Positions 1 through 64,000 of a stretch of 64,000 bases of DNA are shown one piece after another. How positions within the stretch are numbered: position 1 is the first letter of the stretch; the number at the start of each line of letters is the position of its first letter. Under the pieces are notes generated by a model. The model ran no database searches. It worked only from the letters and a program-made list of their open reading frames with translations, and had not been told where the DNA came from. Location of the stretch: contig JAEWUV010000002.1 of the NCBI GenBank assembly GCA_023396915.1, forward strand, positions 86,087 through 150,086, given 5' to 3'. Both the position numbers and the translations under genes were made by a program. This DNA comes from Candidatus Parcubacteria bacterium. GTDB taxonomy: Bacteria > Patescibacteriota > Microgenomatia > UBA12405.

Positions 1-313
1 GACGACCATCAGCACGTAAAACCCGACAACAAAAGGAGTGAAAAGTTCCCGCCGTCAACTGCACAGACTTGGCAGGTAAGCCCGCAAGAAGTTTTGACAT
101 TCTATTTTTCATTTCTTCAGCGGCTTTGTTGGTAAAAGTTAAAAGAAGAATTTGGTCAGGGGTGGCTAATTTTTGTTCGATAAAATAGGCGGCGCGATGA
201 GTTAAAACACGGGTCTTACCACTACCAGCTCCGGCCAAAAGTAAAAGTGGAGAACCGATGTGAATAACGGCCTCTTTTTGTTGGGGGTTTAAACCTTCTA
301 AAATATCAGACAT
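1..313 (-). CDS. UvrD/PcrA-family ATP-dependent DNA helicase, N-terminal part (gene continues beyond the window start)
   Basis: Reverse-strand translation from the ATG at 313 reads [45 protein letters not shown]...[13 protein letters not shown]. This matches the Walker A motif and motif Ia of the UvrD/PcrA helicase N-terminus. Confidence 0.7.
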
Positions 314-322
314 GTAGATTTA

Positions 323-2650
323 CTATAGACGGTAGATACTGGTTTGACCAGACTGAAAAACAACTTTGGCACCAATTTGTTCAAATTTTTTTGGGTCTAA
401 AGTTTTATATTTTTCGTATTCTTTGGCACCGATAAAAATATATTCAACTTTATATTTTGATAAAAGATCTTTTACTTCAGACAAATTAGTTTCATCTGTT
501 TCTGAATTAAATTCAGTTTTTGGAAACTCCACAGGTAAAACAAGTCTTTGATTGGGATGAATAATCGAAGGGTTTTCTAGGTTATTAACCTTAGCAATTT
601 CAATCCATAAAAATTCATTTTTTAATTCATTTTTGGCAATATTCCAAAGACTGTCTCCTGTTTGTACAGTATAAGCTTTTTGATCTTTATTATTTTCAAT
701 ATTTTCGGTTGATGATGTTGAAAAAAAATTATAGATTTTATCAACATCTGTCTGACGGGCGGCGGGGGCATCGTAACCACCACGCCAGAGCCATTCATGG
801 ACAATCCAACCTTCGACAGTAGGCAAACCGGTAGTAGAGGAAATTTGATTAAAAGTGGTGTAGCTATCGCCTACCGCTTCTAACATAACCGGTTGACTGG
901 AAATATTTTGATTAATCCATAAGACTGCTTGGTAATTATCCGGATAAAGTTTTTCTAGATACTTTAACCCATCTAAACCTTTGTAGTTTTTTAGATCATT
1001 GTAATAGGATTTAATGGCAAAATATGGATAAAACATATGAATAAAAAAAACGGTTAGAAAGCAAAAAAAGTAAATAAACTTAATAATCTTTGATTTAAAA
1101 AGATAAGAAAATCTAATCAGAACATAACCAGAAGAGAGAGAATAAAGGATAAAAGCCTGATACACAAGTTTGAACATGGTATTGGCCCGACGATATTCAT
1201 AAATATAAATGTCTTTGATATAAATTAGTTCCGGAATAAGAATTAATAGTGAGGCAATTAAAATTAACGAAAATACAAAAAAATCAGATTTAGTAATTTT
1301 TTTTCTGAAAGGAATAGTAAGAGAAAAAGGTAGGCAGATTAACCAAAAACCACCATAAAGAATAAGCAATTGATAAAAAGGTGAATGGCCATCGGCAATT
1401 TTTATGCCCTCCATCATGGGGATGAAATTGAGGGAAAATGGATAGGAAAAAAGGTACCAAAAAGCAATCACTAATAAACCGTTGATAAAAGTTTTGGCTA
1501 AATTTCTAATATTAAATTCATTAGCATTAATTAAAAAAGAAAAGACGGCTAGAACTAAGCCATAAACAGCAAAATCCCAGGCGTTGGTCATATAACAAAT
1601 TGATAAAACAAAGCCGGAACCAACGATAAATTTCCAATTAAAAAAGTTTTTACTTTTCTCAACAGTAATAAATAGAAAGGCCAGAAATAAAATAACAATA
1701 AAAATATCATTCATGTGACCGTGAAGATCGGAAACGACAAAACTGTAAAGAGGAAATTCATGGATAGTTTTGTCATTAGTGTCCGGGTCATGACCAATAA
1801 AACGGGTAGCGTCAGGATACCAATAAGAGTTCGTTGCTTTAGAAATGGCTTTTTGATTTAAAATAAAATGATTATTGTTCTGCTGGTAATCAAGTTTGAT
1901 AATTTTATAAAGTGAGTGAAGATTGCCGCCAAAAGTAAGAAGTAAGGCAGAAATAAGACCGGCTAAAATAGCAACACGAAACCCTTTCCTAACCTTTCCC
2001 TTGACAGGGCAAGGAACTAGGTACGTTATATTGGAAACTAAGGAAAAAGCACTGACAAAAGTAAGAGAGCAAACTGTAGCGATGGACAGGTTGTATCCAA
2101 CCGAAGAAATAACAGTAGAGAGTTTGGTGATTAAGGCAAAAATTAAATGACCGAAATAGTAGTAATTGATTGTTTCGCCAGCAAACCACATGTCTTGTGG
2201 AGGTAGAAACTGAGATCTCAAAGCTGAATTAACAAATCCCCAATCCATATATTTTTCTAAGCCCTCAATATCAGGAGCAAAACCCCGAACATAAGACCAT
2301 AAAGTTAAAATCAGAAAAAAAATCAGTTCTTCAAAAATAAAAACACGATAATGTTTTTTGAAATCAGAAAAAAAACTTTTATATGTTTTATTTTTTAGCA
2401 GAAACCAAACATCAAATAAAATAAAAATGGTAATTAAAAATAAGAGTCCGGTATAGGTAAACGGAATAAGTTTAAAGACTCCGAAGATTAGGGAAAAATA
2501 AGTTAGAAGAATCAAAGAGACAGTTTTACTGAAAATATAACCTTTGTCCCAAAATTTATTAAACAGAGAAACGGTTATGGGTAAAGACAGAATTCCCAAC
2601 AAAAAAATAGTTAGCCACCAATTAAAAATGAAATGAAAATCAGAAAACAT
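323..2650 (-). CDS. DUF2298 (Chlor_Arch_YYY) polytopic membrane protein with a C-terminal LysM domain
   Basis: Many transmembrane segments. Carries the signature INYYYFGHL motif. C-terminal YTVQTGDSLWNIAK...NPSIIHPNQRLVLP matches a LysM peptidoglycan-binding domain. Confidence 0.55.
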   Translation of the reverse strand: MFSDFHFIFNWWLTIFLLGILSLPITVSLFNKFWDKGYIFSKTVSLILLTYFSLIFGVFKLIPFTYTGLLFLITIFILFDVWFLLKNKTYKSFFSDFKKHYRVFIFEELIFFLILTLWSYVRGFAPDIEGLEKYMDWGFVNSALRSQFLPPQDMWFAGETINYYYFGHLIFALITKLSTVISSVGYNLSIATVCSLTFVSAFSLVSNITYLVPCPVKGKVRKGFRVAILAGLISALLLTFGGNLHSLYKIIKLDYQQNNNHFILNQKAISKATNSYWYPDATRFIGHDPDTNDKTIHEFPLYSFVVSDLHGHMNDIFIVILFLAFLFITVEKSKNFFNWKFIVGSGFVLSICYMTNAWDFAVYGLVLAVFSFLINANEFNIRNLAKTFINGLLVIAFWYLFSYPFSLNFIPMMEGIKIADGHSPFYQLLILYGGFWLICLPFSLTIPFRKKITKSDFFVFSLILIASLLILIPELIYIKDIYIYEYRRANTMFKLVYQAFILYSLSSGYVLIRFSYLFKSKIIKFIYFFCFLTVFFIHMFYPYFAIKSYYNDLKNYKGLDGLKYLEKLYPDNYQAVLWINQNISSQPVMLEAVGDSYTTFNQISSTTGLPTVEGWIVHEWLWRGGYDAPAARQTDVDKIYNFFSTSSTENIENNKDQKAYTVQTGDSLWNIAKNELKNEFLWIEIAKVNNLENPSIIHPNQRLVLPVEFPKTEFNSETDETNLSEVKDLLSKYKVEYIFIGAKEYEKYKTLDPKKFEQIGAKVVFQSGQTSIYRL
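1981..2016 (+). repeat. Degenerate copy of the REP-like hairpin element, embedded in-frame in a coding sequence
   Basis: The core tttcccttgacagggcaagg is identical to the copies at 15381 and 63482. On the minus strand it encodes PCPVKGKVRKG within the DUF2298 protein. Confidence 0.35.
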
Positions 2651-2651
2651 A

Positions 2652-3236
2652 TTATTTTATTAGAAAAATAAAATCAAAAATTGGTTTAATAAAATTAATC
2701 ATAAAAAGGGGGAACTGAATCTGTTTAATTAAAACTCCTATTATTAGACCAATAATTATTCCTCCAAGAACATCAATCGGATAATGGAGCCCTAATATAA
2801 TTCTGGCTAAGATTAAAGGTAGGGCAATAATTAAAAACCAAAAAGGGCTAATTAAAATACCGGTATGAAGAATCAAGATGAAAAAGAAAACTGCCTTGAT
2901 GGCATGCCCGGAAGGGAAACTCCCTTTTTTATACCAGGATTTTAAAAGACCATTGGGTAATACATTGTTGTTTAGATGAAGCGGACGTTTCCAAAGTGAT
3001 TTAGTTTTTAGAACTTTTTCAACGATTTCACTAATAATAGTGGCAAAAAACAGTTGCCAAAAAATATTCGTATCTTGCTTGATTAAAAGATAGGAAATGA
3101 AAAAGAAAAAGACCCAAATGATATAGTTAATAAGGATTAAGAATTGATTACCGTATTTAGTTTGAGAAACATATTTGAAAAGATCTTTTTTTGGTTGCCA
3201 GAAAAAAATTTTTTTTAAAAGAGTATTTGATTTCAT
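2652..3236 (-). CDS. PAP2-family (type 2 phosphatidic acid phosphatase) membrane phosphatase
   Basis: All three PAP2 motifs are present: KxxxxxxRP (KSLWKRP), PSGH (FPSGHA), and SRxxxxxHxxxD (RIILGLHYPID). Multiple transmembrane helices. Confidence 0.6.
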   Translation of the reverse strand: MKSNTLLKKIFFWQPKKDLFKYVSQTKYGNQFLILINYIIWVFFFFISYLLIKQDTNIFWQLFFATIISEIVEKVLKTKSLWKRPLHLNNNVLPNGLLKSWYKKGSFPSGHAIKAVFFFILILHTGILISPFWFLIIALPLILARIILGLHYPIDVLGGIIIGLIIGVLIKQIQFPLFMINFIKPIFDFIFLIK

Positions 3237-3240
3237 AAAA

Positions 3241-4290
3241 TTAAAATAAAAGTTTGGCTAATTTGAGAATGCCTTGGCTCCAGGGAACCCGATGAGAAAT
3301 CCCCTTCTGACCCTCAAATTCTGAAAGATGATTAATATACCATTTATAATTTTCAATCAAAGCCTGTTGATTGGAATATTTTGGTTTAAAATTTAATATT
3401 TTTTGAGCTTTATTTATAGAAACAAAAGAGTCAGTAGCGGCTGTTTCATAAACCCAGGCATAAAGGGGAGATAAATGGAGAGCTTCTAAAACTTTTAATA
3501 AAAAAATAGCTGGAGCGGCGGGAATGGTAACTATTTTTTTACCAAAGCCAGCATAATCTAAGACTGATTGATAATCCTGTCGCATGGTTTTAAATTCTTT
3601 GGCTCCGATATTAAAAACATCATTAACTTTTGATTTACTTAAAGTCATAGTCGACCAAATGGCATCACAAAGGTCTTTAACGGCCAGAAGTTGATATCGA
3701 TTTTTACCATCACCTAAAAGAGGAAATCCGTGTCCGTCTTTGGCCCAGTCATAGAATAAGGCAAAGACCCCCAATCTTTCTGGACCAACAAATGATTTTG
3801 GGCGAAGAATCGAAACACATAAACCTTTTTTTCTAAAATCGCGGCAAAATTTTTCGGCTTTAATTTTTGATTCACCATAAGGGCCAACACCAACAACTTT
3901 GTCAGTTTCGTAAATCGGGTGATGTTTCGGGACCCCATAAACGGCAGTTGAAGAAATATAGACAACCCGTTTTACCTTATTTTCTAAAGCTGATTGTAAA
4001 ACATTTCTAGTACCGTCAACTTCGGTTGAAATAATATCTTCTTTTGAATACAACGGTAAAGCGGCGGCGAAGTGAAGAACAACATCGGCACCTTTCATAG
4101 CCTTGGTTAATGTTTTTTTATCACGAATATCGGCAATAAAACTGGTAATTTTTTTCTTCTCGGGATAATTAAATTCAGCAATATCATAGTTAATAACTTT
4201 TTGATTTTTTTTGAGTAAAAAGCGAACCATATTGATTCCTAAAAATCCTGATCCACCGGTAATGAAAATAGTTTGAGTTTTGTTGTTCAT
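3241..4290 (-). CDS. NAD-dependent epimerase/dehydratase (extended SDR family)
   Basis: N-terminal Rossmann motif IFITGGSGFLG. Catalytic YxxxK motif in YGESKIKAE. Length of about 350 aa fits the extended SDR family. Confidence 0.75.
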   Translation of the reverse strand: MNNKTQTIFITGGSGFLGINMVRFLLKKNQKVINYDIAEFNYPEKKKITSFIADIRDKKTLTKAMKGADVVLHFAAALPLYSKEDIISTEVDGTRNVLQSALENKVKRVVYISSTAVYGVPKHHPIYETDKVVGVGPYGESKIKAEKFCRDFRKKGLCVSILRPKSFVGPERLGVFALFYDWAKDGHGFPLLGDGKNRYQLLAVKDLCDAIWSTMTLSKSKVNDVFNIGAKEFKTMRQDYQSVLDYAGFGKKIVTIPAAPAIFLLKVLEALHLSPLYAWVYETAATDSFVSINKAQKILNFKPKYSNQQALIENYKWYINHLSEFEGQKGISHRVPWSQGILKLAKLLF

Positions 4291-6038
4291 TATTTTTTGT
4301 TGGTATTTTTAAATATTATAACCCGAGGATGATCATAAACGGTGAATGATTCGTCGGCTGATTGGTCATTAATTTCCAGACCTAAAAAGGAAGGGTTATT
4401 ATCAAATTCAGCAACTTTGATATATCCCAATTTACCGCTAAAAAGATTTTGATAGTAAGCGGCAGTACTGGTGTAGCAATAACCTGATGGAAGATTATTA
4501 CAATCAGTTAGTTTTTGAAGTGGAACATAAAGTCGATTACTGGCAATAATTAAATAGTCAGCTGAGGAAAGCTGACTGAAGATGTTGGACCATTTATCTG
4601 GTAGATTGTCAGAATTATATAAAGGAAGGTCGATTAAATTGTAATTAGTATACCCAAGTGGTAAACCATCATCCCAATGTTCTCGAAGAATAGTGCTATT
4701 AGCCGGAATATTTTGGTTGATCCAATTGGTGGCTAAAACCCGGGTATTAGGAAAATTATAAATAGTCATAAAAGCGAAAAGCCAAAAAAGGTTGAAACAT
4801 AAAAAAATAGTGATGAGGTATTTTTTAAAAGTACTTAAAATACTAGCAATAAATATCGCCAGGATAGGATAAAGAGGAAGACAATACCTCATAAACTTAA
4901 CAGCAAAACAACCAACAACTAAAAAATAGGCAATAAAAAAAGAAAAAATAATTAGCTGTGATCCTTCTGATGTTTCATTTCCTGGAGTAATTAATCCTTT
5001 TATTAATTTTTTGATAGTGATAAAAATTCCTAATAAAGCAAGTAATCCAAAAGACGGACCTAAGCCCCATAAAAAAATATTTTTAATTTGATACCAATAA
5101 GGAACAGTATGAACATATTGAAGAGTATAAGGAAAAACAAAAGCATTTTTGGTCATGGCATTTTGCTCATTAATTTGTCGCCAAAAAGTGGTGAAATCAA
5201 AAAGAGCAAAAGGTTCACAAACAATAAAGGTGATGACAGTAAAAACTATTATTAGTAGTAAATAAAAAATTATTTTTTTAAATTTAAAAAAACGATTTTT
5301 TAGCCAAAATTTAGGACTTAGAACTGAGATTAAATATTGTTTAATTTTTTTTAAAAAACTGATTTCTTGACTAAAAATTTCTTTTTTGAGACTAAGTAAA
5401 GTTTCGACTAAAAAACTAAAGAAAAATGAAATAACCAGAACTGTGGCACTGACTTTGGTAGCCAGAGCTAGGCCGAAACAAATACCGGAAATAATAGCGT
5501 TTTTGACGCTTGGTGTATGGTAAAGAATTAGTAAACGGTAAAGTGTCAGACAGATAAAAAAGGTGAGTAAAGTATCAACAGCGTAAAAATGGGAAAGTTG
5601 GATGGGAAAAACTGATAAAGCATAAATTATGGCGGCTGATAAGCTTGTTTTGTGGGAAGAAAACAATTTTTGAGTGATTTGGTAGATAAGTAAAATAGTA
5701 AAAGAATCAAAAAGGGCAGAAATTACCCGGCCAAGTAAATTAATTTTGTCGTAAGTCAGAATTTGAGGATTAAAGACAGAGAAAAAATAAGCTGAAAATT
5801 TTAAAAGATATATAGGAAGAGATCCATAGGCAAAAAATTTGGGATTAAGAGAAGAATTCGGATTAAATAAGCTAAAAAAAGAAAATTCTTTTGGAAAACT
5901 TATGTTCATAGCAACCATGGTAATTTGCCGTTCGTCAGGATGAAGATGAAAACCCTGATCCCAATTTAAATGATAAATTCGCAATATAAAGCCAATAACA
6001 AAAATCAAAAACAAAACCCACTTATTCATAATTTTCAT
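4290..6038 (-). CDS. GT-C glycosyltransferase (GT39/PMT_2/ArnT-like, polyprenyl-phosphate-sugar dependent)
   Basis: Polytopic membrane protein with the N-terminal HLHPDERQ loop motif (the DE motif of ArnT/PMT-type transferases). A large C-terminal soluble domain is present. Confidence 0.6.
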   Translation of the reverse strand: MKIMNKWVLFLIFVIGFILRIYHLNWDQGFHLHPDERQITMVAMNISFPKEFSFFSLFNPNSSLNPKFFAYGSLPIYLLKFSAYFFSVFNPQILTYDKINLLGRVISALFDSFTILLIYQITQKLFSSHKTSLSAAIIYALSVFPIQLSHFYAVDTLLTFFICLTLYRLLILYHTPSVKNAIISGICFGLALATKVSATVLVISFFFSFLVETLLSLKKEIFSQEISFLKKIKQYLISVLSPKFWLKNRFFKFKKIIFYLLLIIVFTVITFIVCEPFALFDFTTFWRQINEQNAMTKNAFVFPYTLQYVHTVPYWYQIKNIFLWGLGPSFGLLALLGIFITIKKLIKGLITPGNETSEGSQLIIFSFFIAYFLVVGCFAVKFMRYCLPLYPILAIFIASILSTFKKYLITIFLCFNLFWLFAFMTIYNFPNTRVLATNWINQNIPANSTILREHWDDGLPLGYTNYNLIDLPLYNSDNLPDKWSNIFSQLSSADYLIIASNRLYVPLQKLTDCNNLPSGYCYTSTAAYYQNLFSGKLGYIKVAEFDNNPSFLGLEINDQSADESFTVYDHPRVIIFKNTNKK

Positions 6039-7567
6039 AGATTATTATTTTTGAAAATTCTAATGGTTGGGTTGTCAAAAACCGACCAGGTTTCTTCGGC
6101 ATTTTCGGAATTTAAAAAAAGGCTATTTGATTTGGAAAAGGTTTTAATTTGAGAAAAACCTAGCTGGCCGGAAAAAAGTTTTTGATAATAATCTTGCGAC
6201 ATAGGAAATGATGGATTATTTTGATTTTTAAAAACTCGACGAGAAGGAACAAAAATATATTCGCTTTGATTGATAACTTTGGATAGCTCATCCCCTTTTT
6301 GATTTTCATCTAGGGTATAAAAATCAAAATTGGTAATATTTAGTTTGGAATTGAATAGAGGTATGTCAACAACATTGCCGCCCTCTGACAAAACATTACT
6401 ACTTATCGGAATGTTTTGATTAACCCAGTTTGTGGTCTGAATTCGGATATCGGAATTAAAATAAGTGCTAATAAAAAAATAAATGCCCGGCAGAATGCTG
6501 AAAAATATTAAAAAAACTCGGATAAATTTATTTTTGATTTCCCTAAAGAAAAATAAACTTAACAGCGGAGCAATAAAAAAAATTGGAGACATAAAACGGG
6601 TCCATTTGGAAAAAAGTTGACCCTGATAAATAAAGAAAACAAGTGAGGAAAATAAAGTAATTAATAGGTAAATGTTTTTTTTGTTTTTAAAGAAATTTTT
6701 GACAATAAAACCAAAACCAATAAAACTAAAAATAAAGATAAAAATACCATTAGTGTAGGGAAATATATTTTTAAATTGGAACAAATAAGGTAAGGTGCCA
6801 ATAAATTGACGAGTATAAAAAACAGGGATGGACCCATTAGCAACACCGATTTCATATTTCATTGAGGAAATAAATTCCCGATAATCAATCAAATTAAAGG
6901 GAGACAATATTACAGAGAAAATGAGAGCGACTAAAATTAAAAAATAAAATTTAGGGATTAAATCAGAAATTTTTTTAGGGTTTTCTAAAAAAAGAAATAA
7001 AAAAACAAAACAAATAGGAGCTAAAAAAATAAGAGCTGAAATTTTGGTGGCAATACCGATACCGGAAGTAATAGCGGCAAAAAATAAATATTTATATTGA
7101 GGGTTATCAAAAATAAGAAAAGAGAAATAAATATTTACAGCAAAAATAAAAATAAGAATTGATTCGGTGGTGCCAAAATGGGCCAACTGAATTAACCCAG
7201 GAGTAAAAATAATTAAGATAGATAAAATAGTGGCTAATTTGTTTGAATTAAATATTTTTTTGCCAATTAAATAAAAAATAAAAACCGAAATAGAAGAGAA
7301 AAAGGCTGACCAGAACCTAAGGGTTAGATTAATATTAAAGTTGTTATGTTGAGGGGTGGTAAAAAATGTAAGGTAAAGAGGGAATTGTCCGTAAGCAAAA
7401 AATTTGGGATTAAAATTTGTTGGATTTAAACGTAAAACAGCTGAGACCATATTGTTTTCATCCGGATGAAAAGCAAAACCGTTGGACCAATTAAGTTTCC
7501 AAAATCGAGTAAATAGAGTTAAAAAAAACAAGAAAATAAACAAGAAAAAGCGTTTTTTAGATGACAT
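6035..7567 (-). CDS. GT-C glycosyltransferase (GT39/PMT_2/ArnT-like), paralog of the upstream gene
   Basis: The AFHPDENNMVSAV motif follows the first transmembrane helix. Architecture parallels 4290..6038. Its stop/start overlaps the neighbour by ATGA. Confidence 0.6.
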   Translation of the reverse strand: MSSKKRFFLFIFLFFLTLFTRFWKLNWSNGFAFHPDENNMVSAVLRLNPTNFNPKFFAYGQFPLYLTFFTTPQHNNFNINLTLRFWSAFFSSISVFIFYLIGKKIFNSNKLATILSILIIFTPGLIQLAHFGTTESILIFIFAVNIYFSFLIFDNPQYKYLFFAAITSGIGIATKISALIFLAPICFVFLFLFLENPKKISDLIPKFYFLILVALIFSVILSPFNLIDYREFISSMKYEIGVANGSIPVFYTRQFIGTLPYLFQFKNIFPYTNGIFIFIFSFIGFGFIVKNFFKNKKNIYLLITLFSSLVFFIYQGQLFSKWTRFMSPIFFIAPLLSLFFFREIKNKFIRVFLIFFSILPGIYFFISTYFNSDIRIQTTNWVNQNIPISSNVLSEGGNVVDIPLFNSKLNITNFDFYTLDENQKGDELSKVINQSEYIFVPSRRVFKNQNNPSFPMSQDYYQKLFSGQLGFSQIKTFSKSNSLFLNSENAEETWSVFDNPTIRIFKNNNL

Positions 7568-8486
7568 AGACGATAGTAATCATCATCAAACCCCAAAGAA
7601 GAAGAGATAAAAGTAAAGGAATATCGGTGGCAACAACCCGTTCAGGACGCTCACCTTCTTGCATTTCGAAAATAATCTGACCATAACGCATAATGCCAAA
7701 GATTACTGGGATTAAAGTAATCATGTACCATTTTCTGTATAAGGCATTGGGGAAATTTTGAGACATAAATGAATGGATGATTCCATTAAACGAGATTGGT
7801 TCTTCCAAAAAAGTAAACATAGCATAAGCGATGAGAGTGCAGACAGCAAACATGGTGGTATAAAAATTAAGAAGATTTTTACCGTAACCGGCGAGGGCAC
7901 TTCTGGTGATGATACCGGTATTCCCGAGTTCAGTTCTCCTTTTACCGCTAGCCAAAAATAAAGAAAGGAAGACAACGGCTAGCATAATCCAAATCGGCAA
8001 ATGATAGCCGGTGGCAATTTCTCCGGCGTAGGTACGAAGAATAAAGAAAAAGGCAATTCCAATAATATCGATAATTGCCTTTTTCTTGAGAAAGAGAGAA
8101 TAGGTATATTGTAGGATGATAAAAACAAAAGAGAGCCAGAAAAATCCAGTATTAATAAATACGGCAATAGAAAGGCCGGTAAATAAAAGGATAAAAGCAA
8201 TTAGAATAGCAAATGGTTGGGAGATATCTCCGCGGGCAAGAGGACGACTTTTTTTGACAGGATGAAGCCTGTCTTTGTCAACGTCCATGACATCATTAAT
8301 TAAATAAGAAGATGAAGAAAGAAGACAAAAAACTATAAAAGCCAAAAGAGTTTTTGAAAATAAATTAATATCAAAGAGTTGTCCGTTTAAAATTAAGGCA
8401 GCAAAAATACCTAAATTTTTAATCCATTGAGCCGGACGTAAAGCCTCAAAAATAAATTTTATATTTGGTTTTGTTTCTTTGGTCAT
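7557..8486 (-). CDS. UbiA-family prenyltransferase, decaprenyl-phosphate phosphoribosyltransferase-like
   Basis: NDVMDVDKDRLHPVKKSRPLARG fits the UbiA Asp-rich motif with the HPxK...RP signature. About 8 transmembrane helices. Confidence 0.55.
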   Translation of the reverse strand: MTKETKPNIKFIFEALRPAQWIKNLGIFAALILNGQLFDINLFSKTLLAFIVFCLLSSSSYLINDVMDVDKDRLHPVKKSRPLARGDISQPFAILIAFILLFTGLSIAVFINTGFFWLSFVFIILQYTYSLFLKKKAIIDIIGIAFFFILRTYAGEIATGYHLPIWIMLAVVFLSLFLASGKRRTELGNTGIITRSALAGYGKNLLNFYTTMFAVCTLIAYAMFTFLEEPISFNGIIHSFMSQNFPNALYRKWYMITLIPVIFGIMRYGQIIFEMQEGERPERVVATDIPLLLSLLLWGLMMITIVYVI

Positions 8487-8494
8487 GTGTGATG

Positions 8495-9727
8495 TTATAT
8501 TTTTTTATAAAAGATAAAGGCAAATATAATTAGAGCTAAGGATAGCACCATAATAATACTAGTGGGGCCGGTGTTGCCTGTTTTGGGAACACCTGAAGAA
8601 GTGCTGGGAACACTGGTAGGGATACTGGTTGGCGTAGGGGTTGAGGTTGGTTTTATGGTAGGAGTAGCTGACGAAGAAGCAGTAAAAGATGTATTTGATT
8701 CTGCAGCTAAAACTATAAATTTTTTACTAATAGTATTATTATTTTCGTCAGTTAATGTGACAGTGTGTTCGCCGGGGCTTAGGTCTTGGGGCACTTCCCA
8801 ATCCCAGCTCCCATCTTCGTTTGTGGTTACAGAATCATTTATAGCCACTGGGGAATGAACTTCAATTTTAAGCTCGGATCCCGGTTGGGCAGTGCCAAAA
8901 AATTCAGGTCGCTTGGTAGACAAAGTTTCATTGTCACTAGGATTAGAAATTGTCAGAGGAGTATCAGTAGTAAAGTTATATTCATTATCCAATAAATTAG
9001 TTTGGGGTAATTCAATTTCAACAACCGGGCTTGGGGCAGAAAAATTGTTTTGTCCAATAATAATATCAGAGACTGGATTATTATGATTAGTATTGGAAAT
9101 AACTTGAGTTTGGGTTTGGTCATGGTTAATAACAACGATATTTTCTTCAGTATTTGAAGGGGGAGAAAAATAATCTGTTAATGATTCATTAAAACTGGTA
9201 GCGAGTGGAATATTCCACTCGCCAGAAGAAGTTACTAAGGATGAAAGAGGAGATGCTCCGGCAACCGAAAAATAAACAATAGCTTCGGTGGTTGGGGTTT
9301 TGTCTTGATTATAAATTCGTCCCCAAGCTAAGTTGGAGCTAGGCATTTGATTATTTGGTTTTTTGGCAGTTTTGAAATTAAAATTATCGGAAGAATATTT
9401 TTCCCCGTCACTGATAACGGAAAAAGTATAAACCTGAAATTCTTTTAAGGAAATTATTTCAAAATAATGAATCTTGCCTTTACCTTTATTATTCTCTATA
9501 GTTTGTCCAGAAAGGGAGATTGTTGAAAGACAGTCGGCTGAAGTAGTAAAAGAAATACTGGCAGAATTGTTGGTGATATTGGTTATTTGAAGGTTTATAG
9601 GGTCACAACTGCCACCAGCCCGGCTTGAGGTATTAGTCCGACGAGTGGCCAAAGAAATACCAAAATATAAGGTAAGTAAGAGTAAAATTAGACCAAAGAT
9701 AGTTGGTATTTTTTTCTCCTTTTTCAT
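8495..9727 (-). CDS. Secreted surface protein with a C-terminal sortase-type sorting signal (VPKTG, then a TM segment, then a basic tail)
   Basis: N-terminal signal peptide. A Thr/Pro/Ser-rich stalk precedes VPKTGNTGPTSIIMVLSLALIIFAFIFYKKI. Confidence 0.45.
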   Translation of the reverse strand: MKKEKKIPTIFGLILLLLTLYFGISLATRRTNTSSRAGGSCDPINLQITNITNNSASISFTTSADCLSTISLSGQTIENNKGKGKIHYFEIISLKEFQVYTFSVISDGEKYSSDNFNFKTAKKPNNQMPSSNLAWGRIYNQDKTPTTEAIVYFSVAGASPLSSLVTSSGEWNIPLATSFNESLTDYFSPPSNTEENIVVINHDQTQTQVISNTNHNNPVSDIIIGQNNFSAPSPVVEIELPQTNLLDNEYNFTTDTPLTISNPSDNETLSTKRPEFFGTAQPGSELKIEVHSPVAINDSVTTNEDGSWDWEVPQDLSPGEHTVTLTDENNNTISKKFIVLAAESNTSFTASSSATPTIKPTSTPTPTSIPTSVPSTSSGVPKTGNTGPTSIIMVLSLALIIFAFIFYKKI

Positions 9728-10005
9728 AGTTTATTAACTTTACCACTAGGGGTTGAATTAACTTCGTTATTGTTTGGGTAAAAATTAATAGAATTAGATT
9801 CGATATTTTCCGGCCTTTTTTCAATCTCTTCTATAATGTCTAAATCAAGATTTGGATTAATGGGAGTAAGTAATTTATTTGAATCAACTTCTTTGACTGG
9901 ATTGACTAAATTAAAATAACTTTTTTGAACTATACTAGAAAAAATAGTCAAAAAACTAAAGATAGAGATAAAGATAAAATAAACTGATAGTTTCTTTTTA
10001 TTCAT
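9724..10005 (-). CDS. Small signal-anchored protein, function unknown
   Basis: 93 aa with an N-terminal hydrophobic segment. Translationally coupled to its neighbours. Confidence 0.3.
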   Translation of the reverse strand: MNKKKLSVYFIFISIFSFLTIFSSIVQKSYFNLVNPVKEVDSNKLLTPINPNLDLDIIEEIEKRPENIESNSINFYPNNNEVNSTPSGKVNKL

Positions 10006-10600
10006 TATTTATCGGTAAATAAGGTAAATTAGTTGATATATCCAAGTTGATGCCGTCTGTGGTTTGATTAATAGTAATAGAGTTAATATCTATAAGACGT
10101 CGACCGTAAGTTATATTGTTAATCATATTTAAAAGACTTGAATAAGGTCCACCGAGAGAGAGATTAACGTCGTAAGAGTATTTTTGAGAGTCGGTATTTT
10201 TTTGATTAGAAAGATTATATTTGAGTTGTTTTATAGAAACATCTGATTTACGTGATATGGAAGAAAAATTTGAGGCTGTTAGATAAAATTCGGGATTAGA
10301 AGGGTAACTTGATTCTAAAATCTGAAATTTTTCCTGAGCTTGAGCATAATTACTTTGAGCAGAAACAACATTAATTATTTTTTGTTTCATCGACTTGGTT
10401 GTAAGTTCTTTTGACTTAATTTCACCAACAAGTTTAGAAATGGCGGAGGCAGTAGGAGCTATGGCGGTAATTAAAAATACAGTTACCAAAAGAAAAGTGG
10501 CGCTAATTTCGACATATTTTAAAAATTTTTTATTTTCTGCTTGACTCCGAACATATCGATAAATGGATTGATTTTTGAACCAACTAGTTTGTTCTATCAT
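9998..10600 (-). CDS. Bitopic membrane protein, PilO-like topology (tentative)
   Basis: Short cytoplasmic N-terminus, one transmembrane helix, then a coiled-coil periplasmic region. Length is about 200 aa. Confidence 0.25.
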   Translation of the reverse strand: MIEQTSWFKNQSIYRYVRSQAENKKFLKYVEISATFLLVTVFLITAIAPTASAISKLVGEIKSKELTTKSMKQKIINVVSAQSNYAQAQEKFQILESSYPSNPEFYLTASNFSSISRKSDVSIKQLKYNLSNQKNTDSQKYSYDVNLSLGGPYSSLLNMINNITYGRRLIDINSITINQTTDGINLDISTNLPYLPINNE

Positions 10601-11166
10601 ATAGTTTGAGAATTTTTAAAAACTATAGAGATGTTAACTAAATAATTATTTTCTTGCTGTTTTTTTTCAATTTGATTAATTTTAACTGTTTCTATGTTAG
10701 GGTTAAGGGTTAAATTTTTAATAAAATCGATAATTGATGTTTCATTAAAAGCGATTAAAGAAGCGGTGGCAGATATTTTTTTTAGGTCTTCTTCTTTGCC
10801 AACTGACAGATTTTTGTAAATAATATCTTTTGGAGTGCTATTGACCAAGGTGGCTATTTTTTGATCATATTGAGGGTCGTTACGATAAAAAGCCTGAATA
10901 AACTCAAGTCTTTGTTGAAAAGATTTAAATTCACTTTCAAACTCTTGAGTGCTTTCTAAGATAGCTTGTTGCTGACGAATTGTTTCTGAAAGATCAGAAT
11001 TTTTTCTGTCTAACCAAAATCTAGAGATAAAAGCTGAAACAACAATCAGTTCAGTAAAAACAATAACCCAACGGCCAACGGTAGTGAGCCATTTGATGGC
11101 TTTAGCACTAAAGGAATTAGGATTTTCCGAATCTGGCAATAAAGATAACTCCTTTTTAATAGGCAT
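10597..11166 (-). CDS. Bitopic membrane protein, PilN-like (tentative)
   Basis: The N-terminal LSLLP motif resembles the PilN INLLP motif. One transmembrane helix plus coiled coil, 189 aa. No PilM gene is adjacent. Confidence 0.3.
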   Translation of the reverse strand: MPIKKELSLLPDSENPNSFSAKAIKWLTTVGRWVIVFTELIVVSAFISRFWLDRKNSDLSETIRQQQAILESTQEFESEFKSFQQRLEFIQAFYRNDPQYDQKIATLVNSTPKDIIYKNLSVGKEEDLKKISATASLIAFNETSIIDFIKNLTLNPNIETVKINQIEKKQQENNYLVNISIVFKNSQTI

Positions 11167-11210
11167 ACATTTAAGTATATATGACTATTAGTTTAAATTA
11201 AATACTTATC

Positions 11211-12848
11211 CTATCTGATCCTATCTGAGGAGGGTTTTTTAAAAGTTAATTTGTTTTTAAATTTTAAAAAATATTTTTGATAATCCTGATACTCATCTAA
11301 TTTTAAGAATTTGACGCTATAAATATAAGAAATAATTCCAGTTAAACTGGAGGCAGAAAATACAATTGCTAAAGGAATAGTTCTGGTAGTATCAAGTAAA
11401 AATAAATCCATAAACTTGAGGCTTACCCAAGTAAAAATACCCATAAATAAAGAGGAAAGGAGTATTTTATTAACTTTTTTTAAGGTTTTTAGCCAATCAA
11501 AACCATCAACAAGTTTGATAAAGAAATAAAAAAGACCAACTGTTTGAATAAGATTTCCAATGGTTGAACTTATGGCTAAACCAATAACACCAAGCGAAGT
11601 AAAATTGATTAAAAGGAAACTAGTAATGACGTTAAAAAATAAAGAAACTAAGGAAACTTTAAAGGGAATTTTGGTATTGTGAAGTGCATAAAAAGAACGA
11701 ACTAAGATTTGAATTATAGCCTGACAAATAATAGCTGGAGTTAAAAAAGCTAAAATTCTGGCAGTGGTTAAAGTAGCTTCCCAAGGGAAGTTTTGAGAAC
11801 CAAAAAGGAGGCGGACGATGGCTAATCTTTGGACTAAAATAATAACGGTTACAGGCATAGCAATGAATAGACTTTGGGTAAGGATTTTGGCGATGGTATC
11901 ACGAAAATCCTTAAGTTCATTTCTGGCGATGTTTTTTGATAAAATTGGCAAAGAAGCCTGTCCAACAGTGGTTCCAAAGATACGGCTGGGAAGATACATT
12001 AGTTGTAAAGCCAAATTAAGCAAGGAGATAGAACCGACGGACAAACCACTGGCAAAAAATAAAGTAACGGTATTTTCAATTTCACCTAATCCAAGGGATA
12101 AACTACGAGGGATCATCAATCTAAAAACTTCTCTGACTTCTTTGAGTTTGGTGGTAATAATTAATTCATACTTAAATCCCTGACGTTTAACTACCGGAAT
12201 TTGGATGGCCAAATGGAAAAAAGCGCCGACAACAGCTCCGTAGACCACTCCGTAAATACCAAAAATCGGGGCTAGAGTAAAAATACTTAAGATGATAAAA
12301 AGGTTATAAACGATGGGAGAAAGGGCTGGAATTATAAAAATTTGGTTAACTTGCAAAATAGCAGTAATAAAATTACTGATTAAGAAAAAAATCTGAGCAA
12401 TAAGTAAAATTCTGGTTAAATTGACCATTAAATCTAACTGCTCTGGATTAAAACCAGCGGCGATTAAGTTATTTAGGGGTCGGGTAAAAATTAAAACAAT
12501 AATGGCGGCGACAGCAAATATTAAAAACAGAAGATTGATGACGCTAGAGGCAATTTTGTAAGCTTTTTTGGGATCTTTTTGTAGGCTCGCTGAAAATACC
12601 GGGATAAAAGAAGCGGATAAAGCACCGGTAACTAAAAGTTTAAAAATTAAATCGGGAAGGCGAAAAGCGGCATTGTAAACATCGAGCTGGGCGGTACAAC
12701 ATTTAAAAAAGGCAGCGTATAAAAAACGACTTCTGAGAAAACCTAAAATAGCAGATAATCCGAAAGTTACGGCTAAAACAATAGATGCTGACAAGATGGT
12801 ATGTTGTTTTCTTTGGGTGAAAGATTGGATTTTTTGGCTCAGCATCAT
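11211..12848 (-). CDS. murJ: Lipid II flippase MurJ (MviN)
   Basis: 545-aa polytopic protein. The N-terminus (LSASIVLAVTFGLSAILGFLRSRFLYAAFF...YNAAFRLPDLIFKLLVTGALSASFIPVF) aligns with the MurJ consensus. Confidence 0.8.
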   Translation of the reverse strand: MMLSQKIQSFTQRKQHTILSASIVLAVTFGLSAILGFLRSRFLYAAFFKCCTAQLDVYNAAFRLPDLIFKLLVTGALSASFIPVFSASLQKDPKKAYKIASSVINLLFLIFAVAAIIVLIFTRPLNNLIAAGFNPEQLDLMVNLTRILLIAQIFFLISNFITAILQVNQIFIIPALSPIVYNLFIILSIFTLAPIFGIYGVVYGAVVGAFFHLAIQIPVVKRQGFKYELIITTKLKEVREVFRLMIPRSLSLGLGEIENTVTLFFASGLSVGSISLLNLALQLMYLPSRIFGTTVGQASLPILSKNIARNELKDFRDTIAKILTQSLFIAMPVTVIILVQRLAIVRLLFGSQNFPWEATLTTARILAFLTPAIICQAIIQILVRSFYALHNTKIPFKVSLVSLFFNVITSFLLINFTSLGVIGLAISSTIGNLIQTVGLFYFFIKLVDGFDWLKTLKKVNKILLSSLFMGIFTWVSLKFMDLFLLDTTRTIPLAIVFSASSLTGIISYIYSVKFLKLDEYQDYQKYFLKFKNKLTFKKPSSDRIR

Positions 12849-12865
12849 ACGTGTATTATAAATTC

Positions 12866-12894
12866 TTGTAAATGATTGGTATATAGGATAGAAT
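12866..12894 (+). promoter_or_regulatory. Candidate sigma70-type promoter (TTGTAA, 17-nt spacer, TAGAAT) for rpsT, giving a near-leaderless transcript
   Basis: The -35 box lies at 12866-12871 and the -10 box at 12889-12894, with a 17-nt spacer. The rpsT ATG at 12902 is only 7 nt downstream. Confidence 0.35.
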
Positions 12895-12901
12895 ATCTCT
12901 C

Positions 12902-13192
12902 ATGCCAATAAGTTTATCTGCAAAAAAATCACTAAGAAAGTCTGTTAAAAATAACAGGAAGAATGTTTTATTTAAAACAAAACTAAAATTGACGGTTAAA
13001 AAATTTTTAGCCAAACCGTCGGCTGATGTTTTGAAGAATGTATATTCTCTTTTGGATAAAGCCGTAAAAAATGGTATTTATCATAAAAATAAAGTTGCCA
13101 GATTAAAGTCTAACTACTCTAAAAAAGTTAAAGGGGATGCCCAAACTGTCAAAAAAACTACTGCAAAAAAGGTCACAAAAAAAAGTAAATAA
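12902..13192 (+). CDS. rpsT: 30S ribosomal protein S20
   Basis: Begins SAKKSLRKSVKNNRKN, contains GIYHKNKVARLKS, and is lysine-rich. This is the typical bS20 pattern. Confidence 0.8.
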   Translation: MPISLSAKKSLRKSVKNNRKNVLFKTKLKLTVKKFLAKPSADVLKNVYSLLDKAVKNGIYHKNKVARLKSNYSKKVKGDAQTVKKTTAKKVTKKSK

Positions 13193-13226
13193 GGGTAAAT
13201 TTTGAACTTCTGGGTTAAAATCTGTT

Positions 13227-14657
13227 ATGGACAAATTTTTTATAACGACTCCGATTTATTACATTAATGATATCCCCCATATTGGGCATACCTGTACCAC
13301 AGTGGCGGCCGACATTGTGGCCAGAACCCATAAAATATTAAATGAAGAAGTGTTTTTTTTGACAGGAACAGACGAACATGGCCAAAAAGTAGCCGAATCG
13401 GCGGCTGAACAAAATTTAAAACCAATTGATTATTGCGACAAAATTTCACCCAGATTTAAGGAAGCTTGGGAAAATTTAAACATTAATTTTGACTATTTTA
13501 TAAGGACAACTGACCCAAATCATGAAAAAGTAGTACAGGAATTATTGCAAAAAATTTATGACAATGGAGATGCTTACAAAGATAAATACGAAGGACTTTA
13601 TTGTGTTGGTTGTGAAAAGTTTTTGACTGAAAGTGAGTTAGTAGATGGACATTGCCCCCTACACCCACCGGAAAAAACAGTAAAAAAATCAGAGGAAAAT
13701 TGGTTTTTTAGATTAAGTAAGTATGTTCCAAAATTGATTGAATTAATTGAAAATAATGAAACTAATTATATTTTCCCCGAGGGTAAAAGATCGGAAATCT
13801 TGGCTAAATTAAAAGCAGGAGTAAGAGATATTTCATTGTCACGGGAAAACGTGGAATGGGGAATTTCTGTCCCTTGGGATCCTAAACAAACAGTTTATGT
13901 TTGGTTTGATGCTTTAATTAATTATTACAGTGCGACACAATTTGTAGAAGGTAAAAAAGATTTTTGGCCGGCTAATGTTCATTTAATTGGAAAAGAAATT
14001 TTGTGGTTTCATACCGTGATTTGGCAAGCAATGTTGTTGTCGGCCGGATTTAGCGTGGATCAACTTCCTAAAAAAGTTTATATCCATAGTTTTTATATGA
14101 TTGATGGCCAAAAGATGTCAAAATCTTTGGGTAACGTAATTTCCCCAGGTCAATTAATAGAACTTTTTGGAGTAGACGGAGCGAGATATTTAATCGCCCG
14201 ATCTTTTCCAAACGAAAATGATAGTGATGTGGGAATCGAAAGATTTAAAGAAAAATATAATGCCGATTTGGCCAATAATTTGGGGAATTTAGTATCGAGA
14301 GTATGTAAATTGGCAGAGAACCAAACCCCTCAGTCCCTCGATAAACTCGGGACAGCTCCCCTTGATGAAGGGGAGCCATTCTTTAAATTGATCAATCAAT
14401 TTAAATTTGATGAAGCTTTTGGATGGGTGTTTTCAGAATTTGTTGATAAAACCAACAATTATTTAAACCAAGAAACTCCATGGAAGCTAGAAAAAAATGA
14501 TCCAAAAAGAAAAGAAGTTTTACTGACGTGTATTGCTAATTTGCAAAAGGCAGGATTTTATTTACAGGCGGTAATGCCAGAAACCGCTCAAAAAATATTA
14601 GATTGTTTTAATGGTGAAATTAAACCGCTAGAAAAGCCATTGTTTCCGAGGATTTAG
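13227..14657 (+). CDS. metG: Methionyl-tRNA synthetase (short form)
   Basis: Class I aminoacyl-tRNA synthetase HIGH motif (PHIGHTCT) and KMSKS motif (GQKMSKSLGN). A CxxC...CP zinc knuckle is also present. Confidence 0.9.
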   Translation: MDKFFITTPIYYINDIPHIGHTCTTVAADIVARTHKILNEEVFFLTGTDEHGQKVAESAAEQNLKPIDYCDKISPRFKEAWENLNINFDYFIRTTDPNHEKVVQELLQKIYDNGDAYKDKYEGLYCVGCEKFLTESELVDGHCPLHPPEKTVKKSEENWFFRLSKYVPKLIELIENNETNYIFPEGKRSEILAKLKAGVRDISLSRENVEWGISVPWDPKQTVYVWFDALINYYSATQFVEGKKDFWPANVHLIGKEILWFHTVIWQAMLLSAGFSVDQLPKKVYIHSFYMIDGQKMSKSLGNVISPGQLIELFGVDGARYLIARSFPNENDSDVGIERFKEKYNADLANNLGNLVSRVCKLAENQTPQSLDKLGTAPLDEGEPFFKLINQFKFDEAFGWVFSEFVDKTNNYLNQETPWKLEKNDPKRKEVLLTCIANLQKAGFYLQAVMPETAQKILDCFNGEIKPLEKPLFPRI

Positions 14658-14658
14658 A

Positions 14659-15387
14659 ATGATTGATACACATGCTCATCTGTCCAGCCGGTTTAGTGAG
14701 GAGATAAAAATAGAGGGATTGGATTATGTAGTTTTGTCGGCTAGTTGTCTGCAAGATTCAAAAGACAATTTGGAATTAGCCAAAACTAATAAAAAATTAT
14801 TGCCGGCAATTGGAATTCATCCACAAGAAATTAATGATAGTTTTATCGATTTAGAAAAATTGTTTGACGATAGAGTAGTAGCGATTGGAGAGTGCGGTTT
14901 GGAATTTACTGATGAAGTCAATGAAGGTGATAAGAAAAAACAAGGTGAACTTTTTAAAAAACAAATAGAATTGGCTCAAAAAGTTGATAGACCACTGATT
15001 GTTCATAGCCGACAGGCCAGTGATGAAATGTTGGAAATATTAGGGAATTATAAAAATTTGTCCGGAGTAATTCATTGTTACACCGGGGGTAAAAAAAGAA
15101 TAAAAAAATATTTAGATTTACCTGGAGTGTGGTATTTCGGAATTGACGGGAATTTGACTTATGAACCGGGGCTGGAAGAAGTGGTTAAAAATATACCAAA
15201 AGATAGACTAGTTTTAGAAACTGACTCCCCTTTTCTGACACCGATTCCTCACAGAGGAGAAAAAAATTATCCGGAATATGTAAAATATGTTTATCAAAAA
15301 GTAGCCGAAATCTGGCAAATGAGTTTTGAATCAACCGAAACAATTATCGACGAAAACGCAAAAAGATTATTTAGAATAAAACCCTAA
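14659..15387 (+). CDS. tatD: TatD-family metal-dependent deoxyribonuclease/hydrolase
   Basis: N-terminal MIDTHAHL plus the conserved GECGLE, HSR and LETDSP blocks. Confidence 0.85.
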   Translation: MIDTHAHLSSRFSEEIKIEGLDYVVLSASCLQDSKDNLELAKTNKKLLPAIGIHPQEINDSFIDLEKLFDDRVVAIGECGLEFTDEVNEGDKKKQGELFKKQIELAQKVDRPLIVHSRQASDEMLEILGNYKNLSGVIHCYTGGKKRIKKYLDLPGVWYFGIDGNLTYEPGLEEVVKNIPKDRLVLETDSPFLTPIPHRGEKNYPEYVKYVYQKVAEIWQMSFESTETIIDENAKRLFRIKP

Positions 15388-15422
15388 CCCTTCCCTTTCC
15401 CTTGACAGGGCAAGGGTAAAAG
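15381..15422 (+). repeat. REP-like hairpin element, copy A (accctaaccc head followed by a cccttg-acaggg-caaggg stem-loop)
   Basis: Nearly identical to 63482..63523. It sits between the convergent genes tatD (+) and 15439..15678 (-) and contributes the tatD stop codon. Confidence 0.5.
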
Positions 15423-15438
15423 CCAATTAGCCTAATTT

Positions 15439-15678
15439 TTACAAGTATTCCTGGATTATGGATTCGAGTTCGGAGGAGCTCGGATATCTGTCGACAAAAA
15501 CTACTTCATTATCAATAAGAAGAACAGTCCGGCCTTGAACACCCATGCTGTAAACACGAGACATATCATGGATATATTCAGGATCGTATTCAATTTGAAG
15601 ACGCTTACAAACAGTTTCGATATTGGTAAATAGTTTTTTCCCCTCTGGAGTTCCTCTGTCAAAAAGTTGAATGCGCAT
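15439..15678 (-). CDS. Small thioredoxin-fold-like protein lacking the CxxC motif (tentative)
   Basis: 79 aa. The pattern MRIQLFDRGTPEGKKLF...VLLIDNEVVF mirrors Thioredoxin_3-type proteins (MKIEVFGTGCPKCKKL...PALVIDG), but both cysteines and the cis-Pro are replaced. Confidence 0.3.
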   Translation of the reverse strand: MRIQLFDRGTPEGKKLFTNIETVCKRLQIEYDPEYIHDMSRVYSMGVQGRTVLLIDNEVVFVDRYPSSSELESIIQEYL

Positions 15679-15694
15679 AAATTATTTTAATAAA

Positions 15695-15892
15695 TTAAAA
15701 ATCAAAATCGCCATATCTACGGAATAACTCATTTGACTCCCGAGCCATTCTCGATATCTCTTCATCTGTCAATCCAAAATACGGTTTATCTAAATCTGCA
15801 ACTGTATATATGCCTTGTGCATTTTGAGGTTTTGTTTCTGTTGGTTGTTGATTGGTATCAATAGCGCCTGGTTTACTTTCTGGATTACTCAT
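15695..15892 (-). CDS. Hypothetical small protein
   Basis: 65-aa ORF in an operon position between folD and the thioredoxin-like gene. No recognisable motif. Confidence 0.3.
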   Translation of the reverse strand: MSNPESKPGAIDTNQQPTETKPQNAQGIYTVADLDKPYFGLTDEEISRMARESNELFRRYGDFDF

Positions 15893-15909
15893 AAGTTATT
15901 TTAACAAAT

Positions 15910-16743
15910 TTATTTTTTGGTGAGTTGGACGGTGTTGAATAACAACGAGGCGACGGTCATGGGACCGACACCACCGGGGACAGGTGTGATGTAACTAACT
16001 TTGTCTTTGATAGCTTCGAAATTGAAATCACCGGTAGTTTTGCCGGTAACAGGGTCGGCAGCATAGCCGACATCAATTATGACAGCATCTTTTTTGACAA
16101 ATTCAGGGCCTAAAAATTTTGGTTTACCAATGGCAGAAATCAGAATATCAGCTTGAGATGTGATTTGAGAAAGATTTTGAGTGTGGGAATGACAAATGGT
16201 AACAGTACAGTTTTTGGCTAAAAGTCGGGCAAAAAGAGGGAGACTAACATCGGGACTACGACCAATTATTACCGCATTTTTACCGTCTAAATCAATATTA
16301 TATTCTTCGATTAATTTAATCACCCCTAAGGCAGTAGCGGCAGTAATTCCAGTTGATTTTTTTTGAAAAAGTAAACCTAAATTTGTCGGGCTGAGACCAT
16401 CGGCATCTTTGTTAGGGTCAATGGCAGAAAGAACGGTAAGAGTATCAATTTGGGACGGAAGAGGAAGTTGGACCATAAGTCCGGTTATTTGATTGTCTTG
16501 GTTAAGTTTTTGAATAAGAGAAACAACATCCTGGGTTGATGAATTTTCGGGTAATCGATGAATTTGGCCGCTGATGCCAATGGATTCAGCTTTTTTCTGT
16601 TTCATTTCGACATACTTAACACTGGGAAGATATTCCCCTACCAAAACAATATCCAGTCTTGGGTCAAGATTTAAAGAATTGATTTCTTGTTTAAGAGAAT
16701 CAAGGATTTTTTCGGAAAGTTTTTTGCCGTCTAATGTAGTCAT
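15910..16743 (-). CDS. folD: Bifunctional methylenetetrahydrofolate dehydrogenase / methenyltetrahydrofolate cyclohydrolase
   Basis: Contains VIIGRSPDVSLPLFARLLAKNCTVTICHSHT and PVPGGVGPMTVA, both characteristic FolD blocks. Confidence 0.9.
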   Translation of the reverse strand: MTTLDGKKLSEKILDSLKQEINSLNLDPRLDIVLVGEYLPSVKYVEMKQKKAESIGISGQIHRLPENSSTQDVVSLIQKLNQDNQITGLMVQLPLPSQIDTLTVLSAIDPNKDADGLSPTNLGLLFQKKSTGITAATALGVIKLIEEYNIDLDGKNAVIIGRSPDVSLPLFARLLAKNCTVTICHSHTQNLSQITSQADILISAIGKPKFLGPEFVKKDAVIIDVGYAADPVTGKTTGDFNFEAIKDKVSYITPVPGGVGPMTVASLLFNTVQLTKK

Positions 16744-16769
16744 AATTTAGTATACACAATCTCCCCTAG

Positions 16770-16789
16770 CCCCTCTTTCACAAGAGGGG
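16770..16789 (-). terminator. Hairpin (8-bp stem CCCCTCTT/AAGAGGGG, 4-nt loop) between map and folD; possible terminator or attenuator
   Basis: Perfect inverted repeat read directly from the sequence. No strong T-tract follows, so its function is uncertain. Confidence 0.3.
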
Positions 16790-16805
16790 GACAGAAAGTA
16801 ATTTG

Positions 16806-17561
16806 TTAAATAGTTAAAATTTCATGGCCAGTTTTAGTAATTAAAACTGTATGTTCAAATTGGGCTGAAAGAGAATGGTCAAAAGTGCGGATAGTCCAAG
16901 AATCGTTTTGATCAAGAGTAACTCGATGATCAGACGAGGCGTTAATCATTGGCTCGACGGTAAAAATCATACCAGGTTTTAAGACAACCTTTTCTTTGGG
17001 ATAATCAAAGTGGTAAACAAATGGGTCTTCGTGAAATTTAATACCGACGCCGTGACCACCAAGTTCCCGGACAACACTAAAACCAAATTTTTTAACGTAA
17101 GGTTCTATGACTTTACCAACACAGTCGTTTAGGGTTCGGCCCGGTTTAAGATAGTCGATGGCTAAATGCATGGACTTTTTAGTAATATCAATTAGTTTTT
17201 GGGCTCCGACGGAAATTTTGCCAACAGGAAAAGTGGCTGAAGTGTCGCCATAAAAACCATTAAAAATGGTAGTTATATCCAGATTGATGATATCCCCTTC
17301 TTTTAATATTTCTTTTTTTGAAGGAATACCATGACAAACAACGTCATTTATAGAAGTACAGATACTTTTGGGAAAACCACCATAGTTTAGAGGGGCCGGA
17401 ATAGCATGATGATCAATAACAAATTTGTGAGCTAATTCATTCAATTTTTGGGTAGAAATACCCGGCTTAACAAAGGCGGATAGATAATTCAGAGTTTCGG
17501 CGGCCAATTTTGATGATGCTCTGATTCCCTCAATCTGTTGGGGAGTTTTGATAATAATCAC
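16806..17561 (-). CDS. map: Methionine aminopeptidase type I (probable GTG start)
   Basis: MetAP-I conserved metal-binding residue context (DITTIFNGFYGD, HGVGIKFHE). Length 251 aa. The first codon reads GTG. Confidence 0.9.
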   Translation of the reverse strand: MIIIKTPQQIEGIRASSKLAAETLNYLSAFVKPGISTQKLNELAHKFVIDHHAIPAPLNYGGFPKSICTSINDVVCHGIPSKKEILKEGDIINLDITTIFNGFYGDTSATFPVGKISVGAQKLIDITKKSMHLAIDYLKPGRTLNDCVGKVIEPYVKKFGFSVVRELGGHGVGIKFHEDPFVYHFDYPKEKVVLKPGMIFTVEPMINASSDHRVTLDQNDSWTIRTFDHSLSAQFEHTVLITKTGHEILTI

Positions 17562-17592
17562 TCTTTAATTATACCTCAAGATAAACGAATTT

Positions 17593-18363
17593 GTGATAAG
17601 ATTGGGAGGTATGCAAAATACGTCATGGGAAAAATCAAGTAAATGGTACAAAAAAATTGTGGGTGATGAAGGCCATTATTTTCACCAAGCGGTAATTTTT
17701 CCAAAAATAAAAGAGTTAATTGATGTTGGTAAGGTTGGGTCTGTTTTGGATTTGGCTTGTGGTCAAGGAATATTTGAAAGACAAATAAATAAAGATTCAG
17801 ATTATGTGGGGGTAGATATTTCTAGAAGTTTGATAGAAGAGGCAAAGAATAAAAGTCAAAATTCAAGGCATATTTTTTTGACTGCTGATGTCAGTAAAAA
17901 ACTTCCTCTGAAGGAAAATTATTTTGATTTGGTAACAATAATTTTGGCGTTACAAAATATAAAAGACATTGACGGCGTCGTCAAAAATGCATCGATTCAT
18001 CTTAAAAATGGAGGTGAATTTTTAATAATTCTTAATCACCCGATTTTTAGAATTCCAAGGCAAAGTTCTTGGGGAGTTGATGAAAAAAATAAAATACAAT
18101 ACAGACGGGTTGATAAATACATGAGCGAGATGGAGATTCCGATTTTTACCAATCCGGGAAGATATGAACAATCAGAGAAAACTTGGTCATTTCATCACCC
18201 TTTATCAAAATACAGCGAAAGCCTGTTTAAAAATGATTTTGTAATTGAGAGAATTGATGAATGGGTGTCGGATAAAAAAAGTACTGGTGGTAGGGCAAAA
18301 ATGGAAAATAGAGCCAGAGAAGAAATACCGATGTTTATGGCGATACTGGCAAAGAAGGTTTAG
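17593..18363 (+). CDS. Class I SAM-dependent methyltransferase
   Basis: Motif I VLDLACGQGIFE and the methyltransferase type 11 fold pattern. Confidence 0.7.
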   Translation: MIRLGGMQNTSWEKSSKWYKKIVGDEGHYFHQAVIFPKIKELIDVGKVGSVLDLACGQGIFERQINKDSDYVGVDISRSLIEEAKNKSQNSRHIFLTADVSKKLPLKENYFDLVTIILALQNIKDIDGVVKNASIHLKNGGEFLIILNHPIFRIPRQSSWGVDEKNKIQYRRVDKYMSEMEIPIFTNPGRYEQSEKTWSFHHPLSKYSESLFKNDFVIERIDEWVSDKKSTGGRAKMENRAREEIPMFMAILAKKV

Positions 18364-18782
18364 TTATTTTCTTTGACAAAAATGTGGCAATGCCAAATTT
18401 CAAAAACTGATTTAGCACACTCGGCATTTTCAAACCAAAGGTAATCATTTTTTGGAAATTTTAGGTTAATTTGTTTTTCAACTTCATCATCACTTAATTT
18501 ACCTTGACGACTCCATAAACAATAATGAGTAATTTTTTCTGGAATAAATTTGAGTAAATTACCATAAGGAAACTGGTTTCTAGAAATAGATATGTCTTGG
18601 TTAGAAAAAGTGGCAATCAAAACCTTTAGACGAGTGTCTTTGTCGACTAACTCTTGATATTTTTGATAAAAAAGTTGATTGTCAGGGAAACGAAAATTGT
18701 CAGATTGGGTTGATTTAATAAAATTAATTTTTGATTTTAAATCTTGCCAAGTCTTTGGAAAATTATCTTCGGAAACAATCAT
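18360..18782 (-). CDS. Hypothetical protein
   Basis: 140-aa ORF immediately downstream of the OFOR genes. No confident family assignment. Confidence 0.3.
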   Translation of the reverse strand: MIVSEDNFPKTWQDLKSKINFIKSTQSDNFRFPDNQLFYQKYQELVDKDTRLKVLIATFSNQDISISRNQFPYGNLLKFIPEKITHYCLWSRQGKLSDDEVEKQINLKFPKNDYLWFENAECAKSVFEIWHCHIFVKENN

Positions 18783-18783
18783 T

Positions 18784-19404
18784 TTATGATTTTAATTGTT
18801 TACCAAAAGCAACACACTCTTGGATGTCGTCAACTAAGGCAAAGCCGGGAAATTCAAAAGCTCTTTTTATGGTGTCAGTAAGCTTAGGAACATCTTTGGC
18901 ATCGACGCTTTCAACAAATACTTTTGGATTAATTGTTTTAATTAATTCAACCGGATGAATAGGTTCGTTTATATTTCCAGTTGGAGTTGATTTGGTGTGG
19001 GCACCTTTTGGAGTAGTAGGGCTGGTCTGTCCGGTGGTTAAACTGTATAAAAAATTATTAGAAACGATAACTTTGATAGGGATATTAGCCCTGGCGGCAG
19101 CAACTAAATGATTAAGTCCCTCACCATAGATTCCGCCATCGCCCCCAATAACAGCAACTGTTAATTTTGGATTAGCTAATTTTACTCCCATGGCAGTGGC
19201 TACTGATCGACCATGAAGAGTATGAACTCCATAAGTTTTCAAAAAATCGGCCATATTACCGGCACAACCAATGTCATAATTCATGACCAAAGTATTTGGG
19301 TTAATTTTTAGATCGGTGAAGACTTTTTGGAGGGTGGCGAAAACCAAATAGTTATGACAACCAGGACACCAAGTAGGGGTGATATTTGAGCGATAGTTAT
19401 ACAT
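18784..19404 (-). CDS. 2-oxoacid:ferredoxin oxidoreductase, beta (TPP-binding) subunit, short form
   Basis: CPGC...GCAGN...GGDGG thiamine-diphosphate binding motifs. Directly follows the alpha subunit. Confidence 0.75.
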   Translation of the reverse strand: MYNYRSNITPTWCPGCHNYLVFATLQKVFTDLKINPNTLVMNYDIGCAGNMADFLKTYGVHTLHGRSVATAMGVKLANPKLTVAVIGGDGGIYGEGLNHLVAAARANIPIKVIVSNNFLYSLTTGQTSPTTPKGAHTKSTPTGNINEPIHPVELIKTINPKVFVESVDAKDVPKLTDTIKRAFEFPGFALVDDIQECVAFGKQLKS

Positions 19405-19406
19405 AA

Positions 19407-21113
19407 TTATTTTTCTAAAAACTTAATAATTTCTTCGGGAAAGAAAGGACGACCATCATTTTTAGTAAAAATTTTTGTTGGATTGAATTCGAATTGAGAT
19501 TTTAATAAAGTTGTCATCTGGCTAGTGCCGTTATTTTCAATAACAATAATTTCTTTGAACGGTTTTATTATATTTTGAATATCAGGGTTAATTGGCCAAA
19601 GAGTTCTTAGTTGTAAAAAAGCAAAATCTGTTTTGTTTTTTAGATTTTTTAAAGCCTCGAGGATAGCACCTTTTGGAGAACCCCAGGAAACAATTAATTT
19701 TTTAGCTTTTTTGTCACCAAAAAAATTAGCTTTTGGAGCAAGTCTTATGGCCATTTCATTTTTTAGCTGACGTTTGGCAAACATTTTATCGGCGGCCTTG
19801 GCATCTTCAATAGCAAAACCGTATTCGTTATGCTCGTAACTATTGGCTAAAAATTGACCATTAGAAACACCCGGTAAAGTCCTAGGTGAAATTCCGTTTG
19901 AAGTAAATTTGTAGCGTTTAAAATCTTTTCCTGGTTTAGTGTCAATATCACCATTTTCTATTTTTACCTTTATATCAGACAAATCTTCCAGACTTCCACC
20001 TGATTCACTTAGGAGTTTATCGCTAACAATAATTACCGGGGTTTGAAGTTTGGCGGCTAAGTTTAAGGATTGGAAACCTGCTTCAAAAGATTCCTGTAAA
20101 TCACCCGGGGCAATAACCACTTTAGGAAATTCACCATGACCGGAATAAATAGCATGCATTAAATCACCCTGAGCCGTCCAGGTGGGTAAACCGGTAGCCG
20201 GTCCTGGTCGAGAAACCAGATAAAATACTAAGCCAATTTCACTAACACCACAAAAGCTAACAGCTTCGTTCATCAGAGCAAAGCCACCACCAGAAGTACC
20301 AACGGCAGTACGAGCCCCAGCAAAAGCGGCACCAGCACCTAAATTAGCAACTCCAATTTCATCTTCGGCATGAATTACTTTTAAGTTTGGTAAATTTTCT
20401 TGTTTAGCGGCTAAAAAGTGAAGAGCGCCAGTGGCTGGAGTCATAGGATAAGCGGCGTAAAAATTACCACCACCGGCCAAAAACCCCCAACCAAAGCTTT
20501 CATTACCATCGTATAATTCAACTTTTCTTTTTAGATTAGTTTTACATTTTAAATTAAGTTTGAATTTGGAAAAATTACTTTCGGCATAATTGTAACCGGC
20601 TTGAATAGCTTTAGCATTGAAATCACTTAATTTACAATAAAAACCACAAACAATTGTTTTAGATAAATTAATATCAAGCCCAAACAGGTAAATGGCGACC
20701 CCTAAACTGATGCTGTTAGTCACCAAGGGGCTACCGACTTCGCCGGATAAAGTTTTAAGAGGTAAATTTAAAAAAGTTCCCCTTTTAACCTCTTTTTTAT
20801 TAATTTCCTCGTCAGAAAAAATTAAAGTTTTTTGAGTAAATTCTTCAAAATGCTGTTGCCAATGACCGGGGTTTATAGAAAAAAACATGTCAATTTCTTT
20901 GTGAGCGGCAAAAACTTTGTCTAAAGAAAAAGTGATTTGATAAGTATTGTGACCACCACGAACTAGTGACGGATATTCACTATAATCGACTAAATTAAAA
21001 CCATGAGCAATTAAAATTTTGGAAAAAAGTTGGCCAATGGATTTGATCCCGGTTCCCGCAGGACCAGCAATTTTGATAGTGTAAGAATTTTGGGCCATAG
21101 GTTTATTGTACAC
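19407..21113 (-). CDS. 2-oxoacid:ferredoxin oxidoreductase, fused gamma-alpha subunit
   Basis: An N-terminal gamma-like domain (IKIAGPAGTGIKSIG) precedes an alpha domain (FLAGGGNFYAAYPMTPATG). 568 aa. Confidence 0.75.
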   Translation of the reverse strand: MYNKPMAQNSYTIKIAGPAGTGIKSIGQLFSKILIAHGFNLVDYSEYPSLVRGGHNTYQITFSLDKVFAAHKEIDMFFSINPGHWQQHFEEFTQKTLIFSDEEINKKEVKRGTFLNLPLKTLSGEVGSPLVTNSISLGVAIYLFGLDINLSKTIVCGFYCKLSDFNAKAIQAGYNYAESNFSKFKLNLKCKTNLKRKVELYDGNESFGWGFLAGGGNFYAAYPMTPATGALHFLAAKQENLPNLKVIHAEDEIGVANLGAGAAFAGARTAVGTSGGGFALMNEAVSFCGVSEIGLVFYLVSRPGPATGLPTWTAQGDLMHAIYSGHGEFPKVVIAPGDLQESFEAGFQSLNLAAKLQTPVIIVSDKLLSESGGSLEDLSDIKVKIENGDIDTKPGKDFKRYKFTSNGISPRTLPGVSNGQFLANSYEHNEYGFAIEDAKAADKMFAKRQLKNEMAIRLAPKANFFGDKKAKKLIVSWGSPKGAILEALKNLKNKTDFAFLQLRTLWPINPDIQNIIKPFKEIIVIENNGTSQMTTLLKSQFEFNPTKIFTKNDGRPFFPEEIIKFLEK

Positions 21114-21146
21114 GTTTTAGTCAACTAGAGAAATCTTAAAATTGGC

Positions 21147-21887
21147 TTAATCGGATTTTTTGCGGTTATATTTGCGGCCAGTAAGGGCTTTGGATAAGGC
21201 TTCTCGATAAGCAATTTTGGGCAAGCTTTCTTTATTCTTTTCTAGATAATCTAAGACTTCTTTTTTGTGAAAAGTGGTTAAAGAACGAAGTAACCAAGAA
21301 ACGGCTTTGGTGATTAAAATATCGGTCTCCATTTTTAGATTTTCGATGTTGGCAAAAGCTAATTTTGCCAGACGTGAATCATCCGATTTGCTAACTGATT
21401 TAGTTAATAAAACTAGACTAGCCCGGCGTTTATTAATGTTACTGCTTTTATTAAATTCTTTTAAAATTTTCTGCCATGATAGCCAGTTGTTTAAAACGTT
21501 TTCGGCAGTAAAAATTGACTGGCAGAGAACATCGTCTTCCGCCCAACCATGGGTATGATTTAACCATAAATCTAAATTTTTGGGGTCAAAATTTTTTAAA
21601 GTTTCAGGTGAAAGGGATAAAATCATTGGTCCAACAACAATCTCAGTGTAACTCTCCCCTTTTTGATAAAGGGAATTAAGGAGTTGAATAATTTCATCGG
21701 AATTTAAATTATTTTCTTTGACAATTTTTTTGGCTAAATCCTTGATCTGTTTAGTACTAAATCCATGATAAGGCTTGTTGGTACCAATATATCTTTGACT
21801 AAAAGCAATATTTTCTGGTGTGGAGGCAGATTTTATTTTGGAAATTTCTTTTAAAAGATATAAGTGATGTGGATTTTTGACTGACAT
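21147..21887 (-). CDS. DNA alkylation repair protein (AlkD/AlkC-like HEAT-repeat glycosylase family)
   Basis: All-helical 246-aa protein with a W..DD...Q and RRASLVLL pattern resembling the DNA_alkylation family. Confidence 0.5.
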   Translation of the reverse strand: MSVKNPHHLYLLKEISKIKSASTPENIAFSQRYIGTNKPYHGFSTKQIKDLAKKIVKENNLNSDEIIQLLNSLYQKGESYTEIVVGPMILSLSPETLKNFDPKNLDLWLNHTHGWAEDDVLCQSIFTAENVLNNWLSWQKILKEFNKSSNINKRRASLVLLTKSVSKSDDSRLAKLAFANIENLKMETDILITKAVSWLLRSLTTFHKKEVLDYLEKNKESLPKIAYREALSKALTGRKYNRKKSD

Positions 21888-21899
21888 AATCTTATTATA

Positions 21900-23000
21900 T
21901 TATCTTCGGGAGATTTTGTGTTTGAAAGTTACGGGGGTTAAAAAGGATAATATCTCTCCAACCCAAAAATAATTAGAAAGTAAACTAATATCACAACCAT
22001 ATTTTTTGAGCATTAAATAATCGATAGAAAAACTTAACAAAGAAACTGTAAAAGGAATTAGAGTTGTAAATTTAGTTGAATATCTGACAAAGAAAAAGTT
22101 AATAACCAAAGCGATGATAAATAATATTGGCAACCAACAACCGTTGTGAATGTCAGTTGTACCTAAAATTTGGCCGGAAGGAGTGGAAATATTTTCGTTA
22201 ATATCAGTTTTGGGAAGCTGAAAATTAATAGTTGGGACTGGTAGATTAAAACGCTTAGTTTCTGAATAAGAAAAATTTTTTTTGGCTTCGTTGGTAGTAT
22301 TTGTAGTAAAAGTGTTTGTATTGGTGTTATTACTGGAATTATTAGTGTTATTGGTAGTAGATGAACTGTTTTTGTTGATGTTAGTAACAGTAATAGTTTT
22401 TCTGGAAATATTTCCAGCCGGGTCAGTGGCGATAAATTCAAAAGAACCATTTTGGGTAAAAGTGTAGGAGGAAAAATTTAAAACACCTTCATTAGTTGAA
22501 GCAACGACGGTGATATTTTGATCTGTCGGATTTAGGTTATATGGTTTTATGGTAATAACTGGAGGAGTAGTGTCAACAACGGTAATAACATTGGTTAACG
22601 TCAGCGATTTGGCAATAGCCCCACCGGTGCAATTTTCATTAGAAAAAGCTTTAAGAGTAATGTTGTAAGTCCCCTCGTCTGACGGCGAAAGAAAATCAAA
22701 AATATTTTGGTGAAAATCACTAGAAAAAAAATTAGCAGTATCAACACAAACAGAATTTTGACCGGAGAAAGTGTATTGGGTAGAAGACCAATTGGCAGTG
22801 TCGTTGGAGTCTGAATTATCAAACCAAGTAGAAACATTAATAGTGGCCTTAATACTTTGTTGGGGTTCGACAGTAACAGAAAAATTATTATCAAACATAG
22901 CGCCGGTTACCCAAGTGCTGGCAAAAGCGGGGGTTTTTAGGGGTAGAAAAAATAGGGCAATAAAAACACAAAACCAGTTTCTAAAAATACGAAAGCTCAT
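21900..23000 (-). CDS. Secreted/membrane protein with an Asn/Thr-rich low-complexity region and C-terminal TM segments
   Basis: Signal peptide, an NTNNSSNNTNTNTFTTNTTN tract, and hydrophobic C-terminal helices. Confidence 0.35.
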   Translation of the reverse strand: MSFRIFRNWFCVFIALFFLPLKTPAFASTWVTGAMFDNNFSVTVEPQQSIKATINVSTWFDNSDSNDTANWSSTQYTFSGQNSVCVDTANFFSSDFHQNIFDFLSPSDEGTYNITLKAFSNENCTGGAIAKSLTLTNVITVVDTTPPVITIKPYNLNPTDQNITVVASTNEGVLNFSSYTFTQNGSFEFIATDPAGNISRKTITVTNINKNSSSTTNNTNNSSNNTNTNTFTTNTTNEAKKNFSYSETKRFNLPVPTINFQLPKTDINENISTPSGQILGTTDIHNGCWLPILFIIALVINFFFVRYSTKFTTLIPFTVSLLSFSIDYLMLKKYGCDISLLSNYFWVGEILSFLTPVTFKHKISRR

Positions 23001-23256
23001 TTGGGCAGGGCAAAAACAAAAACTTTTTTAAGTATAGAGACTTTAAAAAAAGATTACAATTGGCTGAAAAATACTTAATATTTACTAATGGTATGAGGGT
23101 GACTAGCATCAGGTTTCGCTTGTTTCGCTTCTTGAGAGACTTTTGTTTGTTCTGGAGTCACAGGAGGACGACTTGGATAATTTTTATCTCCATGATTAAA
23201 AGGAGGGGTTAAATGGATAGGCTTGGTGCTTTCTATTGACATATTTTATTTAAAAA

Positions 23257-23583
23257 CTAATCAAAAGTATAAATTATTTTTTCAAAATTTATGATTTTGT
23301 TATTTTTGTCCACTTTAATCCCCTCTTTTTTATAGAGTTTGTCGCGCCATTTGTTGTGTTTTGGATCAAACCAAATTTTGCCGTTGCTGTAAACAATTCG
23401 ATGAAAGGGAATTTTATCAACATCAGGAGATTTGGATAAAATAGTGGTGATCATCCGCGACATCATAGGATGTCCGCCAGCCGCCGCACATAAAAATCCA
23501 TAAGTGGTTACCTTGCCCTCTGGAATTTGCAGTGCTAATTCCCAGACTTTTTGGGTGAAAGAAGAAGGAGATTTTTGAGCCAT
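23257..23583 (-). CDS. Alkyltransferase-like protein (ATL): MGMT DNA-binding domain with the active-site Cys replaced (PFHRIV)
   Basis: TQKVWELALQIPEGKVTTYGFL and ...KIPFHRIV align to MGMT C-terminal motifs (PCHRV). The nucleophilic Cys is Phe, and the 108-aa length is typical of ATLs. Confidence 0.6.
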   Translation of the reverse strand: MAQKSPSSFTQKVWELALQIPEGKVTTYGFLCAAAGGHPMMSRMITTILSKSPDVDKIPFHRIVYSNGKIWFDPKHNKWRDKLYKKEGIKVDKNNKIINFEKIIYTFD

Positions 23584-23584
23584 T

Positions 23585-24145
23585 TTAAATTTTAAAATAT
23601 TTATCTTTCTCCCAATTTATAACATTATTTTTAATATATTGTTTAATGGTGGAATACTGTTTTTGGTCTTTGACAATAATATCGTGATAACGAGGTTGCC
23701 AAGCAAAAAAGACGGTTTTAGGATTGATTTGACGGGTAACAGCTGACTTGAACTGTTTTATAACTAAAGGAATAGTTTGAGTAGAACGAATAGCTATTCG
23801 GTGATAAAAATAATTATTGTATCTTTTAGTTAGAGACGCATCATGATGCGTCTCTACAGGGTTAAATGAAGTTGATTCAAGATTTAAAAGTAGGTGGATA
23901 TGATTAGGCATAATTACGAATTCACGAATGAAAATATTTTTGAAATGTTTAAGGATGTCAGTAAGACATTGATTAGCGATTAGTCCCATTTTGGATAATT
24001 CCATTTGTTTATTAATTATTTTGCCAAAGAAATTATTGTGTTGATAAGTACAAATGGTGATGAAGTAAATGCCTGAAGTTGAATAATTGTGATTTTTTAG
24101 ACGAGGAGAAGATAGGCGATATTTGGAGGCAAATTTATTTTCCAC
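23585..24145 (-). CDS. RAYT (REP-associated tyrosine transposase) / IS200-like Y1 HUH transposase family protein, single-domain
   Basis: HUH motif (VIMPNHIHLLL). C-terminal AWQPRYHDIIVKD...IKQYIKNN matches the catalytic Tyr region of the IS200/RAYT family. 186 aa. Confidence 0.65.
   Translation of the reverse strand: MENKFASKYRLSSPRLKNHNYSTSGIYFITICTYQHNNFFGKIINKQMELSKMGLIANQCLTDILKHFKNIFIREFVIMPNHIHLLLNLESTSFNPVETHHDASLTKRYNNYFYHRIAIRSTQTIPLVIKQFKSAVTRQINPKTVFFAWQPRYHDIIVKDQKQYSTIKQYIKNNVINWEKDKYFKI
23831..23856. repeat. Perfect 26-bp palindrome tagagacgcatcatgatgcgtctcta inside the transposase CDS
   Basis: The reverse complement is identical to the forward sequence. It is in-frame and encodes ETHHDASL within 23585..24145. 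Confidence 0.9.
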
Positions 24146-25307
24146 TTTTCTTTTCTATAAAATACTTCTTACCTTTTAATTTATCCGGCAATAGGGATTC
24201 TTTGGAATACATTTCGTAACCTTTGCCATAACCAACTTCTTTCATCAATTTGGTGGGGGCGTTGCGAAGACTCATTGGTATTGGCAGATTGCCGTGAAGT
24301 TGGACATCGGCAAGAGCGGACATATAAGCATCATAAGCAGAACGATTTTTGGGAGATTTAGCCAGATAGACTACTCCATGAGCCAAAGTTTCTCGACATT
24401 CTGGCAGGCCTAAAAGTTCAACACTTTTAAAAACTTCATTGGCCAACATTAAGGCAGAGGAATTAGCAATACCAATATCTTCGGAGGCAAAAACCACCAT
24501 ACGACGGGCAATAAATTTGGGATCTTCGCCACTTTCAATCATTCGAGCTAGATAATAAAGAGCGGCATCGACATTGCTGGCTCGCATACTTTTTATAAAT
24601 GCCGAAATTGTGTTGTAGTGTTCCTCGCCTTTTTTGTCGAAACGCAAAAATTTATTTTGAAGAGTATTGATTAGATTTTCTTTGGTTAAAGAGTTGTAAA
24701 GAGTAAAAGAATTATCAATCATGGTCAGAGCCTGACGAGCATCGCCATTGGCCATTTTGATAAGCCAGTCTTTGGCGTCTTTGGTAATTTTTGTTTTTAA
24801 GACTTTGGCAGCCCGAGAAATAACTTCATCAATTTCATCGTCGGTTAATTCATTTAAAATGAATACCCGGCAACGAGAAAGAAGTGGAGAAATGACCTCA
24901 AAACTGGGGTTTTCGGTGGTGGCACCAATGAGAGTTAGGACGCCGGATTCGACGTAAGGAAGTAGAAAATCCTGTTGGGCTTTGTTGAAACGATGAATTT
25001 CGTCTAAAAATAATATTTTTTTGTAAAGACCAGGATTGGTAGTATCTCCAACAATTTTTTTGATATCAGCTTTGCCGGCAGAAACTGCTGAAAGTTCGTG
25101 GATTTCAGCGCCAGTTTCTTTGGCAATAATTTTGGCTAAAGTAGTTTTGCCGACTCCGGGAGGACCCCAAAAAATCATGGAAAAAATTTGGTGATTTTCG
25201 ATGGCTAGACGAAGTGGTTTACCGGGACCAACTAAATGTGTTTGGCCAATAAATTCGTCTAGATTTTTGGGGCGGAGTAATGAGGCTAAGGGTTGAGTTA
25301 GTGTCAT
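24135..25307 (-). CDS. rarA: Replication-associated recombination protein A (AAA+ ATPase RarA/MgsA)
   Basis: Walker [10 protein letters not shown]. Conserved RarA blocks [15 protein letters not shown] and a C-terminal MgsA domain. Confidence 0.85.
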
Positions 25308-25380
25308 AAATTAACTTTGGGTAATATTCGGGTCTTGGACTCAGTATAAACCTGATGGAAAGAATGGTCAATCGGAAAGA

Positions 25381-26070
25381 TTAGAGATGTTTGATAATTA
25401 GCAAAGGGACGTAAACATCTTTTTGGCAAGATAGGACAAATTCAACAGCATCAACGACGGATTCTACCGGTAAAGCAATAGAGTGGTCGATAGGGATTTC
25501 TTTTTTGAAATTGGTATCCATAAGACCGGGACACAAGCTGATTACTTTGATGCCATAGGGTGAAAGGTCAAGTTGAAGAGATTCAGTAAAACCCTGACAA
25601 GCATATTTAGAAGCATGATAAACAGTATTAAGAGCTTTGGGATAATGACCGGCGGTAGAGTTTACATTTAAAATAGTCCCCTCTTTTTGTTTTTTCATAT
25701 GAGGAATGACGTATTTACACAGATTCATTTGACCAACCACATTAACGTCAATTACTTGTTTGAATTTAACCGGATCATTATCGTCAATTTCACCCTCGAT
25801 ATAGATACCGGCATTATTGATTAAATAATCAATTTTTTGGTATTTATCGATAATAAAATCAACGGCTTTTTTGACTGACTCGTGATTGGCAACATCACAG
25901 AAGTGATAATCACAATTAAATTCTTTGGCGGTGGCAGCGGCTGCAGTTTCGTCAAAATCGAGGATAATAATTTGATAATCTTTGGAAAGGCGAGCAACAA
26001 TGGCACGACCTAAACCATTGGCCCCGCCAGTAATACATATAATTTTTTTATCCATGACTGATTTTAACAA
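25381..26070 (-). CDS. Short-chain dehydrogenase/reductase (classical SDR)
   Basis: TGGANGLGRAI cofactor motif, NNAG, and the YHASKYA catalytic YxxxK motif. Confidence 0.7.
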   Translation of the reverse strand: MLKSVMDKKIICITGGANGLGRAIVARLSKDYQIIILDFDETAAAATAKEFNCDYHFCDVANHESVKKAVDFIIDKYQKIDYLINNAGIYIEGEIDDNDPVKFKQVIDVNVVGQMNLCKYVIPHMKKQKEGTILNVNSTAGHYPKALNTVYHASKYACQGFTESLQLDLSPYGIKVISLCPGLMDTNFKKEIPIDHSIALPVESVVDAVEFVLSCQKDVYVPLLIIKHL

Positions 26071-26112
26071 AATTTATACTAATTTTATTTTATGATTTAA
26101 TAAAGGGTAATT

Positions 26113-27462
26113 ATGATTTGGACAATTTTGCTATTTACTATAATTTTAAGACTGGTTGGGGCTGATCAATCAATGTGGTTAGATGAGGCGATTTCGGCAA
26201 ATGTAGCTAAATTACCGATAGATCAAATTGTAAGTAATTTTTCAGTGGGTGATTTTCACCCGCCAGTTTATTATTGGTTTTTGAATTTATGGGTAAAGTT
26301 TTTTGGAAGTACAGTGGTGGCGATGAGATTAAGTTCAGTATTTTTTTCAATAATTACAGTTTTGGGAGTTTATAAAATTGGGGGAAAATTAAAAGATAAG
26401 AAAGTGGCTTTGTGGGCGGCATGGTTTGTGGCGATAAACCCGCTTTTAATTTACTATGGGCAGGAACTAAGAATGTATGCCATGGCAACCATGTGGTTGG
26501 TATGGGCGGTTTATTACTGGATAAAAATAATAAAAGACAAGAAAAAATCGGTTAAAAGCTGGGTTTTATTTAATAGCTTTTGTTTACTGGCTTTTGTGAC
26601 TTTTTACGCTTCGGCATTTTTGATTGGAGCAATGATACTTTACTTTTTGGTTAAAAAAGAATGGAAAAACTTTGTAAAAAGTATTTTGGGGATAGGAATA
26701 GCAATAATAATAATTTCTCCCCTGTTACTAGGACAGCTAAAAATGTCGGCTGAGGCTTTGAAATTGGTAACTAATTGGAGTTTAGTTTTGGGTAAAGTTA
26801 ATTTAAAAAATTTATTGTTAATCCCGCTAAAATTTTCAGTCGGAAGAATAAGTTGGTATCCTAAAAATGCTTACTATATAGTTGCTGGTTTATGGACTTT
26901 TTTTGTTTGGTTAGTGGTTTTAAGAAATTTTAAAAAAGAAAAAGAATTGGTTTGGTTAATGGTTATTCCGCTAGTTTTGGGAATAGTATTTTCTTTTAAA
27001 TCGCCAATGGTACAGTATTTTCGATTTTTATATTTAGTACCTATTTTGGGGATACTTTTGGCAAAAGAAAGAATGAATTTAATAAAAATATTATTATCTG
27101 TCGGCTTTTTAGGTTTTAGTCTATTTTATTCGTTAAACCCAGTCATGCATCGGGAGGATTGGAGGTCTTTGGCTAATCAGTTGGTTAGTTCGTCAGTCCA
27201 TCAGATTTATATGGTGAAATCGTTTGAAGATCCAATTAAATTTTATAATCCAGATATTAATATATTAGATATCAGAGATAAAATATCAGAGAACAATGTT
27301 TGGGTGGTACCTTATGGAGAAGTGATTCACGGGGTGAATCATAATAAAATTTTGGAAGATGAAGGATATAGATTGGAAAAACAAATTAACTTTAGGGAAA
27401 ATATTTTAGAGGAATGGCAAAAATGTAGCGACAAGGATTTTAAGGGGGCTATTTGTATTTAA
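26113..27462 (+). CDS. GT-C glycosyltransferase (GT39/PMT_2-like)
   Basis: Polytopic membrane protein with the WLDEAISANVAK N-terminal loop motif. Confidence 0.55.
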   Translation: MIWTILLFTIILRLVGADQSMWLDEAISANVAKLPIDQIVSNFSVGDFHPPVYYWFLNLWVKFFGSTVVAMRLSSVFFSIITVLGVYKIGGKLKDKKVALWAAWFVAINPLLIYYGQELRMYAMATMWLVWAVYYWIKIIKDKKKSVKSWVLFNSFCLLAFVTFYASAFLIGAMILYFLVKKEWKNFVKSILGIGIAIIIISPLLLGQLKMSAEALKLVTNWSLVLGKVNLKNLLLIPLKFSVGRISWYPKNAYYIVAGLWTFFVWLVVLRNFKKEKELVWLMVIPLVLGIVFSFKSPMVQYFRFLYLVPILGILLAKERMNLIKILLSVGFLGFSLFYSLNPVMHREDWRSLANQLVSSSVHQIYMVKSFEDPIKFYNPDINILDIRDKISENNVWVVPYGEVIHGVNHNKILEDEGYRLEKQINFRENILEEWQKCSDKDFKGAICI

Positions 27463-27524
27463 CCAAAAAAACATTAAAAAAGAAATGCCTTTAATTTATT
27501 TTAAAAGAGTTTAAAATTGTTTTC

Positions 27525-29183
27525 ATGAAGTATATTTTTATTACTGGGGGTGTGGTGAGTGGTTTGGGAAAAGGAGTAGTTTCAGCCTCGATAGGATTAT
27601 TATTAAAGTCATCTGGATTTAAAGTAAATCATGTAAAAATTGATCCTTATTTGAATATTGATGCCGGGACAATGAGGCCGGCAGAACACGGAGAAACTTT
27701 TGTGACTACCGACGGTGGAGAAATAGACCAAGATTTGGGAAATTATGAAAGATTTTTGAATCAGAGTTTTTTAAAGGATAATAATATAACTTCGGGGAAG
27801 GTTTATAAAAGAATTATTGAAGATGAAAGAGCTTTTAAATATGAAGGGCGAGATGTGGAAATGATTCCTGATGTACCAAATGAAGTAAAGCGAAGATTTT
27901 ATGAAATGGAAAAAGGATACGATTTTATGGTTGTTGAGATTGGTGGAACTACCGGTGATATTGAAAATTTGCCTTTTTTGTATGCAGCCAGAGAAGTAGG
28001 ACGTGAAAGAGAAACGATGTATGTGATGGTGTCTTATGTGCCTTTTTTGAGAAATGTAGGGGAATTAAAAACCAAACCAACCCAGCATGCAATTTCTGAA
28101 TTGAGATCAACCGGAATCATGCCGGACATCTTGATTACCAGAAGTGAAACCGGGATAGATGAACCGCGATTAGAAACTTTGGAAAAGAGGTGTTTTTTGA
28201 AGGATAATTCTATTTTTGATGATCCAGATTGCTCATCGATATATCGAGTACCGATGATATTGGAATCTCAGGGTTTGATGGACAGGATCAGAAAACATTT
28301 TGAAATAAAAAATCATAAAACTGATTTGTCTGCTTGGACAAAAATGGTGAATAAAATGGAAAAAGCCAAAAAAGAAGTGACAATAGCTTTGGTGGGGAAA
28401 TATGTAAAATCAGGACAGAGTAATCATAGAGATGTGTATGTGTCAGTCTTAGAGGCAATTAAACAAGCAAGTATAGAAAGTGATGTAAAGATTAAAATTG
28501 AGCCGATAGATTCAACTGATTTTAATCCGGAAGATTTAAAGAAATATGATGGAATAATTGCTCCACAAGGTTGGGGTAGCCGAGGAGTTGAAGGAATTAT
28601 AAAAGCGATACAAGTAGCCCGCGAGAATAACATCCCCTATTTGGGTTTGTGTTTTGGAATGCAAATGGCAGTGATAGAGTTTTCTAGAAACGTATTAAAT
28701 TTCAAAAATGCTAATTCGACAGAAGTTGATTCAAAAACCAAATATCCGGTAATTCATATAATGCCAGATCAGGCAGAATATCTGAGAAATAAACAATACG
28801 GAGGAACAATTAGGCTTGGTTCTTGGCCATGCAAATTAACGGAAGGAAGTAAATTAGCTGAGGTTTATAAGAAATACGGTAAAGACAAAGACGCTCCTTG
28901 GTACAAGGAAGATAATTTTAATACCAAAGATAAAAAAGGGGTGGTTTTTGAGAGACACCGTCACCGTTATGAGGTTAATAGTGAATACAGAGAGCAAATG
29001 CAAAAGGCCGGTTTGGTAATTGCCGGGACTTCACCTGATGGTAAATTAGTAGAGGCAGTGGAGTTAAAAAATCATCCATTTTTTGTGGGAACACAATTTC
29101 ATCCAGAATATATTTCCAGGCCCTTAAGACCTCATCCGATATTTATGGCTTTTGTAGAAGCGGTTAAAAAGAATAAAAAATAA
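27525..29183 (+). CDS. pyrG: CTP synthase
   Basis: N-terminal KYIFITGGVVSGLGKG. C-terminal glutamine amidotransferase domain with GLCFGMQ. Confidence 0.9.
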   Translation: MKYIFITGGVVSGLGKGVVSASIGLLLKSSGFKVNHVKIDPYLNIDAGTMRPAEHGETFVTTDGGEIDQDLGNYERFLNQSFLKDNNITSGKVYKRIIEDERAFKYEGRDVEMIPDVPNEVKRRFYEMEKGYDFMVVEIGGTTGDIENLPFLYAAREVGRERETMYVMVSYVPFLRNVGELKTKPTQHAISELRSTGIMPDILITRSETGIDEPRLETLEKRCFLKDNSIFDDPDCSSIYRVPMILESQGLMDRIRKHFEIKNHKTDLSAWTKMVNKMEKAKKEVTIALVGKYVKSGQSNHRDVYVSVLEAIKQASIESDVKIKIEPIDSTDFNPEDLKKYDGIIAPQGWGSRGVEGIIKAIQVARENNIPYLGLCFGMQMAVIEFSRNVLNFKNANSTEVDSKTKYPVIHIMPDQAEYLRNKQYGGTIRLGSWPCKLTEGSKLAEVYKKYGKDKDAPWYKEDNFNTKDKKGVVFERHRHRYEVNSEYREQMQKAGLVIAGTSPDGKLVEAVELKNHPFFVGTQFHPEYISRPLRPHPIFMAFVEAVKKNKK

Positions 29184-29187
29184 GTGT

Positions 29188-29490
29188 TTATTTCTTTTTC
29201 TTGTCTGAATTATCGAGTTTGAGGATTTTGGAAGCAAAGTAAACAACCAAGGCAATAATTATAAAATCAATTAAGCTGCTAATAAAACTACCAATAAGGA
29301 TTTTGGTCGAACCAATTTGAAAATAAATCTGGCTTAAATCCCCTACTTTCCCTAACAAAAGACCAATTAGAGGATTAATAATGTCGGCAACTAAAGCAGC
29401 AACTAACTTGGTTACGGCTGTACCCATGACAACACCAATAGCTAAACCAATGACTCCATGAGATTGAATAAATTTAATAAAACCTTTCAT
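29188..29490 (-). CDS. mscL: Large-conductance mechanosensitive channel
   Basis: 100 aa. MKGFIKFIQSHGVIGLAIGVVMGTAV...LVADIINPLIG matches the MscL TM1 consensus. Confidence 0.8.
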   Translation of the reverse strand: MKGFIKFIQSHGVIGLAIGVVMGTAVTKLVAALVADIINPLIGLLLGKVGDLSQIYFQIGSTKILIGSFISSLIDFIIIALVVYFASKILKLDNSDKKKK

Positions 29491-29516
29491 AACTAGATTA
29501 TAATAGACAAAGTTAT

Positions 29517-30260
29517 ATGATTAAAGAGTTTGTATCAAAATTGGATAGAAGTGTGGCTAAATATGGTTTGGTGGAAGCAATTAAAAAATTACTTTTAAGT
29601 TATGGGGCAAAAGTGGTGGTAGAAAGCAATGATGAAATTGATGAGATATTAACTAATGGGTCCGGGGTGTTAGTGGCAAGCCATCCGGCAGAATTTGATG
29701 TACCGGTAATATTAGCGGCGATAAAAAACAGGAAAGATGTTTTTTTGGTTATTAATTCTCATTTTATGAAACTGATACCTAATTTAGACCAGTATTTAAT
29801 TCCGGTATATGTTTACAACAAATCAAGGTCACATTTTTTTGGTAGATTAACAACAAAAATATTTAATACTTTTCATAGGATAGAAAAAATGTCGATTGAG
29901 GAAGGGCGTAAGAAGAATATTAAAAGTATAAAATTGGCTGCTGATAAAATTAATAGTGGAGGATTGGTGATAATTTTTCCTGATGGAGGAGTAGGGGGAA
30001 AATGGTTTAATGGTGTTGGACATTTAATTCATGGAGTGAAGAATATAAAAAATAGCTTTGTTTTAAGGGTTAATATAAAGGGAACTTCTAATTGGAATTG
30101 GCTAAGATTAATACCAATAATGAATAAATTTTTGCCTGAGTTTAGGGTTAGTTTTGCTAAACCATTAAAGATGAATTTGATTAAAAAAGAAGAACCGGGA
30201 AAAACAACAAAATATTTGGAAAAGAAGTATCGGGAATGGTCAAAATCAATTAATTACTAG
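29517..30260 (+). CDS. Putative lysophospholipid acyltransferase-family (PlsC-like) protein
   Basis: An HxxxxD motif (SHPAEFD) and an FPEG-like motif (IFPDGGVGG). Assignment is tentative. Confidence 0.4.
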   Translation: MIKEFVSKLDRSVAKYGLVEAIKKLLLSYGAKVVVESNDEIDEILTNGSGVLVASHPAEFDVPVILAAIKNRKDVFLVINSHFMKLIPNLDQYLIPVYVYNKSRSHFFGRLTTKIFNTFHRIEKMSIEEGRKKNIKSIKLAADKINSGGLVIIFPDGGVGGKWFNGVGHLIHGVKNIKNSFVLRVNIKGTSNWNWLRLIPIMNKFLPEFRVSFAKPLKMNLIKKEEPGKTTKYLEKKYREWSKSINY

Positions 30261-30266
30261 ATTTTG

Positions 30267-31307
30267 TTAATAGATAAACATAGCATCACCAAAACTAAAG
30301 AAACGGTATTTTTTATCGACAGCCTCTTGATAGGCTTTAAAAATTCTGTCTTTGCCGGCAAAGGCAGAAACTAACATCAAAAGACTAGACTCGGGTAGAT
30401 GGAAATTGGTAATTAGAGCATCGACAAATTTAAATTGGTAGGGAGGATAAATAAAAATTTGAGTAGAATTTTGACCAGCAATAATTTGGTGACTTTTATC
30501 AATAGCTGATTCAAGGGTGCGGACGGAGGTGGTACCAACTGCAATAATTCGTTTGCCATCTTTTTTGGCTTGGTTTAGACGTTTAGCAACATTTTGTTTA
30601 ATTTCATAAAATTCAGAATGTAATCTTTTAGATTCAATATTTTCAGGTCTAAGATTTTGAAAAGTACCTAAGCCCACATGAAGAGTTATATATTCAATTT
30701 GGACGCCTTTTTGTTTTAGTTTGGCTAAAAGACTTTTGGTAAAGTGAAGTCCGGCAGTCGGAGCAGCGGCTGAACCGGTTTTTTGGGGATTAGCGTAAAC
30801 AGTTTGATATTCAGATCTAATTTCTTTTTCGGTTTGAACGGAATGAATATAAGGAGGAATGGGAGTATGGCCAATTTTGTCTAAAATCTGGAAAAATTGA
30901 TTATTTTTAAAATTAAATTTAATCTCGATTTGGCCAGTTTTTGGGTCACTTTTTAAAACTTTTCCCGTTAATTGGTGAGGAAAAAATAATTTTTGTCCAA
31001 CTTTGGGGCGAGGCTTAGAAATGGCTAGCCAAGTATTGCCGGTAAGTTGGTGAAGTAAAAGAATTTCGATTTCTCCCCCACTTTCTTTTTTACCAAAAAG
31101 ACGGGCAGGAAAAACTTTGCTTTGATTTAAAACTAGAACATCATTTGGCCCAAGTACGTCTAAAATATCGTAGAAATGCAAATGATTAATTTCTCCGGTT
31201 TTTTTGTTTAAAGTTAAAAGACGACAATGATCGCGTCTAGAGCTCGGCTTGTTGGCAATGAGAGATTGTGGTAGTAAATAGAAATAATCTTTTATATTTA
31301 AAGACAC
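30267..31307 (-). CDS. queA: S-adenosylmethionine:tRNA ribosyltransferase-isomerase
   Basis: The N-terminus (DYFYLLPQSLIANKPSSRRDHCRLL) and internal blocks (GHTPIPPYI, TAGLHFT) match QueA. Confidence 0.85.
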   Translation of the reverse strand: MSLNIKDYFYLLPQSLIANKPSSRRDHCRLLTLNKKTGEINHLHFYDILDVLGPNDVLVLNQSKVFPARLFGKKESGGEIEILLLHQLTGNTWLAISKPRPKVGQKLFFPHQLTGKVLKSDPKTGQIEIKFNFKNNQFFQILDKIGHTPIPPYIHSVQTEKEIRSEYQTVYANPQKTGSAAAPTAGLHFTKSLLAKLKQKGVQIEYITLHVGLGTFQNLRPENIESKRLHSEFYEIKQNVAKRLNQAKKDGKRIIAVGTTSVRTLESAIDKSHQIIAGQNSTQIFIYPPYQFKFVDALITNFHLPESSLLMLVSAFAGKDRIFKAYQEAVDKKYRFFSFGDAMFIY

Positions 31308-31326
31308 CCCGATATTTTACCAAAAG

Positions 31327-31800
31327 TTAGTTTAAAATCATGATGGAATAATTGAGGAAAGTGGCAAAACTTACCCAAGCCAGATAAGGCCAAAGCAAAA
31401 TTGAAGCTGATTTTTTGTATTGCCAAAACCTAATTATAGTCATAAGAATAGCCAACCAGAGAATTAAAATTTCGTAAAAAGCGAGCGTAGGTGAACGAAG
31501 ACCAAAAAATAAAACCGACCAAAAGAAATTAAGAATTAATTGGACCCAAAACCAAAATAAATTATTTTTATGATTCCAAACTAAATAAAGAGCGATACCC
31601 ATTAATAAAAATAATAAAGTCCAGACCGGGCCAAAAACCCAAGACGGTGGGTTGAAAGAAGATTTAATAACATCGGTAACGTACCAAGTTTTAACTGAGG
31701 TGGCAGTAAAGAAACTGCCCAAGATACCAATACCTTCGGTAATTAAAATACACAATAAAAATTTACCTAAATTAAATTTTGTTTTATTTTTTGATTTCAT
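31327..31800 (-). CDS. TspO/MBR family tryptophan-rich membrane protein
   Basis: Five transmembrane helices. NPPSWVFGPVWTLLF is the TspO signature. Confidence 0.75.
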   Translation of the reverse strand: MKSKNKTKFNLGKFLLCILITEGIGILGSFFTATSVKTWYVTDVIKSSFNPPSWVFGPVWTLLFLLMGIALYLVWNHKNNLFWFWVQLILNFFWSVLFFGLRSPTLAFYEILILWLAILMTIIRFWQYKKSASILLWPYLAWVSFATFLNYSIMILN

Positions 31801-31814
31801 AATTTAATATTACC

Positions 31815-32303
31815 TTATTTTTCTAAAACCATAATATTTTTATCATCTACTGATGAGATGATTTTGAACCCGAATTTCTCGTAAGTATGGATAGCAGAAA
31901 AATTATCTTGGCTGGTTTCTAACCAAAATCCAGTAATTTTAGATTCTTTTTGATTTTTCAAAAGGTCGTTAAAAGTAATTTTCATAAATTCTTGGGCAAG
32001 ACCCTGGCCTCGGGCTGAACCGTAAATTCTGATGGCAAAAGTAAAATTAGCTTTGATATTGTTAATTGGAGCTTGTTTTTGGCCAAACCAAATGATGCCG
32101 AGTAAATTTTTTTGAGAGTCGCAAAGGGAGTAAATTATTCTTCCCTGCTGTTGCCATTGATGAAAAGAATTTCTGTTGGCAAAACGAAGTGCGTCGGAGG
32201 TAAATTTTTGAATATCAGAATCGGTTTGGCTATATTCAATTAACTGGTCAATTTGACAATCAAGAATCCCTTCGTGGATAAAGACATCCTGATTAATCTT
32301 CAT
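31815..32303 (-). CDS. GNAT-family N-acetyltransferase
   Basis: 162 aa with a GNAT motif A-like RGQGLAQEF and a C-terminal YEKFGF. Confidence 0.6.
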   Translation of the reverse strand: MKINQDVFIHEGILDCQIDQLIEYSQTDSDIQKFTSDALRFANRNSFHQWQQQGRIIYSLCDSQKNLLGIIWFGQKQAPINNIKANFTFAIRIYGSARGQGLAQEFMKITFNDLLKNQKESKITGFWLETSQDNFSAIHTYEKFGFKIISSVDDKNIMVLEK

Positions 32304-32304
32304 T

Positions 32305-33567
32305 TTATTTACCGGTGGTAATAATTATGTCAAATTCGGAAGACTCGGTTAAACTAGTCTCTAAAACTTTTGATGGATAGTCATCCTCTAAAGATTTTTT
32401 GACTAAATCAACAACACTAGTGGGGACAGATTTTTTAGCTTCAATTTGGGTTTGACTAAAGTCATAATTGGCCGCGTTACCAACTGATTCGATACTAAAA
32501 TCATTTTTAGTTAGTAAATCACTAACTTTGCTGGCTTCCCCGGCAGTGCCAGTACCGTTTAAAATTTGAATTTTAAAATCTGAAATGGCTTTGGTAGGTA
32601 TTGGAGTGAGAGTAGGAGTAATCGATTCAACTTGGGATTTTTGATTGTTGTTGGTATTTTGGTGAACGACAATAAAAACAAAAATAGACAAAAGAAGAAT
32701 TAGAGGAATAATAAACATAATTTTGGGTAAAAACGACGATTTTGTATCGCTCTTTTGGATTTCTAGACGGGTTGTGTTGGCGTCAGGGCCACGTAACTCG
32801 CTGGAATAAATAATTCCTTTGAGAGGATTGATGTTGGTGTATTCCGGATGTAAATTACCAAATTCAAATTGGTTAAAAGCAACATCTCCCGTGGGTGAAA
32901 AAAGTATTTGTTGGGGCAATATTTGGAAACGTTGTTTGGCGTATTCAAAAACTTTATCAATGTCAATTTGGGATATTTTTTTGGTTAAGACAGAAGAAAA
33001 AATTGGGGTTTGATTAAAAGATAAAAGTAAAAGGTCTTGGTAATTTAGAAAAACCAACTTGTTTTTGGGAAGAAAACGACAGATGGTAGTAGAAAAGCTT
33101 TCTAATAATTTAATTTTCATTCGGGATTTTTGAACTGCGGTACGGAAAGTTGTAAAGAATTCAGCAGAGACAAAAATTACCTGAACTAAATTAAGATGGT
33201 TATACTTGGCAACGATTTTATAATCCCAAATTGTTTGAGATAAATCTTGCGAAACTGTCGGTTGAATTTTTGACTGGATTTGATTTTTTGATTTTGAATC
33301 TTTTGGAGAAAGTAAAAGACTGGAGACGGTAATAAAATGATCTGATAAAATAATACGAACTTTTGCAGAAAAATTAGATTTGATTTGAGATAAAGTAGCG
33401 GCAAGTGTTTCTGGCGTCCAAGTGAGTTCCCCAATTTTTTGGTATTTTTTAAAAATTTCGATGGTGTTTTTTGAAATATAAAGCAGATACATAATTCCAT
33501 TATAAACTAAAGGAAACTTAAAATTCAAAAATTTAAAGTAAGTTGTCGACAGGATCTTTAAGGCCAA
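32305..33567 (-). CDS. Membrane protein with a cytoplasmic N-domain, one TM helix and an extracellular LytR_C domain (true start probably internal)
   Basis: C-terminal IQILNGTGTAGEASKVSDLL...NAANYDFSQTQIE resembles the LytR_C domain. A TM helix lies at FIIPLILLLSIFVFIVV. The 5-prime end overlaps the next ORF by 35 nt. Confidence 0.4.
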   Translation of the reverse strand: MALKILSTTYFKFLNFKFPLVYNGIMYLLYISKNTIEIFKKYQKIGELTWTPETLAATLSQIKSNFSAKVRIILSDHFITVSSLLLSPKDSKSKNQIQSKIQPTVSQDLSQTIWDYKIVAKYNHLNLVQVIFVSAEFFTTFRTAVQKSRMKIKLLESFSTTICRFLPKNKLVFLNYQDLLLLSFNQTPIFSSVLTKKISQIDIDKVFEYAKQRFQILPQQILFSPTGDVAFNQFEFGNLHPEYTNINPLKGIIYSSELRGPDANTTRLEIQKSDTKSSFLPKIMFIIPLILLLSIFVFIVVHQNTNNNQKSQVESITPTLTPIPTKAISDFKIQILNGTGTAGEASKVSDLLTKNDFSIESVGNAANYDFSQTQIEAKKSVPTSVVDLVKKSLEDDYPSKVLETSLTESSEFDIIITTGK

Positions 33568-34231
33568 GAGTAGAAAGGTAACTGCATGTTTGACTTACAG
33601 TATGACCATCTTTGATATTAAGATAATCTTTTGAATCAAAGTCTATAGAACCAACATAACTTTTAAGATAACACCTTGCTTTATTATCACGATAAAGTTT
33701 AAATCCAATACCAGCTACGCGAGGTGAAAATTGAAGTTTTTCATCTTGGAAATTAATTCGACTTGTAGAAAAATCGATATAATACCCAACTATGGAAAGT
33801 ATTTTATCCGCTTCTATTTTTTGACCAGTCTGATATTCAGAAAAAGGAGCAATAGATATTTGGCATTCGTCAACTGTTTCACTGTTGGAAAAATCGAGTG
33901 AAGGAGAACCATCTTTTAAAAGTTGGTGCCTGTTTATAGCCCCCTCTGGGGCTAGTTTTATAATATAAAGACCTCTTTTTTGATCATAATATTCTGTTCG
34001 AACTGCGTAGAATTTTAGTCCGTCTTCTGATGGGTCATGCTCTTGAATTGATGCTTCAATGATACCTAAGGCATCTTCAAATCTTTCAACCTCAGGATTA
34101 TGAATAGTGTTTTTTCTACTAAATTCATAGTGGGTAATAGTAAGCCCTGTATTAAGAATAGATTTAAGATGTGGATTAATATCTGGACTAGCTTCTGGCC
34201 TCAATACAACCTCACTGGTTTTTTGTTCCAT
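33533..34231 (-). CDS. Hypothetical protein, paralog B of a two-member family flanking an HD hydrolase
   Basis: Shares LAPE, LYRDNKARCYLKS and YLSTLG blocks with 35101..35793. Confidence 0.35.
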   Translation of the reverse strand: MEQKTSEVVLRPEASPDINPHLKSILNTGLTITHYEFSRKNTIHNPEVERFEDALGIIEASIQEHDPSEDGLKFYAVRTEYYDQKRGLYIIKLAPEGAINRHQLLKDGSPSLDFSNSETVDECQISIAPFSEYQTGQKIEADKILSIVGYYIDFSTSRINFQDEKLQFSPRVAGIGFKLYRDNKARCYLKSYVGSIDFDSKDYLNIKDGHTVSQTCSYLSTLGLKDPVDNLL

Positions 34232-34265
34232 AATTGTTTAATTATAACTGTAACAAATATATTAA

Positions 34266-35081
34266 TCAGATTCTATACTCTTTGATAAGACCTTTTTCGG
34301 TTTTTTGATTGATGTAGGCGTGAACATCGAGATATTTTTCAATACCCGAACCAACGATTTTATTTTTTAAAAGTTCATCAAGTTGAAATATTCCAGCTGA
34401 ATTGTTTAATAAAATATCTATTTGGATTGGCTTGACAGTTCCCTTTTTAATATTAACTTTGTCAATGGCGGCGGCAGAAACTGAATAAATATCTAATTTT
34501 TCCTGTTGGTAGACGATGCGGGATCGGCCTTCGCTCATATCAAGGGCATCGGCAACCCGGACAATACCAGCTTCTAAAGTCAGTGGTCTGCCGTCGCTTC
34601 GATGACTGATAATAGCATGCAAAATTTCAGAAATAACAATAGTTTTTTCTTCCACTGGTAAAAAGTCGACCATTTGATGGAGTAAATTATTGGCCAAAAA
34701 GAGACTAAACATTTCATGATCTTTGCGGTTGATGGTCATGCCTAAATCGTGAAGAACACTGGCAAAAAATACAACCAACTCGGCATGATGGGACGACAAT
34801 TTATAGTCTTTGGTAATCGACATCTCTACGTCTGAGTCAATCAACATTCTAAGGAATTTAACGGCAATATTGGCAACTATTTGAAAATGGATTGGGCCAT
34901 GGTCGCTCATACCGAGTCGGTCAACAGCATTAACATTGATAATTCTCCAAAGAGTAGCAATTTCTTGGTTATTGTTGATATTGTCAATAGCTTTTCCTAA
35001 TAAAGAATTGCCGTTAGTGGGGACGTGGATTTTGTTTACTTTCTTGGGTATTTGGATACTTTGTTTCATAGTGAAAAGCAC
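34266..35081 (-). CDS. HD-domain phosphohydrolase
   Basis: His...HD...His...Asp metal-binding pattern: HGPIHFQ, VLHDLG, ISHRSD, VADALD. Confidence 0.55.
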   Translation of the reverse strand: MLFTMKQSIQIPKKVNKIHVPTNGNSLLGKAIDNINNNQEIATLWRIINVNAVDRLGMSDHGPIHFQIVANIAVKFLRMLIDSDVEMSITKDYKLSSHHAELVVFFASVLHDLGMTINRKDHEMFSLFLANNLLHQMVDFLPVEEKTIVISEILHAIISHRSDGRPLTLEAGIVRVADALDMSEGRSRIVYQQEKLDIYSVSAAAIDKVNIKKGTVKPIQIDILLNNSAGIFQLDELLKNKIVGSGIEKYLDVHAYINQKTEKGLIKEYRI

Positions 35082-35100
35082 TTTCTATACTGATACTGTA

Positions 35101-35793
35101 TCATAAATGGCTAGGTTGTTGTTTATCAGGAGTTTGAATTGGGAGAGTTGATAAATATTTAATAGCTTTTCTAATTTCAATACTTCCCTTTTTGGGTTTA
35201 CCTTCTCCATTCTTTCCACCAATAGAAATCTCTTCTGATTGGAAAAAATCATCCTTTGATCTAAGGCAGAAGGAGCACCTAGCACTATTATCTTCTTTAA
35301 AAAGTTGAATTCTAAGATTTACAGTTTCTTGGGATGAAATTCTTGCTGGGGAATATAATGGTTGACCATCTGAAGTTTTACAGATACGAAGTGGTTTTTC
35401 TAGAGTGAGGTCATATTGGGAAAAGGTTACTATGAAGGCTTTTTTATTGGGCTTTGTTCCTTCTAAGCGGTTGACCTTTATTGATGACTTATGGATTACT
35501 TTATCTGCTTCCATTTTAACTTTAACAGGGTAGGCTTTATCGTCGACATCTTCTTCTGGAGCTAAGTTAAAAAGATAACAACAGTTTTTAAAATCTGAAA
35601 AGTGCTGATAAAGGTAATAGGAGGATTGGGCTTTAATAACTGACTGGAGCTGTTTTAGCTGGGGGGATATTTCTCCGAAATAAGGGATGACCATATTCAG
35701 GATATCGACAAGTCGGAAATCAATTATTTTTGCGCTTGTCTCCTTTGGAGGGGGCGACAAAATTTCTCTGGAGTTCATATTTATCTGGACCAA
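35101..35793 (-). CDS. Hypothetical protein, paralog A (related to 33533..34231)
   Basis: Shares LAPE, LFKEDNSARCSFCLRS and YLSTLP blocks with paralog B. Confidence 0.35.
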   Translation of the reverse strand: MVQINMNSREILSPPPKETSAKIIDFRLVDILNMVIPYFGEISPQLKQLQSVIKAQSSYYLYQHFSDFKNCCYLFNLAPEEDVDDKAYPVKVKMEADKVIHKSSIKVNRLEGTKPNKKAFIVTFSQYDLTLEKPLRICKTSDGQPLYSPARISSQETVNLRIQLFKEDNSARCSFCLRSKDDFFQSEEISIGGKNGEGKPKKGSIEIRKAIKYLSTLPIQTPDKQQPSHL

Positions 35794-35858
35794 ATTGGCG
35801 GATGTTAGTATATAACAAAAAAAATTTTACTCAAGATAGTAAACAAAAAATCATATAT

Positions 35859-35887
35859 TTTGTAATTTGCCTAAAAACGGGATATAA
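35859..35887 (+). promoter_or_regulatory. Candidate sigma70 promoter (TTGTAA, 17-nt spacer, TATAAT) for the GH130/GT4 operon
   Basis: The -35 box lies at 35859-35864 and the -10 box at 35882-35887, with an exact 17-nt spacer. The ATG at 35902 leaves a very short leader. Confidence 0.4.
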
Positions 35888-35901
35888 TTGAACTTGGTTT
35901 T

Positions 35902-36918
35902 ATGATTAAGGTAAGTAAAGGTGAAATAATACTGGAGAGTAGACCAGATAAAAAATTTGAAAATGAAGGAGTTTTGAATCCTGCATGTATTGATGTTGGT
36001 GGAGTCACTCATATGTTTTATAGGGCCGTAAGTAAGGGTAATTTTTCTACAATAGGTTATTGTCAAATTAAGAATGGTAAAGTAATTTTTAGAGCTGAAG
36101 AACCAATATTAGTTCCTGAATATCAATATGAAAAACATGGAGTAGAAGATCCAAGGGTGACTTTTTTGGATGGTAAGTATTATATGATGTATACCGCTTA
36201 TGATGGGAGAAGTGCTGTAGTAGCTTATGCTGTAAGTAATGACTTAAAAAATTGGGTTAAAAAGGGTTTGATTAGTCCTCAGATGAGCTATGATGAGGCG
36301 GAAGATATTTTTAGAGACTCGGGTGTAAATGAAGGGTATAAGTTTTTTGAAGAGATGTTTAGGTATACAAGATCAGATAAGGTTAAGTTATGGGAAAAAG
36401 ACACAATGTTGTTACCTAAAAAAATTAATGATAAATATGTATTGATTCATAGAGTGATGCCGGGAATACAAATATGTTATTTTGATGATTTTGAGCAACT
36501 TTTAACCCAACAGTTTTGGAAAAATTATTTGAAAACGTTGGCAAAATGGGTAATAATGGAACCTAAGTTTGATTATGAGAAGGCTTATATTGGTGGTGGT
36601 TGCATCCCGTTGGAAACAGATGAAGGTTGGTTGATGATTTTTCATGGAGTAAAAATAGAAAATGAAATAAAAACCTATTCGGCTTCAGCGGCTTTGCTGG
36701 ATAAAAATAACCCTCAAAAAGTAATTGGAAGACTTTCATATCCCCTATTTTATCCGGAAGAAAAGTGGGAGATTGAGGGAGCAGTTAATAATGTGGTTTT
36801 CCCCACTGGTCTGTCCCGTAATGGGGATGAATTAAGTATTTTTTATGGAGCAGCTGATGATGTTGTTGGGGTGAGAAAAGTTGTTTTGTCAGAGTTGCTA
36901 AAGGAATTATTGAAATGA
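35902..36918 (+). CDS. GH130-family glycoside hydrolase/phosphorylase (DUF377-type beta-mannoside phosphorylase-like)
   Basis: GVLNPACIDVGG...HGVEDPRVTFLDGKYYMMYTAYDG follows the GH130 beta-propeller pattern. Confidence 0.55.
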   Translation: MIKVSKGEIILESRPDKKFENEGVLNPACIDVGGVTHMFYRAVSKGNFSTIGYCQIKNGKVIFRAEEPILVPEYQYEKHGVEDPRVTFLDGKYYMMYTAYDGRSAVVAYAVSNDLKNWVKKGLISPQMSYDEAEDIFRDSGVNEGYKFFEEMFRYTRSDKVKLWEKDTMLLPKKINDKYVLIHRVMPGIQICYFDDFEQLLTQQFWKNYLKTLAKWVIMEPKFDYEKAYIGGGCIPLETDEGWLMIFHGVKIENEIKTYSASAALLDKNNPQKVIGRLSYPLFYPEEKWEIEGAVNNVVFPTGLSRNGDELSIFYGAADDVVGVRKVVLSELLKELLK

Positions 36919-38096
36919 AGAAAAGAAAAGCTATTAAAGTAATTTATGTTTCAACATATATTCCACAGAAATGTGGTGTTGCTACTTTCACTAAAGATGT
37001 AACCAGTGCCATTAATTTAATTAATCCAAAGGCATTGGCTGAAATAATGGCAGTAGTGAAAAAAGATGAAAGCTATGATTTTCCTTGGGAAGTGAAATAT
37101 CAAATTGAAAAAGATAATAAAAAATCCTATATAAGAGCGGCTAGTTATATTAATAAATCCAGCTGCGATTTGGTTTTAATAGAACATGAGTTTGGGATTT
37201 TTGGGGGCGATTGTGGTAATTACTTACTTGATTTTTTGAAGGCAGTTAAAAAACCAAAAGTGATGACCTGCCATACTTTGATTGAAGATAAAAATTCATG
37301 TTGGGGAAAAACATTTTCAGAATTGATAAAAGAGGTTGATGGATTAACGGTGATGACTAAATATAGTGCCAGAAAATTAGCAAAATTATATAATTTTAAT
37401 TCCAAAAGAATAGCAATTATCCCTCATGGAACTCCGGATATAGAGTATGGGTTAAATACTAAACATAAAAAAAAGAAAGGGGTTTCAGAGAGATTAGTTT
37501 TGGGGAATATTAACCTGTTATCGGAAAATAAAGGGATTAATTATACAGTTGAAGCAGTGGCAGAGATTGCCAAAGTTTATCCTGATGTCCTATACCTTAT
37601 AATCGGTCAGACTCATCCTAACATTTTAAAAAAGGAAGGAGAAAAATATCGAGATGCACTTAAAAGAAAAATTAAAAAACTCGGAATACAAAAGAACGTA
37701 AAATTTATTAATAGATATGTATCTTTGGAAGAATTGATTGAATGGTTAAAGATAATTGATATTTATATAACTCCTTATTTGGATAAACAACAATCTTCGT
37801 CCGGAGCTTTGGCTTATGCTGTCGGTGCGGGTAAAATTTGTATTTCGACAGGTTATTTTTATGCCAAAGAGATATTAGCCAACGGAAGAGGAATAATTAT
37901 TCCTTTTAAAAATTCAAAGGCGATTGCTAATGAAGTGATAAAGGTTTGGAAAAACGAGAATAAAAGAAAAAAAATGCAAGAGAAGGCTTATGCCTATGGT
38001 AGATTTATGACTTGGCCGAGTGTGGCCTTGCAACATTTAGACTTTTTTACTGAGATTATAAAAAAATATGGAAGTAAAAAGTCAAAAACAGATTAA
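36915..38096 (+). CDS. GT4-family (GT-B) glycosyltransferase
   Basis: 393 aa. The C-terminal half carries the GT4 pattern (Glycos_transf_1-like) including the E...E region. Confidence 0.6.
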   Translation: MKKRKAIKVIYVSTYIPQKCGVATFTKDVTSAINLINPKALAEIMAVVKKDESYDFPWEVKYQIEKDNKKSYIRAASYINKSSCDLVLIEHEFGIFGGDCGNYLLDFLKAVKKPKVMTCHTLIEDKNSCWGKTFSELIKEVDGLTVMTKYSARKLAKLYNFNSKRIAIIPHGTPDIEYGLNTKHKKKKGVSERLVLGNINLLSENKGINYTVEAVAEIAKVYPDVLYLIIGQTHPNILKKEGEKYRDALKRKIKKLGIQKNVKFINRYVSLEELIEWLKIIDIYITPYLDKQQSSSGALAYAVGAGKICISTGYFYAKEILANGRGIIIPFKNSKAIANEVIKVWKNENKRKKMQEKAYAYGRFMTWPSVALQHLDFFTEIIKKYGSKKSKTD

Positions 38097-39072
38097 ATAT
38101 CTGTTAAAAATAACCGATAATATCGGTTTAGTTGAACACTGTGAAGGAGCTATTTTAAATTATAAAGAAGGTTGGTGCGTGGATGACAATGCCAGGGCTT
38201 TGCAGATTTGCTTAAGATATAAATTGAAAAAATTAGAAAAAGTTAAATCTATTTATTTTAAATTTGTTAAATCGGCCTGGAGAGAAGAAAAGTTATTTAA
38301 CGATTTGAACGCAGATTTAACTTGGCAGGAAAAATTTTTAATAAACGGAGAGCATTGTGGAAGGGTTTTGTTTGCATTGGGAGAATCAATAAAAAGCGGA
38401 TACAGGATAAGTGAGGCAAAAAAACTTTTTGATGATATTTATGAATTGGTCAAAATAAATAGGACTGATTTTTTACGAGTGGTATCAGAAATAATTTTAG
38501 GACTACAGTTTTACAAAAGTGAGGAAATTTCATTTTGGGCAGATAAATTAATAAGCCAATATAGAAAAGAAAGTAACGAAAATTGGCATTGGTTTGAAGA
38601 CAAAATTTCTTATGATAACGGTATTCCCCCATTAGCTTTGTTGACGGCTTATCAAAAAACAAATAATAAAAAATATTTAAAAATCGGATTAGAATCATTG
38701 AATTTTTTAACAAAACAAATTTTTGATGAAGAAAAAAAATATTTTTCTTTTGTGGGGAATAAAGGGTGGTTAACAAAATCCGGGGTAAAAGCAAAATTTG
38801 ATCAACAACCAATTGAGGTAGGGTCAATGGTTGAAGCTTACCTAATGGCTTATGAAATAACAGGTAAGAGAAAATATAAAATATTGGCAGAAAAAGCTTT
38901 TGAGTGGTTTTTGGGTAAAAATATATTATCTAAAAATATGATAGATAAAAAAAGTGGTGGTATTTATGACGGTTTAAATGAAGACGGAAAAATTAATCCA
39001 AATCAAGGGGCAGAGTCGGTTTTGTCATATTTGATAGCAGCAAAAGAGTTGGAAAAATTTTTTTTAAATTAA
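38068..39072 (+). CDS. Hypothetical protein, possibly an (alpha/alpha)6-barrel glycoside hydrolase-like protein
   Basis: Translationally coupled to the GT4 gene. The GWCVDDNARAL block is suggestive, but no family could be confirmed. Confidence 0.3.
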   Translation: MEVKSQKQIKYLLKITDNIGLVEHCEGAILNYKEGWCVDDNARALQICLRYKLKKLEKVKSIYFKFVKSAWREEKLFNDLNADLTWQEKFLINGEHCGRVLFALGESIKSGYRISEAKKLFDDIYELVKINRTDFLRVVSEIILGLQFYKSEEISFWADKLISQYRKESNENWHWFEDKISYDNGIPPLALLTAYQKTNNKKYLKIGLESLNFLTKQIFDEEKKYFSFVGNKGWLTKSGVKAKFDQQPIEVGSMVEAYLMAYEITGKRKYKILAEKAFEWFLGKNILSKNMIDKKSGGIYDGLNEDGKINPNQGAESVLSYLIAAKELEKFFLN

Positions 39073-39605
39073 GCCGTTATTTGTTGGTGGGTTTGGAAGT
39101 TCTCTTGAATTAAAGCAGGAAAAACATTAGCGACAAAATCTGGAGTTATTCTTTTTGAAAAACAAACTGAAATAACAGATTGACGGGCTAAATCTTGGTT
39201 AGAAATTTCAGGGTCTGATTTGTGAATTAATCCTCGAGCAATTTCTTGAGTTAAATCTATTAAATATTCCCTCCTGTCATATTTACTATCAGTTTCGTCT
39301 ATTAATGTTCCGATTTTCCCAGGATTAAATAAAATAACCCCTAATTTGGGTTGGTAAAAAGATCCAAGATTCGGATGTTCTTGAAAAAAAATAGGAGATT
39401 TATATAGGGGTAAACCGTGTGATTCGGCGACAAATCTAAGTTTGTGATAATAATCTAAAAGCTGCTGGTCATAACTGGTATAAGAATTTTCAAATAGTGA
39501 GTTTAAATCAGGTAAACCAAATTTATTCCTCAAATTCTCATGTTCAGAAATTAATTTCTGACAAGTGTCGACGATCTGATCTTGATTGGATGGGGTTTCT
39601 GGCAT
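39069..39605 (-). CDS. Hypothetical protein
   Basis: 178-aa ORF with no recognisable motif. Confidence 0.3.
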   Translation of the reverse strand: MPETPSNQDQIVDTCQKLISEHENLRNKFGLPDLNSLFENSYTSYDQQLLDYYHKLRFVAESHGLPLYKSPIFFQEHPNLGSFYQPKLGVILFNPGKIGTLIDETDSKYDRREYLIDLTQEIARGLIHKSDPEISNQDLARQSVISVCFSKRITPDFVANVFPALIQENFQTHQQITA

Positions 39606-39618
39606 GATTATTTATAAT

Positions 39619-40137
39619 CTATTCTGAATTTAAAATAAAGCCGTGGGATTGGCCGAATTGAACAAAACCGTCAATATTTAATTTATTTTTTGAGAGAGTA
39701 CAGTCAATAAAATTAATCCCGTAAATTTGAGAATTAGTGAAATCGGAATTAGCAATGGAACATTTATTGAAAGAACTTTTGGTTAAATCGGAATTTAAAA
39801 AGGAAACTTGTTCAAGTAAACAAAAATCAAAAAGAGATTCGGTTAAATTGCAATTTTCAAAAATACTTTTAGATAAATTAAATTTTTTCTTTTGCCCCGG
39901 ATTTTTAAATTGATGGAAAGTAGTTAGATTCATTAGAGTATTGATGAATTTAGATTGTTTTAGATTAATATTAGAAAAATCAGTGCCGCTAAAACAACAA
40001 CCGTCAAAAACGCAGTTATCGAAAGAAGTAAAATCAAAGACTGCCTGGCTAAAATTACAACCGGAAAAATGACATTTGGTAAAAGAAGAAAATTTTAAAT
40101 TTTTGCCTGAAAAATCTTGTCCGGAATAGCTAGTCAT
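39619..40137 (-). CDS. Pentapeptide-repeat protein
   Basis: Tandem A(D/N)LxF-like pentapeptides: CHFSGCNFSQAVFDFTSFDNCVFDGCCFSGTDFSNINL. Confidence 0.7.
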   Translation of the reverse strand: MTSYSGQDFSGKNLKFSSFTKCHFSGCNFSQAVFDFTSFDNCVFDGCCFSGTDFSNINLKQSKFINTLMNLTTFHQFKNPGQKKKFNLSKSIFENCNLTESLFDFCLLEQVSFLNSDLTKSSFNKCSIANSDFTNSQIYGINFIDCTLSKNKLNIDGFVQFGQSHGFILNSE

Positions 40138-40143
40138 AATTTA

Positions 40144-41031
40144 TTACGCCATTACTAAAAACCCAATACTGATTATGGACAAGATAATACCAAGTAGTAA
40201 ACGCAGCCAATGTTTATGCCAATTGATTTCCTTAAAAATGAAAACCCCAATTAAAATAGTCCAAACGGCATTAAATTGAATGACAGTGAAAGCAATTGAT
40301 GCCGGAATTAAATGATTAGAAATAATTGAGGTTAGCGATGCAAAAAAATAAAGTAAACCACCTAGCACCCCCAGCCAATTGTCTTTCTTTTTAATCTGAG
40401 TCAATTCTTTTAAGGAGTGATCTTTGAATAAAATAAATATTAATGCTGAAATAAAAACAAAAGATGAAAAATAAAGTTGTTGTGCCTGGGTTCCGAGACC
40501 ATCGTTAATGGCTATTTTTTGTAACATAGCATTGACGCCAAACAAACAAGCCCCAGTGACAGCTAGCCAAATACTTTTTTTATCAATTTGATTTTCCTCA
40601 GATTTTTTAATGGTAAAAAGATAAGCGGAAAAAGTTATAGTGATAACTGCTGCAACTACAAATTCGACTTTTGTTTGTGCCCATTCTCCGAGAACTATTA
40701 AAGATAAAAGAGCTCCAATTGGTCCTTGAAGATTTTTCCATTGGTTCGATCTGGATAAACCAATTCGATCAATGGCTGTGACAAAAAGAACCCCTCCAAT
40801 CATCCAATTTATTCCATTAATAATGGGATAAATAATAGCTGGATGAAATAAATTATCGAAATTACCAGAAATTAGACCATTAATAATATATGAAATTAGT
40901 GATGCGATAGTAAAACCAAGACCAACGAATAACATATAGTTTGATGGTTTGGCTTTTGAGAGTTTCTTAGGGATGATGTATAAACTGAAGAAGACGGAAC
41001 ATAATAAGGCAATAAGGATACCGGTACTCAT
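40144..41031 (-). CDS. Ten-TM permease (DMT/EamA-like superfamily, tentative)
   Basis: 295 aa with about 10 hydrophobic helices arranged as two 5-TM halves. Confidence 0.3.
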   Translation of the reverse strand: MSTGILIALLCSVFFSLYIIPKKLSKAKPSNYMLFVGLGFTIASLISYIINGLISGNFDNLFHPAIIYPIINGINWMIGGVLFVTAIDRIGLSRSNQWKNLQGPIGALLSLIVLGEWAQTKVEFVVAAVITITFSAYLFTIKKSEENQIDKKSIWLAVTGACLFGVNAMLQKIAINDGLGTQAQQLYFSSFVFISALIFILFKDHSLKELTQIKKKDNWLGVLGGLLYFFASLTSIISNHLIPASIAFTVIQFNAVWTILIGVFIFKEINWHKHWLRLLLGIILSIISIGFLVMA

Positions 41032-41056
41032 GCCTGTATTATATCAGTCTGTTGTA

Positions 41057-41506
41057 CTATATCTCACCGATGGAAATATCAAGAATAGTGACAGATTGAT
41101 CATTAACTGAAACTTGAGAATTTTTCTTTTGATTTAATATGGCTTGACCAATAGGGCTTTCAATGGATATCCAACCAGGGTTTAGATTAGAATCGTTTTT
41201 ACCAACTAAAGTAATTTCCATTTCCCGACCATCAGATTCAAACTTTATTTTGACACGACTTCCAAAAACAACCGTGTCTGTTTGAGTTGGGGCAAATTGG
41301 ACCTGAGAAGTTTCTAAATCTTTTTTGATTTCAGCAATTTGAGAGGAAAGAACCTGGGCTCGTTCGCCAAGGAAAATATAAGCAGAGTTTTCTTTTAAAT
41401 CCCCTTCTTCGGCGGCTTTGCCACGGTCTTCGAGGGTACGACTATATTCCGCATTAAGTGCTTGAAATTTTTCTTCTAATTTTTGTTTACCTAGTTTTGT
41501 AATCAT
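41057..41506 (-). CDS. greA: Transcription elongation factor GreA
   Basis: 149 aa. An N-terminal coiled coil containing GDLKENSAY precedes a C-terminal FKBP-like domain. Confidence 0.8.
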   Translation of the reverse strand: MITKLGKQKLEEKFQALNAEYSRTLEDRGKAAEEGDLKENSAYIFLGERAQVLSSQIAEIKKDLETSQVQFAPTQTDTVVFGSRVKIKFESDGREMEITLVGKNDSNLNPGWISIESPIGQAILNQKKNSQVSVNDQSVTILDISIGEI

Positions 41507-41539
41507 GAAGCTTTTATCTTATCAAATTAAAATATATTA

Positions 41540-42064
41540 TCAATACAAATCAGGATTTTTGAAAGGAATTAGGGCCATAACAACTGCTTGTTCGTAATAG
41601 GAAGTGCGAGTAACGACATCGTCTGTAAGAATGCCAACAGCACCATTTGATTGTTTAGAATTTTTACGATTAAAAACAATATCGTCGGCTTCACCTAATT
41701 CTTTCCCTTGATTAACTAAGTCAATAATTTTTTTTGGCAGATAGAAAGAAGCGGTACGGCTTTTACTTAGTTTATGTTTTGATTTGATCACCACCCAAGC
41801 AAAAGTTTCCATTTCTTTGCCGATTTTTTTTGAGCCACCTTCAATACCAACATAATAATCGGCGTTGGTAATTTTGCTTAAATTCATCACTCTGTTTTTG
41901 GCACCAGCTAGGGTTTCTTTCTCACCTAATGGCTGTATAGGAACATCGGAAGGAACAGAAAACCCTTGAAACTTAAATGATTGGTTTGGAAAAATTTTAG
42001 TAAAAGCCAGCTTAGTTGATTCGATTTTTACCGGATTTTTGGAGGCAACAGCAACAATTAACAT
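41540..42064 (-). CDS. Inosine/xanthosine triphosphatase (YjjX/NTPase_I-T family)
   Basis: VASKNPVKIESTKLAF...PIQPLGEKETLAGAKNRV...VGIEGG aligns with E. coli YjjX. Confidence 0.7.
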   Translation of the reverse strand: MLIVAVASKNPVKIESTKLAFTKIFPNQSFKFQGFSVPSDVPIQPLGEKETLAGAKNRVMNLSKITNADYYVGIEGGSKKIGKEMETFAWVVIKSKHKLSKSRTASFYLPKKIIDLVNQGKELGEADDIVFNRKNSKQSNGAVGILTDDVVTRTSYYEQAVVMALIPFKNPDLY

Positions 42065-42822
42065 TAATCAATTTGGTAACTAAGATTAACGGTAATTTTT
42101 ACTTCTTCACTACCGGTTTGAATGTTAGTGGAAGCGGATTGTTCCATAGTTCCAGCACCTTTTAGGTCATAAGCAACTGGACGGACAAAATTACTGTCAT
42201 TTGAACTTTCATAATAGCCAATAATTCGGCCTAATTTAAATCCAGCGGCTTTGGCAGCTGTTTCGGCCTTTTTAGTAGCTTGGGCGATAGCGTCCTCTCT
42301 GGCACTTTCTTCGGCGGCATCACGGTTATCAACATCAAGAGTAATATCACTAACTTGGTTAGCCCCGTTGCTGGTAGCCGAGTCAATAACATCATTAATT
42401 TTGTCGAGGTCAGTAATTTTGACTTTTAGTTGAGTACTGGCAGAATAACCGGAGATTTTTTGGGTGCCACCGGACCAGTCATAATTTGGATTAATGTAAT
42501 AGTTGGTAGTTTGAACGTCTTTTGAATCAACATTAAGGGTTTTAAGACCGGCAATAATTTTGTTCATCACTTCATTCATTTGAGACTGAGCTTGCTTGAC
42601 AGTTGAGGCGTTTTTTTGGATACCGACGTTGACATAGGCAATGTCGGGCTTGATAGAAACTGTACCTTCACCAGTAACGGTGAAAATGTCTGATTTGTTG
42701 GTAACGGTACTGTTGACGGAAAAAGGTAACGGGTTGCCGAATTTAGAATAGACCGAAGCAACTAAGAAGAAAAAAATGATAACTAAAAAAGCCGGGGTTA
42801 TTTTTTTTGATAAATCTTTCAT
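42064..42822 (-). CDS. SIMPL (DUF541) domain periplasmic protein
   Basis: Signal anchor followed by TVTGEGTVSIKPDIAYVNVGI...AQSQMNEVMNKII, the SIMPL pattern. Confidence 0.7.
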   Translation of the reverse strand: MKDLSKKITPAFLVIIFFFLVASVYSKFGNPLPFSVNSTVTNKSDIFTVTGEGTVSIKPDIAYVNVGIQKNASTVKQAQSQMNEVMNKIIAGLKTLNVDSKDVQTTNYYINPNYDWSGGTQKISGYSASTQLKVKITDLDKINDVIDSATSNGANQVSDITLDVDNRDAAEESAREDAIAQATKKAETAAKAAGFKLGRIIGYYESSNDSNFVRPVAYDLKGAGTMEQSASTNIQTGSEEVKITVNLSYQID

Positions 42823-42841
42823 AAATTAATTATACATAAAA

Positions 42842-44032
42842 TCAGTCTTCTAATGATTCTTGAGTTATGGGAGAAAAAAGAAAAACACTTAGAGGTAAAA
42901 GGCTGACAAGTAATAATGCTAAAGATAATGATCTGTCGGCAGTAAATCCAATAATCGGGTTAAGTAAAACTAGCGAAAAACGTCTAAACATGGAAATTGA
43001 TGAAAGGATGGTGGCGCGACGATTTGAAGGAATGAATTTATTCATATAGGCGGACATTAAATCTATTCTGGTAAGACCAAAGCCCCCGGAAAAAATTAAA
43101 AAGAGAATAATGGTTAATAAACTAGGATGGATGGCAACTAAAAGAAAGAAAAGGGCAACGATTATAGCAGTAAACTTAAGGTAATTTTTGGTTGAGCCAA
43201 ATAATTTTTCCAGCCGATGAAAGTTGGCTGAAATTAAAATCTCTGAACCAACAAGTAGGGCATGAAAGAGACCAAAATAAGCTATTGGCGTATTGATACT
43301 AGTAAATAAAGGTTGATAAAGCCAAATAACAAAGTAGCCAGCAGAAGTAACTAAAATGGCATCGATGGTTAAAAGTTTTAAAACACGATGATTTTTGAAA
43401 TATTTAAAACCTTCCTTGACTATCAATAGATAACGCTTTGATTCTGAGGTTGATTCTTGAACCTTGGTTTCACGGAAACTAAAAGCAACAATAGTGGCGA
43501 CCAGAAAAGCTATGGCACTTAGATACATTGGGGCATTAAGACTAATTTTACTGGCGACTATAGAACCTAATGGGGCAGAAACAAATAAACCAAAAAGATT
43601 AAAAGCATTAGCTCGGCCGGTAATTTTTTTAATTTCATCTTCCCTACCTAATTCTTTTAGAGAATCAAAAAGAAGGGCGTTGTCGGCTCCAGACATTAGA
43701 GCCAAAGAGGTTGCCAAAATAAATTCCCCAACAAGGAAAACATAAAAATTAGGAATTGATCCATAAATAAGATAACCAATACCCCCAATTATGGCTCCCA
43801 AAATAAGAGAAATTCGACGACCAAAAAAATCAGCAATAGCACCAGTAGGAACTTCTAAAAGGAAGATCCAAAGCATAAACCATGATTGAAGTAATTGGAC
43901 TTGAGTAAGTGAGATATTCCCCCATTGAGTAAAAAATGGAACTAAAACAGCCGAAATTAAAGTAAAGTCACGAAAAAATGAAAAAAGGTAATATTTATTG
44001 ATGTTACCAGCAACACTGGATGACTTGCGCAT
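42842..44032 (-). CDS. MFS transporter
   Basis: 12 transmembrane helices. The GAIADFFGRR motif lies in loop 2-3. Confidence 0.7.
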   Translation of the reverse strand: MRKSSSVAGNINKYYLFSFFRDFTLISAVLVPFFTQWGNISLTQVQLLQSWFMLWIFLLEVPTGAIADFFGRRISLILGAIIGGIGYLIYGSIPNFYVFLVGEFILATSLALMSGADNALLFDSLKELGREDEIKKITGRANAFNLFGLFVSAPLGSIVASKISLNAPMYLSAIAFLVATIVAFSFRETKVQESTSESKRYLLIVKEGFKYFKNHRVLKLLTIDAILVTSAGYFVIWLYQPLFTSINTPIAYFGLFHALLVGSEILISANFHRLEKLFGSTKNYLKFTAIIVALFFLLVAIHPSLLTIILFLIFSGGFGLTRIDLMSAYMNKFIPSNRRATILSSISMFRRFSLVLLNPIIGFTADRSLSLALLLVSLLPLSVFLFSPITQESLED

Positions 44033-44246
44033 AATAAATTATACTCGCTTTTACTAAACTAGTGGATTTTACCGGAACGGAAACTGAGCCAGAAAATAAG
44101 CCAACTAAAAAGGATATTTATAACAATGATAGTAAGAACGGGTAAATTTTTGTCGATGAAACACATAATAGTGCTACCAATCCAAACACAGGCGATGACA
44201 GCAGAAGCATAAGGATATTTTAAAAACAAAACCCAAGATGATTCTT

Positions 44247-45722
44247 TCATACTGAAAACTCCCATTTTTGCATAACTCGATTATAAAGCCCGGGGTCGGA
44301 ATAACGCAAACGGTCGAACCAACAAGCTAGAGCATGAAAACTCTCGTCGATAGTTTCGTTATCATAATCGGCAGATGCCTGAGAGGTTTGACTAATATTA
44401 ACTTGATTTAAAGCACGTTCCCAAGAGCGACGAAGAAGTTGCATATCTAAATTTAAAAGACGAGTAATTTTCATAAAAACCTGAGTTCCACGAATAAACC
44501 CTGGAGCTTCGAAAGAAACTTTAAGAGCTAAACGATTATCTTTATTAACTACCTGGTTAAAAATTTTTAACATATTAAAATCGTCCATCATGGAGATGAC
44601 ACTGGGATCGGTCTGTTGTTGTTTAATGGTTTGGGCAGCGCTATTACCAATTTCTTCAAGTATTTTAGTAACCGTATCTTGTTTACCTAAAAACGAACTA
44701 ACGGTTTGAATTGATTTGGTTAGATATGGAGCATAATAAGAAACCATAGCTTTACAAATTTTTTCCGGATAAAAATCTCCTTTATAGACATTAATGTATT
44801 GGGAAACTAATTGAACTAACTCCGATTGGTGTTTTGAGACTAAAGAATTAATACCAAAATCAATTAGAGCAACTCGATTGTTAGGTAAAAGGTAGATATT
44901 ACCCGGATGTGGGTCACCGTGACTGCCACCATTTTGGAGACTACCAACAAGCATTTCAGTAGCTAATTCTTCCATCACGAGCTCGAGACTGGTATTTAAT
45001 TCAGCTAAAACATAATCTGATTTGTTTTGTGCGTCTACAGAAAAGATTTTGGTTAGTGGGATACCATTTATTTTTTCTTGAACAATCAAATGTTTGGTAC
45101 AAAAATTCTCGTATGTTTTGGGAATATAAATAATTGGGTGATTAACCATTTTTTTGTAAAAAGTTAAGGCATTTTTGACTTCGTGTGAATAGTCTGTTTC
45201 TTCTAATGTTAATTTTTTGAAATCGTTAAAAACGGAAATAAAATCAATTATCTGATTGGCGGTCGGGAGAGAAACTAATTTGACTACCCAACTAAGAAGA
45301 GTGAGATCAAAACGAAGATAACGAACAACACTAGGACGAAGAACTTTGAGAACTACTGGTTGATTATCTAAAGTGGCCGAATAAACCTGGGCAAAAGATC
45401 CAGAGGCAAAAGGTGAACTTGAGTCAAGTTTAATTTGTTCTGATTTAGAACCAAGTTCTTGGTTTAAAAAATTATTAATATTAAGACTTTCAAAAGCACT
45501 GTGATCATAGACAGAAAGAATTTCTTCTAATTTTTTTTGGTCTTCAACTTTAAAATTATCTTGATTTAAAACTAAAAGTTGAAGAAATTTTATATAAATT
45601 CCACCTAAGTGATTAAAACGTTTAAAAAGCCATTTTGAGGCTTTGTTTTTGTTGAAAATAAAAAGGATTGAATAAACTAAGATTGTGTCAAAAAGATATA
45701 AAGATCTAGTAAATTTAGACAT
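44247..45722 (-). CDS. ABC1/UbiB-family atypical protein kinase
   Basis: HGDPHPGNIYLL...ALIDFGI catalytic and DFG-like region. Lys-containing VLKVLRP. Confidence 0.65.
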   Translation of the reverse strand: MSKFTRSLYLFDTILVYSILFIFNKNKASKWLFKRFNHLGGIYIKFLQLLVLNQDNFKVEDQKKLEEILSVYDHSAFESLNINNFLNQELGSKSEQIKLDSSSPFASGSFAQVYSATLDNQPVVLKVLRPSVVRYLRFDLTLLSWVVKLVSLPTANQIIDFISVFNDFKKLTLEETDYSHEVKNALTFYKKMVNHPIIYIPKTYENFCTKHLIVQEKINGIPLTKIFSVDAQNKSDYVLAELNTSLELVMEELATEMLVGSLQNGGSHGDPHPGNIYLLPNNRVALIDFGINSLVSKHQSELVQLVSQYINVYKGDFYPEKICKAMVSYYAPYLTKSIQTVSSFLGKQDTVTKILEEIGNSAAQTIKQQQTDPSVISMMDDFNMLKIFNQVVNKDNRLALKVSFEAPGFIRGTQVFMKITRLLNLDMQLLRRSWERALNQVNISQTSQASADYDNETIDESFHALACWFDRLRYSDPGLYNRVMQKWEFSV

Positions 45723-45929
45723 TAATTATTTTTAAAACCGATGAGGTAAAGAACAAAAGTGTTAACTACAGCCAAAATATAAAGAAGAAAGTGTTGGTCT
45801 ACATTGACCAACGGCATAACGATAATAATAACCATCCAAATGAGCAGTATAGCCAAAACAGTAAAAAGGTATCTCACAACCTGAGTATAACTTAAATGTG
45901 GTTAATTTTAAAGAAAACGAACAGGGTAT

Positions 45930-46322
45930 TTATTCTATACCGTAGCGCCAGAAAATGGCGGTGAGATTAGTTCCTCCGCTAACTAAATTAATGGCTTTTT
46001 TTAGTTCGTATTGACTAATAGTTTCATTAAGAGGTTCACGATCTGGGATATTACCGGTATAAAAACTTTTTAAAACAGAAAGACTGTCGGGGTTACCTAG
46101 CTGGCCTAAGGCCCAAATAGCTGAGTTTCTGGATGAAAAACTACGAGTTTCATCTTGAAGAAGTTTAGCGAGAGCCTGGTTACAAGTACCGCCATAATCA
46201 AGTTTGGCTTGACGACATTTATCTTTGACATCGTAACCAATCCAAGTACAAGTAATAACAAAAAATAAAGCAAATAAACTAAATCCGATAGTTAATCCAT
46301 ATAAAAATATTTTTTTAATCAT
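45930..46322 (-). CDS. Signal-anchored protein with a HEAT/PBS-lyase-like repeat
   Basis: N-terminal TM helix. The AIWALGQLGNPDSLSVLKSF pattern resembles a HEAT-type repeat. Confidence 0.3.
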   Translation of the reverse strand: MIKKIFLYGLTIGFSLFALFFVITCTWIGYDVKDKCRQAKLDYGGTCNQALAKLLQDETRSFSSRNSAIWALGQLGNPDSLSVLKSFYTGNIPDREPLNETISQYELKKAINLVSGGTNLTAIFWRYGIE

Positions 46323-46333
46323 TTTAGTTTTAA

Positions 46334-46522
46334 TTAATAAATAAAGATGTCTTCGATTTTTGTTTTAAAAAGTCTGGCAATTTTAAAAGCCAGGGTGATT
46401 GAAGGTAAATATTTACCACTTTCAATAGCGTTAATTGTTTGACGACTAACGTCAAGTTTGTTGGCAAGATTTTCTTGGGTCAGGGAATGCTTGATGCGAT
46501 AAGCTTTTAAATTATTTTTCAT
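46334..46522 (-). CDS. XRE-family helix-turn-helix transcriptional regulator
   Basis: 62 aa. LTQENLANKLDVSRQTINAIESGK matches the HTH_XRE consensus. Confidence 0.75.
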   Translation of the reverse strand: MKNNLKAYRIKHSLTQENLANKLDVSRQTINAIESGKYLPSITLAFKIARLFKTKIEDIFIY

Positions 46523-46928
46523 TATTGCCCCCAGATTTTCGATTAAAAAAGAAATAAGCCAAGCTGTATAAAATAACTAAAGAAATTGAAAGATAGGCAA
46601 AAATTGTTCCAATTGATTCGACATATAAAAACTCACCTTTGCTAAAAACAGACCATCTTGTAGAAAGAGGAAGAAGCATAACAAAAGAACCAATGGATAA
46701 GGTAGACACAAGAATGGTAAAAGTAAAATCAACAGCCTGACGACGAACAGCCACTTGACGCTCGTCAGAAAGACTCTGATTGGAATGAAGTAGGGCCATA
46801 AAAAGAATAGCGGTTAAGACACTAATGACGGACAAAAAATAAATTTTTAAAAACAAGGACAAAGAAAAAATAATAAAAAGGAAAATCAAAGTCCCCTTTT
46901 TTAGTTGATGATATTTTTTTATGGTCAT
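46512..46928 (-). CDS. Small multi-TM membrane protein co-transcribed with the XRE regulator
   Basis: 138 aa with 3-4 transmembrane helices. Overlaps the regulator start. Confidence 0.4.
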   Translation of the reverse strand: MTIKKYHQLKKGTLIFLFIIFSLSLFLKIYFLSVISVLTAILFMALLHSNQSLSDERQVAVRRQAVDFTFTILVSTLSIGSFVMLLPLSTRWSVFSKGEFLYVESIGTIFAYLSISLVILYSLAYFFFNRKSGGNNEK

Positions 46929-46936
46929 AAGAGAAG

Positions 46937-46954
46937 TGTAAAGTAGACTTTACA
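46937..46954. promoter_or_regulatory. Candidate operator: inverted repeat TGTAAAGT-ag-ACTTTACA, with an extra GACTTTACA half-site at 46967-46975
   Basis: Perfect 8-bp inverted repeat 9 nt upstream of the XRE operon start (46928), in the divergent pyrF/XRE promoter region. Confidence 0.4.
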
Positions 46955-46996
46955 ATATGTCAAGTTGACTTTACAAAAATTAATTTTATTAGTTGC

Positions 46997-47764
46997 TTGA
47001 GTAAAAGAGAATGCTATACTGGGGTTAATATGATTCAATTTAACCAAGCTAAAGATAGAATAATTATTCCGGTAGATACCAGTGATTTGGATTCTGCAAT
47101 TGAAAAAGTAAAGTTGCTTAAACCATATGTAGGGATGTTTAAATTTGGTTTGGAATTGTTAAATACTATGTTGGCGGGAGTCGTCTCTGGCGATGAAAGT
47201 GTGGCAGAAAAAGTGAAAACTTTGTTTAAAGAGACTGAAGGACAATTATTTTGGGATGGAAAATGGGATGATATCCCCAATACTGTGGGAAAAGCATCGG
47301 CGGCGGCAAAGATGGTTAACCCAAAGATGGTTGATGTCCATGTTTCATCTGGTGCCGGGGCAATAACCGAAGCAGTCAATGCTAACCCAGATACGATTGT
47401 TTTGGGAGTAACTGTGTTAACTAGTATTACCGACGAGGAAAGTATGGTTATTTTTGGAAAAAACGCCAAAGAGAAAGTAGTAGATTTTGCCAAAATGGCA
47501 ATAGCGGCTGGAGCTAAAGGAGTTGTTTGTTCACCACAAGAGTTGGCTTTGTTGTCAGAATTTCCTGACTTAATTAAAGTAACCCCAGGAGTTAGACCTG
47601 AATGGGCGGCAGTTAATGACCAAAAAAGAGTCATGACTCCGTCAGAAGCGGTAAAGAGCGGGGCTGATTATTTAGTTATCGGCAGACCAATTACCGAGTA
47701 TCCGGACGAACAAGGCGGACCGGTGGCAGGAGCTAAAAAGGTTGCCGAAGAAATAGGAGAATAA
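46997..47764 (+). CDS. pyrF: Orotidine 5'-phosphate decarboxylase
   Basis: LFWDGKWDDIPNTV (the Asp-Lys-Asp active-site block) and VDVHVSSG match the OMP decarboxylase consensus. Confidence 0.7.
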   Translation: MSKRECYTGVNMIQFNQAKDRIIIPVDTSDLDSAIEKVKLLKPYVGMFKFGLELLNTMLAGVVSGDESVAEKVKTLFKETEGQLFWDGKWDDIPNTVGKASAAAKMVNPKMVDVHVSSGAGAITEAVNANPDTIVLGVTVLTSITDEESMVIFGKNAKEKVVDFAKMAIAAGAKGVVCSPQELALLSEFPDLIKVTPGVRPEWAAVNDQKRVMTPSEAVKSGADYLVIGRPITEYPDEQGGPVAGAKKVAEEIGE

Positions 47765-47766
47765 AT

Positions 47767-48456
47767 ATGACAGATGCATATCAAATATTAAAAGACTGCG
47801 ATGCTTTGTACGAATCACCAAAGGATGAGGATGGAAAATATTTAGGACCATTAGTAGCGTATGCCGGGTTGGATGAAAAGGGAAGAAATTTTGTCGGTTT
47901 TCATTATGTAAATATTGCCCAAGCAGAGCAAGATTATTTATCTCGGATTGAATTATCAAAAATGATGGCAGAAAAAATTACCCAAGTTGTGGGTAAACCA
48001 GACAGGTTAATTGCCGCTCCGATGGGAGGAATTATTTTTTCGGCTAGTACGGCAAATGTTTTGGAAACTAAAGTATCTTTTTTTGAAAAGAAATTTATCA
48101 GATTAAATGACCCAGAGAAAAATATTAGAGAGGAGTATGAATTAGTTTATAAAAGACATAATTTAAATCCGGGTGAAAAGGTAATTATTTTTGAAGATTT
48201 ATGTAATAATTTTTCGACAACTCAAAAAATGATTGAGATGTTGAAAGAAATGGGAGCTGAAGTGGTAGGAATTGCCTGTATTTTTAACCGATCAGATAAG
48301 GAAGAATTTATGGGGATACCAGTAATAGCAGTAATGCACACACCGATTCCTGAATACAGACAGGATGATCCAGTAGTCAAAGATATGTTGGAAGCTGGAA
48401 ATATCGTACTATCAGCCAAAAAAGAATGGGCACGACTTAAAGCAGCGATGAAATAA
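47767..48456 (+). CDS. pyrE: Orotate phosphoribosyltransferase-like type I PRTase
   Basis: PRPP-binding motif VIIFEDLCNNFSTT. Immediately follows pyrF with a 2-nt gap. Confidence 0.55.
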   Translation: MTDAYQILKDCDALYESPKDEDGKYLGPLVAYAGLDEKGRNFVGFHYVNIAQAEQDYLSRIELSKMMAEKITQVVGKPDRLIAAPMGGIIFSASTANVLETKVSFFEKKFIRLNDPEKNIREEYELVYKRHNLNPGEKVIIFEDLCNNFSTTQKMIEMLKEMGAEVVGIACIFNRSDKEEFMGIPVIAVMHTPIPEYRQDDPVVKDMLEAGNIVLSAKKEWARLKAAMK

Positions 48457-48469
48457 ATTTAGATTAAAT

Positions 48470-49231
48470 TTATTTTTTCTTGATTATCGGTTGAATATTT
48501 TTACCAAAACCCTCAAGAGCTTTTAGGGCTTCGATGGGTACCATGTAAACGACAGTGTTTGACTGATCAGAAGACATATCGTTTATGGATTGAAGAGTAC
48601 GGAGATGTAAAGCACCCGGAGTACTGCTAAGTTGTTTGGCGGCTTTGGAAATATTTTGAGAAGCGGCCAATTCCCCTTCGGAGTTGATAATAACGGCCCG
48701 TTTTTCCCGTTCGGCTTCGGCTTGCTTACCAATGGTCCGTTCCATTTCCGGAGGTAAACTAACGTCTTTGAGCTCGACATTATTAACTTTTAAACCCCAT
48801 TCATCAGTTTCTTTGTCAACAATTTCCCGGATTCTTTCGGCAATTTTATCACGACTGGAAAGAAGCTCATCTAAGGTAACTTCACCAACAATATTACGCA
48901 TGGTGGTTTGGGCGTATTGAGAAATGGCGTAGCGGAAGTCTTCAACTTCAATAACGGCTTTGGAAACGTCACTGACTTTGTAGTATATAACAGCGTTAAC
49001 TTTGACGGAAACATTGTCGCGAGTAATGGCATTTTGATCAGGGACATCAACAGCTTTGACCCGAACATCGACTTTTTGGCAACTTTGAAAAATTGGGAAA
49101 ATTAAACGCCAACCAGGTTCTAGGATTGAACTAAACTTTCCTAGGGTAAACTTGACTCCCCTTTCGTATTGATTAATTTGACGAATAGAAATAAGAAGGA
49201 TGAAAGCAATAAAAGGTAAAAGTCCCCACAT
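48470..49231 (-). CDS. SPFH/Band-7 (stomatin-like) membrane protein
   Basis: N-terminal TM helix then the SPFH domain (YERGVKFTLGKF...VDVRV...DNVSVKVNAVIYYKV). Confidence 0.8.
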   Translation of the reverse strand: MWGLLPFIAFILLISIRQINQYERGVKFTLGKFSSILEPGWRLIFPIFQSCQKVDVRVKAVDVPDQNAITRDNVSVKVNAVIYYKVSDVSKAVIEVEDFRYAISQYAQTTMRNIVGEVTLDELLSSRDKIAERIREIVDKETDEWGLKVNNVELKDVSLPPEMERTIGKQAEAEREKRAVIINSEGELAASQNISKAAKQLSSTPGALHLRTLQSINDMSSDQSNTVVYMVPIEALKALEGFGKNIQPIIKKK

Positions 49232-49276
49232 AATTTTTTAATAAACTAATATAGTTTGATTATAGACCTAAACGAG

Positions 49277-49885
49277 TTATTTGTTCAAAAAATAGTCAAT
49301 CTGATTTCTAGGAATACCAATTTTGAAAAGACGATCTTTTATTTCTGCTTGTGAAAGGTTTTGATTGGTCCATTGTTTTTTGACTTGAGCGATAAATTCT
49401 CGGTATTCATGAGGGAAGAGTACCCATGAGGTGGTGGAAAAAGCATAAAAATCGGGGGTGAATTTTGATCGGGGTTTGTAACAAACTGAAGCGGTAGAAA
49501 TTTTTTTAGCGCCGAGAAGTTCAAGATATTCTTTGGCCTTGAGAATAGTTTCTCCGGAATCGATAACATCATCAAAAATTAAAATATTTTCGTCTTCGAT
49601 TGAGTCACTTAGAGGTTGAGTGATTTTGATTTTGCCACATTCGTTAATATTGCTATAAGAAACAAGTCTGGTTGAAGAAAGATTAGGAACATCTAAAAGA
49701 TCGACCATGGTTCTGGCCCAAGTCCAACCACCTTTGGCAAGAGCAACTACACGATCGAATTTTCTGCCAGAATCAACAATCTCTTTGCCTAGTAAAAAAA
49801 TGAGCTCACCCATTTGTTCCCAATTAGGAGCCACGTAACTAATACCGTCAAATTTTGTTTCTTTTAAGTTTAAAGGGTCTTTCAT
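49277..49885 (-). CDS. Type I phosphoribosyltransferase (purine PRTase-like)
   Basis: PRPP-binding loop ILIFDDVIDSGETI. Paralog of 53249..53866. Confidence 0.6.
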   Translation of the reverse strand: MKDPLNLKETKFDGISYVAPNWEQMGELIFLLGKEIVDSGRKFDRVVALAKGGWTWARTMVDLLDVPNLSSTRLVSYSNINECGKIKITQPLSDSIEDENILIFDDVIDSGETILKAKEYLELLGAKKISTASVCYKPRSKFTPDFYAFSTTSWVLFPHEYREFIAQVKKQWTNQNLSQAEIKDRLFKIGIPRNQIDYFLNK

Positions 49886-50024
49886 TCTTTATTATACTTA
49901 AAGTTAGGGGAAAATTAAATGAGGGAAAAATAACAAAATCCCTTTCCGCTTCGCGGCTTTTCCCTTTGACAAAAGGGGAACTTTAAAAAACGGAAAAGTT
50001 TTAATATTTAGAGTAAAATTCGGT

Positions 50025-50267
50025 ATGAAAGAACTAAAAATCGGTGGAGTTTATAAACATTATAAAGGCACAAAAGTTAAAGTATTGGGGCAAGCTTTAC
50101 ATAGTGAAACCATGGAGCCAATGGTGATTTATCTTCATTTGGAAGATGGGGTTATTTGGGTAAGACCGAAGAAAATGTTTTTAGAGACGATAACCCTAGA
50201 TAGAAAAAGAGTAAAAAGGTTTAAACTAATTAACCAAAAAATGTTGGTTAAACCAAATAAACATTAA
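50025..50267 (+). CDS. DUF1653-family protein
   Basis: GGVYKHYKGTKVKVLG...VIYLHLEDGVIWVRP matches the DUF1653 signature (RHYKG...W.RP). Confidence 0.6.
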   Translation: MKELKIGGVYKHYKGTKVKVLGQALHSETMEPMVIYLHLEDGVIWVRPKKMFLETITLDRKRVKRFKLINQKMLVKPNKH

Positions 50268-50539
50268 AGATTGAGTAGGGTCAGGACTTTGAAGAGTAGA
50301 AATGCCGGCCAGAAAATAGATTTGAATATGCCAACAATAACGGCGGTAAAAGTGGTGGCACCTTGGAGGAAATAAAATAGGGCTCCAAAAATTCCTAAAC
50401 CATAAATAGCCGAAGAGTCTTTGCCATGATGGCAATCGCAACCATGTTTATGGTGGTGTTTACCATGACTAAAAATTTCTTCTGAGCAACAAGTTTCTTT
50501 TTTGTTTAGTTTTTCTTTTATCATGAATAATTTTAACAT
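50264..50539 (-). CDS. Small membrane protein with a His/Cys-rich N-terminal metal-binding-like segment
   Basis: CCSEEIFSHGKHHHKHGCDCHHGKD followed by two TM helices. Its start overlaps the glmS stop. Confidence 0.35.
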   Translation of the reverse strand: MLKLFMIKEKLNKKETCCSEEIFSHGKHHHKHGCDCHHGKDSSAIYGLGIFGALFYFLQGATTFTAVIVGIFKSIFWPAFLLFKVLTLLNL

Positions 50540-52276
50540 TTATTTAACGGTAACACTTTTGGCGAGATTCCTGGGTTTATCCGGATCTAGTCCCTTGTGT
50601 TGGCTAAGATAATAAGCTAAAAGTTGGGCAGTAATAACAGTAGAAATAGCGGTAGAAATACCCAGATCGGCAACGGTTAATTGATCATCAAAAACAGAAT
50701 TCTTTTTTGGAGAAATACCAATTACCCAAGCCCCACGAGATTTGACTTCGGTAGCACTGGAAACAATATCGTCAAAATGTTCGTCATTGGGAGCAATAAC
50801 AATACACGGAGTGCCTGACTCGATTAGGGCAATCGGGCCGTGTTTTAATTCACTAGCAAAAACACTTTCGGAGTGAATATAGGAAACCTCTTTAATTTTG
50901 AGAGAAGTTTCGTGACCAATGGGTAAAAAGTTGCCCCGGCTAATCACAAAAATATGTTCTTTTTGGGAAAGTTTTTTGGCTAAATTATTAATTTTTTGTT
51001 GATATTGATCAGCAAAAATATTTTTAATATCATGAACCAGTGGCGTTAAACCTTCTCCTAAAGCCTTCAAAAATAGAGCAATTTGGGCAGTAAATGTTTT
51101 GGTAGAAAGAACACATTTTTCCGGCCCACAAGGCAAGATTTGGCAAATGTCAGCTAGGCGATGAAGAGTTGAGTATGGAGTATTAATAATGGAGGCAATA
51201 GTAACTTTTTTCTTTTTAACTGAGTTAACTAAGTTGATAACATCAATGGTTTCCCCAGACTGAGAAAAAACTACCAATAAACTTTTTTTGGTTAAAAATT
51301 GGTCGTAAGGATTAATCTCGGAAGCGGAAAAAGAAAAAACAGGTTTGTTAATTTTTTCACTTACTAGAAGCGCATTAAAATAGGCAGCAAAATAAGAAGA
51401 GCCACAGCCGGCAAAAAAGACATGGTCAGCTTTTTTGGCTTTTTTGATAATTTGATTAACAGCGCTGTTAAGATTTTCCTGTTGGATTCTGTTAATAATA
51501 TCTAATTGTTGGTGTATTTCTTTGCTTAAGTAATTAGGATAACCATCAAGTCCGGTACCATTTTGAGATGAGGAGATAGTTTTAATATCATATTTGATCA
51601 GCTTATTTTTTTGAATATCAAAAAGTTTGACAGACTCTGGTGAGATCACAGCCATTTGGTTATCTTCTAAAAAGATAAATTTATCTGTAAGATCAGCTAA
51701 AGCATTCATGTCAGAAGCAATGAAATTTTCTTTGTCACCAAAACCAACAACCAAAGGAGAACCATTTTTGGCAACAATTAACTGATTATCATCATGTTTG
51801 ATAACAGCGATAGCATTTAGACCCTGAAGATCTAAAAATGCCAATCTGACAGACTCCTTAAAATCATTTTTTTTGTTATATTCCTCAACTAACTGGACAA
51901 TAACCTCACTATCGGTTTCAGTAATAAATTTATGGCCTTGGTTTTTTAATTGACTTTTAAGCTGTTGATAATTTTCGACGATACCGTTGTGAACCAAAGC
52001 AATCTTTTTATCAGAGCTAAAATGAGGATGGCAATTACAAAGCGTTATACCACCGTGGGTAGCCCATCGAGTATGACCAATAGAAATAGAAGATTCCGGG
52101 ATATTTTGGGGTTTGCCGGTAATTTTGCCTAAATGTTTTTCGTTAATTAAACTTTTGGGGGTATCAACAACTATACCCCAACTATCGTAACCCCGATATT
52201 CAAGGCTTTTAAGACCATTAAAAACTAAATTACTATTATGTTTTCGTAAACCAGTGAAACCAAAAATTCCGCACAT
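50540..52276 (-). CDS. glmS: Glutamine--fructose-6-phosphate aminotransferase (isomerising)
   Basis: MCGIFGF N-terminal nucleophile. Two SIS domains. Strong AAGGAG Shine-Dalgarno sequence 5 nt upstream of the ATG. Confidence 0.9.
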   Translation of the reverse strand: MCGIFGFTGLRKHNSNLVFNGLKSLEYRGYDSWGIVVDTPKSLINEKHLGKITGKPQNIPESSISIGHTRWATHGGITLCNCHPHFSSDKKIALVHNGIVENYQQLKSQLKNQGHKFITETDSEVIVQLVEEYNKKNDFKESVRLAFLDLQGLNAIAVIKHDDNQLIVAKNGSPLVVGFGDKENFIASDMNALADLTDKFIFLEDNQMAVISPESVKLFDIQKNKLIKYDIKTISSSQNGTGLDGYPNYLSKEIHQQLDIINRIQQENLNSAVNQIIKKAKKADHVFFAGCGSSYFAAYFNALLVSEKINKPVFSFSASEINPYDQFLTKKSLLVVFSQSGETIDVINLVNSVKKKKVTIASIINTPYSTLHRLADICQILPCGPEKCVLSTKTFTAQIALFLKALGEGLTPLVHDIKNIFADQYQQKINNLAKKLSQKEHIFVISRGNFLPIGHETSLKIKEVSYIHSESVFASELKHGPIALIESGTPCIVIAPNDEHFDDIVSSATEVKSRGAWVIGISPKKNSVFDDQLTVADLGISTAISTVITAQLLAYYLSQHKGLDPDKPRNLAKSVTVK

Positions 52277-52535
52277 AAAAACTCCTTTTAGGACTATAAG
52301 CCCTTAATGAACTTTTAAATGGGATGGTCATCAGAGCAAATTTTTCTTTTCAAAAAATTTTTTAGGTTGTCTGATACAACCTGAGGGTACCCGCAGATGG
52401 TTCGAATTCCCCCTTCCTCGTATCCCCGACTTGTCGGGGCCACACGCTTATATTGTTAATAAAGACAACATCCTTAAACAAGTGTATCAAAATAGCAAAA
52501 TTAAGTCTAATTAAGGTGGTAAAATTGCCTATCCA

Positions 52536-53252
52536 ATGAAAGATAATTTTTTAGAACAAATACTAAAATCAATTAAAATAACCGGCAGTTATATTCAAAT
52601 TGATGAATTAAAATTCCGAGTTAAAAAAATGGTGGGACAAGGCTATCATAAGCAGGTTTTTGAAATTGATGACGGAGAGAATAATAAGGTAATTAAAATT
52701 ATAAGAAAAGAGGCTGAAAAAATAGAAAGTGCATTGCTGTCTTTTCAACAGGCAATTGAAAACCAAAAAATATTAGATGACTTTGGGGTAAATTATGCCA
52801 AGATTGTTAGCTTTGATAAAAAAGGGCCGCCGTATCGTTTTTTAATACAAGAAAAAATTGCTGAAAATGGTATTAGCGCGGTTGAATTAATTAAGAAAAA
52901 GTTATTAAAGGAAAATGATATTTCTCAGATGGCAAAAGTAATTAATAAATTGGAAATTGGGAGAAAATGGCAAATAGATACCAGTCCGTTTAATTGGTTT
53001 AGAGTGAAAGACAAAATGATTTATACCGGGGGGTCAGTTTATGAGTATGATGAAAATTGGAGTTTTAAAAAAGTTGGTTTATGGCAATGGTTAAATTTGG
53101 AATTTATAGCCAAGACAAATAAACAGGCAACTAAAATTCCATCAAAGTTCGATTCACAAAAGTTGTCTAAGGAATGGGTAAATTTAGAAACAAAAGAAGT
53201 AAAATGGTGGAAGAAATATTTGAACTCTACTATTCAGCCTAAAGGAAATTAA
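52536..53252 (+). CDS. Hypothetical protein, possibly with a kinase-like fold
   Basis: A Gly-rich loop VGQGYHKQVF followed by VIKII resembles a protein-kinase ATP-binding lobe. Weak evidence. Confidence 0.25.
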   Translation: MKDNFLEQILKSIKITGSYIQIDELKFRVKKMVGQGYHKQVFEIDDGENNKVIKIIRKEAEKIESALLSFQQAIENQKILDDFGVNYAKIVSFDKKGPPYRFLIQEKIAENGISAVELIKKKLLKENDISQMAKVINKLEIGRKWQIDTSPFNWFRVKDKMIYTGGSVYEYDENWSFKKVGLWQWLNLEFIAKTNKQATKIPSKFDSQKLSKEWVNLETKEVKWWKKYLNSTIQPKGN

Positions 53253-53866
53253 GGAGTTGTTAAGTATTTATCTATATACCAACTTGGTAAGCCGATATCT
53301 GACAGACGTTGTTGATATTCTTTGTAAGGAATACCGGTCTTATGCCATTTTTTGGTAACATCTTTGATGAATTCAGCTCTTTCACCAGGAAAAACTATCC
53401 AAGCATTATCGGGAATTTCTTGGGCAAAATAGTCGGGTTTTAGGGTTGATTTTCTTTTGGTATAAATAGTGGCAATATCAACACTACGGGCGCCAAGAGA
53501 AAGTAAATATTCTTTTGATTTTACAAGTGTAGTGCCACTATCGGCAATATCGTCTAAGACAAGAACTGACTCCCCTTCTATTGGATCAGTCAGAGGTTTG
53601 GTAATTCTGGCCTCGCCTCTTTCTCCGACCCCACTGTAAGAGGCAATGGTGGTACCGGAAAATTTTGATATGCCGGTACAATCAAGAACTTGTCGGGCGA
53701 AAGCTAATCCACCCCGAGGGAGATAAATTAGCCGATCATAAACTTTGCCTGAATCTTTGATTTGTTGAGATAAATCAAAAGCCAATTTCCCTATAAAATT
53801 TTCATTCGGAGCGATGTAAGTACAACCATCAATAGTTACTTTTTGAGGAGCTAGTATTAAATCCAC
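53249..53866 (-). CDS. Type I phosphoribosyltransferase (paralog of 49277..49885)
   Basis: PRPP loop VLVLDDIADSGTTL. Collinear similarity to the other PRTase. Confidence 0.6.
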   Translation of the reverse strand: MDLILAPQKVTIDGCTYIAPNENFIGKLAFDLSQQIKDSGKVYDRLIYLPRGGLAFARQVLDCTGISKFSGTTIASYSGVGERGEARITKPLTDPIEGESVLVLDDIADSGTTLVKSKEYLLSLGARSVDIATIYTKRKSTLKPDYFAQEIPDNAWIVFPGERAEFIKDVTKKWHKTGIPYKEYQQRLSDIGLPSWYIDKYLTTP

Positions 53867-53889
53867 TTGAGTTAATTAAAAATTAAAAT

Positions 53890-54561
53890 TTATCGGTTGA
53901 ATAGATTTACTAACCAACCAAATAAACCGTTAATTTTATTCTCTTGATTTATTTTTTCTTCCAAAGAAGTATTTTGATAGGTTAATAAATCAATAGTTGC
54001 TTGAATTTGATTTAAATCCCCTGAATTTTTGGTTTGAGTTTTTAACTCTTCAAGTTGTTGAATTAAAAGCCTGTTTTGCTCTCTTTGTTGCTCCATTTCT
54101 TTGACAGCTTTTTTGTCCGAACCGACAAAAAACTTAGAAACAGCACTTTGGGAGGCTAGTTGAGAAAGATTTAATTTAATGTGATCTTGAATTTTTTCCT
54201 GATTTTGGGCGATATCACGAACTTGTTGGCCAATACCACCTTTGGCACCAACAGTATCAATCAATTGATGAACCTGATCAGAGACTTTTTGAAAACTATC
54301 ATCAAGATTTTGATTAAGTTGCTCACTTTCTTGGGTTTGGACAGAAAGTTGTTGTTCCTCGCCGGCATTTTTGGTTTGAACTTGATTTTGGTTTTTAACT
54401 TGATTACCCGTGGGAGTGATTGTTTGAGTTTGAGTACGGGTTTGGGTGGTGGTAACACTGTTTGTTTTGTTTGCTTGTTGAGGCGGATTATCAGAATTCT
54501 TGGCAAAGGCAGGGGTAGTAAAAATTAACAATAAAAAAGAGATAACTAAATAAACTTTCAT
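53890..54561 (-). CDS. Secreted Gln-rich coiled-coil protein
   Basis: Signal peptide MKVYLVISFLLLIFTTPAFA. Q/T-rich repeats and heptad-like segments. Confidence 0.35.
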   Translation of the reverse strand: MKVYLVISFLLLIFTTPAFAKNSDNPPQQANKTNSVTTTQTRTQTQTITPTGNQVKNQNQVQTKNAGEEQQLSVQTQESEQLNQNLDDSFQKVSDQVHQLIDTVGAKGGIGQQVRDIAQNQEKIQDHIKLNLSQLASQSAVSKFFVGSDKKAVKEMEQQREQNRLLIQQLEELKTQTKNSGDLNQIQATIDLLTYQNTSLEEKINQENKINGLFGWLVNLFNR

Positions 54562-54612
54562 CCTTGTTTAAACGAATAAGTCTTTAAGTGTATGATTTTT
54601 TGGGCACTAAAG

Positions 54613-56091
54613 TCAAATTTGAATAGTTTTGGTAGGAGAAATCCGGTCAAGAAAATAGCGATCATGAGAAGTAATTAAAAGAGTACCGGGATAAGAAATT
54701 AGAGCTAATTCGAGAGCTTCACGCGAAGGAATATCTAGATAATTTGTTGGCTCGTCAAGAATAATAAAATTAGCACCAGAGGCCATAATAGTAATTAAAG
54801 ATAATTTTGATTTTTGGCCACTGCTTAATTTGTTAACTTCGGTAGCCAGGTCATCTTCGGTAAAAAGAAATCTTTTGGCTAAACGATAAGCGCTGGTACG
54901 ATCAATTTTTGATTGAGTTATTAAATAATCTAATAAACTTGAGGAAAAATTAATTTGGTGGTGTTCTTGGGGTAAATAACCAATATCAACATGGTTACCA
55001 ATCTGGACGTTACCTTTGTCAGGTTTTATTTGACCTAAAATAGTTTTGATAAGAGTTGATTTACCGGAACCATTGGAGCCAGCAAAAGCAATTCGGTCAT
55101 GACGATTAATAACCAAAGAAAAATTTTTAATAATGTCTTGATGGTTAAAGCCGACTGAAATGTTGTCTAAATAAACGACGGCTTGACTACTTTCTTGTTT
55201 GGGTTGAAAAATAACTGATAATTCAGGAATAGATTGGGGTTTTTCGACCCCTGATTCATTTAATTCTTTGGTCAACATTTTTTCGGTAGATTTAGCCCGA
55301 GAGGCGGAGGCAGCAGCTTGTTTGCGAATTTTAAAATCAGCGCCAGAAGTGTTTACTTCACGTTGCTGAGTTTTATTTTTGACAACTCGAATAAGCTCTT
55401 GAAGACGAGCCACTTTTTTCTCTTGAACTATAAAATTTCTTTGTTGAGAATCTAATTCAATTTGTTTTTGATGTTTGTAAAAAGAATAATTACCACCATA
55501 AGTTTTGACCTGGCCATTATCTAATTCAAAAATTGTAGTGGTAATATTGTCTAAAAATCGGCGATCATGAGAGACGACTAAAAAGGCACCTGGATAATTT
55601 TTAAGGTAATTTTCTAGCCATTGAATGGATTGAATATCTAAATGATTAGTGGGTTCATCGAGAAGTAAAATGTCGGGTTGTTGAATTAAAATTCTGGCTA
55701 AATAAACCTTAGTTTTTTGACCAGCAGAAAGTTGACCAAAAAGTTTAGTGGCAATATCCCCTATTTTTAGGTCATTAAGAGCAATATAAATTTGATAAAT
55801 TTCGGTTTCATCGAGTAATAAAGATTTAATTAAATTATCAATGACTGAAAGTTGATCATCAAAATCAGTAACCTGCGGAATAAAACCAACAGAAAAATTT
55901 TTGGGGACTTTGATAACTTGACCATGATCGGGAAATTCTTGAGCCGCCAGAATTTTTAGAAGAGTGGTTTTACCACTGCCGTTTTGGCCAATAAGACCGA
56001 TATGTTGGCCGTCAGTAATAGTGAAATTAATATCATTAAGAATAATTCGGTCAAAATATTCTTTGATAATAGAGTTTGATTGAAGTTGCAT
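54613..56091 (-). CDS. ABC-F family ATPase (two tandem ABC domains, no TM domain); start taken at the internal Met MQLQS
   Basis: Two Walker A motifs (GQNGSGKTT, GSNGSGKST) and two LSGGQ-like signatures (LSAGQK, LSSGQK). The longer ORF would read through a terminator hairpin. Confidence 0.7.
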   Translation of the reverse strand: MQLQSNSIIKEYFDRIILNDINFTITDGQHIGLIGQNGSGKTTLLKILAAQEFPDHGQVIKVPKNFSVGFIPQVTDFDDQLSVIDNLIKSLLLDETEIYQIYIALNDLKIGDIATKLFGQLSAGQKTKVYLARILIQQPDILLLDEPTNHLDIQSIQWLENYLKNYPGAFLVVSHDRRFLDNITTTIFELDNGQVKTYGGNYSFYKHQKQIELDSQQRNFIVQEKKVARLQELIRVVKNKTQQREVNTSGADFKIRKQAAASASRAKSTEKMLTKELNESGVEKPQSIPELSVIFQPKQESSQAVVYLDNISVGFNHQDIIKNFSLVINRHDRIAFAGSNGSGKSTLIKTILGQIKPDKGNVQIGNHVDIGYLPQEHHQINFSSSLLDYLITQSKIDRTSAYRLAKRFLFTEDDLATEVNKLSSGQKSKLSLITIMASGANFIILDEPTNYLDIPSREALELALISYPGTLLITSHDRYFLDRISPTKTIQI

Positions 56092-56114
56092 AAAAAAAGC
56101 CGGGTTTAACCGGC
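56092..56114 (-). terminator. Rho-independent terminator-like hairpin (GCCGG-TTAAAC-CCGGC followed by T7) directly abutting the ABC-F start
   Basis: 5-bp GC stem, 6-nt loop, and a run of 7 T on the minus strand. It lies downstream of the desulfoferrodoxin gene. Confidence 0.45.
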
Positions 56115-56230
56115 GTTTAGATTTAATGAAAAAATAATTAAAGCAAAACACCAGTTCTCCCAAAAAAAATGGGAGTAATTGGTTTGAGTGTTTTACATTA
56201 ACTTCACGAGATTATTATAGCAAAAATAGG

Positions 56231-56611
56231 TTATTTTGTTTGCCAGAGGCCGTGAACGTTGCAATAAGCTCGGGCGGAAACACTTTCAGCCATAATCGCA
56301 TCAAAAACGGCTTCCGGAGCGTCACCGGGCTTTAAGAATTTTTTATAGACTTTATCGTCGGCGGTTAATTCAATCCATTCAATATAATGAGCATCTTCCA
56401 TAGGATGTGGAATAGAACCAACCTTGACAGTGATTTTTCCTTCGGATTTTTCGATTACGGGAAGATGTTTTTCTTGGCCTTCGTCTTCACTTTTGGAATT
56501 CATTAATTCCATTGGCTGACCACAACAGACCAGTTGCCCGACTCCGGTATGTAAAACTTCAACGATATTGCCACAAATTGGACAGCGATAGATTTGGTGT
56601 TTTGTTGTCAT
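56231..56611 (-). CDS. dfx: Desulfoferrodoxin (2Fe superoxide reductase)
   Basis: Starting at MTTKHQ the product is 126 aa. N-terminal desulforedoxin motif CPICGN...CCG. C-terminal SOR centre [14 protein letters not shown]...CNVHGLW. Confidence 0.75.
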
Positions 56612-56664
56612 AGACTCATTATGAACTAAATTAACTTCTAAGTCCAGAGAGGGGCAAATTGGTT

Positions 56665-57141
56665 TTAAAGAATTCCTAACATCCAATTGGTTAACAATCT
56701 GATAAGTCCGGGCCCGAAAGTAACTAATATTATTATTCCAATTGAATATAAAAATTTTTTCCAACCTTTGAAATTAATATTTATTTCGTATAACCAAGAT
56801 ATAGAACAAAAACAAATATAAATTGGTAAAAATAAAAGACTAAGAAAAAATGATCCTAGAAGAAGTATAAAAAAGATTGAAGCCCAAGTGATGGGAGTAG
56901 TATTAAAAAAGAAAATTACATCAGAAATTTCAGCCCAAATAAACCAAAAACCCTGATATACAAATATTAGGAAAATTGGGACGGTTAAAAAAATTCTCGG
57001 ATGCCAACTAAAATACCATTTCCACATGGTTGGTGGTTTTTTAATTTCTACTAAATCAATCGCATTATCTATTTTAATGCCACAAAATGGACAAAATTTA
57101 CTTTCTTCTTTTATTTCTTTACCGCAGTCATTACAAAACAT
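56665..57141 (-). CDS. Zinc-ribbon (CxxC...CxxC) N-terminal domain membrane protein
   Basis: [21 protein letters not shown] followed by 4 TM helices. Confidence 0.4.
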
Positions 57142-57159
57142 AGTTTTTATAAATCACAA

Positions 57160-57645
57160 CTAAATCAATTGATAAATTTGTTTTAGGGCTGATTTTGCTC
57201 TAATTAAATAGATTAATTCAAGAATAAAAAGAAGACCAATTATCTTGACATCTCCTTCGGAATAAATCATGTTTATCAAATTTATAAAAATAATAAAAAT
57301 AATTGTGGTAAGTAAAATATTTAAATCTTTCATCTTTAGCCCAGTAACCTTTTTGGCTTTCTTACCGAATTTAATTAAAATAAGACTGATTGTTATTAAG
57401 TAGATGCAATCAATAGCCATAAAACCAATACTGTTACCCTCTTCTGTACCTGAAAATACAACATATAACGTGCTAAAAAATAAGTTAAACCAACCTAGAG
57501 CTTCTGCTGTTGATCCGGCATTTTTAATTTTTTTATAGCTTGGATTATTTTCATCTAATGTTTTTTCTTTTGTAATTTTTTCACCACAAAAATTACAAAA
57601 TTTAATACCATTTTTTATTTCTTTTTTACAATTTGGACAAATCAT
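57160..57645 (-). CDS. Zinc-ribbon N-terminal domain membrane protein
   Basis: MICPNCKKEIKNGIKFCNFCG followed by TM helices. Confidence 0.4.
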   Translation of the reverse strand: MICPNCKKEIKNGIKFCNFCGEKITKEKTLDENNPSYKKIKNAGSTAEALGWFNLFFSTLYVVFSGTEEGNSIGFMAIDCIYLITISLILIKFGKKAKKVTGLKMKDLNILLTTIIFIIFINLINMIYSEGDVKIIGLLFILELIYLIRAKSALKQIYQLI

Positions 57646-57658
57646 TTTTTTATTTTAA

Positions 57659-58321
57659 TTAATATTTTTCGGCGCTATAAATTTCAGATTTCCAATAAAA
57701 ATCTCCTGAGGTGTTATAGGGAGTTTCAATATAAAAATTGATGAAGGTTGAGTCTCCTGGTCCTAAATAATCACTTAAAACCACATATCTAGTATCTTGG
57801 GCTACTGTGTCTTCTTTGTTTTTATAAAAATTGACCCTGCCAATTATATTGCTGGCAACAATTGATCCATAATTATGTAAGGTCGCCTCGTACCTAGGAT
57901 TAATGGAATAACCATCGTTACCATACATACTTTCATCGCTAAGGCGTAAAAAACTTAATTCCGAGTTAGAAAAATATTGGTCAGAATTAGTCTGGTCTGT
58001 GGCAGAAGAGTTTGGTGAACTATTATCAGAATTGGAAGAGTCGAGGGCAATTAATATAAAAATTAGAAGAAAAAATATACAAATAATGATTACAATATTT
58101 CTAAAAGTATGGCTTCTTTCTTTTTTGGATTTAAAAATAACATCGTCTAAATCAGTGTCTTTTAATTTTTGGTAAATACTAGTAGAAATAGATTTATTGT
58201 CTTGTTTCGATTCGGCATGATGTTCTACTGTTTTGTGTTTTTCGGGTAATTTATATCCACATTCCTGACAATAGAGACTGTCCGGGGTATTTTTTGATGA
58301 ACAGTTGGGACAAGTTTTCAT
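57659..58321 (-). CDS. Zinc-ribbon N-terminal domain bitopic membrane protein with an extracytoplasmic domain
   Basis: MKTCPNCSSKNTPDSLYCQECG, one TM helix, and a 120-aa C-terminal domain. Confidence 0.4.
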   Translation of the reverse strand: MKTCPNCSSKNTPDSLYCQECGYKLPEKHKTVEHHAESKQDNKSISTSIYQKLKDTDLDDVIFKSKKERSHTFRNIVIIICIFFLLIFILIALDSSNSDNSSPNSSATDQTNSDQYFSNSELSFLRLSDESMYGNDGYSINPRYEATLHNYGSIVASNIIGRVNFYKNKEDTVAQDTRYVVLSDYLGPGDSTFINFYIETPYNTSGDFYWKSEIYSAEKY

Positions 58322-58326
58322 TTTTT

Positions 58327-59088
58327 TTAATTTAATTCAAAAGTTTCATTCCAGTAATTGATTATACCTCTGACTCGATTGGCACTGGTCGGATGATTAA
58401 TCAATAATTCACTGGATTTGACTAATTTAGAATCGGCTTTTTTTAGTTGTGGAAGATATCCTTCTATGTTGAAATTTTTAAATAATTTTCCCCCGAGTGA
58501 AAGTTTAATGATGGCAGAAATAGCAGAATCAATGTCTTTGTTTAAAAGTAAACCACATCGATCGCAAGTATATTCAGCTTTTCTAAGCCAAAAACCAAAT
58601 AAAAAATTACTAAACATATTATTTCGACCCAGAGGATTTATAAGGGTAGTAATTTTAGTGTGACCGGTTTTAAAATGACCTAGTTCATGACCAATTACAA
58701 AAGTTAATTCCTTAAGAGATAACTGTTCTACTAAGGCTGAAGTTAAGATTACGGTGCAAGTATTAAAACCGAGGGTATAGGCGTTTAAATAAGGATCTTG
58801 GGTAATATATAGATTAGCTCTGTTAATCCCAAGATTAGCGGCATATTTTTGAAAAATTTCAAAAATATCAGAAAATTGATTTTTATGAATTCTAATAGAA
58901 TTTCCAATTTGTTGAGCTTGGTTAAGTTTTATATAAATAAGACCAAATATAACTAGAAAAACAAAAACCCAAAGATTAAGTTCAAAAAAAATGTAACTTA
59001 ATATAAGTGTTAGAACAATTCCTACAAATAAGGCAAAGGTTTCACCTTTAGTTTTATACATCCAAACTTCTATTTCTTTATCTTCCAT
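58327..59088 (-). CDS. M48-family zinc metalloprotease (HtpX-like)
   Basis: HExxH motif in VIGHELGHFKTGH. N-terminal TM helices. Confidence 0.75.
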   Translation of the reverse strand: MEDKEIEVWMYKTKGETFALFVGIVLTLILSYIFFELNLWVFVFLVIFGLIYIKLNQAQQIGNSIRIHKNQFSDIFEIFQKYAANLGINRANLYITQDPYLNAYTLGFNTCTVILTSALVEQLSLKELTFVIGHELGHFKTGHTKITTLINPLGRNNMFSNFLFGFWLRKAEYTCDRCGLLLNKDIDSAISAIIKLSLGGKLFKNFNIEGYLPQLKKADSKLVKSSELLINHPTSANRVRGIINYWNETFELN

Positions 59089-59211
59089 AGTTTTGTTATT
59101 GACTGAATATGCTGATTATATTCTTTCTGGATTGTTTAGTTAAGAGATTAATTTATCGGGTTGAAATTAAAAAATTGTAGTGTAAGATGAGAAAGGGTAA
59201 AAAATGACCAT

Positions 59212-60276
59212 ATGAAATGTAAGCTAATTTTTAAAGATGGTACTGAATTTTTAGGTAAGAGTTTTGGGTTCAATTGTTCAACAGCAGGTGAAATTGTATT
59301 TTCTACCGGAATGATAGGTTATCCTGAAAGTTTGACTGATCCGTCGTTTAAGGGACAAATATTGGTATTAACTTATCCAATAATTGGTAATTATGGTGTG
59401 TTTGATAAAAAAGGCTGGGAGTCGAATAAAATACAAGTTTCCGGGTTAATAGTTTCTGACTACATTGATACCCCATCACATTTTGAAAGCCAAATGACTT
59501 TGGCCGAATGGTTGAAAAAAGAAAAAATTCCGGCTTTGGAAATTAAAGACACCCGAGCTTTGACCCAAAAAATCAGAGACGAGGGAAATAGTTTAGTAAA
59601 AATGGTGATTGATAAAGATGTTAATTTTTATGATCCAAACAAAGTTAATTTGGTGGAAGAAGTGGTTGGTAAAAAAGTAATTACTGAGGGTAAAGGGTCT
59701 CCTACGCTAAGGCTACGGACGACTGAAAAAAGAAAGAAAGTACTGTTGATTGATTGCGGGGTAAAAGAAAATATTAAAAGAGAATTGTTGAAAAGAAATT
59801 TAACAGTAACAAGTGTGCCATGGGATTATGATATTTTTGAAAATAATATGGAGTTTGATGGAGTAGTAGTTTCGAGTGGTCCAGGGGACCCTAAAATGGC
59901 GGATAAAACAATTGAAACAGTAAAGAAGTTAATAAACAAACAAGTGCCAATTTTTGGAATTTGTTTGGGTAACCAAATATTAGCCTTGGCAGCTGGTGGA
60001 GACACTTATAAATTAAAATTGGGACACAGAGGACAAAATCAGCCGGCGAAATTAGTTGGAACTCCGAAGTGTTTTATGACAACTCAAAATCATGGTTTTG
60101 CTATTGGTAAAATTCCCAAAGGTTTTAAGGAATGGTTTGTTAATGCTAACGACGGAACTAACGAGGGAATAATTCATGAAAAATTACCTTTTATGTCGGT
60201 GCAATTTCATCCCGAATCATCTCCGGGAACATGGGATACAGAATGGTTATTTGATTTCTTTTTGAAAAATTTATGA
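59212..60276 (+). CDS. carA: Carbamoyl-phosphate synthase small (glutaminase) subunit
   Basis: CPSase_sm N-domain. Class I glutamine amidotransferase catalytic Cys in GICLGNQ, with HGFA and HPE motifs. Confidence 0.9.
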   Translation: MKCKLIFKDGTEFLGKSFGFNCSTAGEIVFSTGMIGYPESLTDPSFKGQILVLTYPIIGNYGVFDKKGWESNKIQVSGLIVSDYIDTPSHFESQMTLAEWLKKEKIPALEIKDTRALTQKIRDEGNSLVKMVIDKDVNFYDPNKVNLVEEVVGKKVITEGKGSPTLRLRTTEKRKKVLLIDCGVKENIKRELLKRNLTVTSVPWDYDIFENNMEFDGVVVSSGPGDPKMADKTIETVKKLINKQVPIFGICLGNQILALAAGGDTYKLKLGHRGQNQPAKLVGTPKCFMTTQNHGFAIGKIPKGFKEWFVNANDGTNEGIIHEKLPFMSVQFHPESSPGTWDTEWLFDFFLKNL

Positions 60277-63200
60277 AAAAAATTAAAAAAGTAATAATTT
60301 TGGGGTCCGGAGCGCTAAAAATCGGTGAAGCAGGAGAATTCGATTATTCCGGTTCACAGGCAATAAAAGCTTTAAAAGAGGAAGGAGTTAAAACAATTTT
60401 AATAAATCCAAATATAGCCACCATTCAAACCTCTGATTTTTTGGCGGACAAAGTATATTTTTTACCAGTAAACACCCATTTTGTAGAAGAGGTAATTAAA
60501 AAAGAAAAACCTGACGGAATTTTATTGTCATTTGGAGGGCAAACGGCGCTTAACTGTGGAATTGATTTGTATAAAGAAGGAATTTTGGAAAAGTACGGAG
60601 TAGAAGTTTTGGGGACTCCAATTTCGGCAATTGTTTTGTCAGAAGATAGAAGTAAATTTGCAAAACATTTACAAAAGATTGGCGAGCCGATACCAGCAAG
60701 TATGACGGTAAAATCGGTACATCAAATAAAGGATGTCGAAAAAAATATTGGTTTCCCGGTGATGGTAAGAGCGGCTTATACTTTGGGGGGTCAAAAATCA
60801 GGAGTGGCTCACAATCAAAAAGAATTGGAAACAATAGTAACAGAGGCTTTGGTATTTGCACCACAAGTATTGATCGAAAAATATCTGTATCACTTTAAAG
60901 AATTGGAGTATGAAATAGTCAGAGATAAAAATGATAATTGTGTGGCAGTGTGTAATATGGAAAATTTTGATCCGATGGGAGTACATACGGGAGAATCGAT
61001 AGTAACTGCACCAAGTCAGACTTTGACTAACGCTGAACATCAGATGCTAAGACAGTCGGCCATTAATATCGTCAGAAGTTTGGGTGTTGTAGGTGAATGT
61101 AATGTCCAATTTGCCCTAAATCCGGATAAAAGAGAATTTTATGTAATTGAATTAAATGCCAGATTATCACGATCATCGGCACTAGCTTCGAAAGCAACCG
61201 GATATCCCCTAGCCTATGTGGCAGCAAAATTAATTTTGGGAAAAAATATTACTGAAATTCAAAATCAGGTAACCAAAATTACTCAATCATGCTTCGAACC
61301 GGCTTTGGATTATATTGTGGTTAAAATTCCCAGATGGGATTTGAATAAATTTAAGGGGGCAATAGACAAAATTGATTCGAGTATGAAGTCGGTTGGCGAA
61401 GTTATGGCGATTGGTAGAAGTTTTGAAGAAGCGATTCAAAAAGCGGTGAGAATGTTGGAGTTGGGAGCGAGTGGAGTAACCAGTGATAAATTTAAAAATT
61501 TGGACAAAAAAGAACTTTTGGAAAGAATTACTAATGCCAATACCACCCGTTTGTTTGCCATCACAGAAGCGTTGAGTCGGGGAATTTCAGTTGATTTAAT
61601 TTATAAATTGAGCGGGGTGGATGAATGGTTTTTGAATGGATTAAAAAGAATTGTTGAGATAGAAAAAGAGTTGAATAAAACTAAAAAATTAGATAAAGAA
61701 TCTTTGACTAGATATAAACAAAACGGATTGTCTGACAAAAGAATTGGCCAATTAATTGGTAAAACAGAATTAGAGGTAAGAAAAATTAGAAAAGAATTGG
61801 GAGTAGTACCAAGTGTACTACAAATTGATACTTTGGCGGGAGAATTTCCGGCTCAGACTAATTATTTGTATATTACTTACAATGCCAGTCATCACGATGT
61901 AAAACCTTTGGGAAAAACTGGGGTGATGGTATTAGGGTCAGGACCATACAGAATCGGGTCATCGGTAGAGTTTGATTGGAGCTGTGTCAATACGGCATTG
62001 TCACTAAAAGATCATAAGAAAAAATCAATTATTGTTAACTGCAATCCAGAGACAGTATCAACTGATTATGATATTTCCGAAAGACTTTATTTTGAAGAAT
62101 TAACATTTGAAAGAATTGCCGACATTTATGATTTTGAGACTTCCTTTGGGGTAGTAATTTCAGTCGGAGGACAAACTCCAAATAATCTGGCAGAAGGATT
62201 AGATAATTATGGAGCACCAATTTTGGGAACTAAAGCCAAAGATATTGACGGAGCTGAAGACAGAAATAAATTTTCGGCATTGTTGGATAAATTGGAAATT
62301 GAACAGCCGGAATGGGACAGTTTTTCTGATTTGAAATCAGCTTTGAAATTTGCCAATAAAGTCGGTTATCCGGTGTTGGTCAGACCTTCTTATGTGCTTT
62401 CGGGAAGTGCCATGAGTGTCAGTTACAACGACGATGATTTAAAAGATTTATTGAACAAAACAGCTGAAGTAAATAAGGAACATCAGGTAACTATTTCTAA
62501 ATTTATTTCTGAGGCAAAGGAAATTGAATTTGACGGAGTGGCCCAAAAAGGAGAGATTCAAGTGTTTGCTATATCTGAACATATTGAAAATGCCGGCGTT
62601 CATTCAGGAGATGCATCAATTATTTACCCAGCGGTAACTATGTATCTGCATACTGAAAAACAAATAATCGAGGCAGCAAAACGAATGGTAAAAGCATTGA
62701 ATATTACCGGACCGTTTAATATCCAATTCATGGCCAAAGAAAATAATATTTTTGTAATTGAATTAAATATCAGAGCCTCAAGAACTTTCCCGTTTATTTC
62801 AAAAGCGACCGGAATTAATTTTATAAAAGTAGCAGTTGATAGTTTTTTTGGGGTGAGTAAAAAACATGAAGTAGAATATCCGAATCAAGTGTTGGTGAAA
62901 GTTCCACAATTTTCTTTTTCCAGACTTAAAGGAGCCGATCCGGTATTAAGAGTAGAAATGGCATCAACCGGAGAGGTAGCTTGTTTTGGAGAAGATGCAG
63001 AAGATGCCTATTTAAAGGCAATTTATTCGACAGGAATGAAAATGGACAAAAAGGCGGTTTTGTTGAGTTTGGGGGGTGATATTAATAAAGAAAGATTTTT
63101 GGAGTCAGTGTGGAGATTAAAAAAATTGGGATTTGCCATATATGCCACTGACGGGACTTGCCAATATTTAAAGAAAAACGGATTTAAAACAAAGTTAGTT

Positions 63201-63479
63201 TACAAAGTCCATGACGGTAAAAGCCCAAATGTAGTTGATGTGATTGAATCGAAAAAAATTTCTTTGGTAATTAATTTGAGTAAAAAAAGAATTGACAGTG
63301 TTAAAAATTACAAAGACTATATAACTGATGGTTATTTAATCCGTCGAGCGACAGTGGATAATAATATTCCATTGTTTACCGACTTGGGGTCAGCCAGATT
63401 TTTCGTCAGAGCATTGGAGAAATATAAAATCGATCAGGTAAGCACTAAATCTTGGGACGAGTATGTGAAGATGAAATAA
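60273..63479 (+). CDS. carB: Carbamoyl-phosphate synthase large subunit
   Basis: 1068 aa. Duplicated ATP-grasp halves, an oligomerisation domain and a C-terminal MGS-like domain. Confidence 0.9.
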   Translation: MKKIKKVIILGSGALKIGEAGEFDYSGSQAIKALKEEGVKTILINPNIATIQTSDFLADKVYFLPVNTHFVEEVIKKEKPDGILLSFGGQTALNCGIDLYKEGILEKYGVEVLGTPISAIVLSEDRSKFAKHLQKIGEPIPASMTVKSVHQIKDVEKNIGFPVMVRAAYTLGGQKSGVAHNQKELETIVTEALVFAPQVLIEKYLYHFKELEYEIVRDKNDNCVAVCNMENFDPMGVHTGESIVTAPSQTLTNAEHQMLRQSAINIVRSLGVVGECNVQFALNPDKREFYVIELNARLSRSSALASKATGYPLAYVAAKLILGKNITEIQNQVTKITQSCFEPALDYIVVKIPRWDLNKFKGAIDKIDSSMKSVGEVMAIGRSFEEAIQKAVRMLELGASGVTSDKFKNLDKKELLERITNANTTRLFAITEALSRGISVDLIYKLSGVDEWFLNGLKRIVEIEKELNKTKKLDKESLTRYKQNGLSDKRIGQLIGKTELEVRKIRKELGVVPSVLQIDTLAGEFPAQTNYLYITYNASHHDVKPLGKTGVMVLGSGPYRIGSSVEFDWSCVNTALSLKDHKKKSIIVNCNPETVSTDYDISERLYFEELTFERIADIYDFETSFGVVISVGGQTPNNLAEGLDNYGAPILGTKAKDIDGAEDRNKFSALLDKLEIEQPEWDSFSDLKSALKFANKVGYPVLVRPSYVLSGSAMSVSYNDDDLKDLLNKTAEVNKEHQVTISKFISEAKEIEFDGVAQKGEIQVFAISEHIENAGVHSGDASIIYPAVTMYLHTEKQIIEAAKRMVKALNITGPFNIQFMAKENNIFVIELNIRASRTFPFISKATGINFIKVAVDSFFGVSKKHEVEYPNQVLVKVPQFSFSRLKGADPVLRVEMASTGEVACFGEDAEDAYLKAIYSTGMKMDKKAVLLSLGGDINKERFLESVWRLKKLGFAIYATDGTCQYLKKNGFKTKLVYKVHDGKSPNVVDVIESKKISLVINLSKKRIDSVKNYKDYITDGYLIRRATVDNNIPLFTDLGSARFFVRALEKYKIDQVSTKSWDEYVKMK

Positions 63480-63481
63480 AA

Positions 63482-63523
63482 ACCCTAACCCTCCCCTTTC
63501 CCTTGACAGGGCAAGGGTAAAAC
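63482..63523 (+). repeat. REP-like hairpin element, copy B
   Basis: accctaaccctcccctttcccttgacagggcaagggtaaaac is near-identical to copy A. It lies between the convergent carB (+) and SufB/D (-) genes. Confidence 0.5.
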
Positions 63524-63592
63524 AAAACTTCAAAAAGATATGTCATACTGTGAAGGGTGTAACTTTTGATAAATTTTTGTTAGAATTTTGAC

Positions 63593-64000
63593 TTATTTAG
63601 ACAGCATTCCCTGGAGTAAAATTTCTTCGGCTTCTTTTGGTGATTTGGCTTTGGCCATTAAGGTTTCCAGTTTTTTATTGTCTAGACCACCAAGACTGGC
63701 TTCGTGAGTAAGACGGGCAGTTGGATTTAAAACTTCAGCATTTGGATAAGCTTTGACACGACCATTACCTAAGAGAATTTCTTGGCAATCGATGTGTCCC
63801 CGAGTGTCAGCGGCCCGGGCAGAAATAGTGTTAAAAATTTCAATTTGAGAATTGTCTAAGGCGGCAACTCTGGATTTGAGTAAGGCTTTGGAAGCTTTGC
63901 CGGCTAAAATAACACTTTCTTTTATAATAACTTTGTCGTTTGAAAAAGCTTTGAGACGACTTTCTATTTCAACGGTAGCATTTTCATCAGCCAAAATATC
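63593..64000 (-). CDS. Fe-S cluster assembly protein SufB/SufD family, C-terminal part (gene continues beyond the window end)
   Basis: C-terminal THEASLGGLDNKKLETLMAKAKSPKEAEEILLQGML matches the SufB/D C-terminus (HEASVGKIDEEQLFYLMSRGI..EEA..MIV.GF). Confidence 0.65.
   Translation of the reverse strand, partial: DILADENATVEIESRLKAFSNDKVIIKESVILAGKASKALLKSRVAALDNSQIEIFNTISARAADTRGHIDCQEILLGNGRVKAYPNAEVLNPTARLTHEASLGGLDNKKLETLMAKAKSPKEAEEILLQGMLSK

Follow-up and report, generated by a model that had tools for sequence, protein, structure and literature searches.

Alkyltransferase-like proteins (ATLs), exemplified by Atl1 of S. pombe (3gva), vpAtl of V. parahaemolyticus (2kif), eAtl/YbaZ of E. 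coli and TTHA1564 of T. thermophilus, have a single MGMT C-terminal domain with no nucleophilic Cys, and the lesions marked by those that have been studied are passed to nucleotide excision repair. Most described ATLs have a Trp in place of the Cys and others an Ala (PMC10779285). RAYTs, the TnpA_REP proteins, are as a class regarded as domesticated (PMC5581495, PMC8266576). E. coli RayT (YafM, 4er8) recognises GTAG-tagged hairpins in single-stranded DNA (PMC8266576), and its gene, a member of subclass 2.2, is flanked by bulged REPs/BIMEs in an arrangement designated a REPtron. A further subclass in which double-foot GTAG REPs are located within the tnpA_REP gene itself has already been described as subclass 2.4 (Quentin et al. 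2018), equivalent to RAYT group 4 (Bertels et al. 2017). Its members are ~190 aa long, have NHIH, WQ and YIxNN motifs, carry an insertion that varies where beta3(HUH) is followed by alphaC, and form divergent paralogues with a patchy distribution. The other described systems to which the locus can be compared are RarA/MgsA of E. coli and AlkD of Bacillus cereus (3bvs, 5cl4).

Relatives of all of these are encoded together on the minus strand of the DNA analysed here, 64,000 nucleotides from the genome of a Candidatus Shapirobacteria (the window; Table 1). The initial annotation had rarA, a gene for an HUH protein and the ATL gene overlapping or abutting, and the ORF coordinates are exactly as it claimed, with an 11-nt overlap of the rarA and HUH ORFs and 1 nt between the HUH stop and the ATL start. 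Its family assignments for these genes and for the AlkD-like gene are confirmed as well. The cluster is presumably co-transcribed. The promoter-like site 5′ of rarA is a weak candidate, as the consensus scan that identified it found 25 sites when 17.9 were expected. We conclude, with a probability of about 75%, that the locus is a conserved, operon-like Shapirobacteria cluster that combines three independent DNA-damage functions, two variable slots and a RAYT-class insert.

Table 1. Features of the rarA-ATL-AlkD locus, with positions numbered from the start of the window
Feature	Position	Strand	Remarks
AlkD-like HEAT-repeat alkylpurine DNA glycosylase gene (predicted)	21147..21887	-	246 aa; Pfam DNA_alkylation
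Gene for 366-aa protein, second variable slot	21900..23000	-	no Pfam match
ATL gene, Phe type	23257..23583	-	108 aa; Pfam DNA_binding_1 (PF01035)
Y1 HUH gene, TnpA_REP (RAYT) class, subclass 2.4-like	23585..24145	-	186 aa, GTG start; Y1_Tnp
In-gene double-foot GTAG-type REP hairpin	23830..23857	.	perfect 26-nt palindrome 23831-23856
rarA/mgsA, AAA+ replication-associated recombination protein, backbone gene 1	24135..25307	-	390 aa; MgsA_C
Candidate promoter-like site 5′ of rarA, TTGACC-17-TATACT	25343..25371	-	consensus scan, 10/12 matches

Synteny was established from 26 distinct Shapirobacteria-type loci. In these, rarA is located upstream of the ATL gene, and an AlkD gene follows, either immediately 3′ of the ATL gene, as in L107 and L112, or behind variable surface-protein genes, as in L084, L086, L088, L090 and L092; a rarA-ATL-AlkD backbone is therefore conserved in the clade. 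The window rarA is 76-90% identical to the gene 5′ of the ATL gene in relatives, and in L084/85, L094, L108, L112 and L115 rarA directly precedes the ATL gene, with an ATGA stop/start overlap or a gap of 1-50 nt. In L088, the closest relative, the gene order is that of the window from CTP synthase through 2-oxoacid:ferredoxin oxidoreductase. The neighbourhood is thus conserved and is built of ordinary parts. The ATL gene differs from those of known ATLs in being translationally coupled to rarA, a linkage not found in the literature.

The RarA protein has the complete AAA+ ATPase, AAA_assoc_2 and MgsA_C architecture of E. coli RarA/MgsA (MgsA_C, 9.8e-50; AAA_assoc_2, 1.9e-21; with matches also to RuvB_N and AAA) but, at 390 aa, is shorter than the E. 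coli protein and scores below the NCBIfam equivalog cut-offs (PRK13341, 355 versus 651; PRK14700, 140 versus 570). It is an AAA+ ATPase that would be expected to work at stalled or gapped replication forks.

In the ATL protein, the PF01035 match (60.2 bits, 1.7e-16, residues 9-88) is the only domain and, as in Atl1 and vpAtl, occupies a protein of ~108 aa. The nearest solved relatives by sequence are ATLs, vpAtl (9e-10) and Atl1 (4e-6), with all true MGMTs ranking lower, and there is no better alignment to an unrelated fold. The nucleophile motif is KIPFHRIV, with Phe replacing Cys in P59-F60-H61-R62, and the Tyr and the helix-turn-helix Arg finger that are conserved in vpAtl, Atl1 and other known ATLs have aligned counterparts in Tyr28 (TTYG) and Arg43 (MSRMI). 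The assignment to the ATL class in the initial annotation is consistent with all of these results. Phe, rather than the Trp or Ala of described ATLs, is present in 116 of the top 120 homologues as PFHR (the remaining four have PWHR) and in 34 of 34 tblastn matches with at least 66% identity among the fetched loci and so is the clade norm at the Cys position. The protein is predicted to bind DNA via the helix-turn-helix and to flip out O6-alkylguanine with Arg43 and Tyr28 but, as the nucleophilic Cys is replaced by Phe60, to be unable to take the alkyl group. Its role would then be to flag the lesion for a different pathway, perhaps, as with the ATLs studied so far, nucleotide excision repair, through contact with UvrA/UvrC. 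There is no true ogt and there are no uvr genes (uvrABC) in the 64-kb window.

The third backbone protein was also correctly recognised as AlkD-like. It matches DNA_alkylation (PF08713; 1.2e-27, 97.5 bits) over profile positions 4-212 of 213 and so belongs, over its full length, to the same Pfam family as B. cereus AlkD, but the full-length pairwise match to that enzyme is weak (E 0.0075). Four residues, W115, D119, R155 and W198, with a W115-x3-D119 spacing, are invariant in six clade members and align with AlkD W109, D113, R148 and W187 in the weak 3bvs alignment, W115 with W109 only after a one-residue gap shift. Given the weak match, the case for equating the catalytic residues depends on this low-confidence alignment together with the conservation in the clade. 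The protein would excise cationic N3/N7-alkylpurines without base flipping, via a Trp115/Asp119/Trp198 cleft.

The HUH protein scores 30.4 bits against Pfam Y1_Tnp (cut-off 23) and 48 bits against NCBIfam REP_Tyr_transpos, below the equivalog cut-off of 80 for a model probably built on proteobacterial RAYTs. Its motifs are intact, N81-H-I-H84 (with H82-I-H84 as the HUH), W149-Q150 and Tyr170 within YIKNNV; the Y motif (consensus YIxNNxINW) has V as its last position where many homologues have P. A PDB profile search returned 4er8 as the best match, with WQPRYHD..YI.NN aligned to WQPRFWEH..YIYINP, and an AF2 model of the protein (pLDDT 77.6) matched ISDra2/IS608 TnpA and 4er8 by Foldseek with E about 1e-6 (for 4er8, TMq 0.56, rmsd 3.9), consistent with the Y1 HUH fold and WQPRFW..YI..NP core of E. 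coli RayT. On the basis of its motifs, its length and an in-gene double-foot REP, the gene is assigned to TnpA_REP subclass 2.4/RAYT group 4, and its paralogues are similarly divergent and patchily distributed. It differs from the described members in having a Patescibacteria/CPR host, in being an ORF-only copy inside a repair operon with no flanking REPs, and in the 3′ foot of its hairpin and the V that ends the Y motif. Cleavage and joining of single-stranded REP DNA would be the activity predicted from its class.

The initial annotation had noted an absence of flanking inverted REPs at the HUH gene. There are indeed no flanking REP-like repeats in the 64-kb window, but the annotation missed a perfect 26-nt palindrome within the ORF, TAGAGACGCATCATGATGCGTCTCTA. 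The palindrome forms the core of a double-foot GTAG-type REP, GTAGAGACGCATCATGATGCGTCTCTAA, that occupies codons 97-105 (V97-ETHHDASL105) and has CTAA as the 3′ foot, in place of the CTAC of most relatives. The 64 kb contain a single occurrence and 100 shuffled sequences none, and the hairpin folds as DNA with -11.1 kcal/mol (z = -5.4); the E. coli rayT gene, in contrast, has no perfect in-gene hairpin of at least 7 bp. Flanking cognate REPs that establish a REPtron are present in the relatives L173, L003, L086, L002 and L009. With neither flanking REPs nor a second copy of the hairpin, the 64-kb window gives no evidence of a REP family in this genome. The HUH protein itself would recognise the in-gene hairpin, as single-stranded DNA with GTAGAGACG..CGTCTCTAC.

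The same hairpin is present at the identical position in 96 of 105 full-length close homologues and is read in two frames, as VET..ASL or as CRD..VST. Across phyla, 52 of 88 family genes have, in the 120 nt that follow the HUH motif, a perfect stem of at least 8 bp; the background frequency of such stems is 0.52 per kb. Hairpins that are 100% identical between genes have 150-nt flanks that are mostly 63-89%, but as little as about 50%, identical, and in L177, where the gene has an extra insert, one upstream flank is only 21-25% identical. The upper stem covaries, and at the three variable stem pairs there are 21 double changes, one G-U and no mismatches.

It is possible, and we propose it tentatively, that in this RAYT subclass the REP inside the gene is maintained as a cis element and is more than a tolerated insertion. 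The protein's own recognition hairpin may be retained within the ORF, where it could serve as a protected master copy, in autoregulation or as a breakpoint at which gene halves are exchanged. Maintenance would account for a perfect palindrome with compensatory changes, for a position that stays constant from phylum to phylum with sequences that differ by lineage, and for a hairpin that is better conserved than any other DNA of a gene that evolves fast. The REP of CPR genomes is almost confined to the hairpin site in the HUH gene.

A neutral passenger, a REP inserted without function into a tolerant surface loop as suggested by Quentin et al. 2018, is also a possible, if doubtful, origin. The hairpin encodes part of a segment, residues 97-119, that has pLDDT <50 in the AF2 model and links the HUH strand to the helix that follows, consistent with a loop that is peripheral and disordered and separates the HUH and Tyr motifs. 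The loop has from 0 to 3 hairpin copies, some of which are decayed, for instance the first one in L177; REPs are found as well within other genes and as the C-terminal tails of GIY-YIG genes (PMC3733652), and the use of both open frames is as expected if insertions were filtered only for an open frame. Neutral inserts would, however, be expected to decay, whereas the hairpin persists in almost all close homologues, at one position but with different sequences in different lineages, and keeps its pairing while its flanks diverge.

Action in RNA, with the stem limiting translation or determining the stability of the HUH message and of the downstream ATL in a polycistronic mRNA, seems unlikely. 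The predicted RNA stem is stable (-16.4 kcal/mol, z = -4.6), the G-U pair, in L001, is tolerated on the sense strand, and REP hairpins have known effects on mRNA stability and translation (discussed in PMC3733652). There is, however, no T-run or terminator signature at the hairpin, an Rfam search gave no match, identical hairpins are also found outside transcribed ORF contexts, and the copies, with few exceptions, are palindromes with perfect Watson-Crick pairing and thus symmetric on both strands.

The HUH gene is outside the backbone, in a hypervariable slot, and is an optional passenger. As counted in the 26 distinct loci, the slot between rarA and the ATL gene holds an HUH gene in 6, is empty in 5 and has a small GIY-YIG gene in 16, with other small ORFs in the rest; deaminase and methyltransferase genes are among the alternatives. 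The linkage described in the initial annotation is therefore not unique to the window genome, as the rarA-HUH-ATL order recurs in five other distinct loci (L088, L086, L092, L096 and L090), but it is the rarA-ATL-AlkD portion that is conserved, with HUH missing from 20 of the 26, including loci where the rarA stop and the ATL start share an ATGA. In the window, the HUH gene is inserted as an ORF alone, with translational coupling to the gene on either side, and is not part of the repair logic of the cluster.

Its earlier interpretation as a domesticated, host-function nuclease of this neighbourhood was drawn from the absence of flanking REPs, and is not supported, as there is a REP inside the ORF. 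"Domesticated" is not wrong as a word, since the literature regards RAYTs as such, but the tie to alkylation repair has no support. That the protein was recruited to this repair and fixed here, for example as an incision partner of the ATL, is very improbable, despite the intact catalytic residues, the tight coupling to rarA and the ATL gene and the recurrence of the gene order. In addition to the many loci without HUH, five of them with rarA directly joined to the ATL gene, the L090 HUH gene is a pseudogene, frameshifted by a deletion right after the hairpin, and in L088 HUH is only 57% identical to its window counterpart when the backbone proteins are 90-95% identical. The closest HUH homologues (70-73% identity) are at unrelated sites, between MscL and QueA (P0002 and P0004) or between RNase J and ProRS (P0005), and neither rarA nor ATL is found within 7 kb of the HUH homologues in five Shapirobacteria loci (L001-L004 and L007). 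Among 80 genome loci of the wider HUH family, there is no consistent linkage to repair genes, and rarA is nearby only at two Clostridia loci, L053 and L061. Because HUH directly follows rarA in six loci, it may still have some local role. A recent jump of an active IS200/IS605-type insertion sequence into the junction of rarA and the ATL gene, suggested by the Y1_Tnp fold and motifs and by the occurrence of family members at several genomic sites and repeatedly within a genome, is the least credible explanation, as this ORF-only insert has no subterminal left- or right-end hairpins, no non-coding ends and no second copy within the 64-kb window, paralogues in the same genome are divergent rather than near-identical (P0007 versus P0073), and the motifs (WQPR..., YIxNN) are of the RAYT and not the IS200 type (PMC6006769).

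A second variable slot separates the ATL gene from the AlkD gene and is occupied in the window by the gene for the 366-aa protein, which has hydrophobic N- and C-terminal segments that resemble a signal peptide and a membrane anchor. It is 70% identical to the product of the same-position gene in L088, and in other loci matches only partially, to larger same-position genes with Pfam fn3 or Big_13 domains.

The rarA, HUH, ATL and AlkD-like genes belong to a run of five minus-strand ORFs that have exactly the coordinates given in the initial annotation, and the DNA_alkylation and DNA_binding_1 families it had proposed for the AlkD-like and ATL genes are recovered by Pfam (table). The rarA and HUH ORFs share 11 nt, the HUH and ATL ORFs are 1 base apart, and RarA has its complete three-domain architecture (Pfam). 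The window has a G+C content of ~34% and otherwise contains housekeeping genes. Judged by the names given to homologues, the organism is a Candidatus Shapirobacteria (Patescibacteria/CPR).

Features of the rarA-ATL-AlkD region and of related loci (L-numbers, genome or metagenome loci compared)
Feature	Locus	Position	Strand	Description
rarA	window	24135-25307	-	390 aa; Pfam MgsA_C + AAA_assoc_2 + AAA
HUH gene	window	23585-24145	-	186 aa, GTG start; Pfam Y1_Tnp 30.4 bits (cut-off 23)
In-gene hairpin	window	23831-23856		perfect 26-nt palindrome in HUH gene
ATL	window	23257-23583	-	108 aa; Pfam DNA_binding_1 60.2 bits
Short ORF	window	23075-23242	-	55 codons (MSIESTKPIHLTPPFNHGDKNYPSRPPVTPEQTKVSQEAKQAKPDASHPHTISKY)
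Second-slot gene	window	21900-23000	-	366 aa; without Pfam match
AlkD-like gene	window	21147-21887	-	246 aa; Pfam DNA_alkylation 97.5 bits, full model length
MscL-QueA site	window	29188-31307
Acyltransferase gene	window	29517-30260		within MscL-QueA site
MscL-QueA site	L086	1-19
AlkD-like gene	L088	9530-10333		with insert
Deaminase gene	L090	1125-1598		PF00383
Deaminase gene	L092	5276-5746		PF00383
Deaminase gene	L084	15178-15639		PF00383
GIY-YIG gene	L081	6874-7158		example; 12 more loci beside the four given
GIY-YIG gene	L083	7716-7988		example
GIY-YIG gene	L090	1605-1910		example
GIY-YIG gene	L096	5720-5989		example
Clostridia palindromes	L057	7092, 7259
Clostridia palindromes	L055	6685, 6858
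Clostridia palindromes	L020	7096/7259/7497
REPtron-like layout	L173	4960-5620		around P0005

Contigs of six ATL homologues and metagenome contigs scanned with the ATL were collected and the window proteins then mapped on all of them, with 26 distinct Shapirobacteria-type loci each covering the end of rarA and the start of ATL. In every one, rarA is upstream of ATL on the same strand (26/26). Nothing separates the two genes in five loci, and in L094 the stop codon of rarA overlaps the start codon of ATL as ATGA. AlkD directly follows ATL in L107 and L112; at least one large surface-protein gene lies between them in L084, L086, L088, L090, L092 and the window. No rarA was found near more distant ATL/MGMT loci (≤54% identity) and, given this and the synteny in the 26 loci, rarA-ATL-AlkD is a genuine conserved cluster specific to this clade, in which two slots vary, one between rarA and ATL and one between ATL and AlkD. 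A published rarA-ATL link was not found in the literature. The tight coupling suggests that these backbone genes are co-expressed. Each product would work on its own against alkyl damage that blocks replication or causes miscoding, RarA at forks, ATL as a non-catalytic O6-alkylguanine sensor and AlkD as an N3/N7-alkylpurine glycosylase. This is a clean operon in an uncultured CPR lineage, in which a Phe-type ATL has translational coupling to RarA and linkage to AlkD, and the arrangement is a hint of a possible tie between the sensing of lesions and the processing of replication forks in genomes whose repair repertoires are minimal.

The solved structures nearest in sequence to the 108-aa protein are the ATLs vpAtl (2kif, E 9e-10) and Atl1 (3gva, E 4e-6), both of which outrank all true methyltransferases of solved structure. 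Its Tyr28 and Arg43 align with the Tyr and Arg finger of vpAtl and Atl1, and Phe60 with the Trp that stands in for the active-site Cys. Judged by every sequence criterion, the protein is an ATL, as had been proposed from its PFHRIV motif, and some homologues carry the JGI annotation 'alkylated DNA nucleotide flippase Atl1'. Within the window, tblastn detected no canonical ogt. Most ATLs have Trp at the Cys position according to a recent review (PMC10779285), in which a text search found no mention of a Phe type; the window ATL has Phe. PFHR is present in 116 and PWHR in 4 of the best 120 homologues, and all 34 matches in metagenome loci at ≥66% identity have PFHR. At 50-55% identity there are six PFHR, two PWHR and one PCHR; below 50%, PAHR (27), the Ala type of distant relatives, and true PCHR (21) occur. 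On this distribution, Phe is a lineage-typical third variant beside Trp and Ala. The AlkD-like protein matches Bacillus cereus AlkD end-to-end but weakly (E 0.0075), and in this weak alignment W115-x3-D119, R155 and W198 align with W109/D113, R148 and W187 of AlkD, the W115-to-W109 match needing a 1-residue gap to be moved in the printed alignment. W115, D119, R155 and W198 are invariant in six clade members.

The second slot is occupied in L081, L083, L084, L086, L090 and L092 by very different surface-protein genes, often huge (≤2257 aa), with SpaA/SdrD_B, fn3 and Big_13 domains and sometimes a sortase alongside. Only the C-terminal part of the 366-aa window protein is common to these surface proteins. 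The gap between ATL and the 366-aa gene, which contains the short ORF, is 256 nt in the window versus 79 nt in L088, the locus of the closest relative. A dCMP/cytidine deaminase gene, absent from the window region, is found in relatives in the first slot or right after AlkD and is another nucleic-acid-base enzyme travelling with the cluster.

The first slot holds an HUH gene in 6 of the 26 loci (window, L088, L086, L092, L096 and L090) and a small GIY-YIG gene (82-101 aa, PF01541) in 16; other contents are unannotated small ORFs, a dCMP deaminase and a methyltransferase. The GIY-YIG gene, absent from the window, lies directly upstream of ATL, at times overlapping its start, and some copies end 3′ in a GTAG hairpin; in four loci this double-foot hairpin encodes the last GIY-YIG codons (e.g. 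...NVETLHATSLHS*). A nuclease of this kind is conceivable as an ATL partner. Where present, the HUH insert is ORF-only, assumes the ATGA coupling to rarA and stops 1 nt before the ATL start. L088 and the window are 95% identical in CTP synthase, 93% in SDR, and 90% in both RarA and an oxidoreductase; their HUH proteins are 57% identical, the middle part in L088 being of another sub-type. In L090 the HUH gene is frameshifted by a deletion just 3′ of its hairpin. Those HUH homologues on long contigs that were looked up (70-73% identity) lie outside the slot, P0002 and P0004 between MscL and QueA and P0005 between RNase J and ProRS, and the only closer homologue is P0001 (79%), on a 1-kb metagenome fragment. 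When GTDB representative genomes were scanned with the HUH alignment, 80 loci were recovered, with five Shapirobacteria copies; none of these five has rarA, ATL or AlkD within 7 kb, so the linkage was tested from the ATL side. A tblastn search of the window detected no second HUH copy. In the first slot, the HUH gene is a passenger. The initial annotation had read its tight embedding as domestication for a host function and, while its ORFs, families and linkage hold, as do the ATL and the conserved neighbourhood, this part of its interpretation is not supported; the presence of the HUH gene here most likely reflects a permissive, recombination-prone slot and not a role in repair. Shapirobacteria have another recurrent HUH site, located between MscL and QueA at a distance of a few kb from the rarA slot (L174-L179 and L086); an acyltransferase gene is there instead in the window and in L088.

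The AlphaFold model of the HUH protein (mean pLDDT 77.6) matches IS608/ISDra2 TnpA and Escherichia coli TnpA_REP, with the best superposition on TnpA_REP 4er8 (TMq 0.56, rmsd 3.9 Å). A profile of 42 homologues also has 4er8 as its best PDB sequence match and aligns VIMPNHIH with VVLPEHMH and WQPRYHD..YIKNN with WQPRFWEH..YIYINP, which puts His82, His84 and Tyr170 in place. As defined by Quentin, Siguier, Chandler and Fichant in 2018 (PMC6006769), TnpA_REP subclass 2.4 corresponds to RAYT group 4 of Bertels et al. 2017, and has NH[IFV]H, WQ and YIxNNP motifs, a length of ~194 aa, a variable insertion between beta3 and alphaC and 'double-foot' REPs with 5′ GT[AG]G and 3′ C[TC]AC. The window protein fits every tested point except three: it is without flanking REPs, has V for the final P of the Y motif and is below the NCBIfam cut-off. 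It is a CPR member new to subclass 2.4 and probably has single-strand nuclease activity toward GTAG hairpins. GTAG REP cleavage by TnpA_REP has been established for other subclasses (PMC8266576).

The initial annotation had noted an absence of flanking REPs and missed a perfect palindrome inside the HUH gene, which lies within GTAGAGACGCATCATGATGCGTCTCTAA and encodes residues 97-105 (VETHHDASL). A single copy is present in the window and none in shuffled sequence. The palindrome has strong predicted folding as DNA and as RNA, and corresponds to a loop disordered in the model (residues 97-119) that connects the HUH strand with the helix after it. We dropped the in-gene palindrome as a novel feature: Quentin et al. 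2018 (PMC6006769) describe exactly this for subclass 2.4, REPs inserted predominantly within tnpA_REP genes being 'a remarkable and unique feature'. Earlier work (PMC3733652) had reported GTAG-tagged REPs, REPs within genes, and REPtrons in species that lack large REP families. Neither the repair nor the HUH part overturns current knowledge; the latter extends subclass 2.4 RAYTs with in-gene REPs to Patescibacteria. In the literature, GTAGAGACG/CGTCTCTAC turned up only in primers and cloning sites.

Among 105 full-length close HUH homologues, 96 have the peptide signature of the palindrome, read as VET..ASL in 69, as CRD..VST, one base shifted, in 24 and as both in 3; because two frames are used, it is the DNA and not the peptide that is conserved. 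A perfect stem of at least 8 bp is present in the 120 nt that follow the HUH motif in 52 of 88 family genes from several phyla (background 0.52 per kb). The type is GTAGAGACG...CGTCTCTAC in Patescibacteria and Bacteroidota; Clostridia have GGGCG-type palindromes, in many cases accompanied by another copy, inverted, ~150 nt upstream. No internal perfect hairpin was found in the control, E. coli rayT, no Rfam match in 20900-25600 and no terminator at the hairpin in a terminator scan. The hairpins were picked with a regex that fixes 17 of 27-28 positions and so inflates identity statistics, and the outer nine pairs do not vary among the 16 distinct 28-nt versions, as preset by this pattern, so that only presence/absence counts and the next three pairs are informative; covariation at these three amounts to 21 double changes and one G-U, without any mismatch. 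With the same inflation, genes that share an identical hairpin have 150-nt flanks of mostly 63-89% identity, the exception being the upstream flank of the L177 gene, which has an extra insert (down to 21-25%). The in-gene REP could be neutral, as Quentin et al. 2018 suggested (PMC6006769). The covariation, frame independence and conservation above the flanks are quantitative evidence bearing on whether it is functional, and from the covariation and conservation we lean, short of proof of function, toward its maintenance as a cis element. Identities of the N-half (up to the HUH motif) and C-half (from the QFKS helix) of P0001-P0120 correlate with r = 0.49, with discordant pairs (N 85%/C 54%; N 45%/C 84%), a comparison confounded by fragments and paralogy and only suggestive of mosaic HUH genes with exchange around the hairpin.

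The hairpin also flanks HUH genes in the relatives L173, L003, L086, L002 and L009. L173 has a full REPtron-like layout, in which a truncated hairpin (GTAGAGACGCCATATATGGC) overlaps the start codon, a perfect one lies inside the gene at +306, and another perfect one, whose upper stem differs, lies 9 nt past the stop. Clostridia HUH genes (L008-L080) have two GC-rich palindromes (GGGCGNCC..GGNCGCCC) in the ORF, about 167 nt apart, that bracket the segment encoding the HUH motif; their loops are reverse-complementary, making them inverted copies, and a third copy at times lies just after the stop. The AlkD-like gene of L088 has a 23-aa in-frame insert (VDLHPPFLKGGQEGDFRRLKEIQ), missing from the window and other clade members, in which the peptide PPFLKGG resembles a translated CCCCCTTT..AAAGGGGG-type palindromic repeat; this looks like another intragenic REP-like insertion, here in a repair gene.

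Follow-up and report, generated by a model that had tools for sequence, protein, structure and literature searches.

Why does a gene for a putative RAYT transposase carry a perfect palindrome within its own reading frame? In the window (the whole 64-kb stretch of DNA analyzed here), the palindrome tagagacgcatcatgatgcgtctcta occupies positions 23831 to 23856 and has no strand of its own; as read in the window, its sequence is TAGAGACGCATCATGATGCGTCTCTA. As the initial annotation stated, it is perfect over 26 bp, with two 13-nt arms that are 100% complementary and no spacer, and it stops at this length because the adjoining bases are t (23830) and c (23857). Base composition gives an expectation of 0.003 perfect 13+13 palindromes per 64 kb, and a 13-nt arm was reached in 1 of 200 first-order Markov simulations of the window, in agreement with the earlier view that such a palindrome is vanishingly unlikely by chance in 64 kb. 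Its G+C content is 46%, compared with 34% for the window. When single stranded, the palindrome is predicted to form a hairpin with an 11-bp stem and a loop of 4 nt. For DNA, the predicted free energy is −11.1 kcal/mol (z = −6.1); for RNA, it is −16.4 kcal/mol (z = −5.3), and 0 of 200 shuffled sequences equaled either value.

The best explanation, to which we assign a probability of roughly 85%, is that the palindrome is a GTAG-tagged REP of the double-foot kind, situated in frame within the disordered loop of its own TnpA_REP subclass 2.4 gene. The coding strand reads 5′-GTAG AGACGCATCA TGATGCGTCT CTAA-3′, in which the GTAG foot is followed by a perfect hairpin. Because the element starts with a full GTAG (G at 23857) and ends with CTAA, the complete REP spans positions 23830 to 23857 on the minus strand. 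Its 5′ foot agrees with the published double-foot form (GT[AG]G at the 5′ end and C[TC]AC at the 3′ end), whereas its 3′ foot is CTAA instead of the canonical CTAC. Of the three alternatives in the initial annotation, two are best supported in combination: that a small palindromic element was inserted in frame and that the hairpin is of a kind recognized by the encoded enzyme. In-gene REPs of this kind are a published hallmark of subclass 2.4 (PMC6006769).

The host gene (tnpA_REP, or RAYT; 23585 to 24145, minus strand) has a GTG start and encodes a subclass 2.4-like protein of 186 amino acids with an HUH-Y1 fold. The HUH motif, H82-I83-H84, lies inside MPNHIHLLL (23894 to 23902, minus strand), W149-Q150 is encoded at 23696 to 23701 (minus strand), and the predicted catalytic tyrosine is Y170 of YIKNNV (23636 to 23638, minus strand). 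H82, H84, W149, Q150, and Y170 are invariant in an alignment of 61 homologs. A profile built from these homologs had a single sequence match in the PDB, E. coli TnpA_REP (4ER8), and aligned with it in both the HUH and the WQ...Y blocks; W149-Q150 corresponds to W94-Q95 of 4ER8, and Y170 aligns with its YIYINP. In the E. coli enzyme, the residues equivalent to W149-Q150 contact the GTAG guide (PMC6006769). The HUH motif, the conserved tyrosine, and the Y1 fold place the protein in the HUH/Y1 transposase superfamily. With Pfam Y1_Tnp (PF01797), for which the cutoff is 23 bits, it scored 30.4, and only the C-terminal half aligned, since the loop interrupts the alignment. NCBIfam NF047646 (REP_Tyr_transpos, an equivalog model) aligned with residues 19 to 175 and gave 48 bits, short of the 80 set as its cutoff. 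A look-up of the exact protein in public assemblies gave no record.

The palindrome falls within the coding sequence, between the HUH motif and the conserved tyrosine, as had been annotated. Its codons, GTA GAG ACG CAT CAT GAT GCG TCT CTA, specify V97-ETHHDAS-L105, so that the 26-bp palindrome encodes (V)ETHHDASL, residues 97 to 105. An AlphaFold model of the 186-aa protein (mean pLDDT, 79) places a loop (residues 90 to 123) between the strand that carries the HUH motif (residues 82 to 89) and a helix (residues 124 to 139). The pLDDT is below 50 at residues 95 to 106, which include the REP-encoded peptide, and again at residues 115 to 121. Foldseek searches with this model returned 4ER8_A as the best match (E value, 1e-6), followed by IS200/IS605 transposases, and the fold matches at an E value of about 1e-6 were 4ER8, 2XM3, 2VJV, and 2A6M. 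H84 and W149 lie 65 residues apart, whereas in 4ER8 the gap between the HuH and WQ blocks of the alignment is about 30 residues. The loop after the HUH motif is hypervariable in length in the 61-homolog protein alignment, in which it holds one to three modules of the type VETxxxASL, (C/G)RDVxxxVST, or ETPxxASL.

The gene is tightly packed between its neighbors. Upstream, rarA/mgsA, encoding an AAA+ ATPase (24135 to 25307, minus strand), overlaps the start of the RAYT open reading frame with its last 11 nt. Downstream, a gene for an ATL-like protein whose sole domain is the MGMT DNA-binding domain (with the motif PFHRIV; 23257 to 23583, minus strand) starts 1 nt past the RAYT stop codon. Because rarA overlaps by 11 nt and the ATL-like gene is 1 nt away, a flanking REP would have no space on either side, and none was found around the RAYT gene; a REPtron layout is therefore lacking in the 64-kb window. 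A second copy of the palindrome was not found in these 64 kb when up to 3 mismatches were tolerated on AGAGACGC-N8-GCGTCTCT, and the 9-nt half-site does not occur in the window beyond the palindrome itself. The gene order SDR-RarA-RAYT-...-ATL is common to the window and two related loci (L162 and L163), adjacency of RarA and RAYT is also seen at L164, and the contig of P0003 has the order RAYT-GIY-YIG-ATL. Other close homologs (L159, L160, L166, and L167) are located in other gene contexts.

Three sets of observations on homologs bear on the identity of the palindrome: its recurrence, its base pairing, and its constancy among close relatives. For the first, 80 genomic loci were sampled, with one genome per species, from Patescibacteria, Bacteroidota, Ignavibacteriota, Calditrichota, Planctomycetota, Proteobacteria, Cyanobacteria, Chloroflexota, and Chlorobiota, and the region of each gene from HUH to WQ was scanned for hairpins. 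A palindrome of the same family, recognized by a single fixed pattern, was present in the same loop in 58 of the 75 homologous genes examined, which represent eight or more phyla; 50 of these 58 genes carried one copy, 7 carried two, and 1 carried three. The remaining 17 of the 75 homologs had no such in-gene palindrome. The element lies 11 to 54 residues past the HUH motif, at a distance that varies among homologs, and both feet are present in most of the wider family.

Second, base pairing is retained where sequence is not. The outer stem, GTAG(A/G)GAC...GTC(T/C)CTAC, is constant across homologs, and the inner 12 to 13 nt vary by lineage yet stay self-complementary (GCGCCATGGCGC, GTTGCATGCAAC, GCAAAATTTTGC, AAGGCATGCCTT, GCGATTAATCGC, and GCACGGCCGTGC). 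Among 42 distinct 28-nt in-gene copies, both sides had changed in 10 of 14 pairs, and the number of cells with both sides changed was 109, compared with 26.6 in shuffled data, with 0 of 500 shuffles reaching 109. In the same 42 copies, 93% of cells were paired, compared with 30 to 50% when the partner column was slid; selection of these copies by a hairpin scan inflates the paired percentage and leaves the diversity of compensated pair types unaffected. The elements use two reading frames, V-E-T (46 copies) and x-R-D...V-S-T (16 copies). The third frame is never used (0 copies), because GTAG there yields a TAG stop codon, and a copy survives in the other two.

The initial annotation proposed that the palindrome would be an isolated coincidence if orthologs encoded the same residues with nonpalindromic DNA. 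This condition was not borne out: in close homologs, the shared residues come from identical palindromic DNA, and in distant homologs, the residues differ and the DNA is still palindromic.

Third, among close relatives, the in-gene copy is constant at the nucleotide level. Eight homologs were picked by protein similarity (62 to 77% identity), namely, those of the window and of loci L159, L160, L162, and L164 to L167. The 27 nt GTAGAGACGCATCATGATGCGTCTCTA were identical in all eight, including agreement in 252 of 252 pairwise comparisons of third codon positions, whereas third positions elsewhere in the gene agreed in 52% of comparisons, or 60% at identical residues. The 5′ GTAG was invariant, and the base after CTA was A, T, or C (CTAC, CTAT, or CTAA). 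The eight proteins can also be aligned through the loop residues on either side of the element, NxVETHHDASLxK(R/K)Y. Since the element is identical in homologs whose silent sites have diverged, it is maintained as DNA or RNA, and this maintenance reflects selection for recognition or recopying from other copies rather than a decaying passenger.

Copies of the element are also found outside the gene. The 10-kb flanks of the sampled loci contained 72 occurrences of the same motif outside the RAYT homologs, most often less than 100 nt from the start or stop of the homolog, with scattered arrays at L010, L018, L048, L055, L065, L073, and L074. Both in-gene and external copies were present at 27 loci; at 23 of these, some external copy had an inner stem differing from the in-gene one by no more than 2 nt, and at 14 of the 27 the inner stems were identical. 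The layout of a REPtron is seen in several relatives (L103, L157, L074, L010, and L162), and L103 is a complete one, with upstream, in-gene, and downstream copies. The arrangement at related loci is thus that of a REPtron with an extra copy within the gene, and the element belongs to a GTAG-tagged REP family that varies together with the genes of this RAYT clade and occurs both flanking and inside them.

The exact 22-nt core of the window element, GAGACGCATCATGATGCGTCTC, is represented once in the 64-kb window and dispersed in a metagenome collection, where 84 copies were found on 78 contigs, nearly all with GTA before and TAC after the core. Fifteen of these copies lie within RAYT homologs, 6 are adjacent to one, and the other 63 are remote from any RAYT homolog. 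Roughly half of the 63 are intergenic, and others lie in frame in long open reading frames as the peptide (V)ETHHDASL. Judged by eye from their sequences, these open reading frames would encode LeuRS, NAD-ligase (LigA), PheS, PheT, DnaX, IF-2, UvrC, MiaA, Dus, ribosomal protein L1, and ThrRS. The putative hosts on these low-G+C metagenome contigs include essential genes (those for LeuRS, LigA, PheS/T, DnaX, IF-2, and UvrC).

The closest published description is the classification of TnpA_Y1 proteins by Quentin et al. (2018, BMC Genomics 19:475; PMC6006769), in which subclass 2.4 corresponds to RAYT group 4 of Bertels et al. (2017). Members of this subclass occur in Cyanobacteria, Bacteroidetes, and various other phyla, have a mean length of 194 amino acids and the motifs NH[IFV]H, WQ, and YIxNNP, and carry a highly variable insertion between β3 and αC. 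Their REPs are long, with a “double foot” (5′ GT[AG]G and 3′ C[TC]AC), and are inserted in tnpA_REP between HuH and Y without disruption of the frame (PMC6006769). The window protein (186 amino acids) matches in NHIH, WQ, and YIKNNV (5 of 6 positions of YIxNNP), in its variable β3-αC insertion, and in its in-frame REP between HuH and the tyrosine. This REP is also of a sequence class (GTAGAGAC...GTCTCTAC) that appears in Table S1 of Quentin et al., where GTAGAGACAGGGCATTGCCCTGTCTCTAC is included (PMC6006769). The differences are a host of the Patescibacteria/CPR type, the lack of flanking REPs, a gene that abuts its neighbors, and the 3′ foot CTAA. The window protein therefore fits subclass 2.4 at the motif level, an assignment based on motifs and the in-gene REP and not on the HMMs of those authors.

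Comparison with the REPtron of E. coli (4ER8; PMC3479197, PMC3333891, and PMC8266576) is informative for function. The two systems share a single-domain HUH/Tyr fold, a W-Q region, and GTAG at the 5′ foot of the hairpin, which by analogy may also be part of the substrate here. The two proteins are only 13% identical, however. The stem of an E. coli REP is bulged and the elements lie outside genes, in contrast to the perfect stem within the gene in the window, and E. coli TnpA_REP lacks the insertion of ∼35 amino acids that carries the REP in the window protein. Binding and cleavage of single-stranded REPs and the role of GTAG were described by Corneloup et al. (2021) for enzymes of groups 2 and 3 only, in systems from E. 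coli, S. maltophilia, and Marinomonas (PMC8266576).

Two further systems share features with the window element. The searched part of Di Nocera et al. (2013; PMC3733652) defines GTAG-tagged REPs, REPtrons, and intragenic REPs. As described there, intragenic REPs and Rickettsia palindromic elements (RPEs) resemble the window REP in being small palindromic repeats in frame in functional genes, notably those for replication, repair, and tRNA synthetases, and RPEs differ in their tag, which is CGTC rather than GTAG; the searched text makes no mention of REPs inside the RAYT gene itself. IS200/IS605 elements (TnpA_IS200; 2VJV and 2XM3) share the Y1 HUH fold, and recognition of a single-stranded DNA hairpin with a 5′ guide tetranucleotide may by analogy extend to the window protein. 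The window gene differs from them in having no subterminal flanking hairpins and no tnpB, in having the hairpin inside the open reading frame, and in its synteny with rarA, which is conserved in relatives. A mobile unit of the IS200/IS605 type was ruled out by the absence of terminal hairpins and by the conserved synteny.

By analogy with the studied TnpA_REP enzymes of groups 2 and 3, the encoded HUH/Tyr enzyme would bind the single-stranded hairpin, use the GTAG foot as a guide, and cut and rejoin DNA beside the hairpin. Such cutting and rejoining may spread REP copies, one of which would have landed in a tolerant loop of the enzyme's own gene and could survive only in the two frames free of TAG. 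The suggestion in the initial annotation that the hairpin is of a kind recognized by the encoded single-stranded DNA transposase is supported at the level of REP class, and hairpin recognition by the window protein itself is expected from the same analogy. With no flanking REPs, the in-gene copy is the sole visible copy in the 64 kb.

What the in-gene copy does for its host, if anything, is less clear than what it is. It may be a neutral passenger, i.e., a REP that landed in a permissive loop, has no role, and persists through recent or repeated insertion. Quentin et al. considered that insertion in a peripheral loop probably has little effect on activity (PMC6006769), and the predicted disorder of the loop, its variation in length, copy number, and position, the existence of REP-less homologs, and the in-frame insertion of REPs in many other proteins (see also PMC3733652) are all consistent with their view. 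Vertical inheritance of a passenger predicts silent changes, however, and none were seen in 27 nt of eight homologs, three of which (those of the window, L162, and L164) share the adjacency of RarA and RAYT. Because the loop residues on either side align, it is unlikely that the identical element was inserted recently and independently at the same codon position in each of the eight. Absence of any role is thus weakened by nucleotide-level conservation, and we hold it as a possible, rather doubtful account of the persistence of the REP.

Alternatively, the in-gene hairpin may be a selected cis element that is kept base identical, either as an autoregulatory site or as a protected master copy. 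If it is autoregulatory, the REP would be bound by the protein on the transcript that encodes it or on the gene while this is transiently single stranded; if it is a master copy, enzyme and substrate would stay genetically linked and be coinherited, and CPR genomes that are reduced, like this one, may, under either form of selection, retain that copy only. Autoregulation of translation through an mRNA structure was the third alternative in the initial annotation, and the evidence speaks neither for nor against it. The silent positions frozen in proteins of 62 to 77% identity from different samples, against ∼40% divergence elsewhere, point in this direction, as do the invariance of GTAG on the sense strand while the opposite foot ends in A, T, or C and the stability of the predicted RNA hairpin. 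A copy is present in most homologs and is kept without flanking REPs under conserved synteny in the window and at L164. Against selection for a role in this gene are the variable position of the element in the loop, a copy number of 0 to 3, the 17 homologs without it, and the presence of identical elements in unrelated genes and intergenic DNA, which means that conservation may simply mirror recognition by the enzyme anywhere. The constancy of the element may thus fit both a role specific to the in-gene copy and a general constraint on any REP that the enzyme recognizes, and we consider a selected in-gene site unlikely on present evidence.

Selection on the peptide (VETHHDASL and similar sequences), with the palindromic DNA as a by-product, is very improbable. 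The peptide is identical in eight homologs, but every silent position is fixed as well, including those of ACG, GCG, and CTA, and one DNA core is read in two frames as unrelated peptides (VET...SL and xRD...VST). Moreover, inner residues vary freely with base pairing retained, the segment is predicted to be disordered, and the same DNA and peptide occur in the putative LeuRS, LigA, PheS, and other proteins. The use of two frames and the identity at silent sites rule out a protein-level motif.

Coincidence, an intrinsic terminator, or a structured RNA of a known family would each account for the existence of a stem and nothing further, and all three are ruled out with near certainty by the expectation of 0.003 per window together with recurrence in most homologs, by the lack of a T-run or terminator-like site within positions 23200 to 24400, and by the lack of any Rfam family at an E value of ≤1.

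Since Quentin et al. reported REP insertions in tnpA_REP genes of subclass 2.4 in 2018, the in-gene REP is a phenomenon already described, and the case alone matters little. What is new is an example from the Patescibacteria (CPR) without flanking REPs and the full nucleotide conservation of 27 nt in eight homologs. The in-frame occurrence of this REP in putative essential genes on low-G+C metagenome contigs likewise extends the 2018 account slightly. The main text of Quentin et al. contains no CPR names (PMC6006769), and a search of the literature for REPs in the Candidate Phyla Radiation gave one incidental match. Conservation at every silent position is not predicted by the published view of a harmless insertion in a peripheral loop, and it prompts one to ask whether RAYTs depend on an in-gene REP. 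The closest homologs of the window protein are labeled Candidatus Shapirobacteria, and the JGI name is “REP element-mobilizing transposase RayT.”

The core of the window's REP, the GTAG-tagged palindromic hairpin element found in frame inside the RAYT (REP-associated transposase) gene, is not confined to transposase genes. In metagenome loci, the peptide (V)ETHHDASL, encoded by exactly this core, occurs in frame within housekeeping proteins (L084, L086, L093, L094, L097, L098, L102, L104, L110, L112, L119, L120, L122, L123, L133, L140, L142, L150, L154, and L156). Judged by eye from their sequences, we take the host proteins to include LeuRS (four times), NAD-dependent DNA ligase (four times), PheS, PheT, DnaX, IF-2, UvrC, MiaA, Dus, ribosomal protein L1, and ThrRS. 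L133 and L154 also contain a second REP-type peptide of a different variant. The pattern resembles that of intragenic REPs and RPEs; a limited literature search found no description of in-frame REPs in housekeeping proteins of the Candidate Phyla Radiation. Most contigs with the core in housekeeping genes have low G+C, as do the majority of those bearing the core, but the identical 22-nt core is also present on a few high-G+C contigs (L082, L114, and L152; G+C, 0.56 to 0.60), which suggests that unrelated hosts share the same REP variant.

Some RAYT homologs contain two in-gene REPs, including those of L004, L025, L027, L037, L068, L070, and L079. In L070 (5337 to 5400), the two pair as one hairpin of 27 pairs with an 8-nt loop, an arrangement similar to a REPIN or BIME, except that the L070 pair sits inside an ORF. 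In the related locus L162/L163, the contig that encodes the first RAYT also encodes a second, paralogous one, which has a REP variant of its own (2895 to 3519 and 9941 to 9964) with the inner stem GTAGCGCGCTAC and the peptide CRDVARYVST. The in-gene REP of the first RAYT there is the window's variant. The GTAGCGCGCTAC variant lies inside the paralog, at the paralog's stop codon, and a short way upstream of the first RAYT as well. Two enzyme/REP pairs thus coexist on this contig, with their REPs cross-placed.

The window and several relatives share the gene order SDR, RarA/MgsA, RAYT, (GIY-YIG), and MGMT-domain protein (window, 23257 to 26070; L162/L163, 8053 to 11832; L164, 1832 to 3561). This conservation suggests that the RAYT is vertically inherited at a single locus, set among DNA repair genes. 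Other close RAYT homologs are housed at unrelated loci.

The MGMT-domain protein (23257 to 23583, minus strand; 108 aa) has the MGMT DNA-binding domain (PF01035) as its sole domain. The methyltransferase active-site motif is PCHR, whereas this protein has IPFHRIV, so that Phe replaces the acceptor Cys. The protein probably serves as an alkyltransferase-like (ATL) damage sensor rather than as an active methyltransferase.

Three other sites in the window hold perfect inverted repeats that have no relation to the REP family: AAGAAAAAGGCAATT / AATTGCCTTTTTCTT (8044 to 8087; 15-nt arms, 14 nt apart), GCGAGTGGAATATTCCACTCGC (9201 to 9222; 11+11), and TTTTGTAATTTTT...AAAAATTACAAAA (57568 to 57600; 13-bp stem, 7-nt loop). 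A 366-aa ORF (21900 to 23000, minus strand) has no Pfam match; it has an apparent signal sequence at its N terminus, an Asn/Thr/Ser-rich low-complexity tract, and hydrophobic segments at its C-terminal end. Its counterpart position in L162 is occupied by a 2257-aa SpaA/CLIPPER-type surface protein.

What the first reader, a model, noticed from the sequence alone, without database searches (positions are those of the whole stretch)
33533..35793. Uncharacterised cassette: two paralogous proteins bracketing an HD-domain hydrolase, followed by a LytR_C membrane protein
35101..35793 and 33533..34231 are paralogs, both about 230 aa. They share LAPE, (L/F)(Y/F)(R/K)(D/E)DN(K/S)ARC...S and YLSTL(G/P) blocks. 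They flank a 271-aa HD phosphohydrolase and precede a membrane protein with an extracellular LytR_C domain, all collinear. I could not place the paralog family in any known domain. Duplicated unknowns around an HD nuclease/phosphohydrolase is an architecture reminiscent of nucleotide-signalling or defence modules.
Basis: seen in the sequence. Interest (0 to 1): 0.55.

Follow-up and report, generated by a model that had tools for sequence, protein, structure and literature searches.

The report
Lineage-specific orphan paralogs flanking HD gene
Two very distantly related copies of a rare, undescribed protein family found only in one group of ultra-small (CPR) bacteria sit on either side of a widely conserved HD-hydrolase gene, but the trio is unique to this genome and shows no sign of being a defence or signalling module.

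Summary
Four collinear minus-strand genes are present: B (35101-35793), HD (34266-35081), A (33533-34231) and a LytR_C membrane protein.

A and B are true but very distant paralogs. BLASTP is marginal (E=0.054). A profile built from 22 non-window family members scores B at 18 bits over nearly its full length, and 0 of 10,000 shuffles reach that score.

The family is tiny, with 22 representatives among 1.84 billion proteins. All placed members lie in one syntenic region of Shapirobacteria-like CPR genomes. It has no Pfam, NCBIfam, PHROG or PADLOC hit. A confident AlphaFold model (pLDDT 90) has no convincing PDB or viral fold match.

The "cassette" is not a unit. HD→LytR_C→GNAT→TspO→QueA is a conserved backbone, and close relatives (HD 88-91% identical) lack both paralogs next to HD. 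Other genomes carry one family copy, usually upstream of HD, and two have it directly before LytR_C with no HD.

HD belongs to a very large, highly conserved, uncharacterised family with no conserved neighbours outside this clade.

Best reading: a non-enzymatic accessory protein family in a variable slot, duplicated here, with B degenerate or neofunctionalised. Interest is modest.

The parts
35101..35793 (-). Gene B. A highly divergent member of the orphan family. The ORF from the TTG start is 230 aa; the likely true start is the ATG at 35778 (225 aa).
   Evidence: ORF. Only an identical database protein (P0003, 225 aa) was found. The family HMM built without window sequences scores it 18.0 bits, with 0 of 10,000 shuffles as high. 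hhalign gives E=1e-4. The chance of a 225-codon open frame is 6e-9, and codon usage is native in frame. B keeps 12 of 36 conserved family positions.
34266..35081 (-). Stand-alone HD-domain phosphohydrolase. Likely start is the ATG at 35069 (267 aa). It belongs to a very large, highly conserved, uncharacterised family.
   Evidence: PF01966 scores 27.6 bits. More than 8,000 homologs were found; the 120 listed are 62-91% identical. Invariant residues include H57, H61, H107-D108, H151, H156, D174 and D177. The best PDB sequence hit is YedJ (3gw7) at E=0.018.
33533..34231 (-). Gene A. A typical member of the orphan family (232 aa): soluble, two N-terminal helices, an antiparallel beta-sheet of about 10 strands, and C-terminal helices.
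   Evidence: 22 representatives among 1.84 billion proteins. Family alignment A3. AlphaFold model with pLDDT 90.4 and pTM 0.86. No fold match.
32305..33567 (-). Bitopic membrane protein. Likely start is the ATG at 33492 (395 aa). It has an unassigned cytoplasmic N-domain of about 250 aa, one TM helix, and an extracytoplasmic LytR_C domain.
   Evidence: PF13399 scores 39.8-40 bits. The N-domain has no PDB or Pfam match. It is conserved directly downstream of HD in L003, L006-L011, L033, L041 and the P0004/P0131 contigs.
35111..35846 (.). A 736-bp block containing gene B. It is present in the window and replaced by 14 bp in syntenic relative L003.
   Evidence: blastn of the window against L003. 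The junction sequences show no shared terminal repeats.
33510..34269 (.). A 760-bp block containing gene A. It is present in the window and replaced by 23 bp in L003.
   Evidence: There is no DNA similarity between the two blocks.
30267..32303 (-). Conserved downstream backbone: GNAT acetyltransferase (31815-32303), TspO (31327-31800) and QueA (30267-31307).
   Evidence: Synteny table.
35902..39072 (+). Divergently transcribed glycan block: GH130, GT1-family glycosyltransferase and a GH88-like protein. It borders the variable slot.
   Evidence: It is present or absent among relatives.

Best explanation
A and B are two members of a small protein family restricted to one Shapirobacteria-like (Microgenomates, CPR) clade.

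Shown:
- The family consists of ~225-aa soluble alpha+beta proteins with no invariant catalytic-type residues.
- The family gene is accessory. It occupies a variable slot at the head of a conserved, same-strand gene block (HD hydrolase → LytR_C membrane protein → GNAT → TspO → QueA).
- Where present, it is under strong purifying selection.
- Copies in closely related genomes are deeply divergent, and presence, position and copy number all vary.
- This window is the only locus examined with two copies.

Inferred:
- A resident or acquired copy was duplicated or joined by a second copy, so that one lies upstream of HD (B) and one between HD and LytR_C (A).
- A retains the family's conserved surface residues and is the working copy.
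- B has lost most of them and is either degenerating or neofunctionalised.
- The gaps between the four genes are short (31-40 bp), so they are probably co-transcribed.
- Mechanistically, the protein most likely acts as a non-enzymatic binding or adaptor protein in the cytoplasm. Its role is most likely connected with the cell-envelope functions encoded around it (the LytR_C protein, GH130/GT1 and PMT_2 glycosyl enzymes). It is not an obligate partner of the HD enzyme.

The HD gene is a broadly conserved housekeeping-type phosphohydrolase that happens to be the neighbour.
For: Paralogy.

Family size and restriction:
- 22 representatives among 1.84 billion proteins.
- Only one or two hits in the 5.8-billion word-indexed search.
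- None in viral contigs.

Ten of twelve contexts lie in the same syntenic region:
- A→HD adjacent in L007, L008, P0134 and P0131.
- One opposite-strand gene between them in L006 and L041.
- Across the glycan block in the P0143 contig.
- A→LytR_C adjacent with no HD in L037 and L038.
 The other two, L001 and L035/L036, are cut short by contig ends.

Backbone without the family: L003, L009, L010, L011 and L033.

Selection: dN/dS between L007 and L008 is 0.052, against 0.032 for HD and 0.078 for LytR_C.

Deep divergence at the locus:
- Window A is 43% identical to the L006 copy while HD is 81% identical.
- The genomes with 87-91% identical HD carry family members only 26-33% identical to A.

Non-enzymatic character: there are no invariant columns except Met1, and G174 is nearly invariant. 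The proteins are soluble with no TM segment.

B's degeneration: it keeps 12 of 36 conserved positions and has lost R78, E122, G149, G174, G176, K190, Y192 and G194. It is still an intact ORF with native codon usage.

Envelope-rich neighbourhood.
Against: - No direct evidence exists for any binding partner or ligand.
- HD and LytR_C sequences are almost unchanged between genomes with and without the family (88-91% and 85% identity). This argues against a tight, co-evolving physical partnership with either protein.
- The recurrent proximity could simply be inherited synteny within one narrow clade.
- Whether the second copy arose by local duplication or by acquisition cannot be resolved. B's nearest relatives (P0124 24%, P0002 23%, A 21%) differ only marginally.
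Confidence: 0.6

Rival explanations
1. B, HD and A (with or without LytR_C) form a functional three- or four-gene nucleotide-signalling or anti-phage defence module. The paralogs act as sensors or regulators and HD is the nuclease or nucleotide-hydrolase effector.
For: The genes are tightly spaced on the same strand. HD gives weak sub-threshold matches to Cas3-HD models in PADLOC (E 0.004-0.02). In five other genomes a family gene lies immediately upstream of HD. Family copies are highly divergent between close relatives, a pattern also seen in conflict genes.
Against: - A and B have no PADLOC hit, and HD's hits are only generic HD similarity.
- The trio is unique to this genome.
- HD is present at 88-91% identity without any adjacent family gene.
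- The family occurs without HD in L037 and L038.
- The HD family has more than 8,000 members across phyla with unrelated neighbours.
- Neighbouring slot genes are housekeeping or envelope genes.
- There are no mobile-element hallmarks.
Confidence: 0.06
2. The family is a hypervariable 'conflict' gene, such as an immunity, anti-phage or host-interaction factor of these episymbiotic bacteria. It is exchanged among related genomes at a chromosomal hotspot and acts independently of HD.
For: - Presence/absence, position and copy-number polymorphism at one locus.
- 26-43% identity between copies in genomes whose HD is 81-91% identical, yet dN/dS of 0.05 within a lineage.
- The family is extremely rare.
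Against: No toxin, nuclease, ATPase or other partner gene travels with it. It has no signal peptide or TM segment. It is absent from viral contigs and PHROGs. Other slot occupants are not defence genes. Its codon usage is native.
Confidence: 0.15
3. The family is a cytoplasmic carrier of a hydrophobic ligand or lipid, with helices packed on a curved beta-sheet. It would serve envelope or lipid handling in lipid-auxotrophic CPR cells.
Confidence: 0.1
4. A and B are unrelated proteins, and the shared motifs are chance similarity in an AT-rich, low-complexity proteome.
For: BLASTP gives E=0.054. P0002 against B gives E=4.6. phmmer of B finds no family member. With only four non-window members in the profile, B ranked 5th of 5,001.
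Against: The 22-member profile that excludes window sequences gives 18 bits in a single collinear near-full-length alignment, with 0 of 10,000 shuffles as high. B is the top non-member among real ORFs by three orders of magnitude in E-value. hhalign gives E=1e-4. The lengths match, N-terminal motifs match, and B sits in the position the family gene holds in other genomes.
Confidence: 0.02
5. The two genes are cargo of small mobile elements or phage remnants that inserted on both sides of HD.
For: Each gene lies in a discrete block of about 740-760 bp that is absent from relative L003.
Against: There are no terminal inverted or direct repeats, and no DNA similarity between the blocks. The upstream block replaces the relative's promoter region rather than inserting cleanly. 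There are no integrase or transposase neighbours. There are no viral-contig or PHROG hits. Base composition and codon usage are native. The family sits at the same locus across the clade, which suggests ancestry with losses.
Confidence: 0.04

Closest known systems
HD-domain metal-dependent phosphohydrolase superfamily (Pfam PF01966). The nearest solved relative by sequence is E. coli YedJ (PDB 3gw7), which is uncharacterised.
   Same: The middle gene has the H...HD...H...H...D metal-ligand pattern, invariant across 20 diverse homologs. It passes the Pfam threshold.
   Different: It belongs to no characterised HD subfamily. RNase Y scores 14 bits against a cutoff of 454. Cas3-HD matches are sub-threshold. 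YedJ matches at only E=0.018 over 85 residues. Its substrate is unknown.
LytR_C-domain envelope proteins (Pfam PF13399), for example actinobacterial LCP-LytR_C ligases such as CglA, and Cei.
   Same: It has a C-terminal extracytoplasmic LytR_C domain after a single TM helix. The gene neighbourhood is cell-envelope rich. PMC11481543 describes LytR_C as accompanying cell-wall glycopolymer ligases, with the domain's own function unknown.
   Different: It has no LCP catalytic domain. Instead it has a cytoplasmic N-domain of about 250 aa with no Pfam or PDB match. The Cei model matches only weakly (19 bits against a cutoff of 150).
p32/gC1qBP/Mam33-type and helix-grip-type alpha+beta folds. These are the nearest structural resemblances for the A/B family.
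Lineage-specific orphan (ORFan) gene families with local duplication in CPR/Patescibacteria genomes.
   Same: The family is rare, restricted to one clade, unannotated, variable in presence and copy number, and set within otherwise conserved synteny.
   Different: It is unusually well constrained within lineages (dN/dS 0.05). It also gives a confident predicted fold (pLDDT 90), so it is a genuine structured protein family rather than a spurious or transient ORF.

Membership tests
HD superfamily (PF01966) | Profile match above the curated threshold | tested here: met
   27.6 bits against a cutoff of 22.
HD superfamily (PF01966) | Conserved His/Asp metal ligands (H, HD, H, H, D) | tested here: met
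   H57, H61, H107-D108, H151, H156, D174 and D177 are invariant in 20 homologs at 62-91% identity.
RNase Y (TIGR03319) | Equivalog-level profile score | tested here: not met
   14.4 bits against a cutoff of 454. There is no KH domain or N-terminal TM segment in the sequence.
Cas3 HD nuclease / known defence systems (PADLOC) | Significant match of any cassette protein to a defence-system model, plus the partner genes | tested here: not met
   A, B and LytR_C have no hits. HD matches Cas3-HD models only at E 0.004-0.02. No cas or other defence partners are nearby.
LytR_C domain proteins (PF13399) | Profile match above threshold, C-terminal to a TM helix | tested here: met
   39.8-40 bits against a cutoff of 22.2, at residues 306-391 of the 395-aa form. 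A hydrophobic helix precedes it.
LCP (LytR-CpsA-Psr) glycopolymer ligases | LCP catalytic domain | tested here: not met
   No LCP-domain Pfam hit in the 395-aa protein.
The orphan A family (defined here, alignment A3) | B matches a family profile built without window sequences, collinear over most of its length and above empirical null distributions | tested here: met
   18.0 bits, HMM 54-225 / B 45-225, 0 of 10,000 shuffles as high, E=2e-4 among real ORFs. hhalign E=1e-4.
The orphan A family (defined here, alignment A3) | Retention of the conserved polar and glycine positions (R78, E122, G149, G174, K190 and others) | tested here: not met
   This row refers to B, which keeps only 12 of 36 conserved columns. 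A keeps them.
Any described protein family or solved fold (for A) | Significant sequence or structure match | tested here: not met
Mobile element or phage cargo | Terminal repeats or target duplication, a recombinase, or occurrence on viral contigs | tested here: not met
Conserved gene cassette (paralog-HD-paralog-LytR_C) | The same gene set and order recurs in independent genomes | tested here: not met
   Only the window has two copies. The HD-LytR_C pair recurs without the family, and the family recurs without HD.

The most novel reading that the evidence does not exclude
The A/B family is a previously undescribed fold and family that acts as an exchangeable specificity or adaptor component of a CPR-specific envelope or conflict system. 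That system would be built around the LytR_C membrane protein, with the HD hydrolase as an optional enzymatic arm. The deep allelic divergence, copy-number change and degenerate second copy would then reflect diversifying turnover in host- or phage-interaction.
Probability: 0.12. Interest if true: 0.6.

Novelty: new member of a known kind. Interest (0 to 1): 0.3.

Why it matters
The direct result is a correction: this is not a defence or signalling cassette. It also documents three things.

1. An undescribed, structurally confident protein family that is confined to one CPR clade and always sits at one chromosomal locus.
2. An unusual evolutionary pattern. The gene is strongly constrained within lineages, yet only 26-43% identical between genomes whose neighbouring genes are 81-91% identical.
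3. An HD hydrolase family that is 50-65% identical across bacterial phyla and archaea, yet has no solved structure or known substrate.

Each is a reasonable target for structural genomics or CPR biology. None by itself answers a long-standing question.

Tried and rejected
- Pairwise BLASTP and a 2-sequence hhalign were too weak to decide paralogy. A 4-member profile gave only p≈0.001.
- The word-indexed homolog search found almost nothing for A and B. The family was recovered only by local phmmer on HD loci and by the exhaustive HMMER search.
- The search for related loci with the full 23-sequence alignment failed because no block was conserved enough. With a 5-sequence alignment, the metagenome scan returned only the known 1.1-kb contig and the viral scan returned nothing.
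- The first AlphaFold run with 2 sequences was poor (pLDDT 59) and was superseded by the 23-sequence run.
- The AFDB Foldseek library was unavailable.
- I checked whether co-directional ~400-500-aa genes downstream of HD in distant phyla were hidden LytR_C proteins. On reading their sequences they look unrelated: esterase-like, ComM-like, a metal-transporter-like membrane protein, and xanthine-dehydrogenase-like.
- I checked whether unannotated ~170-200-aa neighbours (L035 x203, L041 x170 and x197, window unk178) are further divergent paralogs. They are not.
- Promoter and terminator scans were uninformative, with counts at shuffle expectation.
- A literature search for the HD COG number gave nothing relevant.
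Full report
**What is there**

The window is part of a ~907-kb single scaffold, ENA ERZ28596294 LEMO22-1 scaffold_1. It is about 30-38% G+C throughout.

Gene order and the closest named relative (L010, 'Candidatus Shapirobacteria') place it in the Microgenomates group of the Patescibacteria (CPR).

On the minus strand there are four collinear genes:
- B: 35101-35793.
- HD: 34266-35081.
- A: 33533-34231.
- A membrane protein: 32305-33567.

They are followed by GNAT, TspO and QueA. A GH130/GT1/GH88-like block is transcribed divergently upstream.

Database gene calls and alignment to relatives indicate these true starts:
- 35778 for B (225 aa).
- 35069 for HD (267 aa).
- 33492 for the membrane protein (395 aa).

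With these starts the intergenic gaps are 31, 34 and 40 bp, and no genes overlap.

**Domain assignments**

HD passes Pfam PF01966 (27.6 bits against a cutoff of 22). The membrane protein has a C-terminal LytR_C domain (about 40 bits against 22.2) after a single hydrophobic helix.

A and B hit nothing in Pfam, NCBIfam, PADLOC or PHROGs.

**Are A and B paralogs?**

BLASTP gives E=0.054.

The word-indexed search of 5.8 billion proteins found only one relative of A (P0002, 40% identity) and none of B.

Local phmmer on loci fetched through the HD gene found three more A-type genes (L006, L007, L008). The exhaustive HMMER search of 1.84 billion representatives found 22 in total, nearly all 220-250 aa.

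With this family (alignment A3):
- hhalign against B gives probability 57%, E=1e-4, over 163 collinear columns.
- An HMM built only from the 22 non-window members scores B at 18.0 bits in one alignment, HMM 54-225 to B 45-225.
- None of 10,000 shuffles of B reaches that score.
- Among about 2,100-2,200 real ORF segments from all fetched loci, B is the best non-member at E=2e-4, with the next at 0.26.

B's N-terminus from Met6 also matches the family N-terminal motif.

I conclude that A and B are genuine but very distant paralogs, about 21% identical.

B is a maintained coding gene. The chance of a 225-codon open frame at this base composition is 6e-9, and its in-frame codon usage is native.

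**What the family looks like**

Members are soluble and hydrophilic with no TM segment. Most have pI of about 5, with a range of 4.7-9.6.

The alignment has no invariant column other than Met1, and G174 is nearly invariant. There is no catalytic-type His/Asp/Cys/Ser constellation.

AlphaFold2 with the 23-sequence alignment gives a confident model, with pLDDT 90.4 and pTM 0.86. It has two N-terminal helices (residues 20-40 and 46-61), an antiparallel sheet of about ten strands, and short C-terminal helices.

No convincing fold match was found:
- Foldseek against the PDB finds nothing significant (best E=0.24, TM≤0.21).
- The viral structure library gives nothing.
- The AFDB library was unavailable, so I do not claim a new fold. 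I claim only that no solved structure matches convincingly.

**Is the cassette a unit?**

No. Relatives whose HD is 88-91% identical (the P0004 contig and L003) have GH130(-) | HD | LytR_C | GNAT | TspO | QueA, with neither paralog next to HD.

blastn of the window against L003 shows two discrete blocks:
- 35111-35846 (736 bp, gene B), replaced by 14 bp in L003.
- 33510-34269 (760 bp, gene A), replaced by 23 bp in L003.

The blocks share no DNA similarity and have no terminal repeats. The upstream block replaces the relative's promoter region.

HD→LytR_C→(GNAT)→TspO→QueA recurs in L003, L006-L011, L033, L041 and two JGI contigs. The slot just upstream of HD is variable. It can contain:
- a family gene;
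- a pentapeptide-repeat gene;
- a small antisense DUF167/YggU gene;
- a DUF2207 membrane-protein gene;
- nothing.

In some genomes it is bordered by NifS/NifU/Rrf2, and in others by the glycan block.

Contexts of family members:
- Immediately upstream of HD: L007, L008, P0134, P0131.
- One opposite-strand gene away from HD: L006, L041.
- Across the glycan block: P0143, in the genome with the 91%-identical HD.
- Directly upstream of LytR_C with no HD in the fetched region: L037, L038.
- Too short to tell: L001, L035/L036.

Only the window has two copies. Profile searches with and without B found no further hidden paralogs in any locus.

**The HD gene**

Its family has more than 8,000 members, and the 120 best listed are 62-91% identical. 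The genome scan shows 50-65% identity in Chloroflexia, Saccharimonadia, Daviesbacteria and Spirochaetota, and one protein-search hit is a Bathyarchaeia protein.

Outside the Shapirobacteria-like clade its neighbours are unrelated.

The metal-ligand residues are invariant. No characterised subfamily or solved structure matches it:
- RNase Y scores 14 bits against a cutoff of 454.
- Cas3-HD matches are sub-threshold.
- The best PDB sequence hit is YedJ at E=0.018.

It is therefore a highly conserved, housekeeping-type HD hydrolase with an unknown substrate. It has no conserved linkage beyond local synteny.

**Evolutionary pattern of the family**

Between the closely related L007 and L008 the family gene is under strong purifying selection. 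Its dN/dS is 0.052 at 92% amino-acid identity, similar to HD (0.032) and LytR_C (0.078).

Yet window A is only 43% identical to the L006 copy, while HD is 81% identical between the same genomes. The genomes with the most similar HD (87-91%) carry family members only 26-33% identical to A.

So the locus carries deeply divergent family lineages. These may be ancient paralogs with differential loss, or alleles replaced by transfer among related CPR genomes. This is not a uniformly fast-evolving gene.

B's nearest relatives (P0124 24%, P0002 23%, A 21%) are also A's nearest relatives. B has lost 24 of 36 conserved positions, including R78, E122, G149, G174, G176, K190, Y192 and G194.

The simplest scenario (inference) has three steps:
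1. The ancestral family gene sat upstream of HD.
2. A second copy of the same subclade was gained in this lineage, by duplication or transfer, between HD and LytR_C.
3. The upstream copy then came under relaxed or redirected selection and became B.

**How it most likely works**

Shown:
- The family is real, structured, constrained, non-catalytic in appearance, cytoplasmic, accessory, and tied to one chromosomal neighbourhood rich in envelope functions.
- HD and LytR_C do not need it, and their sequences do not track its presence.

Inferred: it is a non-enzymatic binding or adaptor protein whose role is auxiliary to the envelope-related genes it precedes. Of the two copies, A is the functional one and B is degenerate or neofunctionalised.

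I put 0.6 on this overall statement. The descriptive and evolutionary part is much more secure than the functional part.

Rivals and their weights:
- A hypervariable conflict gene independent of HD: 0.15.
- A hydrophobic-ligand carrier: 0.10.
- Mobile-element cargo: 0.04.
- Chance similarity: 0.02.

**Comparison with known systems, and verdict**

HD and LytR_C are ordinary members of known superfamilies, although both of these specific families are uncharacterised. PMC11481543 describes LytR_C as of 'yet unknown function'.

The A/B family belongs to no described family. It is best classed as a lineage-restricted orphan family with a local duplication, which is a common kind of thing in CPR genomes. 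It is unusual only in how well constrained it is and how confidently it folds.

The paralog-HD-paralog arrangement is an idiosyncrasy of one genome and not a new kind of system. Interest is modest at 0.3.

The most novel reading the evidence does not exclude is an exchangeable adaptor of a CPR-specific envelope or conflict system. I give it about 0.12 probability.

Noticed in passing
window 52329-52459 (-): A glmS glucosamine-6-phosphate ribozyme (Rfam RF00234, 52.9 bits against a gathering score of 37, E=2e-9). It was the only Rfam family detected in the window.
   Followed up: no
window 39060-41057: A third block of about 2 kb is absent from syntenic relative L003. It carries an EamA/sugar-transporter gene (40144-41031), a pentapeptide-repeat protein (39619-40137; Pfam E=3e-22) and a 178-aa protein with no family (39069-39605). 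Homologs of the pentapeptide gene lie immediately upstream of the A-family gene in L007 and L008.
   Followed up: partly
L007 5708-5929 (-), L008 5707-5928 (-), L009 5104-5331 (-), L033 3962-4186 (-), L001 807-1028 (-): A small DUF167/YggU gene (74-76 aa; PF02594 E=4e-18; dN/dS 0.13) lies antisense between the A-family gene and HD, or next to the A-family gene, in several relatives. The window lacks it.
   Followed up: partly
window 34266-35069 (-) and loci L006-L034: The HD family is 50-65% identical between Patescibacteria, Chloroflexia and Spirochaetota (Treponema), and one close hit is a Bathyarchaeia protein. Yet it has no solved structure and no characterised member (best PDB hit YedJ at E=0.018). 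This is an unusually conserved enzyme of unknown function.
   Followed up: partly
window 32756-33492 (-) (N-terminal ~245 aa of the LytR_C protein): The cytoplasmic N-terminal domain of the LytR_C membrane protein has no Pfam or PDB sequence match. The whole protein diverges faster than its neighbours among relatives (53-62% identity where HD is 80-84%).
   Followed up: partly
window 23585-24004 (= L002 20228-20647): A 139-aa gene has a faint precomputed hit to Y1 transposase (PF01797, REP-associated tyrosine-transposase type) about 10 kb from the finding.
   Followed up: no
window 1-64000: No tRNA or tmRNA genes were found in the 64-kb window. GC skew is positive in all but one 2-kb bin and the cumulative skew rises throughout, so the window contains no skew switch.
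   Followed up: no
L006-L009, L011-L013, L033 (record titles): Several GTDB representative MAGs titled 'uncultured Gammaproteobacteria bacterium' share the gene order of the Shapirobacteria-like window, with HD 73-91% identical. The record titles look like mislabelled taxonomy.
   Followed up: no
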